Shown here piece after piece: positions 1 through 64,000 of a stretch of DNA of 64,000 nucleotides (its first letter is position 1; each line of letters begins with the position of its first letter). A program made the translations under genes and the position numbers. The notes under the pieces are model-generated. The model was given only the letters and a program-made list of their open reading frames with translations, was not told the DNA's origin and did not search any database. The stretch covers positions 4,273 through 68,272 of the forward strand of contig PWON01000093.1 of assembly GCA_003557385.1 (NCBI GenBank), given 5' to 3'. The stretch is from Bacteroidales bacterium. GTDB lineage: Bacteria > Bacteroidota > Bacteroidia > Bacteroidales > UBA7960.

Positions 1-2
1 CC

Positions 3-203
3 CGGGATCTTGCCAAAGGTGATGAAATTATGTTTACAGGGCCAACAACCGGGGTTTTGGAATGCAAAGCCAGCGAGATCCGCGTTGAAAACCTGTCGGT
101 GAATGTTGCCGGTAAAGGGGAGAAATGCTCGGTACGGGTACCGGAATTGGTCCGGCGGGGCGATAAGGTGTTTATAATCGTATCGGAGCAGGAGTTGTTT
201 TAA
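3..203 (+). CDS. 3' end of a gene cut by the window edge (last ~66 codons), possibly a U32-peptidase-type C-terminal domain
   Basis: Frame 3 is open from the window edge to TAA at 201-203 (RDLAKGDEIMFTGPTTGVLECKASEIRVENLSV...SEQELF*). The family guess is from memory of similar C-termini only. Confidence 0.4.
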   Translation, partial: RDLAKGDEIMFTGPTTGVLECKASEIRVENLSVNVAGKGEKCSVRVPELVRRGDKVFIIVSEQELF

Positions 204-210
204 ATAATAA

Positions 211-241
211 AAAAGGGGACCCGGCATTTTCGGGCCCCCTT
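211..241. terminator. Hairpin between convergent genes, probably the intrinsic terminator of the minus-strand SusCDE-like operon
   Basis: GGGGaCCCG / CGGGcCCCC stem (215-223 / 231-239) with a 7-nt loop. An A-run lies on the + strand upstream, which reads as a U-run after the hairpin on the minus strand. Confidence 0.6.
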
Positions 242-273
242 CTTAAAAATAAACAACAGTTAACCAATGTTCT

Positions 274-1377
274 TTACTCCTGGTGTACCTCGTAGCGGTA
301 TACCGGCCCTGTAAGATCCAGAATAACGGTATACATTCCTGCGGTTTCAATGGGAATGTCATTGCCAAATCCAAAGTACATCAATACGCCTTCTTCGTCG
401 GCATCTTCATCTATCCCCATATTCAATCCGGCAGGCGGGTCCCAGGCTCCATTGGCCCTGAATTTGAAATGCCCGGGTTCCAGCTGGAGGGTAACAAAAT
501 ACCTCACTTTCCAGGTTTCTTCAAAATATTCAAGGTCAACCTCCATCGGTACGTCGGTGTCCCAGCCTTCGGCTGCGCTGCCGATCAGCGCCCATTCTGT
601 CTTGAACTGTTCGTGTGTAAATTCGTTGAGGTCCACATTAATTTTATACACTCCTGCTTCCTCGGCGATAATGTTTGCACCATCGGGTTGCAGATTGCCA
701 TCGGCGTCGTCATCCCCCCAGTTGACATCCCAGCTTCCCTGGGCAAACTTGTATTCAACTGCGTCTTGCTGGAAGAAGAAATAGCCTTCGTAAATGCCGT
801 CTTGCTCCGGAGAATACACCACAGTCTGATCGTTGGCCGGATCCCATCCCTGGTAGCTGCCCGGAACGTTGAGAATGGCTGGCTCTGTGACAGATTCATA
901 GGTTGTGATGTTGAGCTCAATGGGGGCAGAATACATCCAGGTATGTTCAGATGCCCTGGTAAGGAAAGAGAAAACACGAAATGAAACCTCAGCCGTTTCG
1001 AATGGCTCAACGCCAAGACGGTTGACAACAAGACGGTTCATGGCACCAACTGTTATGTCGTAAGAGGTTCCACGGGTTTCAGCAATGTCGATAATGCTTT
1101 CCGGATTCTGCCACCCGTTATCTGCCAGGGTTGCCTGCAAAAGATATCGTGCATCCGGCAGTCCTTCGGTGCGGTATTCTGCTGCACTCCACTCAAATGA
1201 GAACAAGGTCTGTTCTGCCTCCTCTTCCTTAAGTGTGTAAGAACCGCCTGAATCAGGACTTGTGATGGCCGGAGCCACCGCTTCGTCCATATTCAGGACA
1301 TGATCTTTGTCTTCCTCACAGGAATGCAGGATGCCTATCCCAAAAATGATTGCGAGAATTAATGCTGTTCTTTTCAT
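274..1377 (-). CDS. SusE/SusF-like outer-membrane lipoprotein (glycan-binding accessory protein of a PUL)
   Basis: Lipoprotein signal MKRTALILAIIFGIGILHSC. It lies directly downstream of the SusD-like gene. Repeated GxW/GAWD aromatic motifs are typical of starch-binding beta-sandwich modules. Confidence 0.6.
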   Translation of the reverse strand: MKRTALILAIIFGIGILHSCEEDKDHVLNMDEAVAPAITSPDSGGSYTLKEEEAEQTLFSFEWSAAEYRTEGLPDARYLLQATLADNGWQNPESIIDIAETRGTSYDITVGAMNRLVVNRLGVEPFETAEVSFRVFSFLTRASEHTWMYSAPIELNITTYESVTEPAILNVPGSYQGWDPANDQTVVYSPEQDGIYEGYFFFQQDAVEYKFAQGSWDVNWGDDDADGNLQPDGANIIAEEAGVYKINVDLNEFTHEQFKTEWALIGSAAEGWDTDVPMEVDLEYFEETWKVRYFVTLQLEPGHFKFRANGAWDPPAGLNMGIDEDADEEGVLMYFGFGNDIPIETAGMYTVILDLTGPVYRYEVHQE

Positions 1378-1451
1378 TATTGTTTGTTTTTTTATTTCTA
1401 TTTGAAGTCCGGGTTTAAAACAAGGGCCCGGGTCGTGAACGGATTACTAGA

Positions 1452-3035
1452 TTAATTGTATCCCGGGTTTTGATCCAGGTTTGGATTGGCCGTAACATCT
1501 GCGTCCGGAATGGGGAAGATGTTGTACCGCTCATTGGTCGGCAAGCCATCACGTGATTCACCTTTCCAGGACCAGATATATGCATCGCCCGCAAACCTTC
1601 CAAATCGCACCAGGTCAGTTCGCCTGTGGTTCTCCCAGTACAATTCCCTGCCTCGTTCATCCAGGATAAAGTTCAGGGTGAGTTGCGCGCTTGTGATGTT
1701 CCCCGAATCATTGCCAAAGGCCCTTTCCCTGATGGCATTTACAAATTCCAGGGCAGTGTTGGCATCGCCGCCTGAACCACCCCGGAGCACAGCCTCTGCA
1801 TACATCAGGTAAACATCTGCAAGCCGGAATACCGGAAAATCGGTGTCAGCAAATTGAAGGTTACTGCCCGGGAGGTCATCTCTTGTCAGGTTGGTAAACT
1901 TACGCAGGGCATAACCGTTCTGGAAGTCTGACAGGTTGTTGATTTCCAGTGTTTGGCCCTGTGTAAAAAACATGGCTCGTCCATCACCGTCATCAAACAA
2001 TGAAACAAATTCAGGAGTAGTGCGTAAGCCACCCCAGCCATCGTCCACACCGGAGTCAGCTACTTCCATATCGCCACCGATGGAAGCTTTGATCAGGAAG
2101 GTAGTGCCGCCATAGGTTTGTGTTTCGATGCCGTGGTAGGGGACACGCATGATGATTTCATTGTCGCTCAGGTAATTGTCAGCATTGAATAGATGGGCAT
2201 ACTCATCTTCGAGTGCATACCCGCTATTGATGATCTGATTCAGATAAGCAATGGCTTCGGTGTACTTGGCTTGATTCGTATAAATTTCTGCATTCATGTA
2301 TAACTTACTCAGCAGCATCCAGGCAGCAGCCTTGTCTACACGCCCGTAATCATTGGTGCGGGGATCTTTCATCATGGGGTAAACTTCCTTGAGTTCAGTT
2401 TCCAGGTAGTTGAAAAGATCGGCTGCGCTGATCTGTTCTGGTAAGAAGGCCCCGATGGGATCTTTATCAGTTGCAAAAGGCACGTTGCCAAATATGTCGA
2501 GCGCATGCCAGTAACTGAATGCCCGCAAGAAACGTGCTTCGGCACGATACACCCGGATATCTTCTCTGAGCTGACCAGTAACGCCCCTGTCGTCCAGCAC
2601 ATCATCTGCTGTTTGACGGATGTATTCGTTGGCCAGCGCGATCTGGTAAAAGATACGGTAATACATGGCCGCGATAAATACGTCGCTGGCTCCCCAGCTC
2701 TGATACACGAAATCTTTGATCGTCTGGTCGTCCCAGCCGATTACGGCTTCATCGGTGGTGAGTACCTGGTGATAGTACAATGCACGAAGGTATTGTCCGA
2801 AGCCTTCGTCAATCCCACTGATGTCGGCCATGCCTGCAGGACCCTGCTGTCCGGAAACAGCCAGCCCGGCGTATAATTTTGCCAGGATCTGACGGTAAGC
2901 CTCCGGGTCTTCAAAAATATCTGCAGCGGTAATCTCCGTGTCATCCAGTGGGACTGTGTCCAGGTCTTTCATACAGGATAAAAACACGAAAAGGAAGGCT
3001 GCGCTTATGATGATTATTGATTTTATCTTTTTCAT
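1452..3035 (-). CDS. RagB/SusD family nutrient-uptake outer-membrane lipoprotein
   Basis: 527 aa with lipoprotein signal ...FLFVFLSCMKD. It starts 22 nt downstream of the SusC-like gene, with TPR-like helical content and typical length. Confidence 0.9.
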   Translation of the reverse strand: MKKIKSIIIISAAFLFVFLSCMKDLDTVPLDDTEITAADIFEDPEAYRQILAKLYAGLAVSGQQGPAGMADISGIDEGFGQYLRALYYHQVLTTDEAVIGWDDQTIKDFVYQSWGASDVFIAAMYYRIFYQIALANEYIRQTADDVLDDRGVTGQLREDIRVYRAEARFLRAFSYWHALDIFGNVPFATDKDPIGAFLPEQISAADLFNYLETELKEVYPMMKDPRTNDYGRVDKAAAWMLLSKLYMNAEIYTNQAKYTEAIAYLNQIINSGYALEDEYAHLFNADNYLSDNEIIMRVPYHGIETQTYGGTTFLIKASIGGDMEVADSGVDDGWGGLRTTPEFVSLFDDGDGRAMFFTQGQTLEINNLSDFQNGYALRKFTNLTRDDLPGSNLQFADTDFPVFRLADVYLMYAEAVLRGGSGGDANTALEFVNAIRERAFGNDSGNITSAQLTLNFILDERGRELYWENHRRTDLVRFGRFAGDAYIWSWKGESRDGLPTNERYNIFPIPDADVTANPNLDQNPGYN

Positions 3036-3056
3036 AATGCTTTCTGTTATTGGTTA

Positions 3057-6044
3057 CTAAAACTGGAGGTTGACATTCAGCACAAAGACCCTTGGCCTGG
3101 GATAGATGTTGTTGTCTATTCCATTGAACACTTCGGGGTCGAGTCCTTCATATCCTGTAATCATAAAGGCGTTTTGCACAATGGCCGACAGGCTCAGGTT
3201 GGCGCCTGTATTCATTACGTTGTAAAAGTTATATCCAAGAGTTATGTGGTCCATCTTGAAGAAGGAACCGTCCTGGATATAAAAGCTTGACAGGTATTGC
3301 GCCTGGTTAAACATGATGTCGAGCGCATCTGCAGTGATGTTGCTCAGATAGGGGCCCTCCGGACGGTGAAGCCTGCTCAGTTCGCCGTTCATTGAGCTTA
3401 CGTTGTTGTACACGTAATTGCCAAGGCTGGCACGGCCTGCAAATGAAAACGTCCAGTTTTTATAATGCAACTCAGATGTGAGGCCAAAATAATACTTGGG
3501 TATGGGACTCTTGAAATGGACCAGGTCGGCAGAGCTGATCTCCCCATCTCCGCTGATGTCGATATACACCCCCTCAATGGGGTTGCCATCTTCATCGTAC
3601 ACTTGTTGGTAAATATAGAAGGCATTGGGAGACTGCCCGACACTGTGGATCTGCGCAAAGTTGCCCACCCCGCCGGAAATTCCACCGGTTTGTACTCCAA
3701 TGTAAGTAGGATCATCCACGGCAGTGAGCCTGGTGATTTTCGTGTCGTTGTAGGTAGCATTGAACCCGAGTTCCCAGCGCAGGTTGTCCCTGACGATCGG
3801 GCGGGTAAATATGCTGAATTCCACCCCTTTGTTTTCCATGCTGCCAATGTTGGTCAGAATAAAGTTGGTCAGGTTGGTGCCTGCAGGGATGGGGATGAAG
3901 TTGATCAGGTCTTCTGTTTCGCGGAAATAGATATCAATGGAGCCGTAATACCTGTCTTCAAACAATGCATAATCGATCCCTGCATTGTAAGTGGTGGTTT
4001 CTTCCCATTTGATGTTGGCATCATAACCTTCCGGACGCCAGGTGGAGAGGAAGTTGCCGAGGCCAAAAGGATAGCTGGCCCCTTCGCGGCTGCGCGTATA
4101 ACGGGCCAGGTAGGGATAATAGTCACCACCGATATTTTGTTGCCCCGTAACACCATAACCCAGCCTGAGTTTCAGTTCATTGAACTGAGGCAATGCATCC
4201 ATGAAACTTTCCTGGTCGATCCGCCATGCAAAGGCTGCCGAAGGGAATATGCCGGAGCGTGTTTCGGGCGAGAAACGGGAAGTATGGTCGTTACGCAGTG
4301 TAAAGGTTAAAATGTAACGGTTCTTGAAGTAGTAGTTTGCCCTTCCGAAGAAGGAGATCAGGTAGTGCTCGCTTTCGTACTCCAGGTCTTGAAACACCCT
4401 GAAATCGGTTCCGGCAAGGTTGCCCTCAATATTGCTTGAATAGCTGAAACCCTTTAGCCAGAAGTGCTGCCAGGAGTAACCTGCCATAACATCAAAACGG
4501 CTGTCAATCGATGGAATCGATCTTTCATAATTCATATAGAAATCGATCAATTCGTTTTTCCTTTCCTGACCATATTCGCCGATAGAACCACCGCTGACAT
4601 AAGCCCATGCAGCGTAATCGGGTGTAAAGTTTGTGCCTTCCGACTTGGAATAATCATAGGCCACATTCAAGTTGGCCTTGAGATCCGGTAGCCAGTGCAG
4701 CCTGTAGTCCAGCTGGGCATTTCCAATGAAACGGTTTACAGTGGATTCGTTGTTGGTGAGATCCAGCAGGGCAACCGGATTGCTGGTTGCTACAGCTTTA
4801 GGGATTCCCGCTTCTTCCCAGGTGAAATAGCCGCCAAATTTTCCGTCTTCAACCATCACGGGCTGTGTTGGGTCAAACATGACGGCGGCACCAATAGCCC
4901 CCTCGTTGGCAAACTGGTTCTCAATATTCACCCCACGCAAGTTCAGGTTAACGTTCAGGTGATCGTCGAGCAGGCTGGGGTTTAAATTGATTGACATGGA
5001 AGCCCTTTCGATGTGGTCCCTTTTCAGAACACCTTCCTCAGCTTTGTAACCAATGGCGACACGATAAGGAATGCTTCTGTAAGCTCCGGTAGCGCTAAAT
5101 GTATGGTCATGGGCAATGGCATCCCGGAATATCTGGTCTTGCCATACGGTGTTTGCATCGCCCAGCATGCCTGTAACGGCCGGCCGGTCTGCGTAACGCT
5201 CGTTGATCAGGTCGCGGAACCGTTCTGCGCTGAGTACATCAGCTGTCCTGATATTTGAAGACAAAGAGTAGGTGCCTGCATAATTCAGTTGCAAAGGCAT
5301 GTCCTTTTTCCCTTGTTTGGTGGTGATGATGATTACCCCGTTGGAAGCCCTTGAGCCGTAGATGGCTGTTGCTGAGGCATCTTTTAGAACGGTAAATGTT
5401 TCAATGTCGTTGGGGTTGATTGTGGAAAGCGGGTTCCTTAGTCCCGGAACACCTGCGCTTTCGATCGGAACCCCGTCAATGACAATGAGCGGGTCGTTGT
5501 CGGCCGACAAAGATGAACCTCCCCTGATGCGAATGGTTTCACCGCTTCCCGGTGCACCTCCTGCAGATGTTATCTGCACACCAGGCATTTTGCCACGGAG
5601 GAGCTCAGCGGGGGTGGTGATATTGCCCCTGTTGAAATCGCGGTCGCCAACTACAGAAACGGAGCCTGTGGCATCTTCCCTGCGTTGAACACCGTAGCCG
5701 ATCACAACAAACTCTTCCAGGATTTCAATATCGAGCATCAGCTCAAAATTGATGGTTACCGTTTCACCGGCACCAACAGTAAGGGTGCGCACCAGCGGTT
5801 CATAACCCAGAAAGCTGCCCACCAGGATCACTTCTCCTGCGGGGACACTCAATGTGAACTCCCCATCGATATCAGTGACAGTTCCAATGGTGGTCCCCTG
5901 GATGATTACGTTAGCCCCGGGTAAGGTTTCGCCAGTTTGCAAATCGCTGACGACCCCGGTAACTGTACCTCTTTGTGCAAATGCAAATGAGCTGATAAGC
6001 AGCATCATAAGCAAAGGCAACATGCGTTTGGTTGGTTTTGTCAT
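3057..6044 (-). CDS. SusC/RagA family TonB-linked outer-membrane transporter
   Basis: 995 aa with a signal peptide. It has an N-terminal carboxypeptidase-regulatory-like domain (GTVTGVVSD...GANVIIQGT), a plug (VVIGYGVQRREDATGSVSVV), a long beta-barrel and a terminal ...NVNLQF. Confidence 0.95.
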   Translation of the reverse strand: MTKPTKRMLPLLMMLLISSFAFAQRGTVTGVVSDLQTGETLPGANVIIQGTTIGTVTDIDGEFTLSVPAGEVILVGSFLGYEPLVRTLTVGAGETVTINFELMLDIEILEEFVVIGYGVQRREDATGSVSVVGDRDFNRGNITTPAELLRGKMPGVQITSAGGAPGSGETIRIRGGSSLSADNDPLIVIDGVPIESAGVPGLRNPLSTINPNDIETFTVLKDASATAIYGSRASNGVIIITTKQGKKDMPLQLNYAGTYSLSSNIRTADVLSAERFRDLINERYADRPAVTGMLGDANTVWQDQIFRDAIAHDHTFSATGAYRSIPYRVAIGYKAEEGVLKRDHIERASMSINLNPSLLDDHLNVNLNLRGVNIENQFANEGAIGAAVMFDPTQPVMVEDGKFGGYFTWEEAGIPKAVATSNPVALLDLTNNESTVNRFIGNAQLDYRLHWLPDLKANLNVAYDYSKSEGTNFTPDYAAWAYVSGGSIGEYGQERKNELIDFYMNYERSIPSIDSRFDVMAGYSWQHFWLKGFSYSSNIEGNLAGTDFRVFQDLEYESEHYLISFFGRANYYFKNRYILTFTLRNDHTSRFSPETRSGIFPSAAFAWRIDQESFMDALPQFNELKLRLGYGVTGQQNIGGDYYPYLARYTRSREGASYPFGLGNFLSTWRPEGYDANIKWEETTTYNAGIDYALFEDRYYGSIDIYFRETEDLINFIPIPAGTNLTNFILTNIGSMENKGVEFSIFTRPIVRDNLRWELGFNATYNDTKITRLTAVDDPTYIGVQTGGISGGVGNFAQIHSVGQSPNAFYIYQQVYDEDGNPIEGVYIDISGDGEISSADLVHFKSPIPKYYFGLTSELHYKNWTFSFAGRASLGNYVYNNVSSMNGELSRLHRPEGPYLSNITADALDIMFNQAQYLSSFYIQDGSFFKMDHITLGYNFYNVMNTGANLSLSAIVQNAFMITGYEGLDPEVFNGIDNNIYPRPRVFVLNVNLQF

Positions 6045-6090
6045 ATGTATAGTGTATTTAGATTAGTGATATATATGTCTGTAGGTTCCG

Positions 6091-6098
6091 CAAAGATA
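6091..6098 (-). promoter_or_regulatory. Candidate Bacteroidota -7 box (TATCTTTG on the minus strand) for the SusC-like operon
   Basis: CAAAGATA on the + strand is TAnnTTTG on the minus strand, 47 nt upstream of the susC-like ATG. It overlaps a CCGCAAA half-site (6088-6094). Confidence 0.45.
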
Positions 6099-6160
6099 AT
6101 AAAAAAAAAGATTTTTTTTGCTTTCTTACCATTGAGTATCAGTTTTTTCCGTATTTATTC

Positions 6161-6176
6161 CCGCAAACGTTTGCGG
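6161..6176. promoter_or_regulatory. Perfect 16-bp palindrome CCGCAAACGTTTGCGG, candidate LacI-family operator
   Basis: It is self-complementary with a central CG and AAACGTTT core, as in LacI/GalR-family operators. It lies in the divergent spacer between the SusC-like gene and the LacI-family gene. Confidence 0.6.
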
Positions 6177-6321
6177 TACGGTTTGTTGTTTTTGGCATCA
6201 TAATGATACTCCTTATAACACTTCAGGGGATATTTTGGTTTAAAACATTGATCAGATCATGCCGGCATGCGGTTTTTTTCTAATTTTACAAGAGCAACTT
6301 TGGTTATTCAAACCCGGGCGT

Positions 6322-7329
6322 ATGACTTCAAAACAGATATCTATCCGTGATATAGCCAAATCTCTGGGTATATCCCCATCAACCGTATCAAGGGCCTTAA
6401 AAAATCACCCCGACATTAATGAGGCCACTTGTAAAAAGGTCCAGGAGTATGCCCAGCGGGTGCATTACCGGCCAAATGTGCTGGCCCTCGGGCTAAAACA
6501 TCAGCGCTCCATGACCATAGGGGTGATTATTCCTGAAATCATGCACCATTTTTTTTCATCCATCATCAGTGGCATTGAAGACCTGGCATATGGCAAAGGC
6601 TACCGGGTCATGATATGCCAATCGAATGAGGATTATCTTCGTGAAGTGATCAATGTACAGGCCCTGTTGGATCACCGGGTAGATGGCCTGTTGATCTCCA
6701 TCAGCAAAAGCACCCTCGATTATAATCACTTCAAGCAAGTGGTCAAACATGACATCCCCATCGTGTTTCTGGACAGGATTTGCAATGAAATTTCTTCCGA
6801 TCGTGTGGTTACAAATGATTATGAAGGCGCCCGAATGCTTGTTGCACATCTTCTGAAAAGTGGCCGCAGCCGCATTCTTCATTTGGCCGGACCCAAGCAT
6901 TTATCTGTCGGACATGAACGTTATCAGGGATATGTGCGTGCCTTGAAAGAATTTCGCATGCAGGTTGATGAAGAACTGGTTTTGCGGTGCGACACGCCTT
7001 CCAAGGTAGAGGCCCGCAAAAATCAGATCCTTGCCCTGGCCGGTAAAATTGACGGCATTTTTGCAGTGAATGACATGACGGCTGTGGCAGCCATGCGATT
7101 ATTGCAGGATAATGGGTTTGATGTGCCACAAAATATAGCTTTGGCAGGCTTTGGAGATGATCCCATAGCCACCATGGTGCGGCCCATGTTAACCACGGTT
7201 GAACAAAGGGGTTATGATATGGGCAGTGAGGCTGCCCGCCTGCTGATCAAACGCCTTACGGACAAAGAAGAAATGTCTTTCCAGACAAAGGTTTTTCCGG
7301 CGTTTCTGAAAATCAGGGAATCAGGCTAA
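6322..7329 (+). CDS. LacI family transcriptional regulator
   Basis: N-terminal HTH (ISIRDIAKSLGISPSTVSRALKN) followed by a periplasmic-binding-protein-like sugar-binding core. The ATG at 6322 is preferred over 6259 because the HTH begins right after it. Confidence 0.9.
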   Translation: MTSKQISIRDIAKSLGISPSTVSRALKNHPDINEATCKKVQEYAQRVHYRPNVLALGLKHQRSMTIGVIIPEIMHHFFSSIISGIEDLAYGKGYRVMICQSNEDYLREVINVQALLDHRVDGLLISISKSTLDYNHFKQVVKHDIPIVFLDRICNEISSDRVVTNDYEGARMLVAHLLKSGRSRILHLAGPKHLSVGHERYQGYVRALKEFRMQVDEELVLRCDTPSKVEARKNQILALAGKIDGIFAVNDMTAVAAMRLLQDNGFDVPQNIALAGFGDDPIATMVRPMLTTVEQRGYDMGSEAARLLIKRLTDKEEMSFQTKVFPAFLKIRESG

Positions 7330-8852
7330 TCCATCACCAGCACTTTCCCTTCCATCTCTTCCGGGGCATCCAGGCCCATCATGTAAAGTATGGTTGGTGC
7401 CAGATCTGCCAGGCGACCTGATCGAATCTTTTTAAATATATTATGGATTAGCCAGCAAGGCACAGGATTGGTTGTGTGTGCCGTATTGGGTGATCCGTCG
7501 GAGTTCAGTCCGTAATCTGCATTTCCATGGTCGGCCGTAATAATCATCCCATAGTTGTTGGCCAGACCGGCCTCCACCACTTCCTGCAAGCATGAATCAA
7601 CCGTTTCCAGCGCTTCCTTTATGGCTTCCACTACACCGGTATGTCCAACCATGTCGGCATTGGCAAAATTCAGGCAGATAAAATCATGTTTGCCGGTTTC
7701 AATTTCCCGGATTACCGCATTTTTTACTTCCGGCGCACTCATGGCAGGTTGCAGATCGTAAGTGGCTACCTTGGGAGAGGGGATCATGACCCTTTCTTCT
7801 CCATCGAAGGTTTGCTCCCGGCCTCCACTGAAAAAGAAAGTCACATGGGGATATTTTTCTGTTTCCGCAATGCGGAGTTGCGTTTTCCCAGCCCTGGCAA
7901 GGATCTCTCCCAGGGTGTTTTTCAGATCTTCCTTTTCAAAGGCCACTTTCACCTCTTTAAAGGATTTGTCATATTCGGTCATGGTCACATAATGCAACGG
8001 CATGGTGTTCATGCCTTGATCGGACATGTTTTGCTGGGTAAGTACCGTTGTGATCTCGCGCAAGCGATCGGTCCGGAAATTGAAACAGATTACTACGTCG
8101 TCCTCACTTACTGTGGCCAGGGGTTTCCCTGCATCATCGGTGATCACTTTGGGTTTGATGAATTCATCGGTCACGTTATCATCATACGAGGCCTGTATGG
8201 CTTCGATGGCACTTTTAAAGGATGCCCCCTTTCCCTCCAAAAGCATGTCATAGGCAATTTTGATCCTGTCCCATCGCTTGTCACGGTCCATGGCATAATA
8301 ACGGCCACAAACCGTGGCAATGGCGCCGGTTGTTTTTTTCATGTATGCTTCCAGTTCCCGGATAAAGCCCTTGCCGCTTTTTGGATCGGTATCCCTTCCG
8401 TCTGTAAAGGCATGTATATACAAGTCATCAAAATCAAGCTGCTTGGCCATATCACACAGCCCAAACAAATGGTCCATGGCCGAATGAACACCCCCATCGG
8501 ATACCAGGCCGAACAAGTGAACCTTCTTGCCATGATCCTTTGCGTAGTTGAAGGCATCTTTTAATACCTTATTTTCCTGAAGTGACTTGTCCTGAACCGC
8601 CTTGCTGATTTTTACCAGATCCTGGTATACAATCCTTCCTGCACCCATATTCAGGTGCCCAACTTCAGAATTGCCCATTTGCCCGTCCGGCAGTCCTACG
8701 TCCTCCCCCGATGTCCGCAGCAAGGTATTTGGAGTGTTTGAGTAAAGGCTTTTTGTAAATGGTACGTTGGCATGATGGATGATATCGGCTTTGCTTTCAT
8801 CGCCCTTTCCCCAGCCATCCAAAATCACCAGCATTATTTTCTGATTCCCCAT
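7326..8852 (-). CDS. gpmI: 2,3-bisphosphoglycerate-independent phosphoglycerate mutase
   Basis: 508 aa with LVILDGWG, the MGNSEVGHLNMGAGR motif and ADHGNA near the C-terminus. Confidence 0.95.
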   Translation of the reverse strand: MGNQKIMLVILDGWGKGDESKADIIHHANVPFTKSLYSNTPNTLLRTSGEDVGLPDGQMGNSEVGHLNMGAGRIVYQDLVKISKAVQDKSLQENKVLKDAFNYAKDHGKKVHLFGLVSDGGVHSAMDHLFGLCDMAKQLDFDDLYIHAFTDGRDTDPKSGKGFIRELEAYMKKTTGAIATVCGRYYAMDRDKRWDRIKIAYDMLLEGKGASFKSAIEAIQASYDDNVTDEFIKPKVITDDAGKPLATVSEDDVVICFNFRTDRLREITTVLTQQNMSDQGMNTMPLHYVTMTEYDKSFKEVKVAFEKEDLKNTLGEILARAGKTQLRIAETEKYPHVTFFFSGGREQTFDGEERVMIPSPKVATYDLQPAMSAPEVKNAVIREIETGKHDFICLNFANADMVGHTGVVEAIKEALETVDSCLQEVVEAGLANNYGMIITADHGNADYGLNSDGSPNTAHTTNPVPCWLIHNIFKKIRSGRLADLAPTILYMMGLDAPEEMEGKVLVMD

Positions 8853-8953
8853 GTGTATGCAAATACTTTATCAAATTAAACAATGACCGTTCCAAGTTAT
8901 GTTTACCATTCGTGCAAACTCATCTCATAACCGCAATCCAACCACAAAACCCG

Positions 8954-9026
8954 ACCAACCACTAAATAATAAATACTAATCACCAAATACTAATTACTAA
9001 TTACTAATCCCCCCTTCTTCCTACCC
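8954..9026. repeat. 73-nt G-free tract with TACTAAT heptamer repeats
   Basis: The + strand has no G between 8954 and 9026. TACTAAT occurs at 8974-8980 and in three tandem copies at 8988-9008. The tract lies between the ABC permease stop and the gpmI start. Confidence 0.6.
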
Positions 9027-10271
9027 GGTGCTCCGAATGGCTTCCACCGGATCCAGCCGTGCAGCAGACCACGCAGGGACAAATCCTGATACCAGGCCGA
9101 TTATGGCTGAAACATTTATTCCCAGGATGATGTTGGACGCACTTAATATAAAATCGATTTCGAATACATTGGCCACAATGGCTGTTCCCACAAACACCAG
9201 CAAGAGGCCAACGCTGCCGCCCATGACACTTAATAAAACGGCTTCGAACAGGAATTGCCACAGGATAAAATAATTTTTTGCCCCCAGTGCCTTTTGAATG
9301 CCGATGATGCTGGTACGCTCCCGGACGCTGACAAACATGATGTTGGCGATGCCAAACCCACCCACCAGGATGGAGAACCCTCCTATGATCCAACCGGCCA
9401 GGGTAATGATGGCAAATAATCCATCGAATCCCTGGGACAACAAACTGGTTTCATTCAATGAAAAATTATTATCTGCAACAGGAGACAGCCTGCGGATTGA
9501 CCGCATAACCCCGGTAAGTTCATCGATCATTTCGGCATTGGAGATCCCCGGATGGGCTTTGGCCATAATGAACGGATTGAATCTGTCCTGATTGATATTG
9601 ATGAATTGTGCCAGGTAATTGATTGGAAGAATCATCGAATTATCATGGCTGTTGCCAAATCCGCCCAACCCTTCCTGTTCAAACACACCAACCACGGTGG
9701 TATTGTGCCCGAAAACCTTAACAGTACGACCAATGGGGTCAATACCAGGAAACAGATTTTCTGCCAGGTCAAAACCAATGACGGCTACATTCCTGCCCGT
9801 GGCTGATTCCAGCGATGAAAAAAACCGGCCGTCAGCCATTTCGAAATTACGAACCTGGTCGTAATCGGCAGATACACCTACAATGCTTACGTTATCAATA
9901 CTGGTATTCAGGTATTCAACGCGCCGGCTGGTTGATGCAAGGAATGCAGCTGCCTCGACGGTAACGGAACGTTTTTGCAGTTCATCAAGTTCGCCAAGCT
10001 GCGGAACAGGCCGGCTTACATAATCCCACCATCTGAAATCAGTATTGAAGGTCCAGGGCCATTTCTGAATGTACACTACATTGTCTCCAAGGGCCGTAAT
10101 ACTTGCACGTATTTGTTTTTCCAACGAATCCACTACAGAGAAAACAGATATGATGGCAAATATCCCAATGGTGATCCCCAACAATGTTAAAACAGTGCGC
10201 AGTTTATTTGCAATCACCGAAGTAACGGCGAATATGACCCCTTCTCTGATTAATTTGATGATTAATATCAT
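9021..10271 (-). CDS. FtsX-like ABC transporter permease (MacB/LolE type)
   Basis: 416 aa with an N-terminal TM helix, a large periplasmic domain and three C-terminal TM helices. The ...ARLDPVEAIRS end is typical of the FtsX family. Confidence 0.85.
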   Translation of the reverse strand: MILIIKLIREGVIFAVTSVIANKLRTVLTLLGITIGIFAIISVFSVVDSLEKQIRASITALGDNVVYIQKWPWTFNTDFRWWDYVSRPVPQLGELDELQKRSVTVEAAAFLASTSRRVEYLNTSIDNVSIVGVSADYDQVRNFEMADGRFFSSLESATGRNVAVIGFDLAENLFPGIDPIGRTVKVFGHNTTVVGVFEQEGLGGFGNSHDNSMILPINYLAQFININQDRFNPFIMAKAHPGISNAEMIDELTGVMRSIRRLSPVADNNFSLNETSLLSQGFDGLFAIITLAGWIIGGFSILVGGFGIANIMFVSVRERTSIIGIQKALGAKNYFILWQFLFEAVLLSVMGGSVGLLLVFVGTAIVANVFEIDFILSASNIILGINVSAIIGLVSGFVPAWSAARLDPVEAIRSTG

Positions 10272-10442
10272 GACTGCGAACTCACCCTGGATTTATGATT
10301 CTTAAATACCCTGAAATATAAACGAATGGGTTGTTTTTTTTGTTGCCGGGTATTTTTTTATTTGGCAAGCTAAATTACAGATTATTTGCTTTCTGGAAGC
10401 AATAAAAGATTGCTTTATATCTGCTGCCCCCCATAAAATTAT

Positions 10443-10450
10443 TATTTTTG
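10443..10450 (+). promoter_or_regulatory. Candidate -7 box TATTTTTG
   Basis: TAnnTTTG match 19 nt upstream of the ATG at 10469. It overlaps the alternative TTG start at 10448, which argues against that start. Confidence 0.4.
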
Positions 10451-10468
10451 ATCCCTATTTATATTCAG

Positions 10469-11086
10469 ATGCGGAAATCGATCAGTGAGTATTTGGCAGC
10501 CTGTATGCCTGTGGATGCGATTGAAATTATAACGGACCTTATTCGGGATCATCACATTGATTTTATTATCCGGCGCAACAGGCGTTCAAAACTGGGTGAT
10601 TTCAAGCCTTCGGTAAATGGTTCTTCTCATAAAATAACCATCAACGCCGGCCTCAATACCCATGAATGTCTTTTGGTATTTTTACATGAACTGGCCCACT
10701 TGATGGTGTATGAAGCCCATGGCAGGAAAGTTGCACCGCATGGGTTGGAATGGAAACACCAGTATGGTAGGCTGATACGTCAATTTGTCCGCATGGGATT
10801 GTTCCACCCTTCTGTTTGTGATTTGCTTGTTGCTTATTCCTATCGTGTAAAAGCATCGGGTATTGCAGATTTGCAGCTTGCAAAGGCATTGCGTGTATTT
10901 GACAGGAACCTCCTGGAAACCCCATGGCAATTTTTAGAGGAAGTGGATGACAACAAGCTGTTTAAAATGATGAATGGTCGTTTGTTCCGCAAGGAGGAAA
11001 AAATCCGTACACGTTACCGTTGTTACTGTCTGGACAATAAAAGGTCATACCTGATTCATCCTGCAGCAAAGGTTAAGCGACCGTAA
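10469..11086 (+). CDS. SprT-like zinc metalloprotease-domain protein
   Basis: HExxH motif FLHELAHLMVY followed by ...HGLEW. Size and layout resemble SprT-like proteins. Confidence 0.65.
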   Translation: MRKSISEYLAACMPVDAIEIITDLIRDHHIDFIIRRNRRSKLGDFKPSVNGSSHKITINAGLNTHECLLVFLHELAHLMVYEAHGRKVAPHGLEWKHQYGRLIRQFVRMGLFHPSVCDLLVAYSYRVKASGIADLQLAKALRVFDRNLLETPWQFLEEVDDNKLFKMMNGRLFRKEEKIRTRYRCYCLDNKRSYLIHPAAKVKRP

Positions 11087-11235
11087 ACTGATTGATGAAT
11101 ATAGACAAATAAAATAAAAGATCAGGCCATGCACTGTCTGTGAAAACCGACTTAATACAAAAAAGACCAATAGCATCCTGGATATTCCATGTTGCCAACA
11201 CATACAAACTAAAGGATAAGCAAATGCAAATTTAC

Positions 11236-12327
11236 ATGAATGAAGACAACTATGTTGTGATCATGGCCGGAGGGGTTGGAGAGCGGTTCTGGCCAATGAG
11301 CCGTGAGTCAAGGCCCAAACAATTCATTGACATTCTGGGTACGGGCAAAACGCTGATCCAACAAACATATGAGCGTTTCAGGAAAGTTTGCCTGCCTGGG
11401 AATATTTGTATAGTCACCAACAAGAAATACAAACATCTGGTCAATGAACAAATCCCTGAATTGCCCGCCGGACAGTTAATATGTGAACCAGCCAGAAAAA
11501 ATACAGCGCCGTGTATTGCCTACGCAGCCTATAAGATCTACGACAAGAATCCACAGGCATCCGTGGTGGTGGCCCCATCAGACCACATCATATTAAAGGA
11601 AGATGTGTTTGCCGACATCATTCGTTCGGCACTGATGGCTTCAAAAAAGGAAAACCGCCTGTTTACACTGGGAATTACTCCCAGCAGGCCTGATACCGGA
11701 TATGGTTATATTCAATTTAAGGATGATTCAAGTTACCCGGATGATGAGCGCCTGAAAAAAGTAAAAACATTCACGGAAAAACCGGATCTCGAACTGGCCC
11801 AGTCTTTTCTTGAAAGCGGTGACTTTTTATGGAACAGTGGAATTTTTATTTGGTCGTGTGAGGCCATCATTGGTGCATTTGAGCAATACCAGCCCGAAAT
11901 CAGCTTTATATTTCGCGAAGCACTTGGAAAATACAACACCCCGGAGGAACAACCTTATATGGACATAGCATATACCACCTGTAAAAGCATTTCCATAGAT
12001 TACGCCATCATGGAAAAAGCAGACAATTTATATGTTTTTGTATCTGATCTTGGCTGGTCTGACCTGGGTACATGGGGCTCCCTGTTCGATGCAAGGACAA
12101 AAGACCAAAATAACAACGCCGTAGTCGGGAAAAATGCCATGTTGTACAGTAGCAAAAACTGCATCATAAATATCCCGGAAGATAAATTGGTCATCATACA
12201 GGGCCTGGACGGGTTTATTGTGTCAGAAGCAGACAATGCTTTGCTGATCTGCAAGAAATCGCAAGAACCGCAAATCCGCAAGTTTGTTAACGATATTAAA
12301 CTTAAAAAGGGCGATGCTTTCATATAA
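11236..12327 (+). CDS. Mannose-1-phosphate guanylyltransferase-type nucleotidyltransferase
   Basis: The N-terminus MNEDNYVVIMAGGVGERFWPMSR matches the G-rich NTP-transferase loop, and the ~360 aa length fits. The upstream in-frame extension (11140, 11224) is judged non-coding. Confidence 0.8.
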   Translation: MNEDNYVVIMAGGVGERFWPMSRESRPKQFIDILGTGKTLIQQTYERFRKVCLPGNICIVTNKKYKHLVNEQIPELPAGQLICEPARKNTAPCIAYAAYKIYDKNPQASVVVAPSDHIILKEDVFADIIRSALMASKKENRLFTLGITPSRPDTGYGYIQFKDDSSYPDDERLKKVKTFTEKPDLELAQSFLESGDFLWNSGIFIWSCEAIIGAFEQYQPEISFIFREALGKYNTPEEQPYMDIAYTTCKSISIDYAIMEKADNLYVFVSDLGWSDLGTWGSLFDARTKDQNNNAVVGKNAMLYSSKNCIINIPEDKLVIIQGLDGFIVSEADNALLICKKSQEPQIRKFVNDIKLKKGDAFI

Positions 12328-12351
12328 AATAAACCTTTAAACTTTGCAAAC

Positions 12352-14502
12352 ATGATTACAAAACGTATCACTACTGTAATTGCGGCAATACTATTATCCT
12401 GTTTTCCCGTCAAGGCTGATGAGGGGATGTGGCTTCCATTCTTGATTGATCAGCAACTCTATGAGGAGATGACAAAAATGGGCCTGAATCTGGAACCCCA
12501 TGAAATTTTCAGTTTTTCAGAGCCAAGCATTAAAGACGCCATTGTAAGTTTTGGTGGGTTTTGTACCGGAGAGATCATTTCTGACCAGGGACTTGTTTTG
12601 ACCAACCATCACTGTGGTTACGGAAGGATCCAGGCACACAGTTCTGTGGAGAATGATTTGCTGACTGATGGCTTCTGGGCCATGACGCGCGAGGAGGAAT
12701 TGCCCAATGAGGGCTTGTTTGTACGTTTTTTGGTGAATGTTGAGGATGTTACTGATGTTGTAAACGCAGTGCTTTCTGACGACATGACGGAGTCGGAACG
12801 GAATGAAGCCATCCGTGCAAAAGGCAATGAACTGACTGATGCCGCCACAGAAGGAACCCACTTTACTGCCAGCATGAGTGCTATGTTTGCCGGCAATTAC
12901 TTTTATCTGTTTACTTATGAAACCTTCAATGACGTTCGACTGGTTGGTGCGCCGCCTTCTGATATCGGGGCATTTGGCGGTGATACGGATAACTGGGAAT
13001 GGCCAAGGCATACCGGCGACTTTGCATTGTTCAGGGTGTATACGGCCCCCGATGGTTCGCCCGCAGAATATGCGCCTGAAAACATACCCCTGCGCCCGAA
13101 ACATCACCTGCCTGTTTCCCTGCGTGGGGTCAGAGAAAATGATTTTGCCATAATACTGGGCTACTCCGGTCGCACAGAAAGATACCTCCCATCATACGGC
13201 ATAGACTACCGTCTTGAAAACATGTATCCCGTCCGGATTGATATCCGGCGGGAGAAACTTGACATTATCGAAGAGGCCATGGCACAAAGTGATGAAATAC
13301 GTATAAAATACGCTTCCAAACACTCGGGTATATCAAACTATTGGAAAAATTTCATTGGGATGAGTGAGTCCTTAAAGCGGCTAAATGTGGCCGAATCAAA
13401 ACGGGAACGGGAGGAAGCATTTCATAACTGGGCATTGGAAAATGCAGCGCGAGAGAGGGAATATGGACATGTCATTGATGACTTCCGCAGGGTTTACGAA
13501 GTGTTGAGTGCATTTGAATCACACAATTATATTTTCCTGGAAACCATGGCAACAGGCCCTGACCTGATCCGCATGGCAAATGCTTTCAACAGGCTTTATG
13601 ATATGCTGGAAGCAGGTGATGAAGAGCAAATATCGCAAGAAGCGGAACGTTTACAGGGACTTGCTGAACGTATGTACCGAAACTTTGACAAGGAAGTAGA
13701 CAAGCGTTTGTGGGCTGCCATGTTCAGCATGTATCACGATCTTGCCCCGGCCGCTGAACTGCCTGATATTTTTGAACATATCGCCCTGGTGCAGGAAAAT
13801 GACTTTGATGCTTTTGCTGATGCTGTTTATGCCAGCAGTTTGTTTGCCCACCCTGATCGTATGGATGCTTTTCTGCACCAACCCACGAAAGCTGTATTGG
13901 ATGATGACATTGCTTTTTCAGCAGCGCGGTCGGTATATGGAACCTACAGAAAGGTTACCGCCCAAATGGAAGATATCAGCACCTTATTAAGACAGACAGA
14001 GCGTTATTTTATCCGGGGTCTTCTGGAAATGAATCCCCATAAATCGTTTTACCCGGATGCCAACAGCACCATGCGTTTTACCTATGGGACCGTAAATGGA
14101 TACCATCCAAGGGATGCCGTGTATTATGATTATTACACCACCCTCACGGGTGTGATGGAAAAAGAAGATCCCGGACATCATGAATTTGTTGTGCCAGAAA
14201 AACTTAAGGAATTATATCTGCAAAAGGATTTTGGCGGGTATGCCTTCGACAATACCATGGTGGTAAACTTTATTACCAACAATGACATTACAGGGGGTAA
14301 TTCAGGCAGTCCGGTGATCAATGGCGACGGCCACCTTATTGGCGTTACCTTTGATGCCAACTGGGAGGGCATGAGCGGTGACATCCTGTTTGAACACGAA
14401 CTTCAAAAAGCCATCAACGTGGATGCCAGGTATATCCTCTTTATTATAGATAAGTTTGCGGGGGCCAGACATCTGATCGATGAAATGACTATCGTACAAT
14501 AG
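12352..14502 (+). CDS. S46 family dipeptidyl-peptidase (DPP7/DPP11-like)
   Basis: 716 aa with a signal peptide then DEGMWLP. It carries the catalytic His context LTNHHCG and the Ser context TGGNSGSPV. Confidence 0.9.
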   Translation: MITKRITTVIAAILLSCFPVKADEGMWLPFLIDQQLYEEMTKMGLNLEPHEIFSFSEPSIKDAIVSFGGFCTGEIISDQGLVLTNHHCGYGRIQAHSSVENDLLTDGFWAMTREEELPNEGLFVRFLVNVEDVTDVVNAVLSDDMTESERNEAIRAKGNELTDAATEGTHFTASMSAMFAGNYFYLFTYETFNDVRLVGAPPSDIGAFGGDTDNWEWPRHTGDFALFRVYTAPDGSPAEYAPENIPLRPKHHLPVSLRGVRENDFAIILGYSGRTERYLPSYGIDYRLENMYPVRIDIRREKLDIIEEAMAQSDEIRIKYASKHSGISNYWKNFIGMSESLKRLNVAESKREREEAFHNWALENAAREREYGHVIDDFRRVYEVLSAFESHNYIFLETMATGPDLIRMANAFNRLYDMLEAGDEEQISQEAERLQGLAERMYRNFDKEVDKRLWAAMFSMYHDLAPAAELPDIFEHIALVQENDFDAFADAVYASSLFAHPDRMDAFLHQPTKAVLDDDIAFSAARSVYGTYRKVTAQMEDISTLLRQTERYFIRGLLEMNPHKSFYPDANSTMRFTYGTVNGYHPRDAVYYDYYTTLTGVMEKEDPGHHEFVVPEKLKELYLQKDFGGYAFDNTMVVNFITNNDITGGNSGSPVINGDGHLIGVTFDANWEGMSGDILFEHELQKAINVDARYILFIIDKFAGARHLIDEMTIVQ

Positions 14503-14524
14503 AAAGAAAAGGCTTATAAAAAAA

Positions 14525-14558
14525 GGCCGGCAGTATTCAGACTACCGGCCTTTTTTTT
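14525..14558. terminator. Bidirectional intrinsic terminator between the S46 peptidase and the exbD cluster
   Basis: A GGCCGG...CCGGCC stem is flanked by A6 upstream and T8 downstream. Confidence 0.75.
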
Positions 14559-14576
14559 ATTAACGCAAGAAATATA

Positions 14577-15050
14577 TCAGCGGATGCCGGCAACTTCTCC
14601 GCGTGTAGTGGAGTAGTTCACCCTGAGGGCATTGACCATCCGCAATTCCTGTTTCACATCGGTGACAATGCCCATCCTGGTATCCCTGTCCACTTTGAGG
14701 GAGGTTGTCATCAGCGGCCTTTCTGCTTCGGCAGTGGCTTGTCTTTCTGACTCAATAAAGGAAGCAATGTCATCAACGGTTGCAAAGGAATCATACAATT
14801 GTATCCTTGGCTCCGTGCCAAATACCTGTGATTGTAATGGCGGCCCGATATAGATAAAACTGACGAGTGAACGTCGTTCCAACTGCTGTATTTCTGTAGC
14901 GGAAGGAAGAGAAGTTCTGACAAATAGCGTAGTTTCCCGCATCACGGTGGTTACCATGAAAAAGAACAGGAGCATGAAGATGATGTCAGGCAGTGATGCC
15001 GTATTGATTTTCGGGTTTTTTTTCCCGCCTTCTTTTCTGAATCTTGCCAT
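14577..15050 (-). CDS. ExbD/TolR family biopolymer transport protein
   Basis: 157 aa with a single N-terminal TM helix in the typical INTASLPDIIFMLLFFFMVTT context. Confidence 0.85.
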   Translation of the reverse strand: MARFRKEGGKKNPKINTASLPDIIFMLLFFFMVTTVMRETTLFVRTSLPSATEIQQLERRSLVSFIYIGPPLQSQVFGTEPRIQLYDSFATVDDIASFIESERQATAEAERPLMTTSLKVDRDTRMGIVTDVKQELRMVNALRVNYSTTRGEVAGIR

Positions 15051-15053
15051 TTT

Positions 15054-15629
15054 TTACCTCCTTCCAATATCTCTTGGTTCAGCTTCAGAAATAGCCATAG
15101 GCACGGCACGACGCACGGCATTGACAAGTTCTTCGTCTCTCAGTTCACTGAACCGGCGTCCGAAGTATTGTCTTGACACCTCGTCCCTGATTTCCCGGAC
15201 AGCGGCAGCCAGCTCATTTTGAACGGCAATGTACATCTCGTAAGACGTACCACGGTCGTTCTGAAGCGAAATAATACCCCTTGATACATCAAATTCTCCG
15301 ATATGCTCAATTTCTGTGGTTTCCTTTACGGGCATATTGGGATTATCATCGGGGTTTAATAAAAATTCTTTGGCACGTTCCCGCAGTGTAGTGATGTTCC
15401 CGGGTTCGCCTTCCACCATCAGGCGGTCCTGGGCGTCGACGAGAACCACGAACACGTTACGTTCCCTTACGGGTGGCGGTTCGGGTGCATTCGGGTCAAT
15501 GGGCGGCGGCAACATCCTGTTGATCCCCGTGTCCACATCCATGGTGGTGGTGACAAGGAAGAAGATCAGCAGGAGGAAAGCAATGTCGGCCATTGAACCA
15601 GCATTGATCTCAGGGGTCATTCTAGCCAT
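15054..15629 (-). CDS. ExbD/TolR family biopolymer transport protein (second paralog)
   Basis: 191 aa with EINAGSMADIAFLLLIFFLVTT. It lies 3 nt upstream of the next exbD. Confidence 0.85.
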   Translation of the reverse strand: MARMTPEINAGSMADIAFLLLIFFLVTTTMDVDTGINRMLPPPIDPNAPEPPPVRERNVFVVLVDAQDRLMVEGEPGNITTLRERAKEFLLNPDDNPNMPVKETTEIEHIGEFDVSRGIISLQNDRGTSYEMYIAVQNELAAAVREIRDEVSRQYFGRRFSELRDEELVNAVRRAVPMAISEAEPRDIGRR

Positions 15630-15659
15630 AGAAAGATCTCCTTTTTAGATGTTTGTTTC

Positions 15660-15974
15660 TTATCTGAAATATTTGTATATCTCTGTAAAAAAAGCAGAAA
15701 TAATGCACAATCCGACTAGGATCATGGTGGCGGTAATTCCTCCACCTACCCACTGGGATACCGCAGGGGTAGCGTTCTCATAGGGTTCAGCGCTGCTGAT
15801 CGCATATGAAAACACTACGATAAGTGCCAAAACTCCTATTCCAATGAGCGTGGGTATGGCTTTACGAATATTGTCAAACATATGGATAATCGAAAAGGCG
15901 ATGGCTGTAAGTGCTGCTATGATCAGAAGACCATAGGTCACGTACATTCCAATATTAATTATCGATTCGTTCAT
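15660..15974 (-). CDS. Small integral membrane protein of unknown function (three hydrophobic helices)
   Basis: 104-aa ORF embedded between the exbB-like and exbD-like genes on the same strand, with a strongly hydrophobic composition. Confidence 0.6.
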   Translation of the reverse strand: MNESIINIGMYVTYGLLIIAALTAIAFSIIHMFDNIRKAIPTLIGIGVLALIVVFSYAISSAEPYENATPAVSQWVGGGITATMILVGLCIISAFFTEIYKYFR

Positions 15975-15992
15975 AATGAGATAGGGTTTATA

Positions 15993-16808
15993 TTATTTCT
16001 TGTACTTGATCAGGATGTCCATAAACGAAATGGTAGCATCTTCCATGGTATTGACCATGGTGTCGATCTTCGATATAATATAGTTGTAGAAGATCTGGAG
16101 TATAACTGCCACAATCAGGCCGAATACTGTGGTCAGAAGCGCTATTTTGATACCATCTGCCACAATGGTGGGAGAGATATCTCCGGCGCGCGCAATGGCG
16201 TCAAACGCTCCGATCATACCGATTACCGTACCCATAAACCCAAGCATCGGGGCAATGGCGATAAAAAGTGAAATCCACGTGAGGTTCATTTCCAGCCTTC
16301 CCATCAGAACACCGCCATACGAGACGATCGACTTTTCGACAACCTCCATGCCTTCGTTATACCTGTCAAGACCCTGATAGTAGATGCTTGCAACCGGTCC
16401 CCGTGTGTTTCTGCAAACTTCTTTGGCTGCGTCTACACCACCCGTTTTAAGTGCATCTTCTACCTTGTTTAGCAGTTTTGTGGTGTTTGTTGAGGAAAGA
16501 TTAAGATAAATGATTCTTTCCACGCAGAGGCCAAGGCCAATGATCAAACACAGCAAAATGATGCTCATAAACATCGGGCCACCTTCAATAAACTGCTCTT
16601 TCAGAATGTAGTGGAACGTCTGGTCTTCGTAGTCAGGGGTAAGATCCTGATCCATAATATCTGCAGGCACAGGTTCTGTTTCCTGATCAACATCAGTTTC
16701 AGCCACCTCTGTTTCAGCTTCCTGAACTGGTTCTTCAGCCAGTACAATGGTATTTAAACCAAAAGTAAGCATCCCTGCTACTGTCAAAAAGACGAATAAT
16801 TTTTTCAT
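15993..16808 (-). CDS. MotA/TolQ/ExbB proton-channel family protein
   Basis: 271 aa with a signal peptide and an acidic N-terminal extension. Three TM helices follow, with the MLGFMGTVIGMIGAFDAIA motif. Confidence 0.9.
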   Translation of the reverse strand: MKKLFVFLTVAGMLTFGLNTIVLAEEPVQEAETEVAETDVDQETEPVPADIMDQDLTPDYEDQTFHYILKEQFIEGGPMFMSIILLCLIIGLGLCVERIIYLNLSSTNTTKLLNKVEDALKTGGVDAAKEVCRNTRGPVASIYYQGLDRYNEGMEVVEKSIVSYGGVLMGRLEMNLTWISLFIAIAPMLGFMGTVIGMIGAFDAIARAGDISPTIVADGIKIALLTTVFGLIVAVILQIFYNYIISKIDTMVNTMEDATISFMDILIKYKK

Positions 16809-16896
16809 AACTGATTCTGTTGGTTTTTGTTTAAAAGATAAATTGATTAAGAAAATTCGTTTTTTTAAATCCTGGGTTTAATTGTCTTCAATTTAG

Positions 16897-16984
16897 CGGA
16901 GAGAAAGGGATTCGAACCCTTGATCCGCTTGTGACGGATACACGCTTTCCAGGCGTGCGCCTTAGACCACTCGGCCACCTCTCC
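16897..16984 (-). tRNA. tRNA-Ser (anticodon GGA)
   Basis: The minus strand reads GGAGAGGTGGCCGAGTGGTCTAAGGCGCACGCCTGGAAAGCGTGT...GGTTCGAATCCCTTTCTCTCCG. It has a 7-bp acceptor stem, anticodon loop CTGGAAA, a long variable arm and a TPsiC GGTTCGAATCC. No CCA is encoded. Confidence 0.9.
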
Positions 16985-17124
16985 CTGATTTTGCCATCTC
17001 ATGTAGCCTTGTTTTTTCAAGCTGCTAAAATACAAAAAAAATAAAACATAAACCCCTTTCATTATTTTTTTTGACAAAAGGTCAAAATGGACAACAGGCC
17101 ACAATCAAACTTTTATTCAATTGT

Positions 17125-19155
17125 TTATCTCATGGCCGCCAGGGCCTTCTCCACAGCATCAAATATTGGCTGATTGCTGATTTGTTCCCCCACCGCAGCA
17201 TCCATCCAGTGTTTAGGTGTCAACCTGCCAATGGAAAAAATGCGCAATTCTTCTACTGCAAAATCTTTGCCACGAATATAATCTTCCAGCTGGAACATGA
17301 TCAACCGGCCATATGGATAGTTTGAAAGATACAGGGGCGACTGTATCATGTGCGAATAGATGGCCAGCAATGGATTGTCTTCTGTGCCGAATACGTCGGC
17401 ATAATATTCATTCCAAGTGTCTTTTGCTATTTGTATCACCGCATGTTTAAGGGTTTCAGGTGTTGCGTCCGGATTGTCGTACATCCATTTCCAGACGCCC
17501 ATATCCACCAGCGATACGCCCATCATTTCATAATTGTCCCAGAAAACGTCAAGAACTTCAAGGTGCTCCTGCATCGGGTCATCCTGGTGTATACCCAGGA
17601 AATCCAGGTCACGGCGCTGATACATGAAAGCAAGGGCTTCGGTAAACGCGGTGTTGGGAATGCCGTTGATAAAATAGTTGTCGACAAAATGGGTGCTTAT
17701 GGTTTGTTCCACATTATGTCCAAACTCATGGATGGCTATGTTATAACCTTTGTAGTCCATCCCTTCAGCACCAATACGGGTACGCAGGTGCGAGGGCATA
17801 TCACGCATGGAAGCCCGCCAGGCATGACCGGAACCCCTGGCAGGATCCACTTCAATTTTGCCGGCAATGAAATTGGCCATCTCGCGCGTATGCCCCAGGT
17901 GTCTTAATATCCGCGGGAGGTCGCGATTCAGTGCAATGGCATCGGGATACCTTCTTTTGGTAATCTCATCAAGCGCCTCTTCTGATATGCCGCTGCGGGC
18001 TTTAAAACCGTCGTACCAAAGGTCGTATGGACGCAGTTCACGTCCCAGCCGTTCAGTTACCAGCCTGGCTGTTTCGCGGATCAGTGGTGATGCTGCATAC
18101 TCCCTGAACAATGCCTCCACTTCTTTTTGTGGAATTTCCATGCTACTGTCGAAACGGCGTTTGATATAATTGTCAAGGTGGGGATAATATGGATCCATGT
18201 TGCTGAGGCCATGGAAAATATTCAACAGGTGGGAATACCGTCTGCTGCCCTCAAGCTCAGGGACTACATCTTTCCCATCTTTCCATAATTCATTGCTGTA
18301 AGGGTTCCATTCATAAGCATCATTGTTGATCACTTGTTTGGGAATATCCTGATTGATGATGCGGAGCATCACACGATACAGCATTTCTTTTTTTTCCTGC
18401 CCGTCGGGCTGTCCGTAATTTGAACGGATCTCATCGCGTATATTCCAGTGTGCAAGCAACTTCATTCCCTCGGGGAAAAGGGTTTCTCCTGCTTTATTCC
18501 GTAACCTTCCCGCATAAATATTGTATTCTGAAATATACATACCAGCCTGGCTGCTGGCCTGGCTGTATTCCTGAATGAGCCTGGGGGGTATCCTGGCAGT
18601 AAAGTAATCGCCCAGGCGGACATGTCCCCATTGCCGGTCGCTCCATTCGGCACCCAGCTGGTTTTTCTCATCCAGGGTGTAATGCGGAAAGTTCAGGGCG
18701 ATCATAAAAGCAATCTTGTTGTTGTATAGATCATCTTGTATGTGGGCTGATGGGCTGTATGAAGCAAACATCTGATCAATACGGTGAATGGGACCCCGGT
18801 CTTCATGAATCTGACGGTTAAGCTCCAGAGATATCCTGTTCATGTATCCGAAAAGGTGTTCAAAATTGTGTGCCAGGCGTTCAAAAACCATATCCAGTTC
18901 GTCGTGGTCGCCAATAAAATGGGTCATGCAGAAATGCTCAAAATCACTTATGCTGCCATCTCCGGAACGCCATAAAGAAGCCACCTGCGTAACACCCCGG
19001 CGGATACGTTCACTGTGTTCCGGGCCATATTGATCTGTGAGCTGTTCAATGACCCCCTCGGAGGTGAATGTGTCAATATTCGTGATTTCCTGTGTGTCGG
19101 GAGTGCACCCCCCGATAAGGATTGCCATGGAAATAATCAATGCAAGCTTTTTCAT
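17125..19155 (-). CDS. Lipoprotein with gluzincin-type zinc metallopeptidase motif (HEFGH...E), family uncertain (M3-like?)
   Basis: 676 aa with lipobox MAILIGGC. It has IAIHEFGHNVEQ followed about 30 residues later by TEALAF. Confidence 0.55.
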   Translation of the reverse strand: MKKLALIISMAILIGGCTPDTQEITNIDTFTSEGVIEQLTDQYGPEHSERIRRGVTQVASLWRSGDGSISDFEHFCMTHFIGDHDELDMVFERLAHNFEHLFGYMNRISLELNRQIHEDRGPIHRIDQMFASYSPSAHIQDDLYNNKIAFMIALNFPHYTLDEKNQLGAEWSDRQWGHVRLGDYFTARIPPRLIQEYSQASSQAGMYISEYNIYAGRLRNKAGETLFPEGMKLLAHWNIRDEIRSNYGQPDGQEKKEMLYRVMLRIINQDIPKQVINNDAYEWNPYSNELWKDGKDVVPELEGSRRYSHLLNIFHGLSNMDPYYPHLDNYIKRRFDSSMEIPQKEVEALFREYAASPLIRETARLVTERLGRELRPYDLWYDGFKARSGISEEALDEITKRRYPDAIALNRDLPRILRHLGHTREMANFIAGKIEVDPARGSGHAWRASMRDMPSHLRTRIGAEGMDYKGYNIAIHEFGHNVEQTISTHFVDNYFINGIPNTAFTEALAFMYQRRDLDFLGIHQDDPMQEHLEVLDVFWDNYEMMGVSLVDMGVWKWMYDNPDATPETLKHAVIQIAKDTWNEYYADVFGTEDNPLLAIYSHMIQSPLYLSNYPYGRLIMFQLEDYIRGKDFAVEELRIFSIGRLTPKHWMDAAVGEQISNQPIFDAVEKALAAMR

Positions 19156-19205
19156 CTGTTGTTTGTTTTTATGTTTATAGTGAATTAAATATAGACTTAT
19201 GCTTT

Positions 19206-19376
19206 TTATAGTGACTTGAGTTTATCCGGGATGTTTTTTGCCGCATCCACAAAAGGCAACAACACCAGGTCGGCCCCAGCTTTTTCCAGTTCTTTTGCGG
19301 TGCGGCCTGTGTATGATGTGACAGCAATGCCTAAAACTGCAGCAAACTCATAAAACGAATTGGCAATGGCATCCAT
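19206..19376 (-). CDS. 56-aa ORF translationally coupled to the IMPase-family gene (function unknown, possible domain remnant)
   Basis: The ATG at 19376 lies 4 nt from the upstream stop (19380-19382). Translation is MDAIANSFYEFAAVLGIAVTSYTGRTAKELEKAGADLVLLPFVDAAKNIPDKLKSL*. It is too short for the ORF track. Confidence 0.3.
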   Translation of the reverse strand: MDAIANSFYEFAAVLGIAVTSYTGRTAKELEKAGADLVLLPFVDAAKNIPDKLKSL

Positions 19377-19379
19377 GGG

Positions 19380-20177
19380 TTATTTGTTAAAAACTTGTTT
19401 TACCCTCGATATCAGTTCTGCATAAACACCCTGATTGGTGGCGACAATTTCTTTCCCAAAAATAAAATTATTTTGTTTTGAAAAATCACTGACCTGTCCG
19501 CCGGCTTCGGTAACAATCAGACTTCCTGCAGCCACATCCCAGGGGTTGAGGCCGTACTCGAAAAACCCTTCAAAACGGCCACAAGCCACATAAGCCAGAT
19601 CAACAGCTGCACTGCCAAACCTGCGGACCCCATGAGTTTTGCGTAAGCACCAGGTAAACAAATCCATGTATTTTTCAAGCAAGGAATAATCATGATAAGG
19701 AAATCCCGTGGCCAGAAGGCTTTCCTGAAGACTCCCAGCCGGGGATACCCTGACAGGTGCATCATTCAGATAAGCACCCCCGCCTTTCCAGGCATAGAAA
19801 CATTCGTCGTGGTTGATCTCGTATACCACACCCATCACTACCTCCTTTCGGTGCATCAGTGCAATGGACACACTAAAACATGGTAGCCCGTGGATAAAAT
19901 TGGTGGTGCCATCCAGGGGATCTACAACCCACTGGTAATCAATGCCTTTTTTTTTGATGCTTTCTTCTTCCACGATGAATCCGGCTTCCGGCAACAATTG
20001 TTCAAGGGCTTTGACGATGCGTTTTTCTGCGGTTGTGTCGACATGGGTCACATAGCTGTGCAACCCCTTGCTTACAACATCCGAAGCCCTGAGCCGGGGC
20101 AGTTCTTCGCGGACAAATTGCCCGGCCTCCCTGGCCACGTCGCATACCTGAAGGCATAGTGGTCTGAGTTCTTTCAT
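19380..20177 (-). CDS. Inositol monophosphatase family protein (SuhB-like)
   Basis: 265 aa with the WVVDPLDGTTNF motif and a downstream WD..AG motif. Confidence 0.9.
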   Translation of the reverse strand: MKELRPLCLQVCDVAREAGQFVREELPRLRASDVVSKGLHSYVTHVDTTAEKRIVKALEQLLPEAGFIVEEESIKKKGIDYQWVVDPLDGTTNFIHGLPCFSVSIALMHRKEVVMGVVYEINHDECFYAWKGGGAYLNDAPVRVSPAGSLQESLLATGFPYHDYSLLEKYMDLFTWCLRKTHGVRRFGSAAVDLAYVACGRFEGFFEYGLNPWDVAAGSLIVTEAGGQVSDFSKQNNFIFGKEIVATNQGVYAELISRVKQVFNK

Positions 20178-21463
20178 AGTACATATATTCCTTTTTCATC
20201 GGTACGGTTTAATTGTACCGGTTGAATGGTGTTTATTTTCTTTTGGTCGTAAGGAGTCTTTGCCCTTAGGTAATTCTCGGTAAACCCAAACATAAAACCG
20301 TTCTGGTGATCCTTTTCCCATAAAACGGAAGTATTGAGGCCCCTGTTGGATGCTATAAAAGACTGCTTCTTTTGCGCAGAAAGCTCTTGCATGCGCTTTG
20401 ATCGGGCCTTTCTAACTGTATTATGTACGTTGTCAGGATGAATAGCCGCGCGTGTATTGTTCCGTTCGCTGTAGGTAAATACGTGTAAATAAGAAACATC
20501 CATGTTTTCAATGAACATCAGGGATTCCTCAAAAAGGGCCACTGTTTCGCCGGGGTGCCCAACGATAACATCTGCAGCAATACACGCATGAGGGATATGG
20601 CGACGGATGGTTTCAATCCTGGAAGCAAACAGTCCTGTATTATACCGGCGTCCCATGGTTTTCAGAACTGAATTGCTGCCAGACTGGAGCGGCAAGTGAA
20701 AATGTGGCATCAGTTTGGCTTCGCCGGCAACCAGTTCAATGATGTTGTCGTGCAAAAGGTCCGGTTCAACGGACGACAGCCGGATCCGCTCCAGGCCGTC
20801 TATGGCAATAAGTTTCTTTAAAAGATCATACAACGATTCTCTGTGAACTTTACCGAAGTCACCAATATTCACACCCGTGAGGACAATTTCTTTGATATGA
20901 GTCTTTGCGATTTCGCTGGCTGTTCGAAGTGTGTTAGCAATGGTGTCGCTGCGGCTTTTTCCGCGAGCCAGGGGAATGGTGCAATAGGCACACGTGTAAT
21001 CGCATCCGTCCTGGATTTTAAAAAAAGAACGGGTGCGGTCATCAAGGGAATAGGTTGGTACAAAGCTTTGTGTGGCTTCATGTCCTGTTTCCCGGACAAA
21101 TTTGTTGTCGGGTTCAGTGATGTGCGAAAGATATTCACCCAGCCTGTATTTATCCGTGTTGTCAAGTACCAGGGAAACCCCTTTCATGGATGCCATTTCT
21201 TCTGGTTTGAGCTGGGAAAGACAACCCATGATGGCGATGTGAGCCGATGGGTTTGTTTTTATGGCTTTTTTGATCAGTTCCCTGCACTTTTTCTCAGCTT
21301 TTTTTGTAACGGTACAGGAATGAATTACATATATGTCGGCGGTTTGATGAAAGTCTACCCGGGTATAATGCCTGTCTTCCAATTGCCTGCTGATGGCTGC
21401 CGTTTCGCTAAAATTCAGTTTGCAGCCAAGGGTATGGAAGGCAATGGTTTTGTTTTTCTGCAT
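20174..21463 (-). CDS. mtaB: tRNA t6A37 methylthiotransferase MtaB (MiaB-like radical SAM)
   Basis: 429 aa with an N-terminal UPF0004 domain (HTLGCKLN). It has the radical-SAM cluster GCDYTCAYCTIP and a C-terminal TRAM-like end. Confidence 0.8.
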   Translation of the reverse strand: MQKNKTIAFHTLGCKLNFSETAAISRQLEDRHYTRVDFHQTADIYVIHSCTVTKKAEKKCRELIKKAIKTNPSAHIAIMGCLSQLKPEEMASMKGVSLVLDNTDKYRLGEYLSHITEPDNKFVRETGHEATQSFVPTYSLDDRTRSFFKIQDGCDYTCAYCTIPLARGKSRSDTIANTLRTASEIAKTHIKEIVLTGVNIGDFGKVHRESLYDLLKKLIAIDGLERIRLSSVEPDLLHDNIIELVAGEAKLMPHFHLPLQSGSNSVLKTMGRRYNTGLFASRIETIRRHIPHACIAADVIVGHPGETVALFEESLMFIENMDVSYLHVFTYSERNNTRAAIHPDNVHNTVRKARSKRMQELSAQKKQSFIASNRGLNTSVLWEKDHQNGFMFGFTENYLRAKTPYDQKKINTIQPVQLNRTDEKGIYVL

Positions 21464-21509
21464 GGCACTGCAAAGGTACTGCTTTTACTGAAGTGTAATG
21501 TCTGCAGGT

Positions 21510-22487
21510 TCAGCTCCCGTCAACCGGAAGCCCATATTGCTTAAGTCGTTCGGGCAACATTTTGTAATAGCTTGTGGGTGCGGGGGCCAACGGGGGCTGT
21601 CCGAGAGCGTTCAGGATCCGCTGGCCATTGGCCTCCTCCATTACAAATGCCACGAATGTTTCGGCAAGCTGCTGATTGGTCGTCTTTTTGGGAATGGTCA
21701 AGCCATAAACCATGGCCTGCCCATATTCGATAATTCGTTCACCGGGAGTGCTTCCCAGGGTTTCGATTTGTACTTGTTTGTACCATGGATTGAGGGACGG
21801 GTCACCCAGGCTCAGCTCCGAAGGTAGCTCCAGATACAACAGTCCGTGCTGCCGGGCCACACTGCGGTATAAATAAATGTAATCAAGATGGCTGCTTTCC
21901 AGCAGGGCAATCAGGTCCGTTTCCTTGGGCCTGAGGTTTTCTGCGGCTTTATCCAATAATTGTTTTGCCAACCCCTCTTTGTTGTATAATATTTCTGCCA
22001 GTTTGCAGGTAAATACCGTTCGCACACCGCAAGGGTCATGGTCCGGATCACTGCGCCCGGAACTTACCCGGGGGCGAAGCAATATGTCAAACCAGTTGTC
22101 TTGCGTAATTTGTTCGGCATACCTCGATGCGGCCGTATACACAATGGCCATTTCGTTGGCGGCAAATGGCAAATACCAGCTGGCATGGTCCGGAATAAGC
22201 ATGTTTTCTATCACCATGTAATCGGCCGAAAGAAATACATCAGCCGGGGTATTCAGGTCAATGACACGGCGAGCTCCCGCTTTACTGCCCCATGCTTCGG
22301 TAAGGATTCGGACACCGGGGTTCTCTTCTGTGAAAGCGCTGGCTATTTCATGAACAGGAACCGTCAAACTTCCTGCATGGATTATGTGCAAGACATCTTT
22401 CTTGCCGCTTTTTTTATCCTGGCTGCCTGGGCTTCCGCAGGCGGTCATTATGCATGCAAACAAACAAAACAAAACAAAATGCTTCAT
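21510..22487 (-). CDS. Periplasmic substrate-binding lipoprotein, oxyanion (molybdate/tungstate/sulfate)-type PBP fold
   Basis: 325 aa with lipobox IMTACG. HAGSL near the N-terminus and RSDPDHDPCG in the middle resemble ModA/WtpA/TupA-like binding proteins. This subfamily assignment is from memory. Confidence 0.55.
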   Translation of the reverse strand: MKHFVLFCLFACIMTACGSPGSQDKKSGKKDVLHIIHAGSLTVPVHEIASAFTEENPGVRILTEAWGSKAGARRVIDLNTPADVFLSADYMVIENMLIPDHASWYLPFAANEMAIVYTAASRYAEQITQDNWFDILLRPRVSSGRSDPDHDPCGVRTVFTCKLAEILYNKEGLAKQLLDKAAENLRPKETDLIALLESSHLDYIYLYRSVARQHGLLYLELPSELSLGDPSLNPWYKQVQIETLGSTPGERIIEYGQAMVYGLTIPKKTTNQQLAETFVAFVMEEANGQRILNALGQPPLAPAPTSYYKMLPERLKQYGLPVDGS

Positions 22488-22500
22488 TTTTTTTATGGCT

Positions 22501-23910
22501 TCATTGTATGATTAATTTTGTGTTCCATTGGCCGGTAGCATGACGCAATGATACAATATACACTCCTGCATGAAGGTTTGTTGTATCCATTGCCGTACTG
22601 TATCTGCCGCTTGTCCATGCGGTTATTTGGGTTGAACGGACAATGCGGCCGCTGCTGTCCATTACCTTGAGTGTATAATTGCCTGGCATTTTGATGGCAA
22701 ACGCAATAATGGCATTGTTGATTGCCGGATTTGGGTATACGGATAAAGGATTGCTGCTATGCTGATCTTGCACCGTGTCAAAACCGGTTTCATCCCCGTT
22801 GTCATCGTCCTCCCCGTCATCGCCATTGTCATTTGCTTCAGGTGCTGTAAAAGATGGGATTTGTTTGGTGATGCAATGAATGGCTCCTTCCCAGTGAATC
22901 ATTGCGTTGCAATTGATGCCGATAACCTCTTTGCCGGGCATCAGCCCCCGGTAAATCTGCAGTGCATGCTCGTCGAGGGGATCGTCATAAACCGGGACCA
23001 ATACCGCATTGTTGACAATAAGGCTGTTGATATATGTTTTCCAGTTTTGAGCTTTTGGGATTTGCACGATTTGATAGGTTTTCCCTTCCGGGTGCTGAAT
23101 TGATTGCAAGATGTTGTAATTGTCCTGCAAAACCAGATAATCTTCGTGCCATGCATCCACTGTGCTTATAATGAATGTGGTGTCATTGAGCAGTTTGATC
23201 TGCATATCGAGGTGGCCCCAGTAATCATTGGTCATGGGCAGAAATACAAAGATGTGCTCTATGCCCATGTATGTGTTGAATATTCCATCGATTTCCTCTT
23301 GCTGAACACCGGGGTTGTTGGTGTATATCCGGTTGGTTGCAAACAACCGGTTGTGGTTGTCTACCATATAATTGCCTCCATCAAACACAATATGCGAGAA
23401 ATCATAGTAGTTTATGCCCCAGTAACTTGCAAGTCTTTCAGGCAAATCCTTGTCACCGTGGTTGGCGGCGAAATCATCGAAGCCCACAAAAGCCAGTGAA
23501 TCGTTGTCGAAAATGCTTAGCGGTCCGTGATCCCTGATCCAGATCCGATCACCGTAAACATCTATAAAAACGATTTGATCCAAAGAAACACCATGATTCT
23601 GGAACGTGCTGATCATTTGCTGACGGTGGTTGTCTCCATTGGTTTGCATGAATACGGTGGCATGCGATTGTATGCCATCGACCACTGCGACAACAATTTG
23701 GTCGTAGCTTTGGTTGTTCCCCGGGTTCCAATACATCACTACACCTGCAACGGTGTCATATTCCGCAATGGGTTGCGGATTAACCGGATGAACTGCATTT
23801 CCGCTTTGATCCCCTGGCATGGCGTAAAGTGACAAGAACGACAAACCACAGATGACAAAGGCGAGAAACGGCAAATAAAAATTAATATGATTGTATTGCT
23901 TTTGTCCCAT
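22501..23910 (-). CDS. Agmatine deiminase / Porphyromonas-type peptidylarginine deiminase family protein with T9SS C-terminal sorting domain
   Basis: 469 aa with an N-terminal signal/anchor. It has WIRDHGP and the catalytic-Cys context EGAIHCIT, an acidic NDNGDDGEDDDNGDE linker, and a ~80-aa C-terminal beta domain (SVYPNPA...GVYIVSL...KLIIQ). Confidence 0.8.
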   Translation of the reverse strand: MGQKQYNHINFYLPFLAFVICGLSFLSLYAMPGDQSGNAVHPVNPQPIAEYDTVAGVVMYWNPGNNQSYDQIVVAVVDGIQSHATVFMQTNGDNHRQQMISTFQNHGVSLDQIVFIDVYGDRIWIRDHGPLSIFDNDSLAFVGFDDFAANHGDKDLPERLASYWGINYYDFSHIVFDGGNYMVDNHNRLFATNRIYTNNPGVQQEEIDGIFNTYMGIEHIFVFLPMTNDYWGHLDMQIKLLNDTTFIISTVDAWHEDYLVLQDNYNILQSIQHPEGKTYQIVQIPKAQNWKTYINSLIVNNAVLVPVYDDPLDEHALQIYRGLMPGKEVIGINCNAMIHWEGAIHCITKQIPSFTAPEANDNGDDGEDDDNGDETGFDTVQDQHSSNPLSVYPNPAINNAIIAFAIKMPGNYTLKVMDSSGRIVRSTQITAWTSGRYSTAMDTTNLHAGVYIVSLRHATGQWNTKLIIQ

Positions 23911-23918
23911 AAAGAGGA

Positions 23919-23926
23919 CAAATTTA
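23919..23926 (-). promoter_or_regulatory. Candidate -7 box (TAAATTTG on the minus strand) for the deiminase-family gene
   Basis: CAAATTTA on the + strand, 9 nt upstream of the ATG at 23910. This implies a very short leader. Confidence 0.4.
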
Positions 23927-23956
23927 CTGCGATCTTTGAAAAAAGTAAAAAAATAG

Positions 23957-23964
23957 TATTTTTG
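23957..23964 (+). promoter_or_regulatory. Candidate -7 box TATTTTTG for arcC and the carbamoyltransferase
   Basis: TAnnTTTG match about 290 nt upstream of the arcC ATG, which would imply a long leader. Confidence 0.35.
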
Positions 23965-24254
23965 CTTGCAGTTTGTATAATATTATTGGTAGATCAAAAC
24001 CCTTGTACAACTTGTTTGTGGTGATTAATAAGATATTCTTTCAGGCGTTGGCTGCCATACCAAATTAGGTGTTGGATTATCAGGGCATGCCCTGATGCTT
24101 CGGAGGAATGTTACATGTTATTAATATCCTGAACAGGTTATTTCAAGGGATTTTTTTTCGAATATATGTTGAACCTTGATTTGACCTGTTTACACAGGAG
24201 TTTGACCAACGGTTGGCGAGTTGCATATACCCGAAACATTAAAAACACATACAT

Positions 24255-25193
24255 ATGAAAAAATTGTCTGTTATTGCATTTGGAGGAAACGCCCTGTTAC
24301 GCAGTGGCCAAAAAGGCACGATTGACGAACAGGAGCAGAATGTTTATGAAACCTGTCAACACCTTGTGCCACTTATTCAAAAAGGGTATGATCTGGTGAT
24401 CGGGCACGGCAACGGCCCCCAGGTGGGCAATGTATTATTGCAGCATGAGGCCGGACATCAGATTTATGGCCTGGCCAAGCAGCCCATTGATTTTTGTGTT
24501 GCAGAGACCCAGGGTTCTATCGGGTTTATGATTGAACAGCAATTGCGCAATGTGTTGGCCGAACATGGTATTCAGCGCAATATTGTAACCCTGGTAACCC
24601 AGGTGGTGGTGGACAAGGAAGATCAGGCATTCAAAAATCCCACCAAGCCGGTTGGCCCCTTTTATCCCAAAGAAGAGGCCGACAAACAGGCACGTGAAAA
24701 TCAATGGGTGTTTCATGAGGACCCCAGGAAACGTGGCTGGCGCAGGGGGGTCGCTTCACCAAGGCCCTTGGACATTCCCAACTGGGAAGCTGTCGAAAAG
24801 CTGGCCCGCACAGGCACCATCGTGATAACCGTAGGTGGTGGTGGCATTCCTGCCTATATTGATGGCGGCAAAATGGTAGGTATCGATGCGGTGATCGATA
24901 AGGATCTGGCGTCATCTTTGCTGGCCAATAAGATCAAAGCGGATGAGTTTTGCATCCTGACGGATGTTCCCAATGTGTTTATAAATTTCCATAAACCTGG
25001 TGAGAAAAAACTCGGAAGGGTAAGCGTTGAAGAGATCAGCCGGCACCTTGACGAGGGCCAGTTTACTGAAGGCAGCATGGCACCCAATGTACGCGCCTGT
25101 ATCCAGTTTGTGGAAAGTGGGGGCAAGGATGCCATCATTACCGAGGCCGGTCAACTGGGCAAACCCGGGTCCGGTACTGTAATCCTGCCCTGA
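24255..25193 (+). CDS. arcC: Carbamate kinase
   Basis: 312 aa with MKKLSVIAFGGNALL and GHGNGPQVG motifs and typical length. Confidence 0.95.
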   Translation: MKKLSVIAFGGNALLRSGQKGTIDEQEQNVYETCQHLVPLIQKGYDLVIGHGNGPQVGNVLLQHEAGHQIYGLAKQPIDFCVAETQGSIGFMIEQQLRNVLAEHGIQRNIVTLVTQVVVDKEDQAFKNPTKPVGPFYPKEEADKQARENQWVFHEDPRKRGWRRGVASPRPLDIPNWEAVEKLARTGTIVITVGGGGIPAYIDGGKMVGIDAVIDKDLASSLLANKIKADEFCILTDVPNVFINFHKPGEKKLGRVSVEEISRHLDEGQFTEGSMAPNVRACIQFVESGGKDAIITEAGQLGKPGSGTVILP

Positions 25194-25245
25194 AAAGCAT
25201 ATGCATTCAATCATTGTAAACAACTAAACATAAGGAGAACAAATC

Positions 25246-26247
25246 ATGGCTTTTAATTTAAGAAACAGAAGCTTTTTGAAGCTTTTAGATTTTACCCCAC
25301 AGGAGATCAAATTCTTACTCGACATGTCTGTTGACCTGAAAAAGGCAAAATATGGCGGATATGAGCAGCAAAAACTAAAAGGAAAAAACATTGCCCTGAT
25401 TTTTGAAAAGGCATCCACCCGTACGCGATGTGCATTTGAGGTAGCTGCTTTTGATCAGGGCGCCCTGGTTACCTATTTGGGACCCAGTGGCAGCCAGATC
25501 GGCAACAAGGAATCCATGAAGGATACTGCCCGCGTTTTGGGCCGGATGTATGACGGCATTGAGTATCGCGGTTTTGCCCAGACCACGGTTGAAGAACTTG
25601 CGGAATATTCCGGGGTCCCTGTATGGAATGGCCTGACCAATGAATTTCATCCTACCCAGATCCTGGCCGATTTTCAGACCATGATGGAACATTGCGATAA
25701 ACCATTGCATCAGGTTTCTTTCTGCTATTTGGGTGATGCCCGCAACAACATGGGGAATTCCCTGTTGGTTGGTGCGGCAAAAATGGGAATGGATTTCCGT
25801 GCGGCAGCCCCCAGGTCGGTTCAGCCCAGTGAAGAACTGGTGGCAGAATGTCGTGCGATCGCCAAAGAAACCGGGGCAAAAATAACCATTACGGAAGATG
25901 TAGAGGAAGCGGCAAAAGGTGTTGATTACCTGTATACCGATGTTTGGGTTTCGATGGGGGAACCGGACGAGGTATGGAAAGAGCGGATCAAGCTGCTAAA
26001 ACCCTATCAGGTGAACATGGATGTGGTTAAAAAGACCGGAAACCCAAAGGTGAAGTTTTTGCATTGCCTGCCGGCATTTCATAATCGCGAAACCACCATT
26101 GGAGAGGAGATTTACCAGAAGTTTGGACTTGACGGCATGGAGGTGGTAGAGGAAGTGTTCGAATCAGAGCATTCTGTGGTTTTTGACCAGGCCGAGAACC
26201 GCCTGCACACCATCAAGGCGGTGATGGTGGCCACACTTGGTTCTTAA
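25246..26247 (+). CDS. argF: Ornithine carbamoyltransferase (catabolic or anabolic role unresolved)
   Basis: 333 aa with [25 protein letters not shown] and FLHCLPAFH motifs. Confidence 0.9.
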
Positions 26248-26268
26248 GAGGAGAACATTTTATGAACA

Positions 26269-26312
26269 TTCGGGTGATCATGCAGCCAAATCCATGATCA
26301 CCCGAATTATTG
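26269..26312. terminator. Strong hairpin between convergent genes (bidirectional terminator)
   Basis: Perfect 14-bp stem TTCGGGTGATCATG (26269-26282) / CATGATCACCCGAA (26293-26306) with a 10-nt loop, followed by a T-rich run. Confidence 0.75.
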
Positions 26313-26339
26313 TTTGATGGTTCGGTGATCAAACACGGT

Positions 26340-28100
26340 CTATTGTTCTTCCTGCTTTCTTTCCTTGCTTTTTGATTCTTCCTGAACGGCTTCTTCAATG
26401 GCGCGTTGTACCTCTTTCATCACATCATTGATCACCGGTCCGATCTGTTCCAGCCCTTTTCCGATTTCCTCCATGCTCCGGCCAACTCCCTCCATGACAT
26501 CCTGTAATACCGGACCAATGTGCTGCATTTCCAGGTGCAGTTCTTTCATGGTTTTGTCCACTTCCTGCATGCCCCTTTTGATATCATCCCTGATGGCATC
26601 CCAGTCGACCGCTTCAAGTTCTTTCATGGCTTCTTTAATCTGCTCCCTGGCCATACGCATCTCTTCCCGGAAGGCTTCATCCTGCAACTCTATTTGAAGT
26701 TCCTCCATGGCTTTGCGCAACTCTTCACCAGCTTTCCTGGCTTCTTCTCCTGCTTGTTGCAACTCCATACGGAATGCTTCAGAATGAAGTTTCTCAAACA
26801 CTTCTCTGTTGACTTCGGTCATGGCCTTACGAACTTCCTCCATGGCTTGCTGAATTTTCTCTCTGTCCCGTTCACTCAACCCTTCATACTGGATGGTAGT
26901 ACCGTCGTGAAGGTAAATGGTGCGTGGCTTTGACTCCTGCTTTTCTTGCTGAAGTGCAGGTGGATTGTCTGTGGCTGTTTCTTCATCCACCATCAAAGAC
27001 ACATCAAATTGGTAATATGCGTCAATGGGTGGTGCGCTGCTGCCGGCATCGGAATACAAATTAATGGTTGCGGCCGGGTTAATCCAGGCGATGGATGTCA
27101 GTGCGAATACAATGGCCAGCATGGCGGCCAGTTTTTGTCCTGTGTTCAACGATCTTGTTTTCATGGTCATCATGTGTTTAATACGTGTAAATAAATAATT
27201 TTTTGATTGGGTGGCAGCCACCATTGGTTGCGGCATGGCAGCGTCACGTTTTTTTTCTAATGTAACAAGGGCCTGTGCATAGATCAGCGGGGAACCGGTT
27301 TCGCCGACGACCCACTCGTCTACACATTGCTCCCGTAAAATCCTTATATGTTTGCTGATCCACCAGGCAGCCGGATGATAAAAGAACAATATTTCGATCA
27401 GGTTTTGCAGGGCGTTTATGTAATGATCCTTACGACGTATATGATAGAATTCGTGTAGCAAGATGGTCTCAATGTGCTCGGTGCTCATAGAAAAGAGCAT
27501 GGCTGCCGGCAAAAGGACCACCGGCTTCAGAAAGCCCATCACCACCGGGACATTCACCTTTTGCGATAATTTAACTGGTATACTTGTTTTGCAGCCTGTT
27601 TGCCGGATCAGGGCTGTAAGCTTTTGTTGCCAGCTGGCCGGCAATGGCCGGGTATGTTTTCTTTTGAGCCTGTAAATTTTTGAATAACACAAAAGGGCAT
27701 GTAATGAACATGCCAGAAGTCCTGCAAGATAAAACCAGAATACCATGGGGGTGTAGGCTTCCAGGCCTTCCAGAAAGCCAGGCTGATCTTTGTCAATCAG
27801 AAAAAATGCACGGTCACCTGCTGCGGCAATCCATGCCGTGGTATCAAATTCGAACGAAACAATTTGCCGTGCGCTGGTGTAAACGGCGTATTGCCTTACA
27901 AAAGTGTATATAAAGCTCAGGGGGATAGCCAGCAAAGCCACCAGCGACATTTTATACCGCAGGCTTGCCATACTGTTTTTTGCCAAAATCATGGCTGTGT
28001 GCCATATCAAAGCGATCAGCACGATTTGCCAGAGGCTGTGAAATACTGTCCAGCCCAAAGCGTTAATCGCCGGATGGCTGATATGTTCAATGATGCTCAT
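26340..28100 (-). CDS. M56 (BlaR1/MecR1-like) signal-transducing metalloprotease with atypical Met/Glu/Lys-rich helical C-terminal domain
   Basis: 586 aa with N-terminal TM helices and the zinc motif LLHEFYHIRRKD. A last TM helix (KLAAMLAIVFALTSIAWI) precedes a ~250-aa tail that ends in repetitive xAMxEVxK-type helical repeats. Confidence 0.85.
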   Translation of the reverse strand: MSIIEHISHPAINALGWTVFHSLWQIVLIALIWHTAMILAKNSMASLRYKMSLVALLAIPLSFIYTFVRQYAVYTSARQIVSFEFDTTAWIAAAGDRAFFLIDKDQPGFLEGLEAYTPMVFWFYLAGLLACSLHALLCYSKIYRLKRKHTRPLPASWQQKLTALIRQTGCKTSIPVKLSQKVNVPVVMGFLKPVVLLPAAMLFSMSTEHIETILLHEFYHIRRKDHYINALQNLIEILFFYHPAAWWISKHIRILREQCVDEWVVGETGSPLIYAQALVTLEKKRDAAMPQPMVAATQSKNYLFTRIKHMMTMKTRSLNTGQKLAAMLAIVFALTSIAWINPAATINLYSDAGSSAPPIDAYYQFDVSLMVDEETATDNPPALQQEKQESKPRTIYLHDGTTIQYEGLSERDREKIQQAMEEVRKAMTEVNREVFEKLHSEAFRMELQQAGEEARKAGEELRKAMEELQIELQDEAFREEMRMAREQIKEAMKELEAVDWDAIRDDIKRGMQEVDKTMKELHLEMQHIGPVLQDVMEGVGRSMEEIGKGLEQIGPVINDVMKEVQRAIEEAVQEESKSKERKQEEQ

Positions 28101-28492
28101 AGACCTTTGTGTTCAAATTGTTTCAAATAATCCCTGATCTTTTTGATTTCTTCGCCAGATACCTCATCATTGTCAAGGGCACCGATTACGAGGCGGCTGG
28201 TTGACCCCTTGAACAATCCATGGATCATTTTTCCAAGAAATTGCTGCTGGGTTTGTTCGCGGCTGACCAGGGGCATGTAGATGTGTGTGCGGCTGCTGGT
28301 ATCGCGCGACAGCATGCCTTTTTCTGTCATGATCTGCATGGTTTTTAACGTGGTGGTGTAGCCAATGTCTTTTGTGTTTTCAAGCACCTCATGCACCTGT
28401 CTGACAGTTGCTTCTTTTTTTTCCCACAATACCTGCAGTATTTCCAGTTCACTCTCTGTAGGTTGGAACGGCTTTTCCTTTTTCATTGGCAT
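28097..28492 (-). CDS. BlaI/MecI/CopY family transcriptional repressor
   Basis: 132 aa from the ATG at 28492, with winged-helix N-terminus TESELEILQVLWEKKEATVRQVHEVL. It overlaps the M56 gene by ATGA. The upstream in-frame extension to 28627 would run through the promoter and operators. Confidence 0.9.
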   Translation of the reverse strand: MPMKKEKPFQPTESELEILQVLWEKKEATVRQVHEVLENTKDIGYTTTLKTMQIMTEKGMLSRDTSSRTHIYMPLVSREQTQQQFLGKMIHGLFKGSTSRLVIGALDNDEVSGEEIKKIRDYLKQFEHKGL

Positions 28493-28510
28493 GTGCTTTA
28501 GGATCAGAAG

Positions 28511-28526
28511 TACGATAAATTTCGTA
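28511..28526. promoter_or_regulatory. Operator candidate 1: TACGA-N6-TCGTA dyad
   Basis: TACGATAAATTTCGTA in the divergent blaI-like / yjbQ spacer. Confidence 0.6.
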
Positions 28527-28527
28527 G

Positions 28528-28535
28528 CAAATATA
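28528..28535 (-). promoter_or_regulatory. Candidate -7 box (TATATTTG on the minus strand) for the blaI-blaR1-like operon
   Basis: CAAATATA on the + strand, 36 nt upstream of the ATG at 28492 and exactly between the two dyads. Confidence 0.5.
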
Positions 28536-28536
28536 A

Positions 28537-28552
28537 TACGAAGATTTTCGTA
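28537..28552. promoter_or_regulatory. Operator candidate 2: TACGA-N6-TCGTA dyad
   Basis: TACGAAGATTTTCGTA has the same arms as dyad 1, 26 bp start to start. Confidence 0.6.
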
Positions 28553-28602
28553 ATGCAAATTTTTTAAGAATTTTTTTAAAAAAATTGTACTTTGGGCAAA
28601 AA

Positions 28603-29013
28603 ATGATGCAGCAATATACCATATCACTACCTCCTTACCGGCGTGGTTTCCATCTGATCACAAACCATATCCTTGATGCCATCGGTCAATTGCCCGAAAA
28701 AGGCCTGGTGCATATATTTATCCACCATACTTCGGCCGGATTGATGATCAATGAAAATGCCGATCCTTCGGTTCAAAAGGATCTGCACAGCAGTTTTGAA
28801 CACCTGGCTCCGGAGCGCATGTCCTATTACACACATGTAATGGAAGGGGATGACGATATGCCCGCCCACATCAAATCAGCCCTGACAGGGGTGTCACTGA
28901 CCATCCCCGTTTCAGAAGGCCGGCTAAAGCTTGGCACATGGCAGGGGATCTTTCTGGGCGAATTTCGCGACCGTGGTGGCAGCCGTAATCTTACCATTAC
29001 TGTGTTTGGATAG
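28603..29013 (+). CDS. YjbQ/UPF0047 family protein (secondary thiamine-phosphate synthase-like)
   Basis: About 136 aa with the HTSAGLMINENADPSVQKDL motif typical of UPF0047. ATG at 28603. Confidence 0.8.
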   Translation: MMQQYTISLPPYRRGFHLITNHILDAIGQLPEKGLVHIFIHHTSAGLMINENADPSVQKDLHSSFEHLAPERMSYYTHVMEGDDDMPAHIKSALTGVSLTIPVSEGRLKLGTWQGIFLGEFRDRGGSRNLTITVFG

Positions 29014-29095
29014 CAGGCAGGGTTAAACATTGTGATTCTTCTGTTGTTTTATTTACATACAACCATACGTATGGATTAATGGATTTGTAAGGATT

Positions 29096-31222
29096 ATGTC
29101 TGATCAGTTTTTCAAGCCTGTTGCTTATCACGTTGAGGGAATGAGTTGTACGAATTGTGCCCTCGGTATCCGGCGGACCCTTGAAAAAGAAGGGTTTCAT
29201 AATGTAAGCGCCGATTTTACGACGGGGGAGGTGCGTTTTGATGTTGCCGACGAAAGCCGTTTGCCCCTGGCTGTTAAACGCATAGAGTCACTCGGGTATC
29301 AAGTGAAGGATGTTATCGAAACCGGGCAGGTCAGCAAAAAAGGGCTGGCTCCCATTGAAAAAAAATTCTGGTTTACCGCAGTGTTTACCATTCCGCTGAT
29401 CCTGCATATGTTTTTACCTGTGGGTATTTTACACAACGATCTTTTCCAGCTTGCCCTGACCATACCTGTATTTGTTGTCGGTTTTTTGCATTTTGGCCGC
29501 AGTGCCTGGAGTTCACTCAGATCGGGTGTGGCCAACATGGATGTGCTGATCTTCCTTGGCAGCACGGCTGCTTTTGTGTACAGTTTGATCGGTACGATTT
29601 ACGGGCTTGGCCACGACTATATGTTTTATGAAACTTCCGCCAGCATCATTTCCATTGTATTGCTTGGCAATATGATGGAGCACCGTTCAGTGCGAAAGAC
29701 CACATCGGCCATTGACGACCTTGTGCGTTTGCAGAAGAATACGGCCAGGCGCCTGGTTGTCGAGATGAACGAAGGGCAGGAAACCGTTGAAGAGATAGAT
29801 GCTTCACTGGTAGAGAGCGGGGAACGTGTCCTGATCAATACCGGTGATAAGATCCCTGTGGATGGAGAAATTTACTGGGGAGCAGGCAGTGTGGATGAAA
29901 GCCTGATTTCAGGTGAGAGCGTTCCTGTGGACAAACAAAAAGGAGACAAGGTGGTGGGAGGTACCCTGCTTGTTTCCGGCACATTGCGTGTAAAGGCCAC
30001 GGCCACAGGAAAGGATACGGTGCTGTCGCAAATCATTGAGCTGGTCAGGAATGCCCGGAAAGACAAACCCCGGTTGCAGAACCTTGCCGACAAGATCAGC
30101 ATGGTATTTGTACCCACGGTAGTAATACTTGCAATACTCACCATAGCCTTCTGGTATTTTGGCACAGACCTTCCTTTTCGTGACTCCCTGATGCGCGGCA
30201 TTGCCGTGCTGGTGATTGCCTGCCCTTGCGCCCTCGGTTTGGCTATTCCAACGGCTGTTTCGGTAGGGCTTGGGCGTTTTGCAAAAAATGGCATCCTGAT
30301 CAAAGGAGGAACAGCCATTGATAAATTTTCGGCCATTGACACCGTGGTGTTTGATAAAACAGGCACACTGACTACCGGTACCTTCCGCATAAGAAATCCA
30401 GAATGTTTTGGAAAATCTGAGGAGGAGGTACGCAGCCTGCTGTACAATATGGAAAAGCATTCCAATCATCCCATCGCCCGGGCCATCACACGCTATTTTA
30501 AGGGGGCGGGACAAATTCATTTTGAAAGGGTAGAGGAACAGAAAGGCCTTGGTATCGAGGCCGTAGATAAAGAAGGTAATGTGTTTTTTGCGGGCTCATA
30601 CAATGTGGCTTCCCATCTGACCACAGACGACAGCCATCAAGTTTACCTGCTGATGAATGACAAGCTCATTGCCTGGCTCGATCTCGAAGATGAAATCAAG
30701 CCCGGGGCGGCAGAACTGATATCTTTCCTGAAAGAAAAAGGACTGAAGACGGTACTGCTCAGCGGTGACCGTCAATCGCGCTGCGATTCCATTGCATCAG
30801 AACTCGGAATAGAAGAAGTGTATGCCGAAAAACTTCCTGACCAGAAACTGCAGGTGATCGAAGACTTGTCGGGCGCGGGAAAAGTTGCCATGGTTGGTGA
30901 TGGGATCAACGATGCACCGGCTCTGGCCAAAGCATATGTAGGAGTAAGCATGAGCGATGCAACCCAGGTAGCCGTGAAGTCGGCAGAGGTGATCCTGCTC
31001 AAGGGAGATCTGTCATTGCTTTCAAAAACATTTGGTGCCACCCGGACCACATTGCGGACCGTTAAAGAAAACCTTTTCTGGGCCTTCTTTTACAATGTCT
31101 CCGCCATACCTCTTGCCATGATCGGAATGCTTACACCCATTGTGGCGGCTTTTGCCATGGCCGCATCTGATGTGATCGTGGTATTGAACTCACTGCGTTT
31201 GAAAACCCGGAAGCTGAGGTAA
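29096..31222 (+). CDS. copA: Heavy-metal (Cu+-type) translocating P1B-type ATPase
   Basis: 708 aa with N-terminal HMA domain GMSCTNC, TM CPC motif (IACPCALG), FDKTGTLT, SNHPIA and GDGINDAP. Confidence 0.9.
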   Translation: MSDQFFKPVAYHVEGMSCTNCALGIRRTLEKEGFHNVSADFTTGEVRFDVADESRLPLAVKRIESLGYQVKDVIETGQVSKKGLAPIEKKFWFTAVFTIPLILHMFLPVGILHNDLFQLALTIPVFVVGFLHFGRSAWSSLRSGVANMDVLIFLGSTAAFVYSLIGTIYGLGHDYMFYETSASIISIVLLGNMMEHRSVRKTTSAIDDLVRLQKNTARRLVVEMNEGQETVEEIDASLVESGERVLINTGDKIPVDGEIYWGAGSVDESLISGESVPVDKQKGDKVVGGTLLVSGTLRVKATATGKDTVLSQIIELVRNARKDKPRLQNLADKISMVFVPTVVILAILTIAFWYFGTDLPFRDSLMRGIAVLVIACPCALGLAIPTAVSVGLGRFAKNGILIKGGTAIDKFSAIDTVVFDKTGTLTTGTFRIRNPECFGKSEEEVRSLLYNMEKHSNHPIARAITRYFKGAGQIHFERVEEQKGLGIEAVDKEGNVFFAGSYNVASHLTTDDSHQVYLLMNDKLIAWLDLEDEIKPGAAELISFLKEKGLKTVLLSGDRQSRCDSIASELGIEEVYAEKLPDQKLQVIEDLSGAGKVAMVGDGINDAPALAKAYVGVSMSDATQVAVKSAEVILLKGDLSLLSKTFGATRTTLRTVKENLFWAFFYNVSAIPLAMIGMLTPIVAAFAMAASDVIVVLNSLRLKTRKLR

Positions 31223-31317
31223 TCCTTCACCGGCATCAACCGGATATATGGCTCTGCTGTTAAGCCTTTACCATCCGGATCTGCATCTTCCCCCAAAAAA
31301 ATAAAATGTAACAGGGG

Positions 31318-33153
31318 TTAACCGTTCATAGACATCAGGAACTCTTCGTTGTCCTGGGTGTGCTTAATACGATCCAATAAAAACTCCATGGCTTCCAGTG
31401 AGGTCATGTCGGCAATAAACTTGCGGAGCACCCAGATTCTGTTCATCATGTCTTTATGCAGCAAGAGGTCTTCCCGGCGTGTCCCTGAAGCTACAATATC
31501 GATGGAAGGGAATATGCGCTTATTCGATAGTTTGCGGTCAAGTTGAAGTTCCATGTTTCCTGTTCCTTTAAACTCTTCAAAGATCACCTCATCCATCTTA
31601 GACCCTGTGTCTATCAAAGCAGTGGCAATGATGGACAAAGATCCCCCGTCTTCGATATTCCGGGCAGCGCCAAAAAAGCGTTTTGGTTTGTGCAGGGCAT
31701 TGGCATCCACACCTCCCGACAATACTTTCCCGGAGGCTGGTGATACGGTGTTGAATGCCCTGGAAAGCCGGGTAATGCTATCCAGCAGGATCACTACGTC
31801 ATGCCCGCATTCCACCATGCGCTTGGCTTTTTCCAGTACAATATTGGATACCTTCACATGTCGCTCTGCAGGTTCATCAAATGTTGAAGAGACCACTTCG
31901 CCCTTTACGTTGCGGGCCATTTCCGTTACCTCCTCGGGCCTTTCATCTATGAGCAGTACGATCAGGTAAACTTCAGGATGGTTTGCCGCGATGGCATTGG
32001 CAATTTCCTGCAGCAGGATTGTTTTCCCGGTTTTTGGCTGTGCCACGATCAATCCGCGCTGACCTTTGCCAATGGGTGCAAACATATCAATAATCCTTGT
32101 GGACAGGGTTTCCCCTTTGTGTCCGGTGATCTGAAACTTTTCATCAGGGAACAGCGGGGTGAGAAAATCAAATGGCACCCTGTCGCGGACCTCAGCAGGG
32201 ATGCGGCCATTGATCTGTTCCACTTTGATCAGCGGAAAATACTTTTCATTTTCCTTGGGTGGACGGATGCCTCCTTTGACAGTATCTCCGGTTTTCAGGC
32301 CAAACAACTTGATCTGGCTTTGTGAAACATATATATCATCCGGTGAGTTCAGGTAGTTATAATCCGATGACCTCAGGAACCCATAACCATCGGGCATGAT
32401 CTCAATGACCCCCTCAGCGATTATAATGCCGTCAAATTCATATACCGGTTCTCCGGTGCGCTTGTCAAAACCTTTGGGACGCTGATAGGGCTCCCTTTCT
32501 TTGTCCTTGATTTTGGCGGGTTGGTCGGTATGTTTGTCCTTGTGGAGTTCTTCAGCAGTGACAGTATCAGTTTTTTCCGGAAAATCGGCCGGAGAAGGCT
32601 TTTGCTGCGGACGCTCCTGCTTGTCGGAGAAGTGTTGTTTTTTACCCTTTTCATGTTGTTTATCACGAACCACTGCGTCGTCTGGCCTTGTGGCCTTTTG
32701 CGCTTGCTGTTTGTCTTTTTGCTGATCTGCTTCCCCCCTTGATTCAGCAGCCTGACGTTGCTCCTTTTTACTTCGGCGACCCCTCTTTTTTTGGGTTTCC
32801 TTTTCCCTGGTTTTGTCTTGTTTTGGGGCCTGGGTTTGTTCTTTTTGCTCCGGTTTATCTGGTTGGGTCACCTTGGATTCTTCAGGTTTTTTTATGTTTT
32901 CTGATTTTTCGATGGCCTTGTTTTCAACAGAACTTCCGGCAGGAATTCGCTTGCGCGGACGACCAGGTCTGCGAGCGGATCTCTGTTCAGGCCTGCTCTC
33001 TTTCACTGGAGAGGGTTTTAAAGCCTGGGCATCAAGTATCTTATAAATAAGGTCTTGCTTTTTATATGAATCTACTTTTTTTATATCTAAGCCCCTGGCA
33101 ATGTCTTTTAATTCGGCAAGAAGCTTGTTGTTCAATTCTACAATGTCGTACAT
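31318..33153 (-). CDS. rho: Transcription termination factor Rho with ~190-aa K/Q/E/R-rich insertion after the N-terminal helical domain
   Basis: 611 aa. The Rho_N-like start is [22 protein letters not shown] and the RNA-binding domain is [15 protein letters not shown]. Walker A is [12 protein letters not shown], with a conserved C-terminal half. Confidence 0.95.
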
Positions 33154-33359
33154 GGGATGAATGATAATTTGGATCAGAAATAAAATAGTTTATTGAATTA
33201 GTGGGCCATTGCATTACGTATGAAAGGATCAACGGACCTGCTTTCTGGTGATTGGCGGGATTGATTTTACCAAAGCACCAACAATGAATGCGATTAAATG
33301 AAACAGTATGGTACAGGTATGTTTGTCAAAGAAAAATATTGAAAAAGCGGAAACTGGTG

Positions 33360-33367
33360 CAAATATA
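33360..33367 (-). promoter_or_regulatory. Candidate -7 box (TATATTTG on the minus strand) for rho
   Basis: CAAATATA on the + strand, about 207 nt upstream of the rho ATG. This implies a long 5' leader. Confidence 0.35.
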
Positions 33368-33442
33368 CAGATTCCTGTTTAAACAAAAAAATTTTTTTTA
33401 ACAGCCATCGCTTGTTTACTGGTTGCTTATGGCTTTTTTGTG

Positions 33443-33450
33443 TAAATTTG
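33443..33450 (+). promoter_or_regulatory. Candidate -7 box TAAATTTG for the DUF4293-like gene
   Basis: TAnnTTTG match 29 nt upstream of the ATG at 33479. Confidence 0.45.
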
Positions 33451-33478
33451 AAATGTTATAAACCAATGATCAAAAATC

Positions 33479-33949
33479 ATGCTACAACGTATTCAAAGCA
33501 TTTATTTATTCCTGGTTTTTGTTTTTGCCATCTTGTTTGTGATGCTTCCCCTGGCACACTTTCCTGCAGAAGCACCCGATATCCCGTTTCGTTTGTCGAA
33601 ATACAATGTGTTTTTTGATGCCCTTGGCATTGTCTCCATTCGATGGCTGGCTTTGCTTTTGCTTGGCTTGTTCGCGTTGGCTGTATTGTTAACCGTGTAT
33701 ACCAGTTTTCAATACAAGAACCGATTATTGCAAATCCGTCTGGGCAAATACAACATGCTGGTACATGCGGCCTTGATTTTGGTGGCATTTTTCCTTACGG
33801 ACAATTTGCGAAACCAGGTGCATGATGCCGGTTTTTCCTATGGTTCGGGTGTGTTCTTCCCGGTTATTTCCCTGATATTTATTTTATTGGCCAACAGGGC
33901 GATCAAAAAGGATGAAGAACTCGTGCGTTCGGCCGACCGCATCCGTTAA
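33479..33949 (+). CDS. DUF4293-like integral membrane protein
   Basis: 156 aa with an MLQRIQSIYLFLVFVF start and four hydrophobic helices. It is divergent from rho, as I recall for this family in Bacteroidota. Confidence 0.65.
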   Translation: MLQRIQSIYLFLVFVFAILFVMLPLAHFPAEAPDIPFRLSKYNVFFDALGIVSIRWLALLLLGLFALAVLLTVYTSFQYKNRLLQIRLGKYNMLVHAALILVAFFLTDNLRNQVHDAGFSYGSGVFFPVISLIFILLANRAIKKDEELVRSADRIR

Positions 33950-35023
33950 TCAGTCTTCCAGTTTTTTGATCACATAGTCTGAGTTAAACAAACGGAGCGC
34001 GCCCATATATTTAAGCTTAAACTTGATAAAATCGCCCACCTTGTATTTTTTCGGGTTCTTTCCGAGGTCAATCACAAGGATGTCGGAACTTGCCCCGGCC
34101 ATTTTAAAGTTTTTATCGGTTGGAATCAGAAAATCCGGGCCGATGTCCAAAAGCCCGACGTCGAGCAAAGCCCGCCAGGATGTTTTTCCATAATTTGAGT
34201 CCTTTATTTCAAACGATTCACCCGAAGGGTTTTCTGCCAGGGTTCCTTCCGGGACTATGGGCTTTTCAAGAAGTTCAATGATCTCAGCCTTGAAGGTGAT
34301 GACATCGTCTTTCATCCCTTTGATGGTTTTGCCGGTAAACAGGTTTGCCCCAAAATACAGGGTTTCCCCTACGCGAAAATGGTTCAGGCCAGGAGGCACC
34401 TGTTTCTTGGCCAGCATAGGTATGGTAACGGAAGTGCCCCCGGACAGCAGCCTGACCTTGCGGTTGAATTTAACTTCCACAATCTGTTTGTACAAACTGA
34501 GCTGGATCAACTTGTCGTGTGTTGGCATAACACCGTACAGGCAATTCAGGTTGGTGCCAAAACCAAGTATTTCAATATTAGGCAAATCAAAAACCCTGGA
34601 ATAGAAGTCGACCAGTTTTTCACCCAGCACCCCCTCGCGCAATTCACCCATCTCCACCATGATGATCACCTCGTGGATCTTGTCTTGTTTCTGGGCTTCG
34701 CGGGATATCAATTTCAGGGTTTCCAGGTCGGAATTCATGCTTACATCGGCGTATTTGACTATGCTTCGTATGCTTCGTCTGGGAGCCGGCTTGATATAGA
34801 TGGTCTTAACCCCCGGATCGATGCGTTTGATGGTGCGAAGGTTGGAGATTCTTGAATCCATTAGCTCCCTGGCGCCCAGGTTAATGATCTCTTTGATGTA
34901 CATTGGGTTGCCGCACAGGAGCTTGGTTACGATCCCCCACTGGATGTTGTGTTGATTGAACAAATTTTCCAGGTAGTCGTAATTGTGCTTCAGCTTCTTG
35001 CGGCTGATTGCTATTTCTGCCAT
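33950..35023 (-). CDS. PLP-dependent amino-acid racemase of the alanine/ornithine racemase (YhfX/Orr-like) family
   Basis: 357 aa with an N-terminal TIM-barrel carrying the PLP-lysine context WGIVTKLLCG, plus a C-terminal beta domain. Confidence 0.7.
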   Translation of the reverse strand: MAEIAISRKKLKHNYDYLENLFNQHNIQWGIVTKLLCGNPMYIKEIINLGARELMDSRISNLRTIKRIDPGVKTIYIKPAPRRSIRSIVKYADVSMNSDLETLKLISREAQKQDKIHEVIIMVEMGELREGVLGEKLVDFYSRVFDLPNIEILGFGTNLNCLYGVMPTHDKLIQLSLYKQIVEVKFNRKVRLLSGGTSVTIPMLAKKQVPPGLNHFRVGETLYFGANLFTGKTIKGMKDDVITFKAEIIELLEKPIVPEGTLAENPSGESFEIKDSNYGKTSWRALLDVGLLDIGPDFLIPTDKNFKMAGASSDILVIDLGKNPKKYKVGDFIKFKLKYMGALRLFNSDYVIKKLED

Positions 35024-35033
35024 GATGTTTTAT

Positions 35034-35471
35034 TTAGCGGGTCCACCGCATTTCCAGGTATTTACTTGTGAATCCCAGCTTTTCATAAAGAAAGCGGGCA
35101 GGGTTTTCGGGCTCTACATGCAGTTTGATGTTCCCTTCTGCCTGATCGAATGTTTTGAGGATCAGTTCCTTGCCCAGCCCCTTGCCCCGGTAATCATTGT
35201 GCACGGCAATGTACACCAGGATGTTTCCGGGGATATAGCCTCCCATTCCGGTTTTGTTAATAACCACCGCACCGGTAATTTTCCCTTCTTCGCGTGATAC
35301 CAGAATAAAACCGCCAAACTTTTCCTTGTCGTCGAGGGCAAAGTTGATGCATTTCGTGATGTGTTCATGTTTATCGCCAAACTGATCGAGGTGCTCAAAC
35401 AAAAAGTCGGCGATCTCTTTTTTTGTTTTTTCCGAAACTTTGTCATTTGGAGTATACAATGCGTAATCCAT
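35034..35471 (-). CDS. GNAT family N-acetyltransferase
   Basis: 145 aa with an acetyl-CoA binding motif context IAVHNDYRGKGLGKELI. The start ATG overlaps the upstream stop (TAATG). Confidence 0.85.
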   Translation of the reverse strand: MDYALYTPNDKVSEKTKKEIADFLFEHLDQFGDKHEHITKCINFALDDKEKFGGFILVSREEGKITGAVVINKTGMGGYIPGNILVYIAVHNDYRGKGLGKELILKTFDQAEGNIKLHVEPENPARFLYEKLGFTSKYLEMRWTR

Positions 35472-36913
35472 TACTTTTTTCTTTGGTTAATGATGGTGAA
35501 GTTAATGATTATAAATGAAATAAGAGACAATGATATGCCAAAAATGTTTGGATCGAGCCCCAGGGGAAGCCCCCATTCGCCAATAATCAGGGTTATGGTG
35601 GTGCCACCACCCAGAAGCATGGACCAAAAGGCAGCAGCAGGACGTGCATTTTTAAAGAACAGGGCCCCGACAACGGGTATAAATAATCCGGATACCATAA
35701 ACGCATAGGAGTGAAGCATGAGCTCCAGCACACTGGGCATCACAGAGGCCAGCATCAGCGCGATGACCCCAAGAATCAATGTAAGGCCCTGGCTAACCAG
35801 CAGGAATGACTTTCTGCCTTCCGGCACATTAAACCACCTGGCAAGAATATCGGTCAGGAAGTTTCCGCTTGATGCCATCAGACAGCTGTCGGCGGTCGAC
35901 ATGATGGCCGAGAAATAGGCCGCCATCATCAATCCCATTAATCCGACCGGCAATACGGTACGCAGCAGCAATGGAAGACCTTGTTCTGCATCTATATCAG
36001 AAGCTGCGGAAAAACCAATGTATTCAAACATCCCCTGTGCGATAGCCACACGTGCAAACAATCCCAGCAGTACGCCCATAAATGCCATGATTGGCCACTC
36101 AAACAATCCGGCAATATACCAGGCTTTCTGGGCTTGCCTTCTGTCGCGCGAAGCATAGATGCGCTGGTAGAGTGTCATCCCCACAAACCATATGGGGATG
36201 ATGGTTACGCCCCAGTTTAGCAATTGTTGCCAGGCAATATTTGTCAGGCTGAAATATTCCGGTGGCAATACCTCCCGGATGCCTGCCATGCCGCCCACAC
36301 TGTAAAAAGCAATGGGGATTCCTATAAAAATCAATCCGGACATCAGAATGATCCACTGGATGGTGTCTGTATAGATCACTGCTTTGATTCCCCCCATGGC
36401 TGTGTATACGATCACAATGATGCCCATAATGATCAGGGCTGTTTGTCTTTCCAAAAGCGGGGTGAACGTGGCTTCTGCAAGTATGGCTCCCGCAAGGATC
36501 TGTGAACTGGTAAACCCCAGGTAGCCTATGGCAGATATAATGCCTGCCAGCATGGCCACGTTGGGACTGTAAAAACTGCCCAGGAACTGGGGGAATGTGT
36601 AAAAAGTCTTTGTTTTTTCCAATTGTTTGACCCGGGGAATGAGCAATACAGCACTCAACCATGCCCCAACCAGGCCCGTAAACAACATCCACGATCCGGC
36701 CAGACCCATGATAAAGCCAAGCCCCCCCAATCCGATCGAAAACCCGCCGCCAACATCTGTGGCAACGACTGACAGGCCAATGTGTACGCTCCCGATTTTC
36801 CGCCCCCCTACATAATAATCGTCAACCCCCTTATTATGGATGAGGAAATAAATGCCGATGCCGATCACCCCCATCATGTATAAGGTGAATACCAGAATGT
36901 CGAGAAAGTGCAT
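35471..36913 (-). CDS. Sodium:solute symporter (SSS) family transporter
   Basis: About 480 aa and highly hydrophobic with about 13 helices. The ATG at 36913 is preferred because a -7 box lies at 36941-36948, inside the longer TTG-initiated ORF. Confidence 0.85.
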   Translation of the reverse strand: MHFLDILVFTLYMMGVIGIGIYFLIHNKGVDDYYVGGRKIGSVHIGLSVVATDVGGGFSIGLGGLGFIMGLAGSWMLFTGLVGAWLSAVLLIPRVKQLEKTKTFYTFPQFLGSFYSPNVAMLAGIISAIGYLGFTSSQILAGAILAEATFTPLLERQTALIIMGIIVIVYTAMGGIKAVIYTDTIQWIILMSGLIFIGIPIAFYSVGGMAGIREVLPPEYFSLTNIAWQQLLNWGVTIIPIWFVGMTLYQRIYASRDRRQAQKAWYIAGLFEWPIMAFMGVLLGLFARVAIAQGMFEYIGFSAASDIDAEQGLPLLLRTVLPVGLMGLMMAAYFSAIMSTADSCLMASSGNFLTDILARWFNVPEGRKSFLLVSQGLTLILGVIALMLASVMPSVLELMLHSYAFMVSGLFIPVVGALFFKNARPAAAFWSMLLGGGTTITLIIGEWGLPLGLDPNIFGISLSLISFIIINFTIINQRKK

Positions 36914-36940
36914 TTGATTGTAAAGTGGGTTTTTATGCGG

Positions 36941-36948
36941 CAAAGTTA
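36941..36948 (-). promoter_or_regulatory. Candidate -7 box (TAACTTTG on the minus strand) for the symporter-GNAT-racemase operon
   Basis: CAAAGTTA on the + strand, 28 nt upstream of the ATG at 36913. Confidence 0.45.
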
Positions 36949-37024
36949 GGAAATATTTCGTCAAGAACAAAATGAGTCATGTAAGGCTTTGTGCGCAAGT
37001 CTTTTATGAGTGTATAAATATGTT

Positions 37025-37032
37025 TAAATTTG
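37025..37032 (+). promoter_or_regulatory. Candidate -7 box TAAATTTG for the radical SAM gene
   Basis: TAnnTTTG match 96 nt upstream of the ATG at 37128. Confidence 0.35.
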
Positions 37033-37127
37033 CACACCGTACATTTAAACCATCGAATGATCTCCGGGGTGCATTTTTAAGGGCCGGTGTGCAGTCCGGG
37101 GGATTTATCACTAAACTACAATAACGG

Positions 37128-38063
37128 ATGTATCCGTGGGGCAACAGACGTCGTTTTCATTCTTTGTCAGACAGCTTTCGCCAACAATATGGCACAAGAT
37201 TGCAAAAACTGACCGTCCATGCCGGTTTCACATGTCCGAACCGGGATGGCACCGTATCTGCCGGGGGGTGCACCTTTTGCAATAATGAGGGGTTTAGCCC
37301 ATCTTATTGCGATCCTTCAAAACCCATTCATGTTCAAATTGAGGAAGGATTGACTTTTGTCAGAAACCGTTATCCGCGTGCAAACCGTTTTGTGGCCTAT
37401 TTTCAGACTTATTCAAACACATATGCCCCCCTGCCCAGGCTAAAAGAGATCTACGGTGAGGCGCTGCGGCACCCGGCCATATCAGGATTGGTCATTGGTA
37501 CCAGGCCCGATTGCGTGGATGAAGAAAAACTTGATTACCTGGCATGGCTGGCCAGAAAATATTTCATTAAAATTGAATATGGCCTGGAGTCGTGTTATGA
37601 TGACAGCCTCAAACGGGTGAACCGGGGGCATACATTCCGCCGGTCAGAGGAGGCCATTGCCATGACAGCTAAAAAAAAGCTGTTCACAGGCATTCATCTG
37701 ATCATTGGACTACCGGGTGAAACCCGGAGCCAAATGCTTGCACAGGTTGATACAATTAACCGTTTGCCAATTCAGGCCATCAAGCTTCATCAGTTGCAGA
37801 TTGTGAAAGATACCCCCATGGCCATTGAATACGAACAGAACCCGGATGCCTTTGCCCTGTTTGACCTGGAAGAATATGTTGATTTTGTGGTGGCCTTTTT
37901 AGAGCGACTAAGGCCCGATATTGCTATCGACCGCTTTTCGGGCGAAATTCCTCCGCGGTTGATAACCGGCAAGCGGTGGGGAATGATCCGTTCCGATGCA
38001 GTGATCAGGATGGTGGAAGATAAAATGAATGCGCTGGATACCTATCAGGGCCGGCTAAAGTAG
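37128..38063 (+). CDS. TIGR01212-type radical SAM protein (YhcC-like)
   Basis: 311 aa with [17 protein letters not shown] near the N-terminus and typical length. Confidence 0.8.
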
Positions 38064-38148
38064 TCTTGACACGACACTGGTTTTTTCCCGGGTAGATGTT
38101 TTCTCAGGCAGATTTTCTCCCTTGTTTTCGGAGTTCAATGAATTTACT

Positions 38149-38156
38149 TATTTTTG
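38149..38156 (+). promoter_or_regulatory. Candidate -7 box TATTTTTG for the AbgT-family gene
   Basis: TAnnTTTG match 32 nt upstream of the ATG at 38188. It lies inside the longer ORF-track extension. Confidence 0.45.
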
Positions 38157-38187
38157 GGTTCATTTTTTAAGCAAATTACATTCCTGT

Positions 38188-39753
38188 ATGAATAACAATA
38201 ACAACAATAATTTGGTTTCCAATATTTTAGGGTCAATTGAACGGGTGGGCAACAAGCTGCCACACCCGGCGGCTTTGTTTGCCCTTTTTGCGTTTGCCAT
38301 CATATTTTTAAGTGGCCTGGCCACGTTGTTTAACGTTACGGCCATACATCCGGGCACCGGTGAGCGGGTGGAAGCTTTTAACCTGCTTAGCAGGGAAGGT
38401 TTGCATATGATCATGACCAGGATGGTGGTGAACTTTACCTCCTTTGCCCCCCTAGGAACAGTATTGGTTGCCTTGTTGGGCATTGGTGTTGCCGAATCCA
38501 GTGGCCTGATGTCTACCAGCCTGCGCCTGCTTGTTATCTCTGCACCGAAAAAGTTACTGACTTTCGCCATTGTATTTGCCGGCATTTTGTCCAATACTGC
38601 CAGCGAAGTGGGTTATGTTGTCCTTGTACCCCTTGGCGGGATGATATTCCTTGCCGTGGGCCGTAACCCCATTGCCGGGATAGCTGCTGCATTTGCCGGG
38701 GTATCAGGCGGCTATTCAGCCAATCTATTGTTAGGTACCATTGACCCGCTGCTGGCCGGTCTTTCGGAAGAGGCGGCGCGTATTATAGACCCCCTGTATA
38801 ATGTTAATCCTACGGCCAATTATTATTTTATGTTTGTATCCACCTTTTTTATTGCCTACATCGGAACGTGGGTTACCGAGAAAGTGGTGGTGCCGCGACT
38901 AGGGGAATACAAGGGGGAGGCAAAACCCGAAACCATCAAGCAACTGACCGCTGATGAAAAACGTGGCATTAGGGCGACTTTCTGGGCCCTGGTTGTTTTG
39001 GCACTGACACTGCTTTGGAGCGCATTACCCATTGATGGTGGCATCTGGTCATCCATTCCCGGATCCGGTTTTATGCGTGACCCAGAAACCGGAGACCTGT
39101 TGCGGTCACCATTCATGAGTGGTATTGTGGCCATCATATTTGTCGTGGCGGCCATTCTGGGGATCGTTTACGGAATTGCGGCCAAAACCCTCAAAAGCAA
39201 CTATGATGTGATCAATGGCATGGGCAAGTCGATGTCAACCCTGGGTACATATATTGTGCTGGTCTTTTTTGCCGCACAATTTGTGGCATACTTTAACTGG
39301 ACCAACCTGGGGCTGATTTTTGCCATTCAGGGTGCCAATTTTATCGGTTCACTGGAATTGGGCCGCATCCCGATTATGATAGCCCTGGTACTGATCTCTG
39401 CATTTATAAACCTGGTGGTGGGCAGTGCCAGTGCCAAATGGGCCCTGATGGCCCCGGTATTTGTCCCCATGTTTATGTTGCTGGGGTATTCGCCCGAGTT
39501 TACACAATTGGCCTACCGTGTTGGTGACAGTGTAACCAACATCATTGCACCCATGATGTCGTATTTTGCCATGATCGTGGCCTTTATGGAGCGGTATGAC
39601 AAGAAGGCAGGGATCGGTACCATCATCGCAACCATGCTGCCTTATACCATTGTCTTTTTACTGGCATGGCTGGTGATGCTTGTTTTCTGGATACTCCTGG
39701 GAATCCCGATCGGTCCCGGTGCGCCCTTGTTTTATGAACTGCCAGGCTTGTAA
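38188..39753 (+). CDS. AbgT family (p-aminobenzoyl-glutamate-type) transporter
   Basis: About 521 aa and polytopic. The N-terminus ...[22 protein letters not shown] resembles AbgT/MtrF family starts. Starts with MNNNNNNN. Confidence 0.7.
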
Positions 39754-39834
39754 TGTGCACGCCAAACACAAGCGGATTATGTCTTTTTGTCCCAAAAGAT
39801 TTATTATTTTTACATCGGGCTTAAGCACACAAAG

Positions 39835-40740
39835 ATGAAAGACATCAGGGCATGTGAGGCCATTCTGGTTCCCGTCGATTTCACGGATGTATCGGATTAT
39901 GCCCTGGATCATGCCATGGCATTGGCCACCATGTTTAATTTCCGTGTTTACCTCCTTCATGTGATCAGCAAAAGGCAAAAGGGTTCGGAAAAAGAGAAGC
40001 AGGCCGAAGAAAGCCTTGGCCGGATAGCTTCCAGGCTGAAGAACGAACATGGGTTAAGGGTCACCCAAAGGGTTATGGACGGCAATGTATTTGATACCAT
40101 TAATGGTGTTGCCGATCACCTGGGTGCTTCTTTTATTGTAATGGGGGTTCACGGAAAAAAGGGCATTCAGCATCTTACCGGCAGCTATCCCTATAAAGTG
40201 GCATGTCGTACCCATGTGCCTGTGCTTGTGGTCAAAGACAAGCACAGGCATGTTGGATTCAGAAACATTGTGGTTCCCGTAGACTTTTCAAAACGCAGTG
40301 CCCAAAAGATCACGCAGGCCATACGCTTCTCGAAGGTTTTTGGAGCCACAGTCAGGGTGTTTGGTTTTTTGTCATCAGAAAACAAGGCGAAGATCATCAA
40401 TAAAGAAGCCCTGCTGAAAAGTGTAAACGACATTTTTAAGGAAAACAATGTCCCGGTGACCACTCATCTTATGGTCAACCCGGATTATAACTGGCCGGAG
40501 GCCTTGCTTGTTTTCGGAGAACAGGTCGATGCGGATCTTTTTATGATCGTTGCTGAGCGGGGCGGCCGGATCCAGGATATTTTTTCTCCCAATAAGACCG
40601 AACGTATCCTGGACAAGACAGACGTTCCTGTGCTGACCGTTATGCCTTGCGCCGAAGACCTGGCGGCTGAGGCCGCATCTGCGAATAAAGGCCTGATCAC
40701 CCCCTTTGTAGACCCCTTGGGATTGATCGTTAAGGAATGA
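39835..40740 (+). CDS. Universal stress protein, tandem Usp domains
   Basis: About 301 aa with two repeats of ILVPVDFS...VMG.HG...GS...V....PVLVV architecture. Confidence 0.8.
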   Translation: MKDIRACEAILVPVDFTDVSDYALDHAMALATMFNFRVYLLHVISKRQKGSEKEKQAEESLGRIASRLKNEHGLRVTQRVMDGNVFDTINGVADHLGASFIVMGVHGKKGIQHLTGSYPYKVACRTHVPVLVVKDKHRHVGFRNIVVPVDFSKRSAQKITQAIRFSKVFGATVRVFGFLSSENKAKIINKEALLKSVNDIFKENNVPVTTHLMVNPDYNWPEALLVFGEQVDADLFMIVAERGGRIQDIFSPNKTERILDKTDVPVLTVMPCAEDLAAEAASANKGLITPFVDPLGLIVKE

Positions 40741-40774
40741 CAGGTTTGGTTAGCGTTCATAATACACAGGATTA

Positions 40775-41938
40775 ATGATTGACTTCGATAATACGGAGAT
40801 CGCATTCCGGCACAGGGATGCAAAAAACCTCAAAAAAGCGTATTGGTTGTTCAGGTTGGTGGCGAGCCCCTGGTTGGTAAAAATGGGTTCATTTCTTTTA
40901 CACATTGCTTTATGGTTGCGTATCCCTGTTGAATGGGCCCTCAGGCCGACCGTATTCAGCCATTTTTGTGGAGGGGAGACCATGCATGCCTGTAATGAAA
41001 CTATACAGCAATTGGGGCAATTTAATGTTCTGACCATTTTGGATTATTCTGCCGAAGGCAAAGAATCCGAAGCCGACTTTGAATATACCAGGGGGCAGAT
41101 CATGAACACCATAGACAAGGCCTCCGCGGAACCATTTATTCCTTTCGCGGTATTTAAGCCCACGGGCCTGTCCCGTTTTGCTTTATTGGAAAAAGTACAA
41201 ACGGGCCAACGTCTCTCCGGATCGGAACAAGCTGAGTATGAAAGGGTCAAAGCGCGTTTCAATGAGATATGTGCCTATGGGGCAAGTAAAGGAGTTCCGG
41301 TAATGATCGATTCCGAAGAAAGCTGGATACAGGAGGTGGTAGATGTTTTGGTGGAAAGCCTCATGTTCCGGTACAACTCTAAAAAACCCATTGTCTACAA
41401 TACGTTGCAGATGTATCGCCACGACCGCTTGCACTATTTACATGATTTCATCGGCCGGGCACGCCAAAAGCGTATTTTTCCAGCCTTTAAACTGGTGCGT
41501 GGGGCATATATGGAAAAAGAAAGGGAGCGGGCACAAAAAATGGGGTATGCTTCCCCGATTTATCCGGATAAAGCATCCACAGACCAGGCTTTTGATGAGG
41601 CCACGGCCTTGTGTTTGGAGCATGCCGGACATGTTGCCGTATGTATTGGTACCCATAACGAGCTCAGTTGTACCAGAGCAGCAGAAATTATGCGCAGTTA
41701 TTCCCTGCCCAAACATCACCCGCATGTTTCGTTTGCCCAGTTGCTGGGCATGAGCGATCATATATCTTATAACCTTGCGGCCGCCGGTTACCGTGTATCC
41801 AAATATGTTCCGTACGGTCCTTTAAAAACAGTGGTTCCCTATCTGATCCGCCGGGCCGAGGAAAACACTTCGGTAGCCGGGCAAACTTCCCGAGAACTTT
41901 TCCTTATCAAAAAAGAGATCCGGCGCCGCAGGGGCTGA
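40775..41938 (+). CDS. Proline dehydrogenase family protein (monofunctional PRODH)
   Basis: 387 aa of TIM-barrel PRODH-like sequence, with the C-terminal motif YLIRRAEENTSV. Confidence 0.8.
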   Translation: MIDFDNTEIAFRHRDAKNLKKAYWLFRLVASPWLVKMGSFLLHIALWLRIPVEWALRPTVFSHFCGGETMHACNETIQQLGQFNVLTILDYSAEGKESEADFEYTRGQIMNTIDKASAEPFIPFAVFKPTGLSRFALLEKVQTGQRLSGSEQAEYERVKARFNEICAYGASKGVPVMIDSEESWIQEVVDVLVESLMFRYNSKKPIVYNTLQMYRHDRLHYLHDFIGRARQKRIFPAFKLVRGAYMEKERERAQKMGYASPIYPDKASTDQAFDEATALCLEHAGHVAVCIGTHNELSCTRAAEIMRSYSLPKHHPHVSFAQLLGMSDHISYNLAAAGYRVSKYVPYGPLKTVVPYLIRRAEENTSVAGQTSRELFLIKKEIRRRRG

Positions 41939-42008
41939 AAAAAGTCAGGCACTGCAGGGGCTGATTCTTATTTGCGTGGCTGTGACCATCCGAACAAACA
42001 GCAAACAA

Positions 42009-42836
42009 TCATGATTTTCCGGCAAGGGATCGCTGCCTGACTGCCTCAAAGCACAATATGGCCACGGAGGCTGAAACATTCAGCGAATCTATAGACCCTG
42101 CCATGGGTATGCGGATACTCTGAAAAGTCTTGGTTTTCCATACGTCCGACAGTCCTTTGTCTTCGGCCCCGAAGACAAGAACGGTGGGACCTTCCATGTT
42201 TGCCTCGAAATATGACATGTTTGTTTGTAATGATGCCAGAAAAACCTCGGGTTTCTCAGCACCCCGGATTTTATGATCATTGAGCCAGCAAATCACTTCC
42301 CCGCTGCTGCAAATCGCGACAGGGACCGTAAAAACACATCCAAGGCTTGCCCTGATGGCATTTGGGTTGTACAGATCGGTTTTACAATCGGCCAGAATGA
42401 TGGCCGTTACCCCTGCTGCATCCGCTGTACGAATTATGGCCCCCAGGTTCCCTGGTTTTTCCAAACCTTCCAGGACCAGCATGAGGGGATTTTCCGGCAT
42501 TGTCAGTTCCTGAAGGCCATGCATGTGTTGTTTGCCTATCATCATCACACCTTCGGCATCTTTCCGGTAAGCGAGTTTGTTATACACAACACGGCTTACC
42601 CGGGTAATTGGATGTGTTTCTGACTGATCGGTTCCGACCGGATAGTCCGGGTCGTTTTCAAATAAGTCTTCGCAAAGCAAAACATGCAATGGTTCATAGT
42701 TTCGGGTCAGGGCCAGGGATACTTCGCGACGCCCTTCGGCAACAAACAGGCCGTTTTGTTTTCGAACGGCAGATTTTTTCTGAAGTTGAAGGACCTGTTT
42801 TACCAGGGGGTTTTGGATGCTTGTTATATGGATCAT
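42009..42836 (-). CDS. TrmH/SpoU family RNA 2'-O-methyltransferase
   Basis: 275 aa with an N-terminal substrate-binding domain and a SpoU core (LEGLEKPGNLGAIIRTADAAG, SLNVSASVAI). Confidence 0.85.
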   Translation of the reverse strand: MIHITSIQNPLVKQVLQLQKKSAVRKQNGLFVAEGRREVSLALTRNYEPLHVLLCEDLFENDPDYPVGTDQSETHPITRVSRVVYNKLAYRKDAEGVMMIGKQHMHGLQELTMPENPLMLVLEGLEKPGNLGAIIRTADAAGVTAIILADCKTDLYNPNAIRASLGCVFTVPVAICSSGEVICWLNDHKIRGAEKPEVFLASLQTNMSYFEANMEGPTVLVFGAEDKGLSDVWKTKTFQSIRIPMAGSIDSLNVSASVAILCFEAVRQRSLAGKS

Positions 42837-42870
42837 CTTCGCTTATAATGTAAGAAGGATTGGTTGTTGT

Positions 42871-45309
42871 TTAAAGGATTGACCGGGTTTTGGTGTTTTG
42901 CCGGAATATTTTGCGATGAAAAACAAACATGGAAGATGCGATCAGATAGCAGCTTACCGCGATGGCCATAACGGTCATAAATCCGGATTCTACGGCAATC
43001 ACCATGGCCAGCGATGTGCTGATTACGGAAAAAGAGCCGTTAATGCCCCAGGCCCAAGGTGTCTGGCTGATATCATATTCCGATATATATCGAATACCCA
43101 GGGGAAACATCATTCCTTTAAAATAAGACGGAATGCCTATCAGCAGCAAGCTTATGATGATCTTTACCGGCAAGCTGCCGGCAATGGTCCCTTGAAGCAC
43201 GGGGGTCAGCAAAAACGTATAAGCCAACAGCATGATAGCAATGATTATGCCGATCAGGGCCGGCAAACGCGGAATGGCCGGAAGTTTGCCTGAGGTTAAG
43301 CTACCCAGTCCACTGGCTACGAGCATGGTGCTTATTACGGCAGAAATGGCATATGCAGGATGTCCGAAATACAGGACGAAGCGTTGTATGAGGATGATTT
43401 CCACAAACATATAACCTATGCCCAGTGCACCGAAATACATAAGCGTACCTCCTTTGCTTTTCTGGCTTTTTCGAAGTCTGAGCAAGGGAAGGATTATAAA
43501 AACCAAAGCCAATATGGTACTTTGTGCCAGGGTAACCAATACAATCAGATACCCAAGTTCCAGAAAAGGCACTTGCCCACTGCCAAATATTTCAACCATT
43601 CGAGGGATATTCTTTAATTTCAGAAACTGTGAGAAATACGGTTTGTTATCCCTGGCCGGGTGTATCATAAAACCGTACTCTTCCATAAAACCTTCTTCAC
43701 CGGCCATAATGTTGTCCACATAAGAAAAAAAGTCTTCATCTTCTGCTGCATTGAACCGTTGTCTTTCTTCGTCCTGGATGTCAGGTAAAAGCAGGGGGTC
43801 AAAATATAGCCTGGCTGAAAATGCGCGGATGTTTTTGATCTCTCCCCGGGTAAGGGGGGATTTTTTCAGTACATATGTGATCGTGCCCCACGACCTGACG
43901 GCAGCTATGTGCTGCCCGGGTTTGGAAACTCCTTTTTCTGACAGGGTTTGCACCAGGGTGGACAATAGTTTAAGGGAGGTCCTTGCAGGGTAATCGATCC
44001 AGGTGGATACAGCAATAAGCCCATCATCGGACAGGTGCTCCCACATCAGGCTGAATGATTCCAGTGTCATGGTATAATTCTCCTGCAGTGCATTGATGCC
44101 GGCATTTCCGCCAAAAGCATCCTGCTGAGGCAACAAGATCAGGTCATATTGTTTTCCGGAAACGGATGCCAGGAAATTTCTAGCCTCCTTCGTGTGAATG
44201 TGTAACCTGTCATGCAGGAACAGTCCGCCTGACTCTTCTGAAAATACCGTCTTCATCATTTTTACCACCCCTGCATTCGGAATGATGGCGTCCACATGAG
44301 AAGGCTGATGAGAAAAAGCATGCGCCAATGGGGCGCCTTCCCCTGCATTGATCATTAAAACCTTGCTGCCTTTTTTTATCGCCCAGGGCAAAGCCTGGGT
44401 GGTATAGTCCAGAATATGGTTTTGTTGTCCGCATGAATATCGTGGGATGACCCCATAAAAATCACCGTTCACAAAAATATTTTTTTTAACCGGAACATCA
44501 CCCGTAAAAGACAGGCTGAGTGCCGGGGCAAATCGCAAAGCAGGCGATGAAACCACTTCCACAAGCCCGTGGATGTCAGGCTTTCGGTGGATTATTTCTG
44601 CTTCGGGCAAATTCATGGCCTGAGCCAGCCCTTTGTATTGGGAAATGGGAACCTGACCAGGTTCCCGGATAATGAAAATGGCCGTAAATATGGCTAATAT
44701 TCCGGCAACTAAATGCAGGCTGAAATATTTTCTGTTGATGCAAAGGAGTCCGGCGGCAACCGACAAAAGCCCTGCCAGGGGTGGTACCGACTGGGGGTAA
44801 ACTTTTCCTAAAACGAACAACACAAGCAGTCCGCCAATGCCTGAACCCAGCAGGTTGGAAAAATAATAAGTGCCTATTTCACGGGTGTGTTTGATAAACA
44901 GGATGCCGATGGCCAGGGCCCCGGCAAAAAATGGCACAAAAAATATCAGATAATTGGCTGCGAGCACAGGAAATTGAGAACTTTCAACAAACAAAAGATA
45001 TACATCAAACTGAAAAACCCCGGCCCTGGTAATCGGGAAGGCGATCATCATGCATAGTCCGCTGACAGTCATTAACAGGGGAACAAGCCAATGGGATATT
45101 GCCAGCAGCCTTTCCCTGGCCAGGGCCAGCAGGGTTCCACTTGCCCCAAAGCCAAGCATGGCTATCGAAATGATCATGTAGGCAAAATGATGCCATTGCA
45201 CTATAGAGATCAATTGCATCAGTGCAAGCTGAAAAGCTATGATCGCTGCTGAATGTAAAGCCAGGCTGATGATCAACCTCTTGCCTGCACGCTCAGGGGG
45301 AAAACTCAT
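42871..45309 (-). CDS. Polytopic membrane protein with central spermidine-synthase-like (class I MTase fold) domain
   Basis: 812 aa with hydrophobic multi-helix blocks at both ends. The central soluble region has KVLMINAGEGAPLAHAF and YDLILLPQQDAFG in the positions of the SpeE glycine loop and acidic loop. The canonical GGGDG loop is not conserved. Confidence 0.6.
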   Translation of the reverse strand: MSFPPERAGKRLIISLALHSAAIIAFQLALMQLISIVQWHHFAYMIISIAMLGFGASGTLLALARERLLAISHWLVPLLMTVSGLCMMIAFPITRAGVFQFDVYLLFVESSQFPVLAANYLIFFVPFFAGALAIGILFIKHTREIGTYYFSNLLGSGIGGLLVLFVLGKVYPQSVPPLAGLLSVAAGLLCINRKYFSLHLVAGILAIFTAIFIIREPGQVPISQYKGLAQAMNLPEAEIIHRKPDIHGLVEVVSSPALRFAPALSLSFTGDVPVKKNIFVNGDFYGVIPRYSCGQQNHILDYTTQALPWAIKKGSKVLMINAGEGAPLAHAFSHQPSHVDAIIPNAGVVKMMKTVFSEESGGLFLHDRLHIHTKEARNFLASVSGKQYDLILLPQQDAFGGNAGINALQENYTMTLESFSLMWEHLSDDGLIAVSTWIDYPARTSLKLLSTLVQTLSEKGVSKPGQHIAAVRSWGTITYVLKKSPLTRGEIKNIRAFSARLYFDPLLLPDIQDEERQRFNAAEDEDFFSYVDNIMAGEEGFMEEYGFMIHPARDNKPYFSQFLKLKNIPRMVEIFGSGQVPFLELGYLIVLVTLAQSTILALVFIILPLLRLRKSQKSKGGTLMYFGALGIGYMFVEIILIQRFVLYFGHPAYAISAVISTMLVASGLGSLTSGKLPAIPRLPALIGIIIAIMLLAYTFLLTPVLQGTIAGSLPVKIIISLLLIGIPSYFKGMMFPLGIRYISEYDISQTPWAWGINGSFSVISTSLAMVIAVESGFMTVMAIAVSCYLIASSMFVFHRKIFRQNTKTRSIL

Positions 45310-45311
45310 GG

Positions 45312-46025
45312 TTAATCGGCTCTTTCAAAAGGGACAAAACGGACCGGCATCAAGCTGCGTGTGGTAATTCCCCCGTCTTCCTTTTTCTCAACAAGCATAA
45401 GGTGTTGCATCTGAAAGGGCGACCCGACGGGGATAATCATTCGTCCGCCGGGTTTAAGTTGCTCAACCAGTGGCGGAGGGATGTATTCTGCAGCAGCGGT
45501 TACCACAATGGCATCAAAAGGGGCCTGTTCCTCCCAGCCATAGTAGCCGTCTGCAATCTTTACGTGCACATTGTCGTATTGGGCCTCCAGTTTCCGACGT
45601 GCCTGTTTGCCCAATGCACCGATGATCTCAATGGTGTAAACCTGGTCTGCAATTTCGGCAAGTATTGCAGCCTGATAACCTGAACCGGTACCTATTTCAA
45701 GAATTTTGTGATCGGGTCGCGGTCGGATGATCTCAGTCATGTAAGCAACGATGTATGGCTGCGATATGGTTTGTCCGTATCCGATCGGAAGGGGCCTGTC
45801 CTGATAGGCAAAGCGTATTTGGGCAGCTGGGACGTACAAATGCCGGGGAACAGCACGCATGGCTTCAAGGGTGGCTTGATCACGAATGCCCCTGGCACGT
45901 ATCTGGCTTCGCACCATGGCATTACGCTCTCTTTCAAAAGAATTGGCCAGCACTTCGGGACAGATGAAGAGCAGCAAAAGCAGCAGGGAGAATATTGTTT
46001 TTCGGTTCATTTGCTCAGGCTTCAC
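45312..46025 (-). CDS. pcm: Protein-L-isoaspartate O-methyltransferase with N-terminal signal-peptide-like segment
   Basis: 237 aa with a core ILEIGTGSGYQAAILAEI motif and QPYIVAYMTE. The N-terminus [29 protein letters not shown] looks like a signal peptide or anchor. Confidence 0.85.
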   Translation of the reverse strand: MKPEQMNRKTIFSLLLLLLFICPEVLANSFERERNAMVRSQIRARGIRDQATLEAMRAVPRHLYVPAAQIRFAYQDRPLPIGYGQTISQPYIVAYMTEIIRPRPDHKILEIGTGSGYQAAILAEIADQVYTIEIIGALGKQARRKLEAQYDNVHVKIADGYYGWEEQAPFDAIVVTAAAEYIPPPLVEQLKPGGRMIIPVGSPFQMQHLMLVEKKEDGGITTRSLMPVRFVPFERAD

Positions 46026-46076
46026 TTATGAGCAAATATAATGCTTTGGCGAATCAATAACAAATGTGTGCCGGGC

Positions 46077-47162
46077 TCACATACGCAGCAAAAATTCCAT
46101 AGTATCAATCCCATCGGCGTAATTCCAGGGAGCGGGATGTTGCGTTTCCCCAAATGCAACCATATCAACAGCACCCAGGTTATGGTCATGTTTACTGGCC
46201 AAGCATTGTAAACGATCCTGGTATTTGTTAATTATTTGTGCTGCCTCGGTAAAATCTTTATAAAACCAGTAATGCAACACCGGCACCGGAGAGGCAAGTT
46301 CGGGGTTTTCCCGAAGAAGAATATGTCCGGCATCTGTAAATGGAGTGACATTTGCCTTCAAAAAGGCTTTGTGATAAAGGAGATTATGCAGGTATTTCTT
46401 GTTTTCTAAAACATACCGGTAAAGTTCCCAGGCTTTAAGAAGACGGTTCAGGTCAAAGTCTCCCGGTAACAGCAGGAGTGAAATGTTTCGGCAACCTTTT
46501 CCGTAATAGGAAAAAATGTCCATACCCAGTAGTTCAAGGTCCTGTGTTGATTCATTGCCACTCAGCAGGGCTGCTGAGTTCCTGTTTTTCCTGATAATAT
46601 GCGGGGTGTTTGCGAAATAATATTCAAAATAACGGGCACTGTTGTTGCTGCCTGTGGCAATGACGGCATCTGCTTTTTTACTATGCCGGGCCGACATTTC
46701 AATACGATCCACAAGGCTGGCATCCAACGCAGTCAGGACATCTGCAACGGCCACCGGCAACTGGTCATCCTGCGTGGAAAGCTTCCCCGAAAAACAGTGT
46801 CCGGACATCAGTACACAAAGCATGTCGTGAAAACCTACCAGGGGTATGTTGCCGGCCATGATTACAATTACTTTCCGGGGGGTACTGATCTCCTTGCCCA
46901 GCCCTGGGTATCGGCCAACCCATTTGTTCAAAACGGATGTACGGAGCATATCGGAAAGGGCCTCAAATGCCCTGGCGATTTCACCAGTGGTGAACCAGGG
47001 ATTATGGTTGGCGGTGCGGAGAGCTGCCTGGTAAAGATGCCGGGGCAAGTCCGGGAGTTGGTGTGTAGCCTGGTCATTTAGCCTTAGTGCATTGGCTGTT
47101 TGTCGCATATGATCGCCCAGCGAAGCAAAAGTATGGATCCTATTATTAATTGTTTCCTGCAT
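46077..47162 (-). CDS. LuxC-like acyl-CoA reductase family protein (tentative)
   Basis: 361 aa. The assignment rests on my recollection of similar ~350-aa Bacteroidota proteins divergent from serC. No diagnostic motif was verified. Confidence 0.45.
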   Translation of the reverse strand: MQETINNRIHTFASLGDHMRQTANALRLNDQATHQLPDLPRHLYQAALRTANHNPWFTTGEIARAFEALSDMLRTSVLNKWVGRYPGLGKEISTPRKVIVIMAGNIPLVGFHDMLCVLMSGHCFSGKLSTQDDQLPVAVADVLTALDASLVDRIEMSARHSKKADAVIATGSNNSARYFEYYFANTPHIIRKNRNSAALLSGNESTQDLELLGMDIFSYYGKGCRNISLLLLPGDFDLNRLLKAWELYRYVLENKKYLHNLLYHKAFLKANVTPFTDAGHILLRENPELASPVPVLHYWFYKDFTEAAQIINKYQDRLQCLASKHDHNLGAVDMVAFGETQHPAPWNYADGIDTMEFLLRM

Positions 47163-47344
47163 TTATCCCTTACGCTATGTTCAACGCTGAACCCCAAGGT
47201 ACGGAAAATTTTTACGGCTTTTCTTTTCCCAATGGTTTTATTTTCCCATATTTGCAGTGTAAGCACCCCAACATGCCGTTTGGGCCCTAAAGTGTTTTTC
47301 CCAGCTATATCGGAACCATATTATTCACCCAAAAATAAATAGAT

Positions 47345-48418
47345 ATGAAGAAACATAATTTTAGCGCCGGACCTTCGATTCTGGCAAAGGAAGTTATCGA
47401 AAACACCGCAAAAGCGGTTCTTGACTTGAACGGCATTGGTATGTCTGTAATGGAAATTTCTCATCGCGGCAAGGATTTTCAGGCCGTGATGGACGAAACC
47501 GTTGCCCTTTTCAGGGAATTGCTGGATATTCCGGCAAACTATCATGTGCTCTTTCTGGGGGGCGGTGCCAGCATGCAGTTTTGCATGGTTCCCTTTAACC
47601 TGTTGAACAAAAAAGCTGCTTACCTCGAAACCGGAACCTGGGCCAAGAAAGCGATCAAGGAAGCCAAAGGGTTTGGTGAGGTGGATGTGGTGGCTTCTTC
47701 GGCCGACAAAAATTTTAATTACATTCCAAAAGCATTTGAGATTCCTGAGGATGCTGACTACTTCCACATCACTACAAACAATACCATCTTTGGTACTGAA
47801 ATCTTCGAAGATTATGACAGCCCGGTACCCCTGGTGGCGGATATGAGTTCAGACATTTTCAGCCGTCCCGTTGATATATCTAAATACGCCATCATTTATG
47901 GCGGTGCCCAAAAGAACCTTGGACCTGCCGGTGCCACTTTTGTGATTATCCGCGATGATATCCTGGGCAAGGTGGACAGGTATATTCCCACAATGCTCGA
48001 TTACAATACCCACATCGACAAGGGTTCGATGTTTAATACCCCCCCGTGTTTGCCCATATATGCCTGTATGGAAACCCTTCGCTGGCTAAAAAAACTTGGT
48101 GGGGTTAAAGTGATGCAGAAAATGAACCGGGAAAAAGCCGCACTGCTTTACCAGGAGATTGACCGCAACCCATTGTTTGTGGGAACTGCTGAAAAAGACA
48201 GCCGTTCTATTATGAATATCTGTTTTGTCATGCAGGATGAGTACCAGGCCCTGGAAAAAGATTTCCTCGAGTTTGCCCTTGCTAAAGGGATGGTGGGCAT
48301 CAAGGGCCATCGTTCGGTGGGCGGTTTCCGCGCATCGACCTATAATGCCATGCCGAAGGAAAGTGTCCAGGCCCTGATAGATGTGATGCAGGCCTTTGAA
48401 AAGCAGCATGTGAAATAA
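47345..48418 (+). CDS. serC: 3-phosphoserine/phosphohydroxythreonine aminotransferase
   Basis: 357 aa with an [17 protein letters not shown] start typical of SerC and conserved length. Confidence 0.95.
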
Positions 48419-48441
48419 TGCCTTCATTTTATGACAAACAT

Positions 48442-48483
48442 CCTTTCCCCACCTGTTGAAGGCAGCTGGGGGAAGGCTTTTTA
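48442..48483 (+). terminator. Hairpin plus short T-run between serC and serA (terminator or attenuator)
   Basis: 10-bp stem CCTTTCCCCA (48442-48451) / TGGGGGAAGG (48467-48476, one G-U pair), followed by CTTTTTA. Confidence 0.5.
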
Positions 48484-48506
48484 TAAATCCATAAACATAA
48501 ATAATC

Positions 48507-49430
48507 ATGAAAAAAGTATTGGTTGCAACCGAAAAGCCTTTTGCCCCTGCAGCAGTTCAAGGCATCAGGGAAGTGCTTGACAAGGCAGGTTACGAATTGG
48601 TTTTACTGGAAAAACATACCTCACCTGAAGAATGGAAGCAGGCAGCCGCTGATGTGGATGCCATGATCATCCGGAGCGACAAGGCTACAGCCGATATCAT
48701 CGGCGCCGCATCCCGGCTGAAAATCATTGTCAGGGCGGGGGCAGGTTATGACAATATTGATTTGGATGCATGCACCGACAAAGGGGTTGTGGCCATGAAC
48801 ACCCCCGGACAGAATTCCAATGCCGTGGCCGAACTCGCTTTTGGCATGATGCTGTATCATGTAAGAAAAGGGTTTGATGGCACTTCCGGAAGCGAACTTC
48901 GTGGAAAAAAACTTGGCATTCACGCCTATGGCAATGTGGGGAAATATGTGGCTGAGATTGCCAGGGGATTTGGTATGGATCTTTACGCATTTGATCCCTT
49001 CGTAGACAATGCAGTAATTGAACAGGACGGGATCAAACCCCTTGAAACAGAGCAGGAACTTTATAAAATCTGTGATTTTGTTTCCCTGCATATCCCGTCC
49101 AATGAGAAAACGAAAAAATCGATCGGGTATGATCTGCTGTCTGTTATGCCGGCGAAAGGCACCCTGGTCAATACAGCCAGGAAAGAGGTGATTGATGAAG
49201 CGGGCCTGTTGAAAATCATGAACGAGCGTGACGACTTAAATTATTTGTCGGATGTTGCGCCTGACTGCCGTGAAGAGATCGAGGGAAAATATCCCGGACG
49301 TTTTGTGTTTACAGCGAAAAAAATGGGTGCCCAAACTGCGGAAGCAAATATTAATGCGGGAATTGCTGCGGCTACCCAGATTGTCAATTTTCTGGAAAAA
49401 GGCGACAATTCTTTTCAGGTGAATAAGTAG
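48507..49430 (+). CDS. serA: D-3-phosphoglycerate dehydrogenase-type 2-hydroxyacid dehydrogenase (short form, no ACT domain)
   Basis: 307 aa with the NAD-binding loop GIHAYGNVGKYVA. The context is immediately after serC. Confidence 0.8.
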   Translation: MKKVLVATEKPFAPAAVQGIREVLDKAGYELVLLEKHTSPEEWKQAAADVDAMIIRSDKATADIIGAASRLKIIVRAGAGYDNIDLDACTDKGVVAMNTPGQNSNAVAELAFGMMLYHVRKGFDGTSGSELRGKKLGIHAYGNVGKYVAEIARGFGMDLYAFDPFVDNAVIEQDGIKPLETEQELYKICDFVSLHIPSNEKTKKSIGYDLLSVMPAKGTLVNTARKEVIDEAGLLKIMNERDDLNYLSDVAPDCREEIEGKYPGRFVFTAKKMGAQTAEANINAGIAAATQIVNFLEKGDNSFQVNK

Positions 49431-49492
49431 CCGGGAAACTGTTGCCTTTTTCCTGTCAAACAAGTGTGTAATCTGAATAAAAATTTATTAAC

Positions 49493-50737
49493 ATGGCAAT
49501 TTTGAAACCTTTCAGGGGCTACAGGCCTCCTAAAGAAATAGTAAAAGAATTGGCTTCCCGGCCTTATGATGTATTGAATTCGGAAGAAGCGCGCAAGGAA
49601 GCCGGCGACAATCCTTACAGCTTTTTGCGTGTGGTCAAACCTGAGGTTGAACTCCCCGAAGGCATCGATCTCTATTCTCAGCAGGTGTACGACAAGGCCA
49701 GGGAGAATTTTCATGCATTTCTTAACAAGGGATACCTGGCAAGGGATGAAAAGCCCAATTATTATGTTTATGCCCAAAGCTGGGGTAAGAAAACGCAATA
49801 TGGTATCGTTGGTTGTGCGGGCGTGGAGGATTATCTCAACGACATCATCAGGAAGCACGAATTGACCCGACCCGACAAAGAGGAAGACCGTATGAAGCAT
49901 GTTCGCATAACCAATGCCAATGCTGAACCGGTATTTTTTACCTACGCAAAATCTGCGGCCATTGACGCCATTGTTGAACAAGTGGTGCAGGCGCCCCCGG
50001 TATATGATTTTGTTGCCGACGATGGATTTGGACATCATTTCTGGGTGGTCGACTATGATGAAATAATCCGGACACTCGAAAAGCTATTTACCGGGGTCCC
50101 ATACTTTTATGTAGCTGACGGCCATCACAGAACGGCAGCTGCTGCGCTGGTTGGAAAAGAAAAGAAAGAAAACAATCCAGGTCATACCGGCAATGAGCCT
50201 TACAATTATTTTATGGCGGTATTGTTTCCGGACGACCAGCTTACCATCATTGACTACAACCGGGTCGTGAAAGATCTGAATGGTTTGAATAAAGAAGCAT
50301 TTATTGAAAAACTGAGCAGGGCTTTTGAGGTGGAGAAGGTGGGAAAATCGGAATACAAGCCTTCGACACTGCATACCATGGGCATGTACCTGGAAGGTGA
50401 CTGGTATGCCCTGAAAGCTAAACCACACACCTATGATGACCGCGATCCCATCGGCGTGCTGGATGTGACCATTTTATCCAATTGGGTCCTGGAGCCCATC
50501 CTGGGGATCAAGAACCTGCGTACTGACAAGCGTATTGATTTTGTGGGCGGTATCCGGGGTTTGGGAGAACTGAAACGCAGGGTGGACAGCGGTGAAATGC
50601 AGGTGGCTTTTTCCCTCTACCCGGTTACCATGAAACAATTGATGGACATTGCTGATACCGGTAACATCATGCCACCAAAAACCACCTGGTTTGAACCAAA
50701 ATTGCGCAGTGGCCTGGTGGTAAATGCGCTTGAATAG
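49493..50737 (+). CDS. DUF1015 family protein
   Basis: 414 aa with an MAILKPFRGYRP start and ADGHHR motif characteristic of DUF1015 as I recall it. It follows serC-serA. Confidence 0.75.
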   Translation: MAILKPFRGYRPPKEIVKELASRPYDVLNSEEARKEAGDNPYSFLRVVKPEVELPEGIDLYSQQVYDKARENFHAFLNKGYLARDEKPNYYVYAQSWGKKTQYGIVGCAGVEDYLNDIIRKHELTRPDKEEDRMKHVRITNANAEPVFFTYAKSAAIDAIVEQVVQAPPVYDFVADDGFGHHFWVVDYDEIIRTLEKLFTGVPYFYVADGHHRTAAAALVGKEKKENNPGHTGNEPYNYFMAVLFPDDQLTIIDYNRVVKDLNGLNKEAFIEKLSRAFEVEKVGKSEYKPSTLHTMGMYLEGDWYALKAKPHTYDDRDPIGVLDVTILSNWVLEPILGIKNLRTDKRIDFVGGIRGLGELKRRVDSGEMQVAFSLYPVTMKQLMDIADTGNIMPPKTTWFEPKLRSGLVVNALE

Positions 50738-50776
50738 AACTTTTTGGCAAACACTTTGTTATTAAAAAATTATTGC

Positions 50777-50784
50777 TAATTTTG
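50777..50784 (+). promoter_or_regulatory. -7 box TAATTTTG (with TTTG at 50755-50758 as a possible -33) for rpmE2
   Basis: TAnnTTTG match 43 nt upstream of the ATG. It is embedded in CTAATTTTGCAGTCC, nearly identical to the rpsA upstream motif. Confidence 0.55.
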
Positions 50785-50826
50785 CAGTCCTGAAAAAAAC
50801 GGTATTCAATTAAAACCAATATACTG

Positions 50827-51090
50827 ATGAGGAAAGACATCCACCCCGAAAATTATCGTTATGTTGTCTTCAAGGACATGTCGAACGATTACAGTTTTAT
50901 CACCAGGTCAACGGCTACCAGCAAGGAAACCATTAAATGGGAAGATGGAAAGGAATACCCATTGGTGAAACTTGAGATTTCCCATACTTCCCATCCGTTT
51001 TATACCGGGAAACAGCAGCTTGTGGATACTGCCGGCCGTGTGGATAAATTCAGGACCAAATACCAAAAGCATCTGAAGAAAGACAAATAA
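50827..51090 (+). CDS. rpmE2: 50S ribosomal protein L31, type B (no zinc-binding CxxC)
   Basis: 87 aa, [29 protein letters not shown]...HPFYTGK. Confidence 0.95.
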
Positions 51091-51119
51091 TTGGTGTTTG
51101 TTTGTAAAAAATCAAAAAA

Positions 51120-51145
51120 AGCCCTCCGATGAGGGCTTTTTTATT
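51120..51145 (+). terminator. Intrinsic terminator of rpmE2
   Basis: AGCCCTC cgat GAGGGCT stem-loop followed by TTTTTATTT. Confidence 0.85.
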
Positions 51146-51185
51146 TATATTTATGCTGTTCAACCAGCCTATAAATCACACAACA

Positions 51186-52376
51186 ATGAATTATATCTTA
51201 TTTGGTGGCCAGTCGCGGGATCATTTACTCCCGTTTACATTTCTTCGCCCGATTGCAGACATACGTGTGGGGATTATGACCATCAGGGAAAAGTGGGAAA
51301 CCCGCCTGAGGAAAAAAACATCCAGCCTGACCGAACCTTACCTGGCTGAAAAGTATCCAATGATCAAGGAATATGACAATATCCTGGTCAATGGCAGCAT
51401 TATACCTGATGATACCTTGTTAAAAGAGATCGGGCGACTGCAACCCAATCAGACCCTGATATCTGATGATATACTTATTGCACACCGGGTAAAGGCGGAA
51501 GACATTGAAAACCTGGACCATGATTTGCTTGAAGATGTGGAACCCCTTCAAACACAGAGCACAATCAGGAAATTAAACCACTTGTGGGATATTGTGGTAT
51601 TGAATGAAAAACAAATCATTGAAGACTTTCATTTAATCACCATGCGGAGAAAAAGTCAACCGTTGCCCGGACATGTCAGGGTTATTGCCCCGGAATCTGT
51701 TTTTGTTGAGGCTGGTGCCAGGATTGACCTGGCCGTTGTAAATGCCTCTGAAGGACCTGTGTATATAGGAAAGAACGCCCACATCATGGATGGTGCAGTA
51801 TTAAAGGGCCCGGTGGGTATCGGGGAAGGAAGCATTGTGCGTATGGGAGCCAAAATCTATGGTGGTTCCTCAGCAGGGCCTTACTGCAAGGTGGGCGGGG
51901 AGATGCAATCGTCGGTGATTTTTGGTTATTCAAACAAAGCACACGATGGATTCCTCGGGCACAGCGTTATTGGGGAGTGGTGCAATTTGGGTGCAGACAC
52001 CAACACCAGCAACCTGAAGATCAATTACGATGAGGTGAGGTTATGGAATTATGCGGAGAAAAGTTTCGTCGGTACCGGCCTGATATTTTGCGGGACATTC
52101 ATGGGAGATCACTCCAAATGCGGAATCAATACGATGTTTAATACAGGGACTGTAGTCGGGGTCAATGCCCAGGTGTTTGGTGCAGGTTTTATGCGCAATT
52201 TCATCCCTTCATTCTCATGGGGCAGTACGGCCGGGTTCAGTACGGTTGACCTTGACAAGGCCATGGTCCTTGCAAAAAGGGTACACGAAAGACGAAACCT
52301 GGAGTTTGCCAAAGCCGATGAGGATATTCTCCGACATATATTTGAATACACCGTGGGTTATCGAAAGATAATATAA
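51186..52376 (+). CDS. GlmU-like putative sugar nucleotidyltransferase with left-handed beta-helix C-terminal domain
   Basis: About 396 aa from MNYILFGGQSRDHLLPFTFLRP, with hexapeptide-repeat-like segments (IGKNAHIMDGAVLKGPVGIGEGSIV). The longer ORF start at 51129 lies inside the rpmE2 terminator hairpin. Confidence 0.7.
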   Translation: MNYILFGGQSRDHLLPFTFLRPIADIRVGIMTIREKWETRLRKKTSSLTEPYLAEKYPMIKEYDNILVNGSIIPDDTLLKEIGRLQPNQTLISDDILIAHRVKAEDIENLDHDLLEDVEPLQTQSTIRKLNHLWDIVVLNEKQIIEDFHLITMRRKSQPLPGHVRVIAPESVFVEAGARIDLAVVNASEGPVYIGKNAHIMDGAVLKGPVGIGEGSIVRMGAKIYGGSSAGPYCKVGGEMQSSVIFGYSNKAHDGFLGHSVIGEWCNLGADTNTSNLKINYDEVRLWNYAEKSFVGTGLIFCGTFMGDHSKCGINTMFNTGTVVGVNAQVFGAGFMRNFIPSFSWGSTAGFSTVDLDKAMVLAKRVHERRNLEFAKADEDILRHIFEYTVGYRKII

Positions 52377-52638
52377 GGAGGCTTTGGTGTGGCAATATAC
52401 ATCCAGGTGCTTTGCCTTTGTGTAAAGTACCTTTTTTTGCTGACAGGGCATACGTGGCACGTTGGTTGCGGTAGATTGTAAGGCAGTGTTTGCGGATGCA
52501 TACTCATGAATCCTTTTGGGATGCGGACAATTGAAAACAAGGGATTTGAGCACAATGGCCTGTGCTGAGCAGGATGGCATGAACGGGACATTTTGGCCAG
52601 TTTCTTTATTAAAATGACATTTTGACGCAATAAACCGT

Positions 52639-55095
52639 ATGGGCAATTTATTTGACAGGGATTTTTTTATTTCACGGGATGGGGTGGATGCCGACAGTGA
52701 ATTTATACCTCTTTTATCCACTGAGGAAGAACAGCAGATGGCCATGGAGGATATTCCGGAAGAGCTGGCCATACTTCCATTAAAAAACACCGTATTGTTT
52801 CCCGGGGTGGTGATTCCCATCACGGTTAACCGTGATAAATCGATTAAGCTGGTGCGTGAGGTATACAAAAAAACACGCATTATCGGAGTGGTTTCGCAAA
52901 AAGACCCTGCTGAGGAAGATCCGGATTTTGATGAATTGAGCCGTATTGGTACCGTAGCCAATATCATCAAGATCCTGCAGATGCCTGATGGCAATACCAC
53001 TGTAATAATTCAGGGAAAAAAACGATTTGAGCTGCTTGAAATGACCCGGGCAGAACCATATTTTATGGCGAGGGTAAAAACATTTGAATCAGCCGACAAA
53101 CCAAAACACAACAATAAATTCAATGCGTTGATTTCCACGATCAAAGACATGGCCATCCAGATCGTGAAGCTTTCTCCGAATGTGCCCAGCGAAGCCGCTT
53201 TTGCCCTGAAAAATATTGAAAGTCCTGTTTTCCTGGTCAATTTTATTTCCTCAAATCTCAACATTGAGGTACAGGAAAAGCAAAAACTGCTCGAAATTCC
53301 GGATGTGCTCACCCGTGCCAACGTGGTACTGGAACACCTTAAGCGTGAGTTGCAGGTGGTGGAGCTAAAAAACCAGATCCATTCAAAAGTCAAGGTAGAT
53401 ATTGATAAACAGCAGCGTGATTACCTATTGGGTCAACAACTGAAGACCATACAGGAAGAGTTGGGCGGCAACCCGCAGGAACAGCAGATCAATAACCTGA
53501 AAATAAAGGCAAAGAAGAAAAAATGGAGCCAGCATGTGGGGGAAGTGTTTGAAAAAGAGCTTGCCCGGTTGCAGCGTATGAACCCAGCTGCCATGGAATA
53601 TACAGTTCACATGCATTACCTGGAGACCTTGGTTGAGCTCCCGTGGAACGAATTTACCCCGGATAATTTTGACCTCAAAAAGGCACAGCGTATTCTGGAC
53701 AGGGATCATTACGGGTTGGAAAAAATAAAAGAACGCATCATTGAATACCTGGCTGTATTGAAACTTAAAGGTGATATGAAATCGCCCATCCTGTGTTTTG
53801 TTGGCCCTCCCGGTGTTGGTAAAACCTCGTTGGGCAAATCCATTGCCCATGCCATAGGGCGCAAATATATCCGCATGTCACTGGGAGGCCTCCGGGATGA
53901 AGCAGAAATCCGCGGACACCGGAAAACCTATGTGGGTGCTATGCCCGGACGCATCATTCAGAACCTGAAAAAAGCCGGATCTTCAAACCCGGTGTATGTG
54001 CTTGACGAAGTGGATAAGGTGGGTTACAAAACCTTCAGTGGCGATCCGTCTTCGGCTTTGCTTGAGGTACTGGACCCGGAACAGAACAATACGTTCTATG
54101 ACAACTATCTGGAGGTGGAATACGATTTGTCGAACATCATGTTCATTGCCACTGCCAATACCCTGGCCGGTATACAACCTGCCCTGCACGACCGCATGGA
54201 GGTAATTGACCTGAGCGGATATATTGTTGAGGAGAAACAGGAAATTGCACGGAGGCATTTGATCCCAAAACAGCTGCAGGCACATGGTGTGAAAAAAGAT
54301 CAGCTGAGATTCAGCAAGAAGGTGCTTGAAAAAATAATACAGGACTATACCCGTGAATCGGGCGTTCGCAGCCTGGAAAAAACCATAGCCAAAATCACAA
54401 GATCAAGGGCCCGCGATATTGTCCTTGGCCATGATGTTGACCCTGGGCTCAAGGTGCAAGACCTGAAGCAGATCCTTGGGGCACCAACCTATACCCGTGA
54501 CCAAACTGTATTGAAAAACGTGGCCGGTGTAATGACCGGACTTGCCTGGACTTATTCGGGAGGAGAGGTGTTGTTTGTTGAAGTGAGCCTGAGCAAGGGC
54601 AAAGGCAACCTCAGCCTGACCGGTAACCTTGGGGATGTGATGAAAGAATCGGCCACACTGGCATATGAGTACCTTAAATCGCATGCAAACCACCTGGATA
54701 TTGATCCGGAAGTATTTCAAAACTACAATGTGCACATGCATATTCCGGAAGGGGCTACGCCAAAAGATGGTCCTTCAGCCGGCATTACCATGTTTGCTGC
54801 CCTGGCTTCGGCCTTTACACAACGGAAAATATGTCCGGGAGTTGCCATGACCGGTGAAATTACCCTACGGGGCAAAGTATTGCCGGTTGGGGGCATCAAG
54901 GAAAAAATTCTGGCAGCCAAACGTGCCGGCATACACAAGATAATCCTCTCGGAAGAGAATAAAAAGAATGTGGAAGAAATCAACCAGATATATCTTAAAG
55001 GTGTGGAATTTGAATACATCACAGATATGATTGAGGTGGTTGACCTTAGCATGCTCAAGGAAAAAATAAGCCCTCCGATGGTTTTTGAGACCTGA
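52639..55095 (+). CDS. lon: Lon protease (endopeptidase La)
   Basis: 818 aa with a LON N-domain, Walker A GPPGVGKTSLG and the catalytic Ser context PKDGPSAGITM. Confidence 0.95.
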   Translation: MGNLFDRDFFISRDGVDADSEFIPLLSTEEEQQMAMEDIPEELAILPLKNTVLFPGVVIPITVNRDKSIKLVREVYKKTRIIGVVSQKDPAEEDPDFDELSRIGTVANIIKILQMPDGNTTVIIQGKKRFELLEMTRAEPYFMARVKTFESADKPKHNNKFNALISTIKDMAIQIVKLSPNVPSEAAFALKNIESPVFLVNFISSNLNIEVQEKQKLLEIPDVLTRANVVLEHLKRELQVVELKNQIHSKVKVDIDKQQRDYLLGQQLKTIQEELGGNPQEQQINNLKIKAKKKKWSQHVGEVFEKELARLQRMNPAAMEYTVHMHYLETLVELPWNEFTPDNFDLKKAQRILDRDHYGLEKIKERIIEYLAVLKLKGDMKSPILCFVGPPGVGKTSLGKSIAHAIGRKYIRMSLGGLRDEAEIRGHRKTYVGAMPGRIIQNLKKAGSSNPVYVLDEVDKVGYKTFSGDPSSALLEVLDPEQNNTFYDNYLEVEYDLSNIMFIATANTLAGIQPALHDRMEVIDLSGYIVEEKQEIARRHLIPKQLQAHGVKKDQLRFSKKVLEKIIQDYTRESGVRSLEKTIAKITRSRARDIVLGHDVDPGLKVQDLKQILGAPTYTRDQTVLKNVAGVMTGLAWTYSGGEVLFVEVSLSKGKGNLSLTGNLGDVMKESATLAYEYLKSHANHLDIDPEVFQNYNVHMHIPEGATPKDGPSAGITMFAALASAFTQRKICPGVAMTGEITLRGKVLPVGGIKEKILAAKRAGIHKIILSEENKKNVEEINQIYLKGVEFEYITDMIEVVDLSMLKEKISPPMVFET

Positions 55096-55141
55096 CAGCA
55101 TTAAATGCTGATTTGTAGTTTTTTGTTTCCGGATTTTTTTC

Positions 55142-55149
55142 TACTTTTG
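55142..55149 (+). promoter_or_regulatory. -7 box TACTTTTG for rpsA
   Basis: TAnnTTTG match within CTACTTTTGCAGTCC, 109 nt upstream of the ATG at 55258. The leader contains small hairpins (CCCGtttgCGGG). Confidence 0.5.
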
Positions 55150-55257
55150 CAGTCCCGTTTGCGGGCCCGTAATTTTATTGTTTAACCCGGCTTCCCTGTA
55201 AGGCTGAAGTATAAACCGCGGTGTATACCCGGGAGCCACAGTAGAAATGAATACTTA

Positions 55258-57801
55258 ATGTCAGAAGAACAAAAATCGTCCGGTACGCCGGAAGAAAAAC
55301 CAGCTGAAAAAAGCAAAGAGCAATCCGAAGATCCGAAAGCTGCTGAAAAAACTGAACAACCTGTGGATGATAATGTTGTTGAAGAAATCAAAGCAGCAGA
55401 CGATCCCAAAGTGGTTACAAAAACTGAACAAGCCGAAGGTCCAAAAGCCGATACGGAAGAACTGAGGATTGAAGATCCCCAGAAGCCCATTGGCAGTGAA
55501 GACATGCCGGAAGAACCAAAGGCAGCATCTGCTTTCCCGGAACAGGTTCCCGGTGAATTTGACTGGGACGCTGTAGACAAAAAACAGGAGCTATACTCTG
55601 AATCCGAACGCAAACGCATGGAAGGGTTATACGAGGAAACCCTGAAGTCTATCGGAGAAGGCGAAGTCATTGATGGAACGGTTGTCTCGTTAAATACCCG
55701 TGAGATTGTTGTAAATATTGGTTTTAAGTCGGATGGCGTAATCCCCGCAGCAGAACTGCGGTACAATCCTGACCTGAAAATTGGTGACACCATTGAAGTA
55801 TATGTGGAAAGCCAGGAAGACAGTACGGGACAATTGGTTCTTTCCCATAAAAAAGCCCGCACTTTGCGTTCATGGGAGCGCATTAACCAGGCAAGAGATA
55901 ACGATGAGATCATCCAGGGCTTCGTCAAATGCCGCACAAAAGGTGGTTTGATCGTGGATGTATTTGGCATTGAGGCTTTTTTGCCGGGTTCCCAGATCGA
56001 TGTCAAGCCCATTCGTGATTATGATATCTACGTTGGCAAAACAATGGACTTTAAGGTGGTGAAGATCAATCATGAGTACAAGAATGTGGTTGTGTCACAC
56101 AAAGCCCTGATAGAGGCAGAGCTGGAGATCCAGAAGGCTGAGATCATTGCCAAACTGGAGAAAGGGCAGATTCTTGAAGGTACCGTCAAAAACATCACTT
56201 CTTACGGGGTATTTATTGACCTGGGAGGTGTTGACGGGCTGGTCCATATCACAGATCTTTCCTGGGGCCGGATTAACCACCCGGAAGAAATTGTAAAGCT
56301 TGACGAAAAAATCAATGTAGTGATTCTCGACTTTGATGAGAACAAAAAACGGATAGCCCTTGGTCTTAAACAACTGACCCCGCATCCATGGGATTCGCTT
56401 GATCCTGAACTCAAGGTGGGTGATAAGGTAAAAGGAAAAGTGGTTGTGATTGCAGATTATGGTGCATTCATAGAAATTGCATCTGGTGTTGAAGGCCTGA
56501 TACATGTTTCTGAAATGTCATGGTCGCAGCATCTGCGGACAGCACAGGATTTTCTTAAGGTCGGCGACGAAGTGGAAGCAGTGATCCTTACGCTGGACCG
56601 TGAAGCAAGAAAGATGTCGCTGGGTATTAAACAACTGATTCCGGATCCATGGGCAAACATCCACGAAAAGTACGCGGTGGGTTCAAAAACCACGGCCACC
56701 GTCCGCAACTTTACCAATTTTGGAATTTTTGTCGAGTTGGAAGAGGGGGTAGATGGTTTGATCCATATCAGTGACCTGTCTTGGAGTAAAAAAATCAAAC
56801 ATCCCGCTGAATTTACGAAGATTGGTGAAAGTATTGAGGTGGTTGTGCTCGATGTCGACAAGGAGAATCGCCGCCTGAGTCTTGGCCACAAACAATTGGA
56901 AGAAAATCCATGGGATGTATTTGAATCTGTGTTCACCATTGATTCGGTTCACCAGGGAACCATTGTAGGTACTTCCGATAAAGGTGTAATCGTAGCTCTG
57001 CCTTATGGCGTGGAAGGATTTGCCCCAACCAGGCATATAGTGAAAGAAGATGGCAGTACCGCCAAGATGGATGACACCCTTGAATTCAAAGTGATTGAAT
57101 TCAATAAAGAAAGCAAAAAAATTGTGGTCTCACACACCAAGGTGTACCAGGATGAAAAATTTGCCGAAAGGACATCCGATTCAGCAGACAGGAAGTCCAG
57201 GGACAAAGCCACCAAGAAAGCGGTGAAGAAAGTTAAGGAAAAACTGGAAAAAACAACCCTGGGCGACCTGGATGTGCTGGCCAATTTAAAATCTGAGATC
57301 GAAAAATCTGAGAAAACCGCACGTACAGCCAAGAAAGAAGAAGCCATTCAAAAGCTGGAGGCCAAGGCGGCTAAAGAGAAACTTTCTGAAGAACCGAAAA
57401 AAGAAGCAGTAAAACCTGAGGAAAAACCCGCAGAAAAGCCGAAAGAAGAGAAGAAGAAACCTGCGGCAAAACCCGCAGAAAAGCCGAAAGAAGAGAAGGA
57501 GAAACCTGCGGCAAAATTAAAAGAGGACAAAGAAAAAGCTGCTCAGAAGCCGAAGGAGGAAAAGGAAAAAACAGAGAAAAAGCCTAAGGAGGAGCCGAAG
57601 GAGGAAAAGGAAAAACCTGCGGATAAGCCAAAGGAAAAAAACGTCGCGGAAAAGGAAGATGAAGCGGAAAAGGAAGATGAAGCGGAAAAGGAGGAAAAAT
57701 CTGCGGCCAGGGAACAAAAAAAGAAAGACCAGGCAAAAGGGGACGACAAGAAGGAAGCGAAAGCCGGAAAAGATGCTCCCGAAGACAAAGAAGAAAAATA
57801 G
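55258..57801 (+). CDS. rpsA: 30S ribosomal protein S1 with acidic N-terminal extension and long K/E/P/A-rich C-terminal tail
   Basis: 847 aa. Six S1 (OB) repeats are recognisable (for example GTVVSLNTREIVVNIGFKSDGVIP, GTVKNITSYGVFIDLGGVDGLVHITDLS). They are flanked by about 95 extra N-terminal and about 155 extra C-terminal low-complexity residues. Confidence 0.9.
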   Translation: MSEEQKSSGTPEEKPAEKSKEQSEDPKAAEKTEQPVDDNVVEEIKAADDPKVVTKTEQAEGPKADTEELRIEDPQKPIGSEDMPEEPKAASAFPEQVPGEFDWDAVDKKQELYSESERKRMEGLYEETLKSIGEGEVIDGTVVSLNTREIVVNIGFKSDGVIPAAELRYNPDLKIGDTIEVYVESQEDSTGQLVLSHKKARTLRSWERINQARDNDEIIQGFVKCRTKGGLIVDVFGIEAFLPGSQIDVKPIRDYDIYVGKTMDFKVVKINHEYKNVVVSHKALIEAELEIQKAEIIAKLEKGQILEGTVKNITSYGVFIDLGGVDGLVHITDLSWGRINHPEEIVKLDEKINVVILDFDENKKRIALGLKQLTPHPWDSLDPELKVGDKVKGKVVVIADYGAFIEIASGVEGLIHVSEMSWSQHLRTAQDFLKVGDEVEAVILTLDREARKMSLGIKQLIPDPWANIHEKYAVGSKTTATVRNFTNFGIFVELEEGVDGLIHISDLSWSKKIKHPAEFTKIGESIEVVVLDVDKENRRLSLGHKQLEENPWDVFESVFTIDSVHQGTIVGTSDKGVIVALPYGVEGFAPTRHIVKEDGSTAKMDDTLEFKVIEFNKESKKIVVSHTKVYQDEKFAERTSDSADRKSRDKATKKAVKKVKEKLEKTTLGDLDVLANLKSEIEKSEKTARTAKKEEAIQKLEAKAAKEKLSEEPKKEAVKPEEKPAEKPKEEKKKPAAKPAEKPKEEKEKPAAKLKEDKEKAAQKPKEEKEKTEKKPKEEPKEEKEKPADKPKEKNVAEKEDEAEKEDEAEKEEKSAAREQKKKDQAKGDDKKEAKAGKDAPEDKEEK
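57424..57513 (+). repeat. In-frame tandem duplication, 2 x 45 nt (KPAEKPKEEK[K/E]KPAA)
   Basis: 57424-57468 and 57469-57513 differ at a single nucleotide (AAG vs GAG). Confidence 0.85.
57646..57699 (+). repeat. In-frame tandem 18-nt repeat (AEKEDE x2 plus a degenerate third copy)
   Basis: GCGGAAAAGGAAGATGAA occurs at 57646-57663 and 57664-57681, then GCGGAAAAGGAGGAAAAA follows. Confidence 0.8.
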
Positions 57802-57819
57802 TTTTTTAGAAATACCTCC

Positions 57820-57866
57820 ATACAGGGGCCATCTCGGACATATGAGACGGCCCCTGTATTTTTTAT
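57820..57866. terminator. Strong intrinsic terminator after rpsA, abutting the convergent gene stop
   Basis: 11-bp stem ATACAGGGGCC (57820-57830) / GGCCCCTGTAT (57849-57859) with inner TCTC/GAGA pairing, followed by TTTTTTAT. Confidence 0.85.
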
Positions 57867-60814
57867 GGGTTCGCTGAACCGTTCAGGCACTGGGAGAGCA
57901 GTTCAGCCGGATGAAGGGCTTTGCGACCCGTGCCATCGAAGATCTGTTGGCGGCAACTGGTGCCTGCTGCAACAATTATTGCATCCTTTTCGGCTTTGCG
58001 TATGGCAGGAAACAAAGACAGTTCGCCAATCTTCATGCTGATCTTGTAATGGTCTTTTTCAAAACCAAAGGCGCCTGCCATACCACAACATCCGCATTCT
58101 ATTTCCTCTATGGTATTGTTTTGCGGGATGGTCAACATTTTTTTTGTATGATCTGTCGAAGACAGGGCCTTTTGGTAACAGTGGCCGTGCAGGTAGATCT
58201 TTCTTCTGCGGGTGTCAAAAACAGAGCCATCGATGCGGCCATTGTCAAATTCTATGGCTATAAACTCATCCAAAGTGTAACAGTGTTTTGCCAGGTTGAA
58301 CGCCTCTTGCCTCGATTCGTTGCCGACCAGGTCGGGATACTCATCACGAAAGCTTAATACCGTCGATGGTTCAATACCGACCAGGGGTGATTTTTCATTG
58401 ACCAGCGAGGCAAGCAAGCGAATGTTTTCGGATGCAACGGAGGCTGCTTTTTTCAGCAGGCCCTTCGATATATAGGTACGGCCACTTTCGCGGTGTACCG
58501 GAATGTCAATGTGGTACCCCAGTTTGCTAAGCAACTCCAGTGAGCGGATTCCTGCTTCAGTATCGTTATGGTTGGTAAACTCGTCACAGAAAAACAAAAT
58601 GCGCTTGTCAGAAATAGCATTTTTATTCAGGGCGGGCAGATGTTTTTTTGCCCATTTCCTGAGGCTATGTTGTTGAATTACCGGAAGGGTTCTTTCATTG
58701 GCAAAGCCCATGATTTTTTTAATAACAGGAGCCGTGATCCGTCCACGTGCAAATGTATTGTACAGACCGGGTGCAATGCTTCCCAATTTGTTTAATCGCG
58801 GGTAAGCCCCTGTGATCCTTGCACTCAACGGCGCCCCATGTTCGTTATAGTAATGTTGTAACACTTCTGCTTTATACTTTCCCATGTCTACATTGGAAGG
58901 ACACTCTGCCTTGCACCCTTTACAAGACAGGCAAAGATCCAGTACATCAATGATCTCGCGATGATCGAAGGGATTTTTCCTGGGGGAATAACTGACAAAC
59001 TCTCTCAGGATGTTGGCCCTGCCGCGGGTGCTGTCATATTCATCCCGGGTGGCCTGATAAGAAGGACACATAACTCCGCCGGCAGCAAGTGGTTTGCGGC
59101 AATCGCCCGAACCATTGCACTGTTCAACAGCTCTTAAAAAGCCCAGGGTATTGTCGAAGTTAAAATAGGTTTTTATCTTTTTTTCAGCCTGTCCGGGTGT
59201 GTAACGCAATGATTCGACTATTGGCGGGCAGTCTGTAATTTTACCTGGGTTCAGCAGATGGCTGGGGTCCCAAATGGTTTTTACGGTTTTGAGCATGGCG
59301 GCACATTTTTCGCCCAGAACCACCGGGATGAATGCTCCGCGTAATCTGCCGTCGCCATGTTCACCACTCAAGGATCCGGCATATTTTTTCACAAGCCTGG
59401 CCATCCCTTCGGCTGCCTGGTGGAACCGTTCCACATCGGTGCGGTTTTTCAGGTTCACAATCGGGCGTATATGCAGCTCACCAGTGCCGATATGGGCAAA
59501 AAAGACACGTTTCAGCTGAAGTGTATCCAGCAATGATTGCACTTCTTTGATATAATCGGGTAAAACCTCTGTTTTAACGGCTGTATCTTCTATAACGGCA
59601 ACAGCCTTGGAATCCCCGGGCATATTTGACAGAAGACCCAGGCCTGCTTTTCGCAAATCCCATACTTTATTGATGTCGTCGTCGAAAAGGACCGGGTAAT
59701 GATAACCAATGCCTTTTGCGCGCATATGGGCTTCCATTTTTTCAGCCCTGCCGATGGCTTCATCGCGTGATTCAAAAGCAAATTCCACCACCATGATGGC
59801 CCCTGGATCTCCCTTGATAAAAAAACGGTTTTTGGCCTGCTGTATGTTTGCTTTTGTGCAATCCAGGATGTTTTTATCAACCAGTTCCACCGCCACCGGC
59901 CCGTATTGAAGTGCCACAAGATTGGCCTGCACGGCTTCATCAATATCCTTTACATGCACACATACCAGTGCTTTTTCGGGCGGAGGCAAAGGAACCAGGT
60001 TCAGCTTGATTTCCGTGTACATGGCCAGTGTGCCTTCAGCGCCGCAAAGAATGTTGCACATATTGAATGATTCATCACCCCCAAAAGGGTTTGCGTTCAG
60101 GAGCAGGTCGAGGGCATAACCCGTATTTCGCCTTTTAATGGCAGGATCCGGATAATTTGCTTTGATCTCTTTCTGGTTTTCTTTTTTGGAGAGCATTTCA
60201 AACAACTGGCTGTAGATCTTGTTTTCCAGGGTGCTTCCCACGCATTTTTTCCTGAATGCTTCCTGGTCGAGGGGTCCAAATGTGGCTGTGCTGCCGTCAG
60301 AAAGCAGTGCCTTGATTTCGATTACATGATCGCGGGTGCTTCCGTAAATGAGTGAATGTGCCCCGCAGGCATTATTGGCAACCATTCCCCCGATCATGCA
60401 CCGATTGCTTGTGGATGTTTCCGGGCCAAAAAACAGTCCGTGTGGTGCCAGAAAACGGTTTAAGTCGTCCAGGATCACTCCCGGCTGTACCCGGATCCAT
60501 TGCTCATTGGTGTTCAGCTCCAGGATCTGATTCATATGACGTGAAAAATCCACCACCAAGCCATGCCCGACCACCTGGCCTGCGAGTGAAGTACCTGCGG
60601 TCCGCGGGATGACCGGCAATTGATGCTTCCCGCAGAATGCCAGGATTTTTTTCAGGTCTTCGACATGTACCGGCCGGCAGACTGCCGCCGGCACTTCCTT
60701 GAATACCGAAGCATCAGTTGCGTATAAAAGCCTCCAGCTTACATCATAATGAATATCACCCTCAAGTTCTTTTTCCAACTGTGCGAAAGGGAATGCCGTC
60801 GATTGTAAATTCAT
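57863..60814 (-). CDS. FAD-linked oxidase fused to Fe-S (CCG/ferredoxin-like) domains, YdiJ-type architecture
   Basis: 983 aa with an N-terminal FAD_binding_4-like region (PRTAGTSLAGQ). A central cluster motif CLSCKGCKAECPSN and C-terminal Cys-rich CCG-like motifs (CGCCGMAG) are present. Confidence 0.8.
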   Translation of the reverse strand: MNLQSTAFPFAQLEKELEGDIHYDVSWRLLYATDASVFKEVPAAVCRPVHVEDLKKILAFCGKHQLPVIPRTAGTSLAGQVVGHGLVVDFSRHMNQILELNTNEQWIRVQPGVILDDLNRFLAPHGLFFGPETSTSNRCMIGGMVANNACGAHSLIYGSTRDHVIEIKALLSDGSTATFGPLDQEAFRKKCVGSTLENKIYSQLFEMLSKKENQKEIKANYPDPAIKRRNTGYALDLLLNANPFGGDESFNMCNILCGAEGTLAMYTEIKLNLVPLPPPEKALVCVHVKDIDEAVQANLVALQYGPVAVELVDKNILDCTKANIQQAKNRFFIKGDPGAIMVVEFAFESRDEAIGRAEKMEAHMRAKGIGYHYPVLFDDDINKVWDLRKAGLGLLSNMPGDSKAVAVIEDTAVKTEVLPDYIKEVQSLLDTLQLKRVFFAHIGTGELHIRPIVNLKNRTDVERFHQAAEGMARLVKKYAGSLSGEHGDGRLRGAFIPVVLGEKCAAMLKTVKTIWDPSHLLNPGKITDCPPIVESLRYTPGQAEKKIKTYFNFDNTLGFLRAVEQCNGSGDCRKPLAAGGVMCPSYQATRDEYDSTRGRANILREFVSYSPRKNPFDHREIIDVLDLCLSCKGCKAECPSNVDMGKYKAEVLQHYYNEHGAPLSARITGAYPRLNKLGSIAPGLYNTFARGRITAPVIKKIMGFANERTLPVIQQHSLRKWAKKHLPALNKNAISDKRILFFCDEFTNHNDTEAGIRSLELLSKLGYHIDIPVHRESGRTYISKGLLKKAASVASENIRLLASLVNEKSPLVGIEPSTVLSFRDEYPDLVGNESRQEAFNLAKHCYTLDEFIAIEFDNGRIDGSVFDTRRRKIYLHGHCYQKALSSTDHTKKMLTIPQNNTIEEIECGCCGMAGAFGFEKDHYKISMKIGELSLFPAIRKAEKDAIIVAAGTSCRQQIFDGTGRKALHPAELLSQCLNGSANP

Positions 60815-60856
60815 AGGTCAACAAATTACGTGGGTTGGTATGTGTACTCAGATATT

Positions 60857-61942
60857 TTAGTCCGGCGGGTATGTTTGTGCCGGCCTGCTGTGGGGACCCA
60901 GCAATTGAAAACTCGCCATAACCGGGTTGTGGTCTGAATGTTTGAAATCCAAATGAATGCCTTGTACCTTTAAGGGTTTTATGTTGGGTGATGCAATAAA
61001 AAAATCGATCAGTGTTGTGGGTGTGGTGGCCGGATGGTAGGGTTCGTGTGCACGTCTGTTGGTGGGGGTGGTGGGATCATATACATAATGCCAGCCTTCG
61101 AGATAATCATCTTTTATCAGCATCAGATTGTTATGATCGAAAATATTGAAATAGAAACCGGGTTCAAATCCCGGCGGGCTCTGATTAAAATCTCCGCCTG
61201 CAATCACGTAGTTGCCTTGTTCGTATTCTGAAATGAGTACCTGGCGCAGATAATCCATTTGCAGTGTACGCAAAGTGCCGTCATCAAAAGCTGAATTATG
61301 GGTGTTGATTATTACCAGTTCCTTTTCGTTGGCGAGGGGGTACCTGCTCAGAAGAAAACATCGTTGCAGGTTGAACAGTTTTCCGGGCCAGGGATAATGA
61401 CCCGGATAATTGACCCTTTTTACAGAATGAGGAGTGGGACGGCTGCTGGTAAGCAAACCGGACGACACCCTGCCCATGGGTGCATACCACGGTACCGGGA
61501 CAAACCGTACGTGGTAGTTTAACCCGAATGCATGGTTCGCCTCCGGCAGGTGCTTGCTGATGGTATCGGGCATATTGATGTAGTATGAACGCCTGGATTT
61601 CTGATCGGCCTCCTGGAACAAAAACACATCGGTGTATTGCTTTGCACGAATAAAATCGTTGATCGCCTGCAAATTGCGCAATGTTCTTTGCCTGCTTGTG
61701 CGCATTTGCCGGCCGCCATCATAAAAGAAATCCATATCATCGCCCATGCCGGCATATCCGAGGTTCCATGTCATCAAGGTGATGGTTCCGGTATCGCTCA
61801 ATGTGGAAGGATGGTCGCTTTGAAACACCTGGACACGTTCATCCGGCTCGTAGAATGTAATGTAGGCATAGGCAAGAATAAATGCAATAATGGCCATAAT
61901 GATAAACAGTATCATACCGGATATTTTAAAAAGCCTGCGCAT
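60857..61942 (-). CDS. Membrane-anchored endonuclease/exonuclease/phosphatase (EEP) family protein
   Basis: 361 aa with an N-terminal TM helix, LFQEAD, IINTHNSAFD and C-terminal SDHNPV motifs typical of the EEP fold. Confidence 0.7.
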   Translation of the reverse strand: MRRLFKISGMILFIIMAIIAFILAYAYITFYEPDERVQVFQSDHPSTLSDTGTITLMTWNLGYAGMGDDMDFFYDGGRQMRTSRQRTLRNLQAINDFIRAKQYTDVFLFQEADQKSRRSYYINMPDTISKHLPEANHAFGLNYHVRFVPVPWYAPMGRVSSGLLTSSRPTPHSVKRVNYPGHYPWPGKLFNLQRCFLLSRYPLANEKELVIINTHNSAFDDGTLRTLQMDYLRQVLISEYEQGNYVIAGGDFNQSPPGFEPGFYFNIFDHNNLMLIKDDYLEGWHYVYDPTTPTNRRAHEPYHPATTPTTLIDFFIASPNIKPLKVQGIHLDFKHSDHNPVMASFQLLGPHSRPAQTYPPD

Positions 61943-62016
61943 TGGATGGTCCCATTATATGACCAAATATAGTATTTTTCACTTATTCATTTCGCTTTTT
62001 GTTTATCTTCGCAGGC

Positions 62017-64000
<1,984 letters not shown>

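Follow-up and report, generated by a model that had tools for sequence, protein, structure and literature searches.

A repressor and BlaR-like membrane-protease pair with a periplasmic helical-repeat tail and a probably self-controlling promoter in Bacteroidales

Closest to the locus described here are the atypical BlaIR systems, C. difficile CenIR, P. aeruginosa PvmSR and mycobacterial BlaIR. They share with it a four-TM M56 protease carrying HExxH, a blaI-family gene adjacent upstream, and a C-terminal region without an identifiable domain, the commonest M56 architecture (PMC13492132). The BlaR1-BlaI systems of S. aureus and B. licheniformis and the MecR1-MecI system have the same TM and zinc-protease fold and topology (8EXQ/8EXR), a winged-helix repressor, and two palindromic intergenic operators beside the regulator operon. 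In PetR/PetP of Synechocystis, a copper-dependent proteolytic switch of BlaI/BlaR type, a repressor of the BlaI/CopY family that lacks the Cys motif of CopY is likewise combined with a BlaR-like membrane protease (bioRxiv 10.1101/2020.07.31.226407). CopY/TcrY of Firmicutes also contain the Penicillinase_R winged-helix domain and have a copA-type ATPase nearby. SilE/PcoE and other Met/His-rich periplasmic binders of Cu(I)/Ag(I) are, like the tail analyzed below, periplasmic, helical and free of Cys, with Met above average.

The locus lies in a 64,000-nucleotide stretch of DNA from an uncultured member of the Bacteroidales, referred to as the window. According to the original prediction, binding of Cu(I)/Ag(I) by a Met-rich tail in the periplasm activates the M56 protease, and cleavage of BlaI then relieves repression of the divergent yjbQ-copA genes. 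The features are:

26340..27065, minus strand: extracytoplasmic tail, residues 346–586 plus stop codon (from composition, family alignment and AF2)
27066..28100, minus strand: BlaR-like N-terminal module, residues 1–345, four TM helices and a cytoplasmic M56 zinc-protease domain
28097..28492, minus strand: BlaI/MecI/CopY-family winged-helix repressor, 131 aa (Penicillinase_R)
28511..28526, no strand: promoter-proximal operator dyad TACGATAAATTTCGTA, exact, in register across ~45 loci
28528..28535, minus strand: -7 box TATATTTG (TAnnTTTG), between the dyads, conserved in nearly all loci
28537..28552, no strand: promoter-distal operator dyad TACGAAGATTTTCGTA, exact, filling the -33/-7 spacer
28556..28559, minus strand: -33 element TTTG, with an A/T-rich tract farther upstream (~28560–28585)
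28603..29013, plus strand: yjbQ (UPF0047; PF01894/TIGR00149), a neighbour with no evidence of regulon membership
29096..31222, plus strand: copA, Cu(I)-type P1B ATPase (TIGR01511, 550 bits), a neighbour with no evidence of regulon membership

Profile searches bear out both family assignments of the pair. The ORF at 26340–28100(-) encodes 586 residues, of which 22–308 match Peptidase_M56 (PF05569, 6e-30), and the blaI product matches Penicillinase_R (PF03965, 6e-29). The HEFYH zinc motif is located at residues 216–220 (nt 27441–27455); H216, E217, H220 and E257 are unchanged across the 41 homologs of the family alignment. Hydropathy, charge distribution and the AlphaFold model agree on a BlaR1 topology in which the last TM helix spans approximately residues 322–342, placing residues 343–586 outside the cytoplasm. 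The N-terminal module (AF2 pLDDT 85–93) resembles the cryo-EM structures of S. aureus BlaR1, 8EXQ/8EXR, with a Foldseek E value of 2e-8 and a target-normalised TM-score of at most 0.69. These data show the blaR product to be an M56 zinc protease with four TM helices that shares the fold and topology of BlaR1. In contrast to BlaR1 and MecR1, it has no penicillin-binding sensor domain: neither PF00905 nor any other penicillin-binding domain was found in profile searches, as had been anticipated, and the blaR1_generic profile scores 82.6 bits against a cut-off of 400. It also differs from PetP, for which two Met in the TM2-TM3 loop are the proposed ligands; Met, His and Cys are all absent from the equivalent loop here (residues 71–117).

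The repressor gene is translationally coupled to blaR by an ATGA overlap; family and overlap are as first described, and only the length, given as 132 residues, needs correction. The protein contains no Cys, as had been noted, and the family C-terminus (...YLKQFE) has no CxC. This sets it apart from CopY/TcrY, with their CxCx4CxC or CxC, and rules out copper sensing of the CopY kind; unlike CopY, it is paired with a protease. Its scores do not reach the cut-off of either equivalog, CopY_TcrY (TIGR02698, 54 bits against 122) or BlaI. An alignment with MecI (1SD6/1OKR) spans the repressor from end to end; in it the scissile N101-F102 bond of MecI corresponds to G104-A105, so the cleavage site is without sequence conservation.

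The shared spacer between blaI and yjbQ, 110 bp in length, contains two exact TACGA-N6-TCGTA dyads bracketing a -7 box, in agreement with the original prediction. The half-sites and 6-bp spacer differ from the TACA/TGTA operators of BlaR1-BlaI and MecR1-MecI and from the GAC-N5-GTC site of PetR. The -7 box region (28528–35) reads CAAATATA on the plus strand, and directly upstream of the distal dyad 'TTTGcat' or 'TTGnnn' is present in nearly all loci, whichever gene lies beyond. The blaI promoter is therefore ordered as -33 TTTG, dyad, -7 TAnnTTTG, and a dyad over the predicted start site. We place this start at about nt 28523, taking the -7 box to occupy -12 to -5 as in the sigma-A promoter consensus of Bacteroidota (PMC9723704). 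Both dyads thus lie in the regulator's own promoter, another difference from BlaR1-BlaI and MecR1-MecI.

The pair of dyads, spaced 25–28 bp apart, is kept in about 45 of 50 ortholog loci, far beyond chance; the five loci lacking it include ones that end before or just upstream of blaI. It is the sole strict occurrence in each ortholog locus (3–22 kb per locus), and across the ~45 loci it always accompanies blaI. The one other dyad match in the 64-kb window is inside an ORF at 9848 and has a GC-rich spacer. In 11 relatives yjbQ is split from the dyads by another gene, and in none of these loci do dyads precede yjbQ or copA; where yjbQ is 0.9–2.2 kb away behind another gene, neither strict nor relaxed dyads were found near yjbQ/copA. 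The dyads remain with blaI whenever the genes are separated, which argues against de-repression of yjbQ-copA through them. Among 119 metagenome matches sampled, 91 double dyads immediately precede a blaI-type gene, behind which an M56 gene usually lies, and most of these blaI-M56 pairs have unrelated tails, suggesting that the double dyad is a general, autoregulatory BlaI operator of Bacteroidota. The location of the dyads inside the blaI promoter and their constancy with blaI likewise point to autoregulation, and as far as sequence can tell the putative BlaI operators belong to the blaI core promoter. We consider it probable that the locus encodes an autoregulated atypical BlaI/BlaR pair and that its adjacency to yjbQ-copA reflects inherited gene order, not a copper-sensing circuit.

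The tail consists of a Pro/Asp-rich linker, a conserved beta-hairpin motif (~residues 394–404, 'IYLHDGTTIQYEGLSERDR'), an array of 27-residue repeats and a C-terminal motif, 'MEEIGKGLEQIGP'. The repeats are degenerate, acidic, amphipathic helices of variable copy number. Their consensus from 102 units is NSEEFRxEMxKAxEEVRKAMEEV, with F5 conserved at 95%, M9 at 90%, M20 at 60% and E3/E4 at ~90%. The last 196 residues contain 13 Met, 4 His and no Cys, exactly as counted before, and 39 Glu. Alignment and the all-helical AF2 model also uphold the earlier description of the tail as repetitive and helical. The model is locally confident in its helicity (pLDDT 75.8) with low global confidence (pTM 0.35), and is thus uninformative on how a signal would pass; its fold has no match in the PDB (best E 0.85). 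No Pfam family matches the tail above threshold. A phmmer search of 1.84 billion representatives returned 21 matches, most of them in the C-terminal region of M56 proteins of 520–650 aa and a few in short fragments; by these matches the array is found only in one M56 subfamily of Bacteroidales. As the host is a didermic Bacteroidota, the tail is periplasmic. We conclude that, in place of a penicillin-binding domain, the periplasmic part of BlaR is an array of amphipathic, acidic 27-residue helices specific to the subfamily. In its length (~240 aa), locally confident helicity, conserved subfamily-specific repeat and periplasmic location it differs from the atypical BlaIR proteins, and PetP has no C-terminal extracytoplasmic domain at all.

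These properties raise the question whether the tail perceives a ligand. The switch could be autoregulated with the tail serving as a dimerising coiled-coil stalk or periplasm-spanning scaffold and the signal perceived elsewhere: in the membrane or TM2-TM3 loop, or by a partner such as a DUF3108-like secreted protein, whose gene is directly upstream in 16–18 of 47 loci. A repeat number varying from ~2 to >9 is more like a spacer than a defined binding pocket, hydrophobic residues recur in a heptad-like 4-3 pattern, BlaR1 is dimeric in cryo-EM structures (8EXP), and PetP, mycobacterial BlaR and PvmS signal without an extracytoplasmic domain. However, the conservation of F5, E3/E4 and M9 exceeds what a passive spacer needs, the conserved hairpin and C-terminal motifs suggest specific contacts, and the 64-kb window lacks the DUF3108-like gene, which also lies outside the dyad-controlled unit. 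On balance we regard this arrangement as unlikely.

The case for copper begins with the neighbouring genes, which are as predicted: yjbQ, followed by a Cu+-type P1B ATPase with GMSCTNC, CPC and DKTGT motifs. We compared ~150 related loci, mostly from MAGs, many of these from soda-lake sediments. In the close clade, copA neighbours the pair in 22 of 23 loci, and two housekeeping neighbours, rho (16/16) and argF (24/27), are just as well conserved there. Mid-distance orthologs with the same tail retain yjbQ in 7 of 16 loci and copA in none of 13; copA is absent beside the pair in distant orthologs (0/10) and beside M56 loci without the tail (0/33). Tail orthologs are therefore not enriched next to copper genes beyond one clade with block synteny, consistent with inherited gene order and with the coincidence that the original prediction had allowed for. 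In addition, yjbQ is inverted relative to copA in two loci, and a separate conserved motif (AAACATT at 29025–31 and GTTGTTTTA at 29043–51) marks the spacer upstream of copA, which contains neither a BlaI dyad nor a cop box (TACAnnTGTA) of the CopY/TcrY type. The gene beyond the promoter also varies. The window and ~12 relatives have yjbQ in this position, six loci and most mid-distance ones have a DUF3108-like gene encoded on the same strand as blaI, three have a FadL-like OMP gene, and two have cysE-cysK. The most parsimonious reading is that yjbQ and blaI came to lie side by side in the window through loss of a DUF3108-like gene, which separates them in many relatives. The distal dyad is 51 bp from the yjbQ ATG, at ~-45 to -60 of a putative yjbQ promoter, and BlaI may thus have some influence on yjbQ in the window's lineage.

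The tail itself fits metal binding poorly. One Met per repeat is well conserved, but it is equally so in orthologs unlinked to copA, and the Met, spaced M-x10-M, lie on the heptad-like hydrophobic face. MxxM, MxM and HxxM/MxxH are close to absent, in contrast to SilE/PcoE; Met is above average (5.6–6.6%), Glu reaches 20%, His is depleted (1.2%), and no similarity to these or any other metal-binding proteins was found by sequence or fold. PetR/PetP provides an earlier example of a metal sensed outside the cytoplasm and signalled by repressor degradation, a wiring first thought undescribed, but its targets are petE and petJ, not a copper exporter. Despite this precedent, the Cys-free repressor, the adjoining copA and yjbQ and the dyads in their shared spacer, copper sensing by the tail with de-repression of yjbQ-copA is very improbable. 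What survives of the original prediction is a proteolytic switch of BlaR1/BlaI type with a non-beta-lactam tail and palindromic operators.

Based on these observations, we suggest how the autoregulated pair might work. BlaI dimers would bind the two dyads, occupying the -33/-7 spacer and the start site, and the blaI-blaR operon would repress itself. By analogy with BlaR1/MecR1 and PetP, a periplasmic or envelope cue acting on the tail would activate the cytoplasmic M56 protease, which would cleave BlaI and so lift repression from the operon and from whatever unlinked genes share this dyad. Unlike BlaR1-BlaI and MecR1-MecI, the pair has no beta-lactamase or PBP target beside it, and the data give no indication of copper as the cue or copA as a target. 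Most M56 proteins are reported to lack a transpeptidase domain, and ~96% to adjoin a blaI-like gene (PMC13492132); the locus is a repressor and membrane-protease pair of this common, little-studied kind, and one that probably governs its own promoter.

The 586-residue BlaR protein combines an N-terminal membrane protease module with an extracytoplasmic C-terminal tail. The original prediction placed it in the M56/BlaR1 class, and profile searches agree, with PF05569 matching residues 22–308 (6e-30; 104.9 bits against a cut-off of 31). The predicted zinc motif, HEFYH, is found at residues 216–220 between the hydrophobic segments 118–139 and 322–342, giving a four-TM Peptidase_M56 protein with a cytoplasmic HExxH between TM3 and TM4. 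The hydrophobic segments (approximately 14–41, 49–70, 118–139 and 322–342), together with a basic stretch after TM3, indicate the BlaR1 topology, which places the last 240 residues outside the cytoplasm. In an AlphaFold model of BlaR (41 homologs) the N-terminal module has pLDDT values of 85–93, and Foldseek aligns it with the cryo-EM structures of S. aureus BlaR1 (8EXQ, E 2e-8; 8EXR, TM-score 0.65–0.69, normalised to the target). Domains, fold and membrane topology of BlaR are established by this analysis.

The sensor part is not that of BlaR1. The NCBI model blaR1_generic scores BlaR at 82.6 bits, below its cut-off of 400, and covers residues 27–334 only. As the original prediction held, there is no penicillin-binding sensor: Pfam and NCBIfam scans of BlaR return no PF00905 match. 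No beta-lactamase or PBP2a target gene lies beside the pair, which is flanked by argF and carbamate kinase on one side and by yjbQ-copA-rho on the other. Lacking both the transpeptidase domain and such a neighbour, BlaR is rejected as a canonical BlaR1/MecR1 beta-lactam sensor. The genes around the pair (deiminase-like, carbamate kinase, OTC and Rho) are all ordinary for Bacteroidota.

Genes at the blaI-blaR locus
22501–23910, minus strand: agmatine/peptidyl-arginine deiminase-like protein with a C-terminal sorting-type domain
24255–25193, plus strand: carbamate kinase
25246–26247, plus strand: ornithine carbamoyltransferase (OTC, argF)
26340–28100, minus strand: BlaR
28097–28492, minus strand: BlaI
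28603–29013, plus strand: yjbQ
29096–31222, plus strand: copA
31318–33153, minus strand: Rho factor with a long basic low-complexity N-terminal insertion

The 131-residue BlaI matches Penicillinase_R (6e-29), confirming its assignment to the BlaI/MecI/CopY family. Its gene overlaps blaR by ATGA, and the two are translationally coupled. M56 genes of this broad family adjoin a BlaI-family gene, usually upstream in the operon, and 47 ortholog loci show the arrangement seen in the window. BlaI aligns with MecI from end to end and falls below the cut-offs of both the CopY_TcrY and the BlaI equivalogs (54.1 against 121.95 for CopY_TcrY, TIGR02698). CopY is defined by a C-terminal CxCx4CxC (or CxC) Cu/Zn site (PMC11672702). 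The window BlaI has no Cys, as had been noticed, and of the 6554 residues in 48 family members 7 are Cys, all outside the C-terminus; thus the CopY-defining CxCx4CxC is absent. The C-terminus of these 48 members is a conserved ...YLKQFE, and the region aligned with the MecI DNA-binding domain holds the conserved His and Met positions (H34, M52, M55, H70 and M89). There is also no CopY cop box (TACAnnTGTA) near copA, the single match in the window being at 14794. BlaI was therefore rejected as a CopY/TcrY copper repressor on its Cys content, its TIGR02698 score and the missing cop box. The MecI scissile bond, N101-F102, aligns with G104-A105 of BlaI; this cleavage site is not conserved, and the sequence here argues neither for nor against cleavage.

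The tail is a real, conserved module specific to this subfamily. More than 100 protein clusters match the BlaR query across almost its full length, and the named ones are from Bacteroidales, Bacteroidia or Bacteroidota MAGs. The tail alignment has four sections: a variable Pro/Asp-rich linker; a short conserved motif, P..I.L.DG..I.WE.LSE.DR, predicted to form a beta hairpin; helical repeats varying in copy number from about 2 to more than 9; and a C-terminal motif, MEE.GK.LE..GP. The repeat has a period of 27 residues and, over 102 units, the consensus (F/L)NSEEFRxEMxKAREE(I/V)RKAMEE(V/L)xRE, with Phe5 conserved in 95%, Met9 in 90% and Met20 in 60%. Positions F5, M9, A12, I/V16, A19/M20, V23 and L27 form a 4-3 heptad-like hydrophobic pattern and the 'NSEE' at the repeat start resembles a helix N-cap, suggesting that the repeats are acidic amphipathic helices with Met on the apolar face. 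A tail-only AlphaFold model reaches pLDDT 81–95 over tail residues 45–180 but a pTM of only 0.35; here and in the full-length model the predicted helices are locally confident, their packing is not.

An exhaustive phmmer search with the tail alone against 1.84 billion representatives retrieved 21 proteins, most of them M56 proteins of 520–650 residues matched in their C-terminal region, with a few short fragments. It revealed no architecture besides M56 plus tail and no link to a characterised protein. No family passed the threshold when the tail and several orthologs were scanned against Pfam and NCBIfam; the sub-threshold matches of tails to DUF948, Apolipoprotein, IFT57 and SMC are composition-driven and were treated as coiled-coil noise. 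Foldseek found no neighbour of the tail in the PDB (best E 0.85).

The count given for the last 196 residues (13 Met, 4 His, no Cys) is exact; the same stretch holds 39 Glu and has a net charge of about −17. In 41 tails Met makes up 5.6% of residues, His 1.2%, Cys 0% and Glu 19.9%, and the characteristic Met spacing is M-x10-M. Whereas SilE/PcoE-like binders carry repeated HxxM/MxxH or MxxM/MxM motifs, the window tail is nearly devoid of them (one MxM, one HxxM/MxxH, no MxxM), and each of these motifs has a median count of zero across the 41 tails. The proposal of a Met-rich Cu/Ag binder is thus not supported, since the tail has neither the repeated metal motifs nor the sequence or fold similarity of SilE/PcoE. 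Kinship to SilE, PcoE, CusF or CopC was rejected for want of a Pfam match, a PDB fold or a phmmer match outside the subfamily.

Both TACGA-N6-TCGTA palindromes that had been described in the 110-bp spacer between yjbQ and blaI are present, the proximal at 28511–28526 and the distal at 28537–28552. The one further match in the window, at 9848, lies within an ORF, has a GC-rich spacer and was judged a chance occurrence. For comparison we used species-representative genomes, which supplied 50 ortholog loci. Here the strict dyad occurs exactly twice per locus, 25–28 bp apart and always just upstream of blaI; the exceptions miss one or both dyads, and in several of them hardly any or no sequence precedes blaI. 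Near yjbQ or copA, a relaxed pattern gave no additional match in these loci. Read in the direction of blaI, the order is invariant: an A/T-rich tract, TTTG, about 3 nt, a dyad, T, TAnnTTTG, 1–3 nt, the second dyad, and then the ATG. Bacteroidota sigma-A promoters have TTTG at −33 and TAnnTTTG at −7, the latter box spanning −12 to −5 (PMC9723704). Thus one dyad fills the promoter spacer and the other lies over the start site. The conserved palindrome pair is positioned over the core promoter elements of blaI, a classic layout for promoters under self-repression.

The proximal dyad is 2–25 nt from the blaI ATG, and farther in seven loci. In these seven (L005, L008, L015, L017, L021, L026 and L049), 145–260 bp or more of ORF-free sequence separates promoter and ATG, with short 'aacaac/aactaac' repeats in L015 and L026; the leader could be either an insertion or an extended 5' UTR. 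At the other extreme, the ATG follows the dyad by just 2 nt in L007, L009, L011, L016, L022–L024, L027 and L030, and likewise in L035, L038–L040, L043, L045, L046 and L048. With a gap of 2 nt the 5' UTR would be about 14 nt long and leave no space for a Shine-Dalgarno sequence, which fits translation initiation in Bacteroidota.

Metagenome contigs were scanned for the double dyad in search of regulon members, and at least 119 stretches, a sample, were found. Among the matches listed, 91 of 119 immediately precede a blaI-type gene, and an M56 gene usually comes next. The BlaI proteins at these sites are mostly only 40–55% identical to the window BlaI, and their BlaR partners share the M56 module only. 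This association with diverse blaI genes marks the double dyad as the general operator of Bacteroidota BlaI-family repressors, carrying no copper-specific information. Outside the window's own clade, no copper gene stands beside a double dyad among the matches listed. The other 28 listed matches are contig ends, loci with a further gene before blaI, GC-rich actinobacterial sites, eukaryote-like satellite arrays and a few other Bacteroidota sites, L081 and L157 among them.

Several arrangements differ from the common one. In L114 (677–1111, minus strand) and L190 (1478–1903, minus strand) both from other BlaI/BlaR subfamilies, a gene for a secreted protein of 141–144 residues lies between double dyad and blaI and makes a three-gene operon. 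On actinobacterial-looking contigs, GC-rich TACGAC..N..TCGTA double dyads occur beside ArsR-type HTH genes (L097, L100, L136 and L184); this operator seems unrelated, its core being similar by coincidence. Contigs without bacterial ORFs nearby (L115, L121, L134 and L147) hold AT-rich arrays in which 'GGTAA(n)TTATC' separates many TACGA-N6-TCGTA units; these resemble a satellite or transposon repeat of eukaryotes matching the pattern by chance. Two Bacteroidota-like double dyads have no blaI near: one (L157:4671–4711) is upstream of a gene for a 464-residue serine-hydrolase/beta-lactamase-like protein, the other (L081:1805–1847) upstream of one for a 288-residue secreted DUF2911-like protein. 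These two sites could be trans targets of BlaI-family repressors.

The opposite strand does carry yjbQ followed by a Cu-type P1B ATPase, as originally described, raising the question whether this adjacency reflects regulation. We counted neighbours in loci with sufficient flanking sequence, grouped by BlaR identity to the window.

Neighbouring genes in ortholog loci (loci with the gene/loci with sufficient flanking sequence)
Close clade with tail, at least 43% identity: copA 22/23; yjbQ 25/26; argF (OTC) 24/27; rho 16/16
Mid-distance orthologs with tail, 34–42%: copA 0/13; yjbQ 7/16; argF 7/19; rho 0/10
Distant orthologs with tail, at most 33%: copA 0/10; yjbQ 0/13; argF 0/11; rho 0/7
M56 loci without tail, at most 42%: copA 0/33; yjbQ 0/52; argF 0/47; rho 0/28

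The close clade shares a conserved block, rho-copA-yjbQ-(x)-blaI-blaR-argF-carbamate kinase. The linkage of housekeeping genes is as tight as that of copA, a pattern that speaks for common descent and not for selected co-regulation. The enrichment beside P1B ATPases that the copper proposal called for is not seen independently of ancestry: copA is absent from all 13 mid-distance and all 10 distant loci.

The gene opposite the blaI promoter differs even inside the close clade. It is directly yjbQ in the window, L001, L014, L018 and L019, and in several others with a longer spacer; a FadL/Toluene_X-type outer-membrane protein gene in L007, L016 and L023; cysE-cysK in L009 and L011; and, in L002, L006, L010, L013, L020 and L044, a gene on the blaI strand for a secreted DUF3108-like protein of 232–239 residues (PF21347, 7.5e-51), ending about 60 bp before the distal dyad.

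DUF3108-like gene (plus strand in the four loci with coordinates)
L013: 1485–2195
L002: 6853–7563
L006: 7423–8133
L044: 8783–9493
About 14 more loci

In 16–18 of 47 ortholog loci this gene shares the strand of blaI and immediately precedes its promoter. It is the upstream neighbour in most mid-distance orthologs too, and is absent from the window. By parsimony, the window's 110-bp spacer between yjbQ and blaI is a derived juxtaposition. The DUF3108-like protein could be an accessory periplasmic partner or merely an ancestral neighbour.

As a true partner of the switch, yjbQ would draw on its presence near 7 of 16 mid-distance loci. It was rejected, as the DUF3108-like gene mostly stands between yjbQ and the dyads, and yjbQ is inverted in L024 (9049–9456, plus strand) and L127 (3777–4184), pointing toward blaI and away from copA. 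The inversion means that yjbQ-copA is not an obligatory operon. The yjbQ-copA spacer contains an element, AAACATT-N12/13-(T)TTGTTTTA, at 29025–29051 of the window (AAACATT at 29025–31, GTTGTTTTA at 29043–51). It is kept in most close-clade loci, at the same position in L001, L006, L007, L016, L018, L023, L024 and L044, and has no resemblance to the BlaI dyad. It probably serves an independent copA promoter, as its −33 region or as a regulator site; together with the inversion, its conservation indicates a separate promoter for copA. A perfect palindrome of 12 bp, CCATACGTATGG, lies at 29063–29074, 22 bp before the copA ATG; even L001, a 92%-identical relative, does not conserve it. The distal dyad of the window is about 51 bp upstream of the yjbQ ATG, upstream of the necessary position of a yjbQ core promoter. 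A side effect of the BlaI operators on yjbQ in this lineage is possible, and nothing in the data speaks for it.

Based on these observations, a proteolytic switch with a non-beta-lactam tail is supported, and its wiring to copper and copA is not, in view of synteny, dyad placement and motifs. Nor would such wiring be without precedent. In Synechocystis, PetP degrades PetR, a repressor without a Cys motif, when copper is present (bioRxiv 10.1101/2020.07.31.226407), so that the copper model, even if correct, is a variant of a described principle. The window system differs from this one: PetP has no extracytoplasmic domain (bioRxiv 10.1101/2020.07.31.226407), whereas BlaR has a 240-residue tail; two Met in the TM2-TM3 loop of PetP are proposed ligands, whereas the BlaR loop (residues 71–117) has no Met, His or Cys; and the PetR operator is GAC-N5-GTC rather than TACGA-N6-TCGTA. 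A PetR/PetP-type copper switch was rejected on these three differences.

By homology with BlaR1/MecR1 and PetP, we suggest that BlaI, as a dimer, would occupy the dyads and keep blaI-blaR repressed. Acting via the tail, a periplasmic cue would activate the zinc protease, which would cleave BlaI, producing positive feedback and de-repressing any unlinked dyad-bearing genes. That an envelope cue is sensed by or through the tail is the reading we rank first: the charge, the Met and Phe in each repeat and the variable copy number would fit a helical array that responds to cations, peptides or oxidants. The same features would also fit a dimerising stalk, and we rank second a structural tail with sensing elsewhere. 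We think it very improbable that the Met/Phe repeat array is a new kind of periplasmic sensor, for soft metals (Cu(I)/Ag(I)) or for oxidants through Met oxidation, and, jointly, that loss of the DUF3108-like gene put yjbQ(-copA) within reach of the BlaI operator, creating a lineage-specific copper/oxidant proteolytic circuit.

In a survey of approximately 15,000 M56 proteins, the majority lack a transpeptidase domain, the commonest architecture is M56 plus a C-terminal region without identifiable domain, about 96% are encoded near a blaI-like gene, and true beta-lactam sensors make up about 6% (PMC13492132). Characterised atypical BlaIR systems include C. difficile CenIR, P. aeruginosa PvmSR and mycobacterial BlaIR. 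The importance of the present finding is modest. It adds a well-delimited subfamily to this large, mostly uncharacterised non-beta-lactam class, and is a cautionary case in which adjacency to a copper pump looked circuit-like in one genome and dissolved on comparing relatives. It also supplies an operator/promoter model for Bacteroidota BlaI, two TACGA-N6-TCGTA dyads interleaved with −33 TTTG and −7 TAnnTTTG, and defines a repeat-built periplasmic tail family. The remaining interest lies in this tail family, the conserved operator/promoter design and the signal; should the tail prove to respond to a metal or an oxidant, this widespread signalling family would gain a new type of sensor.
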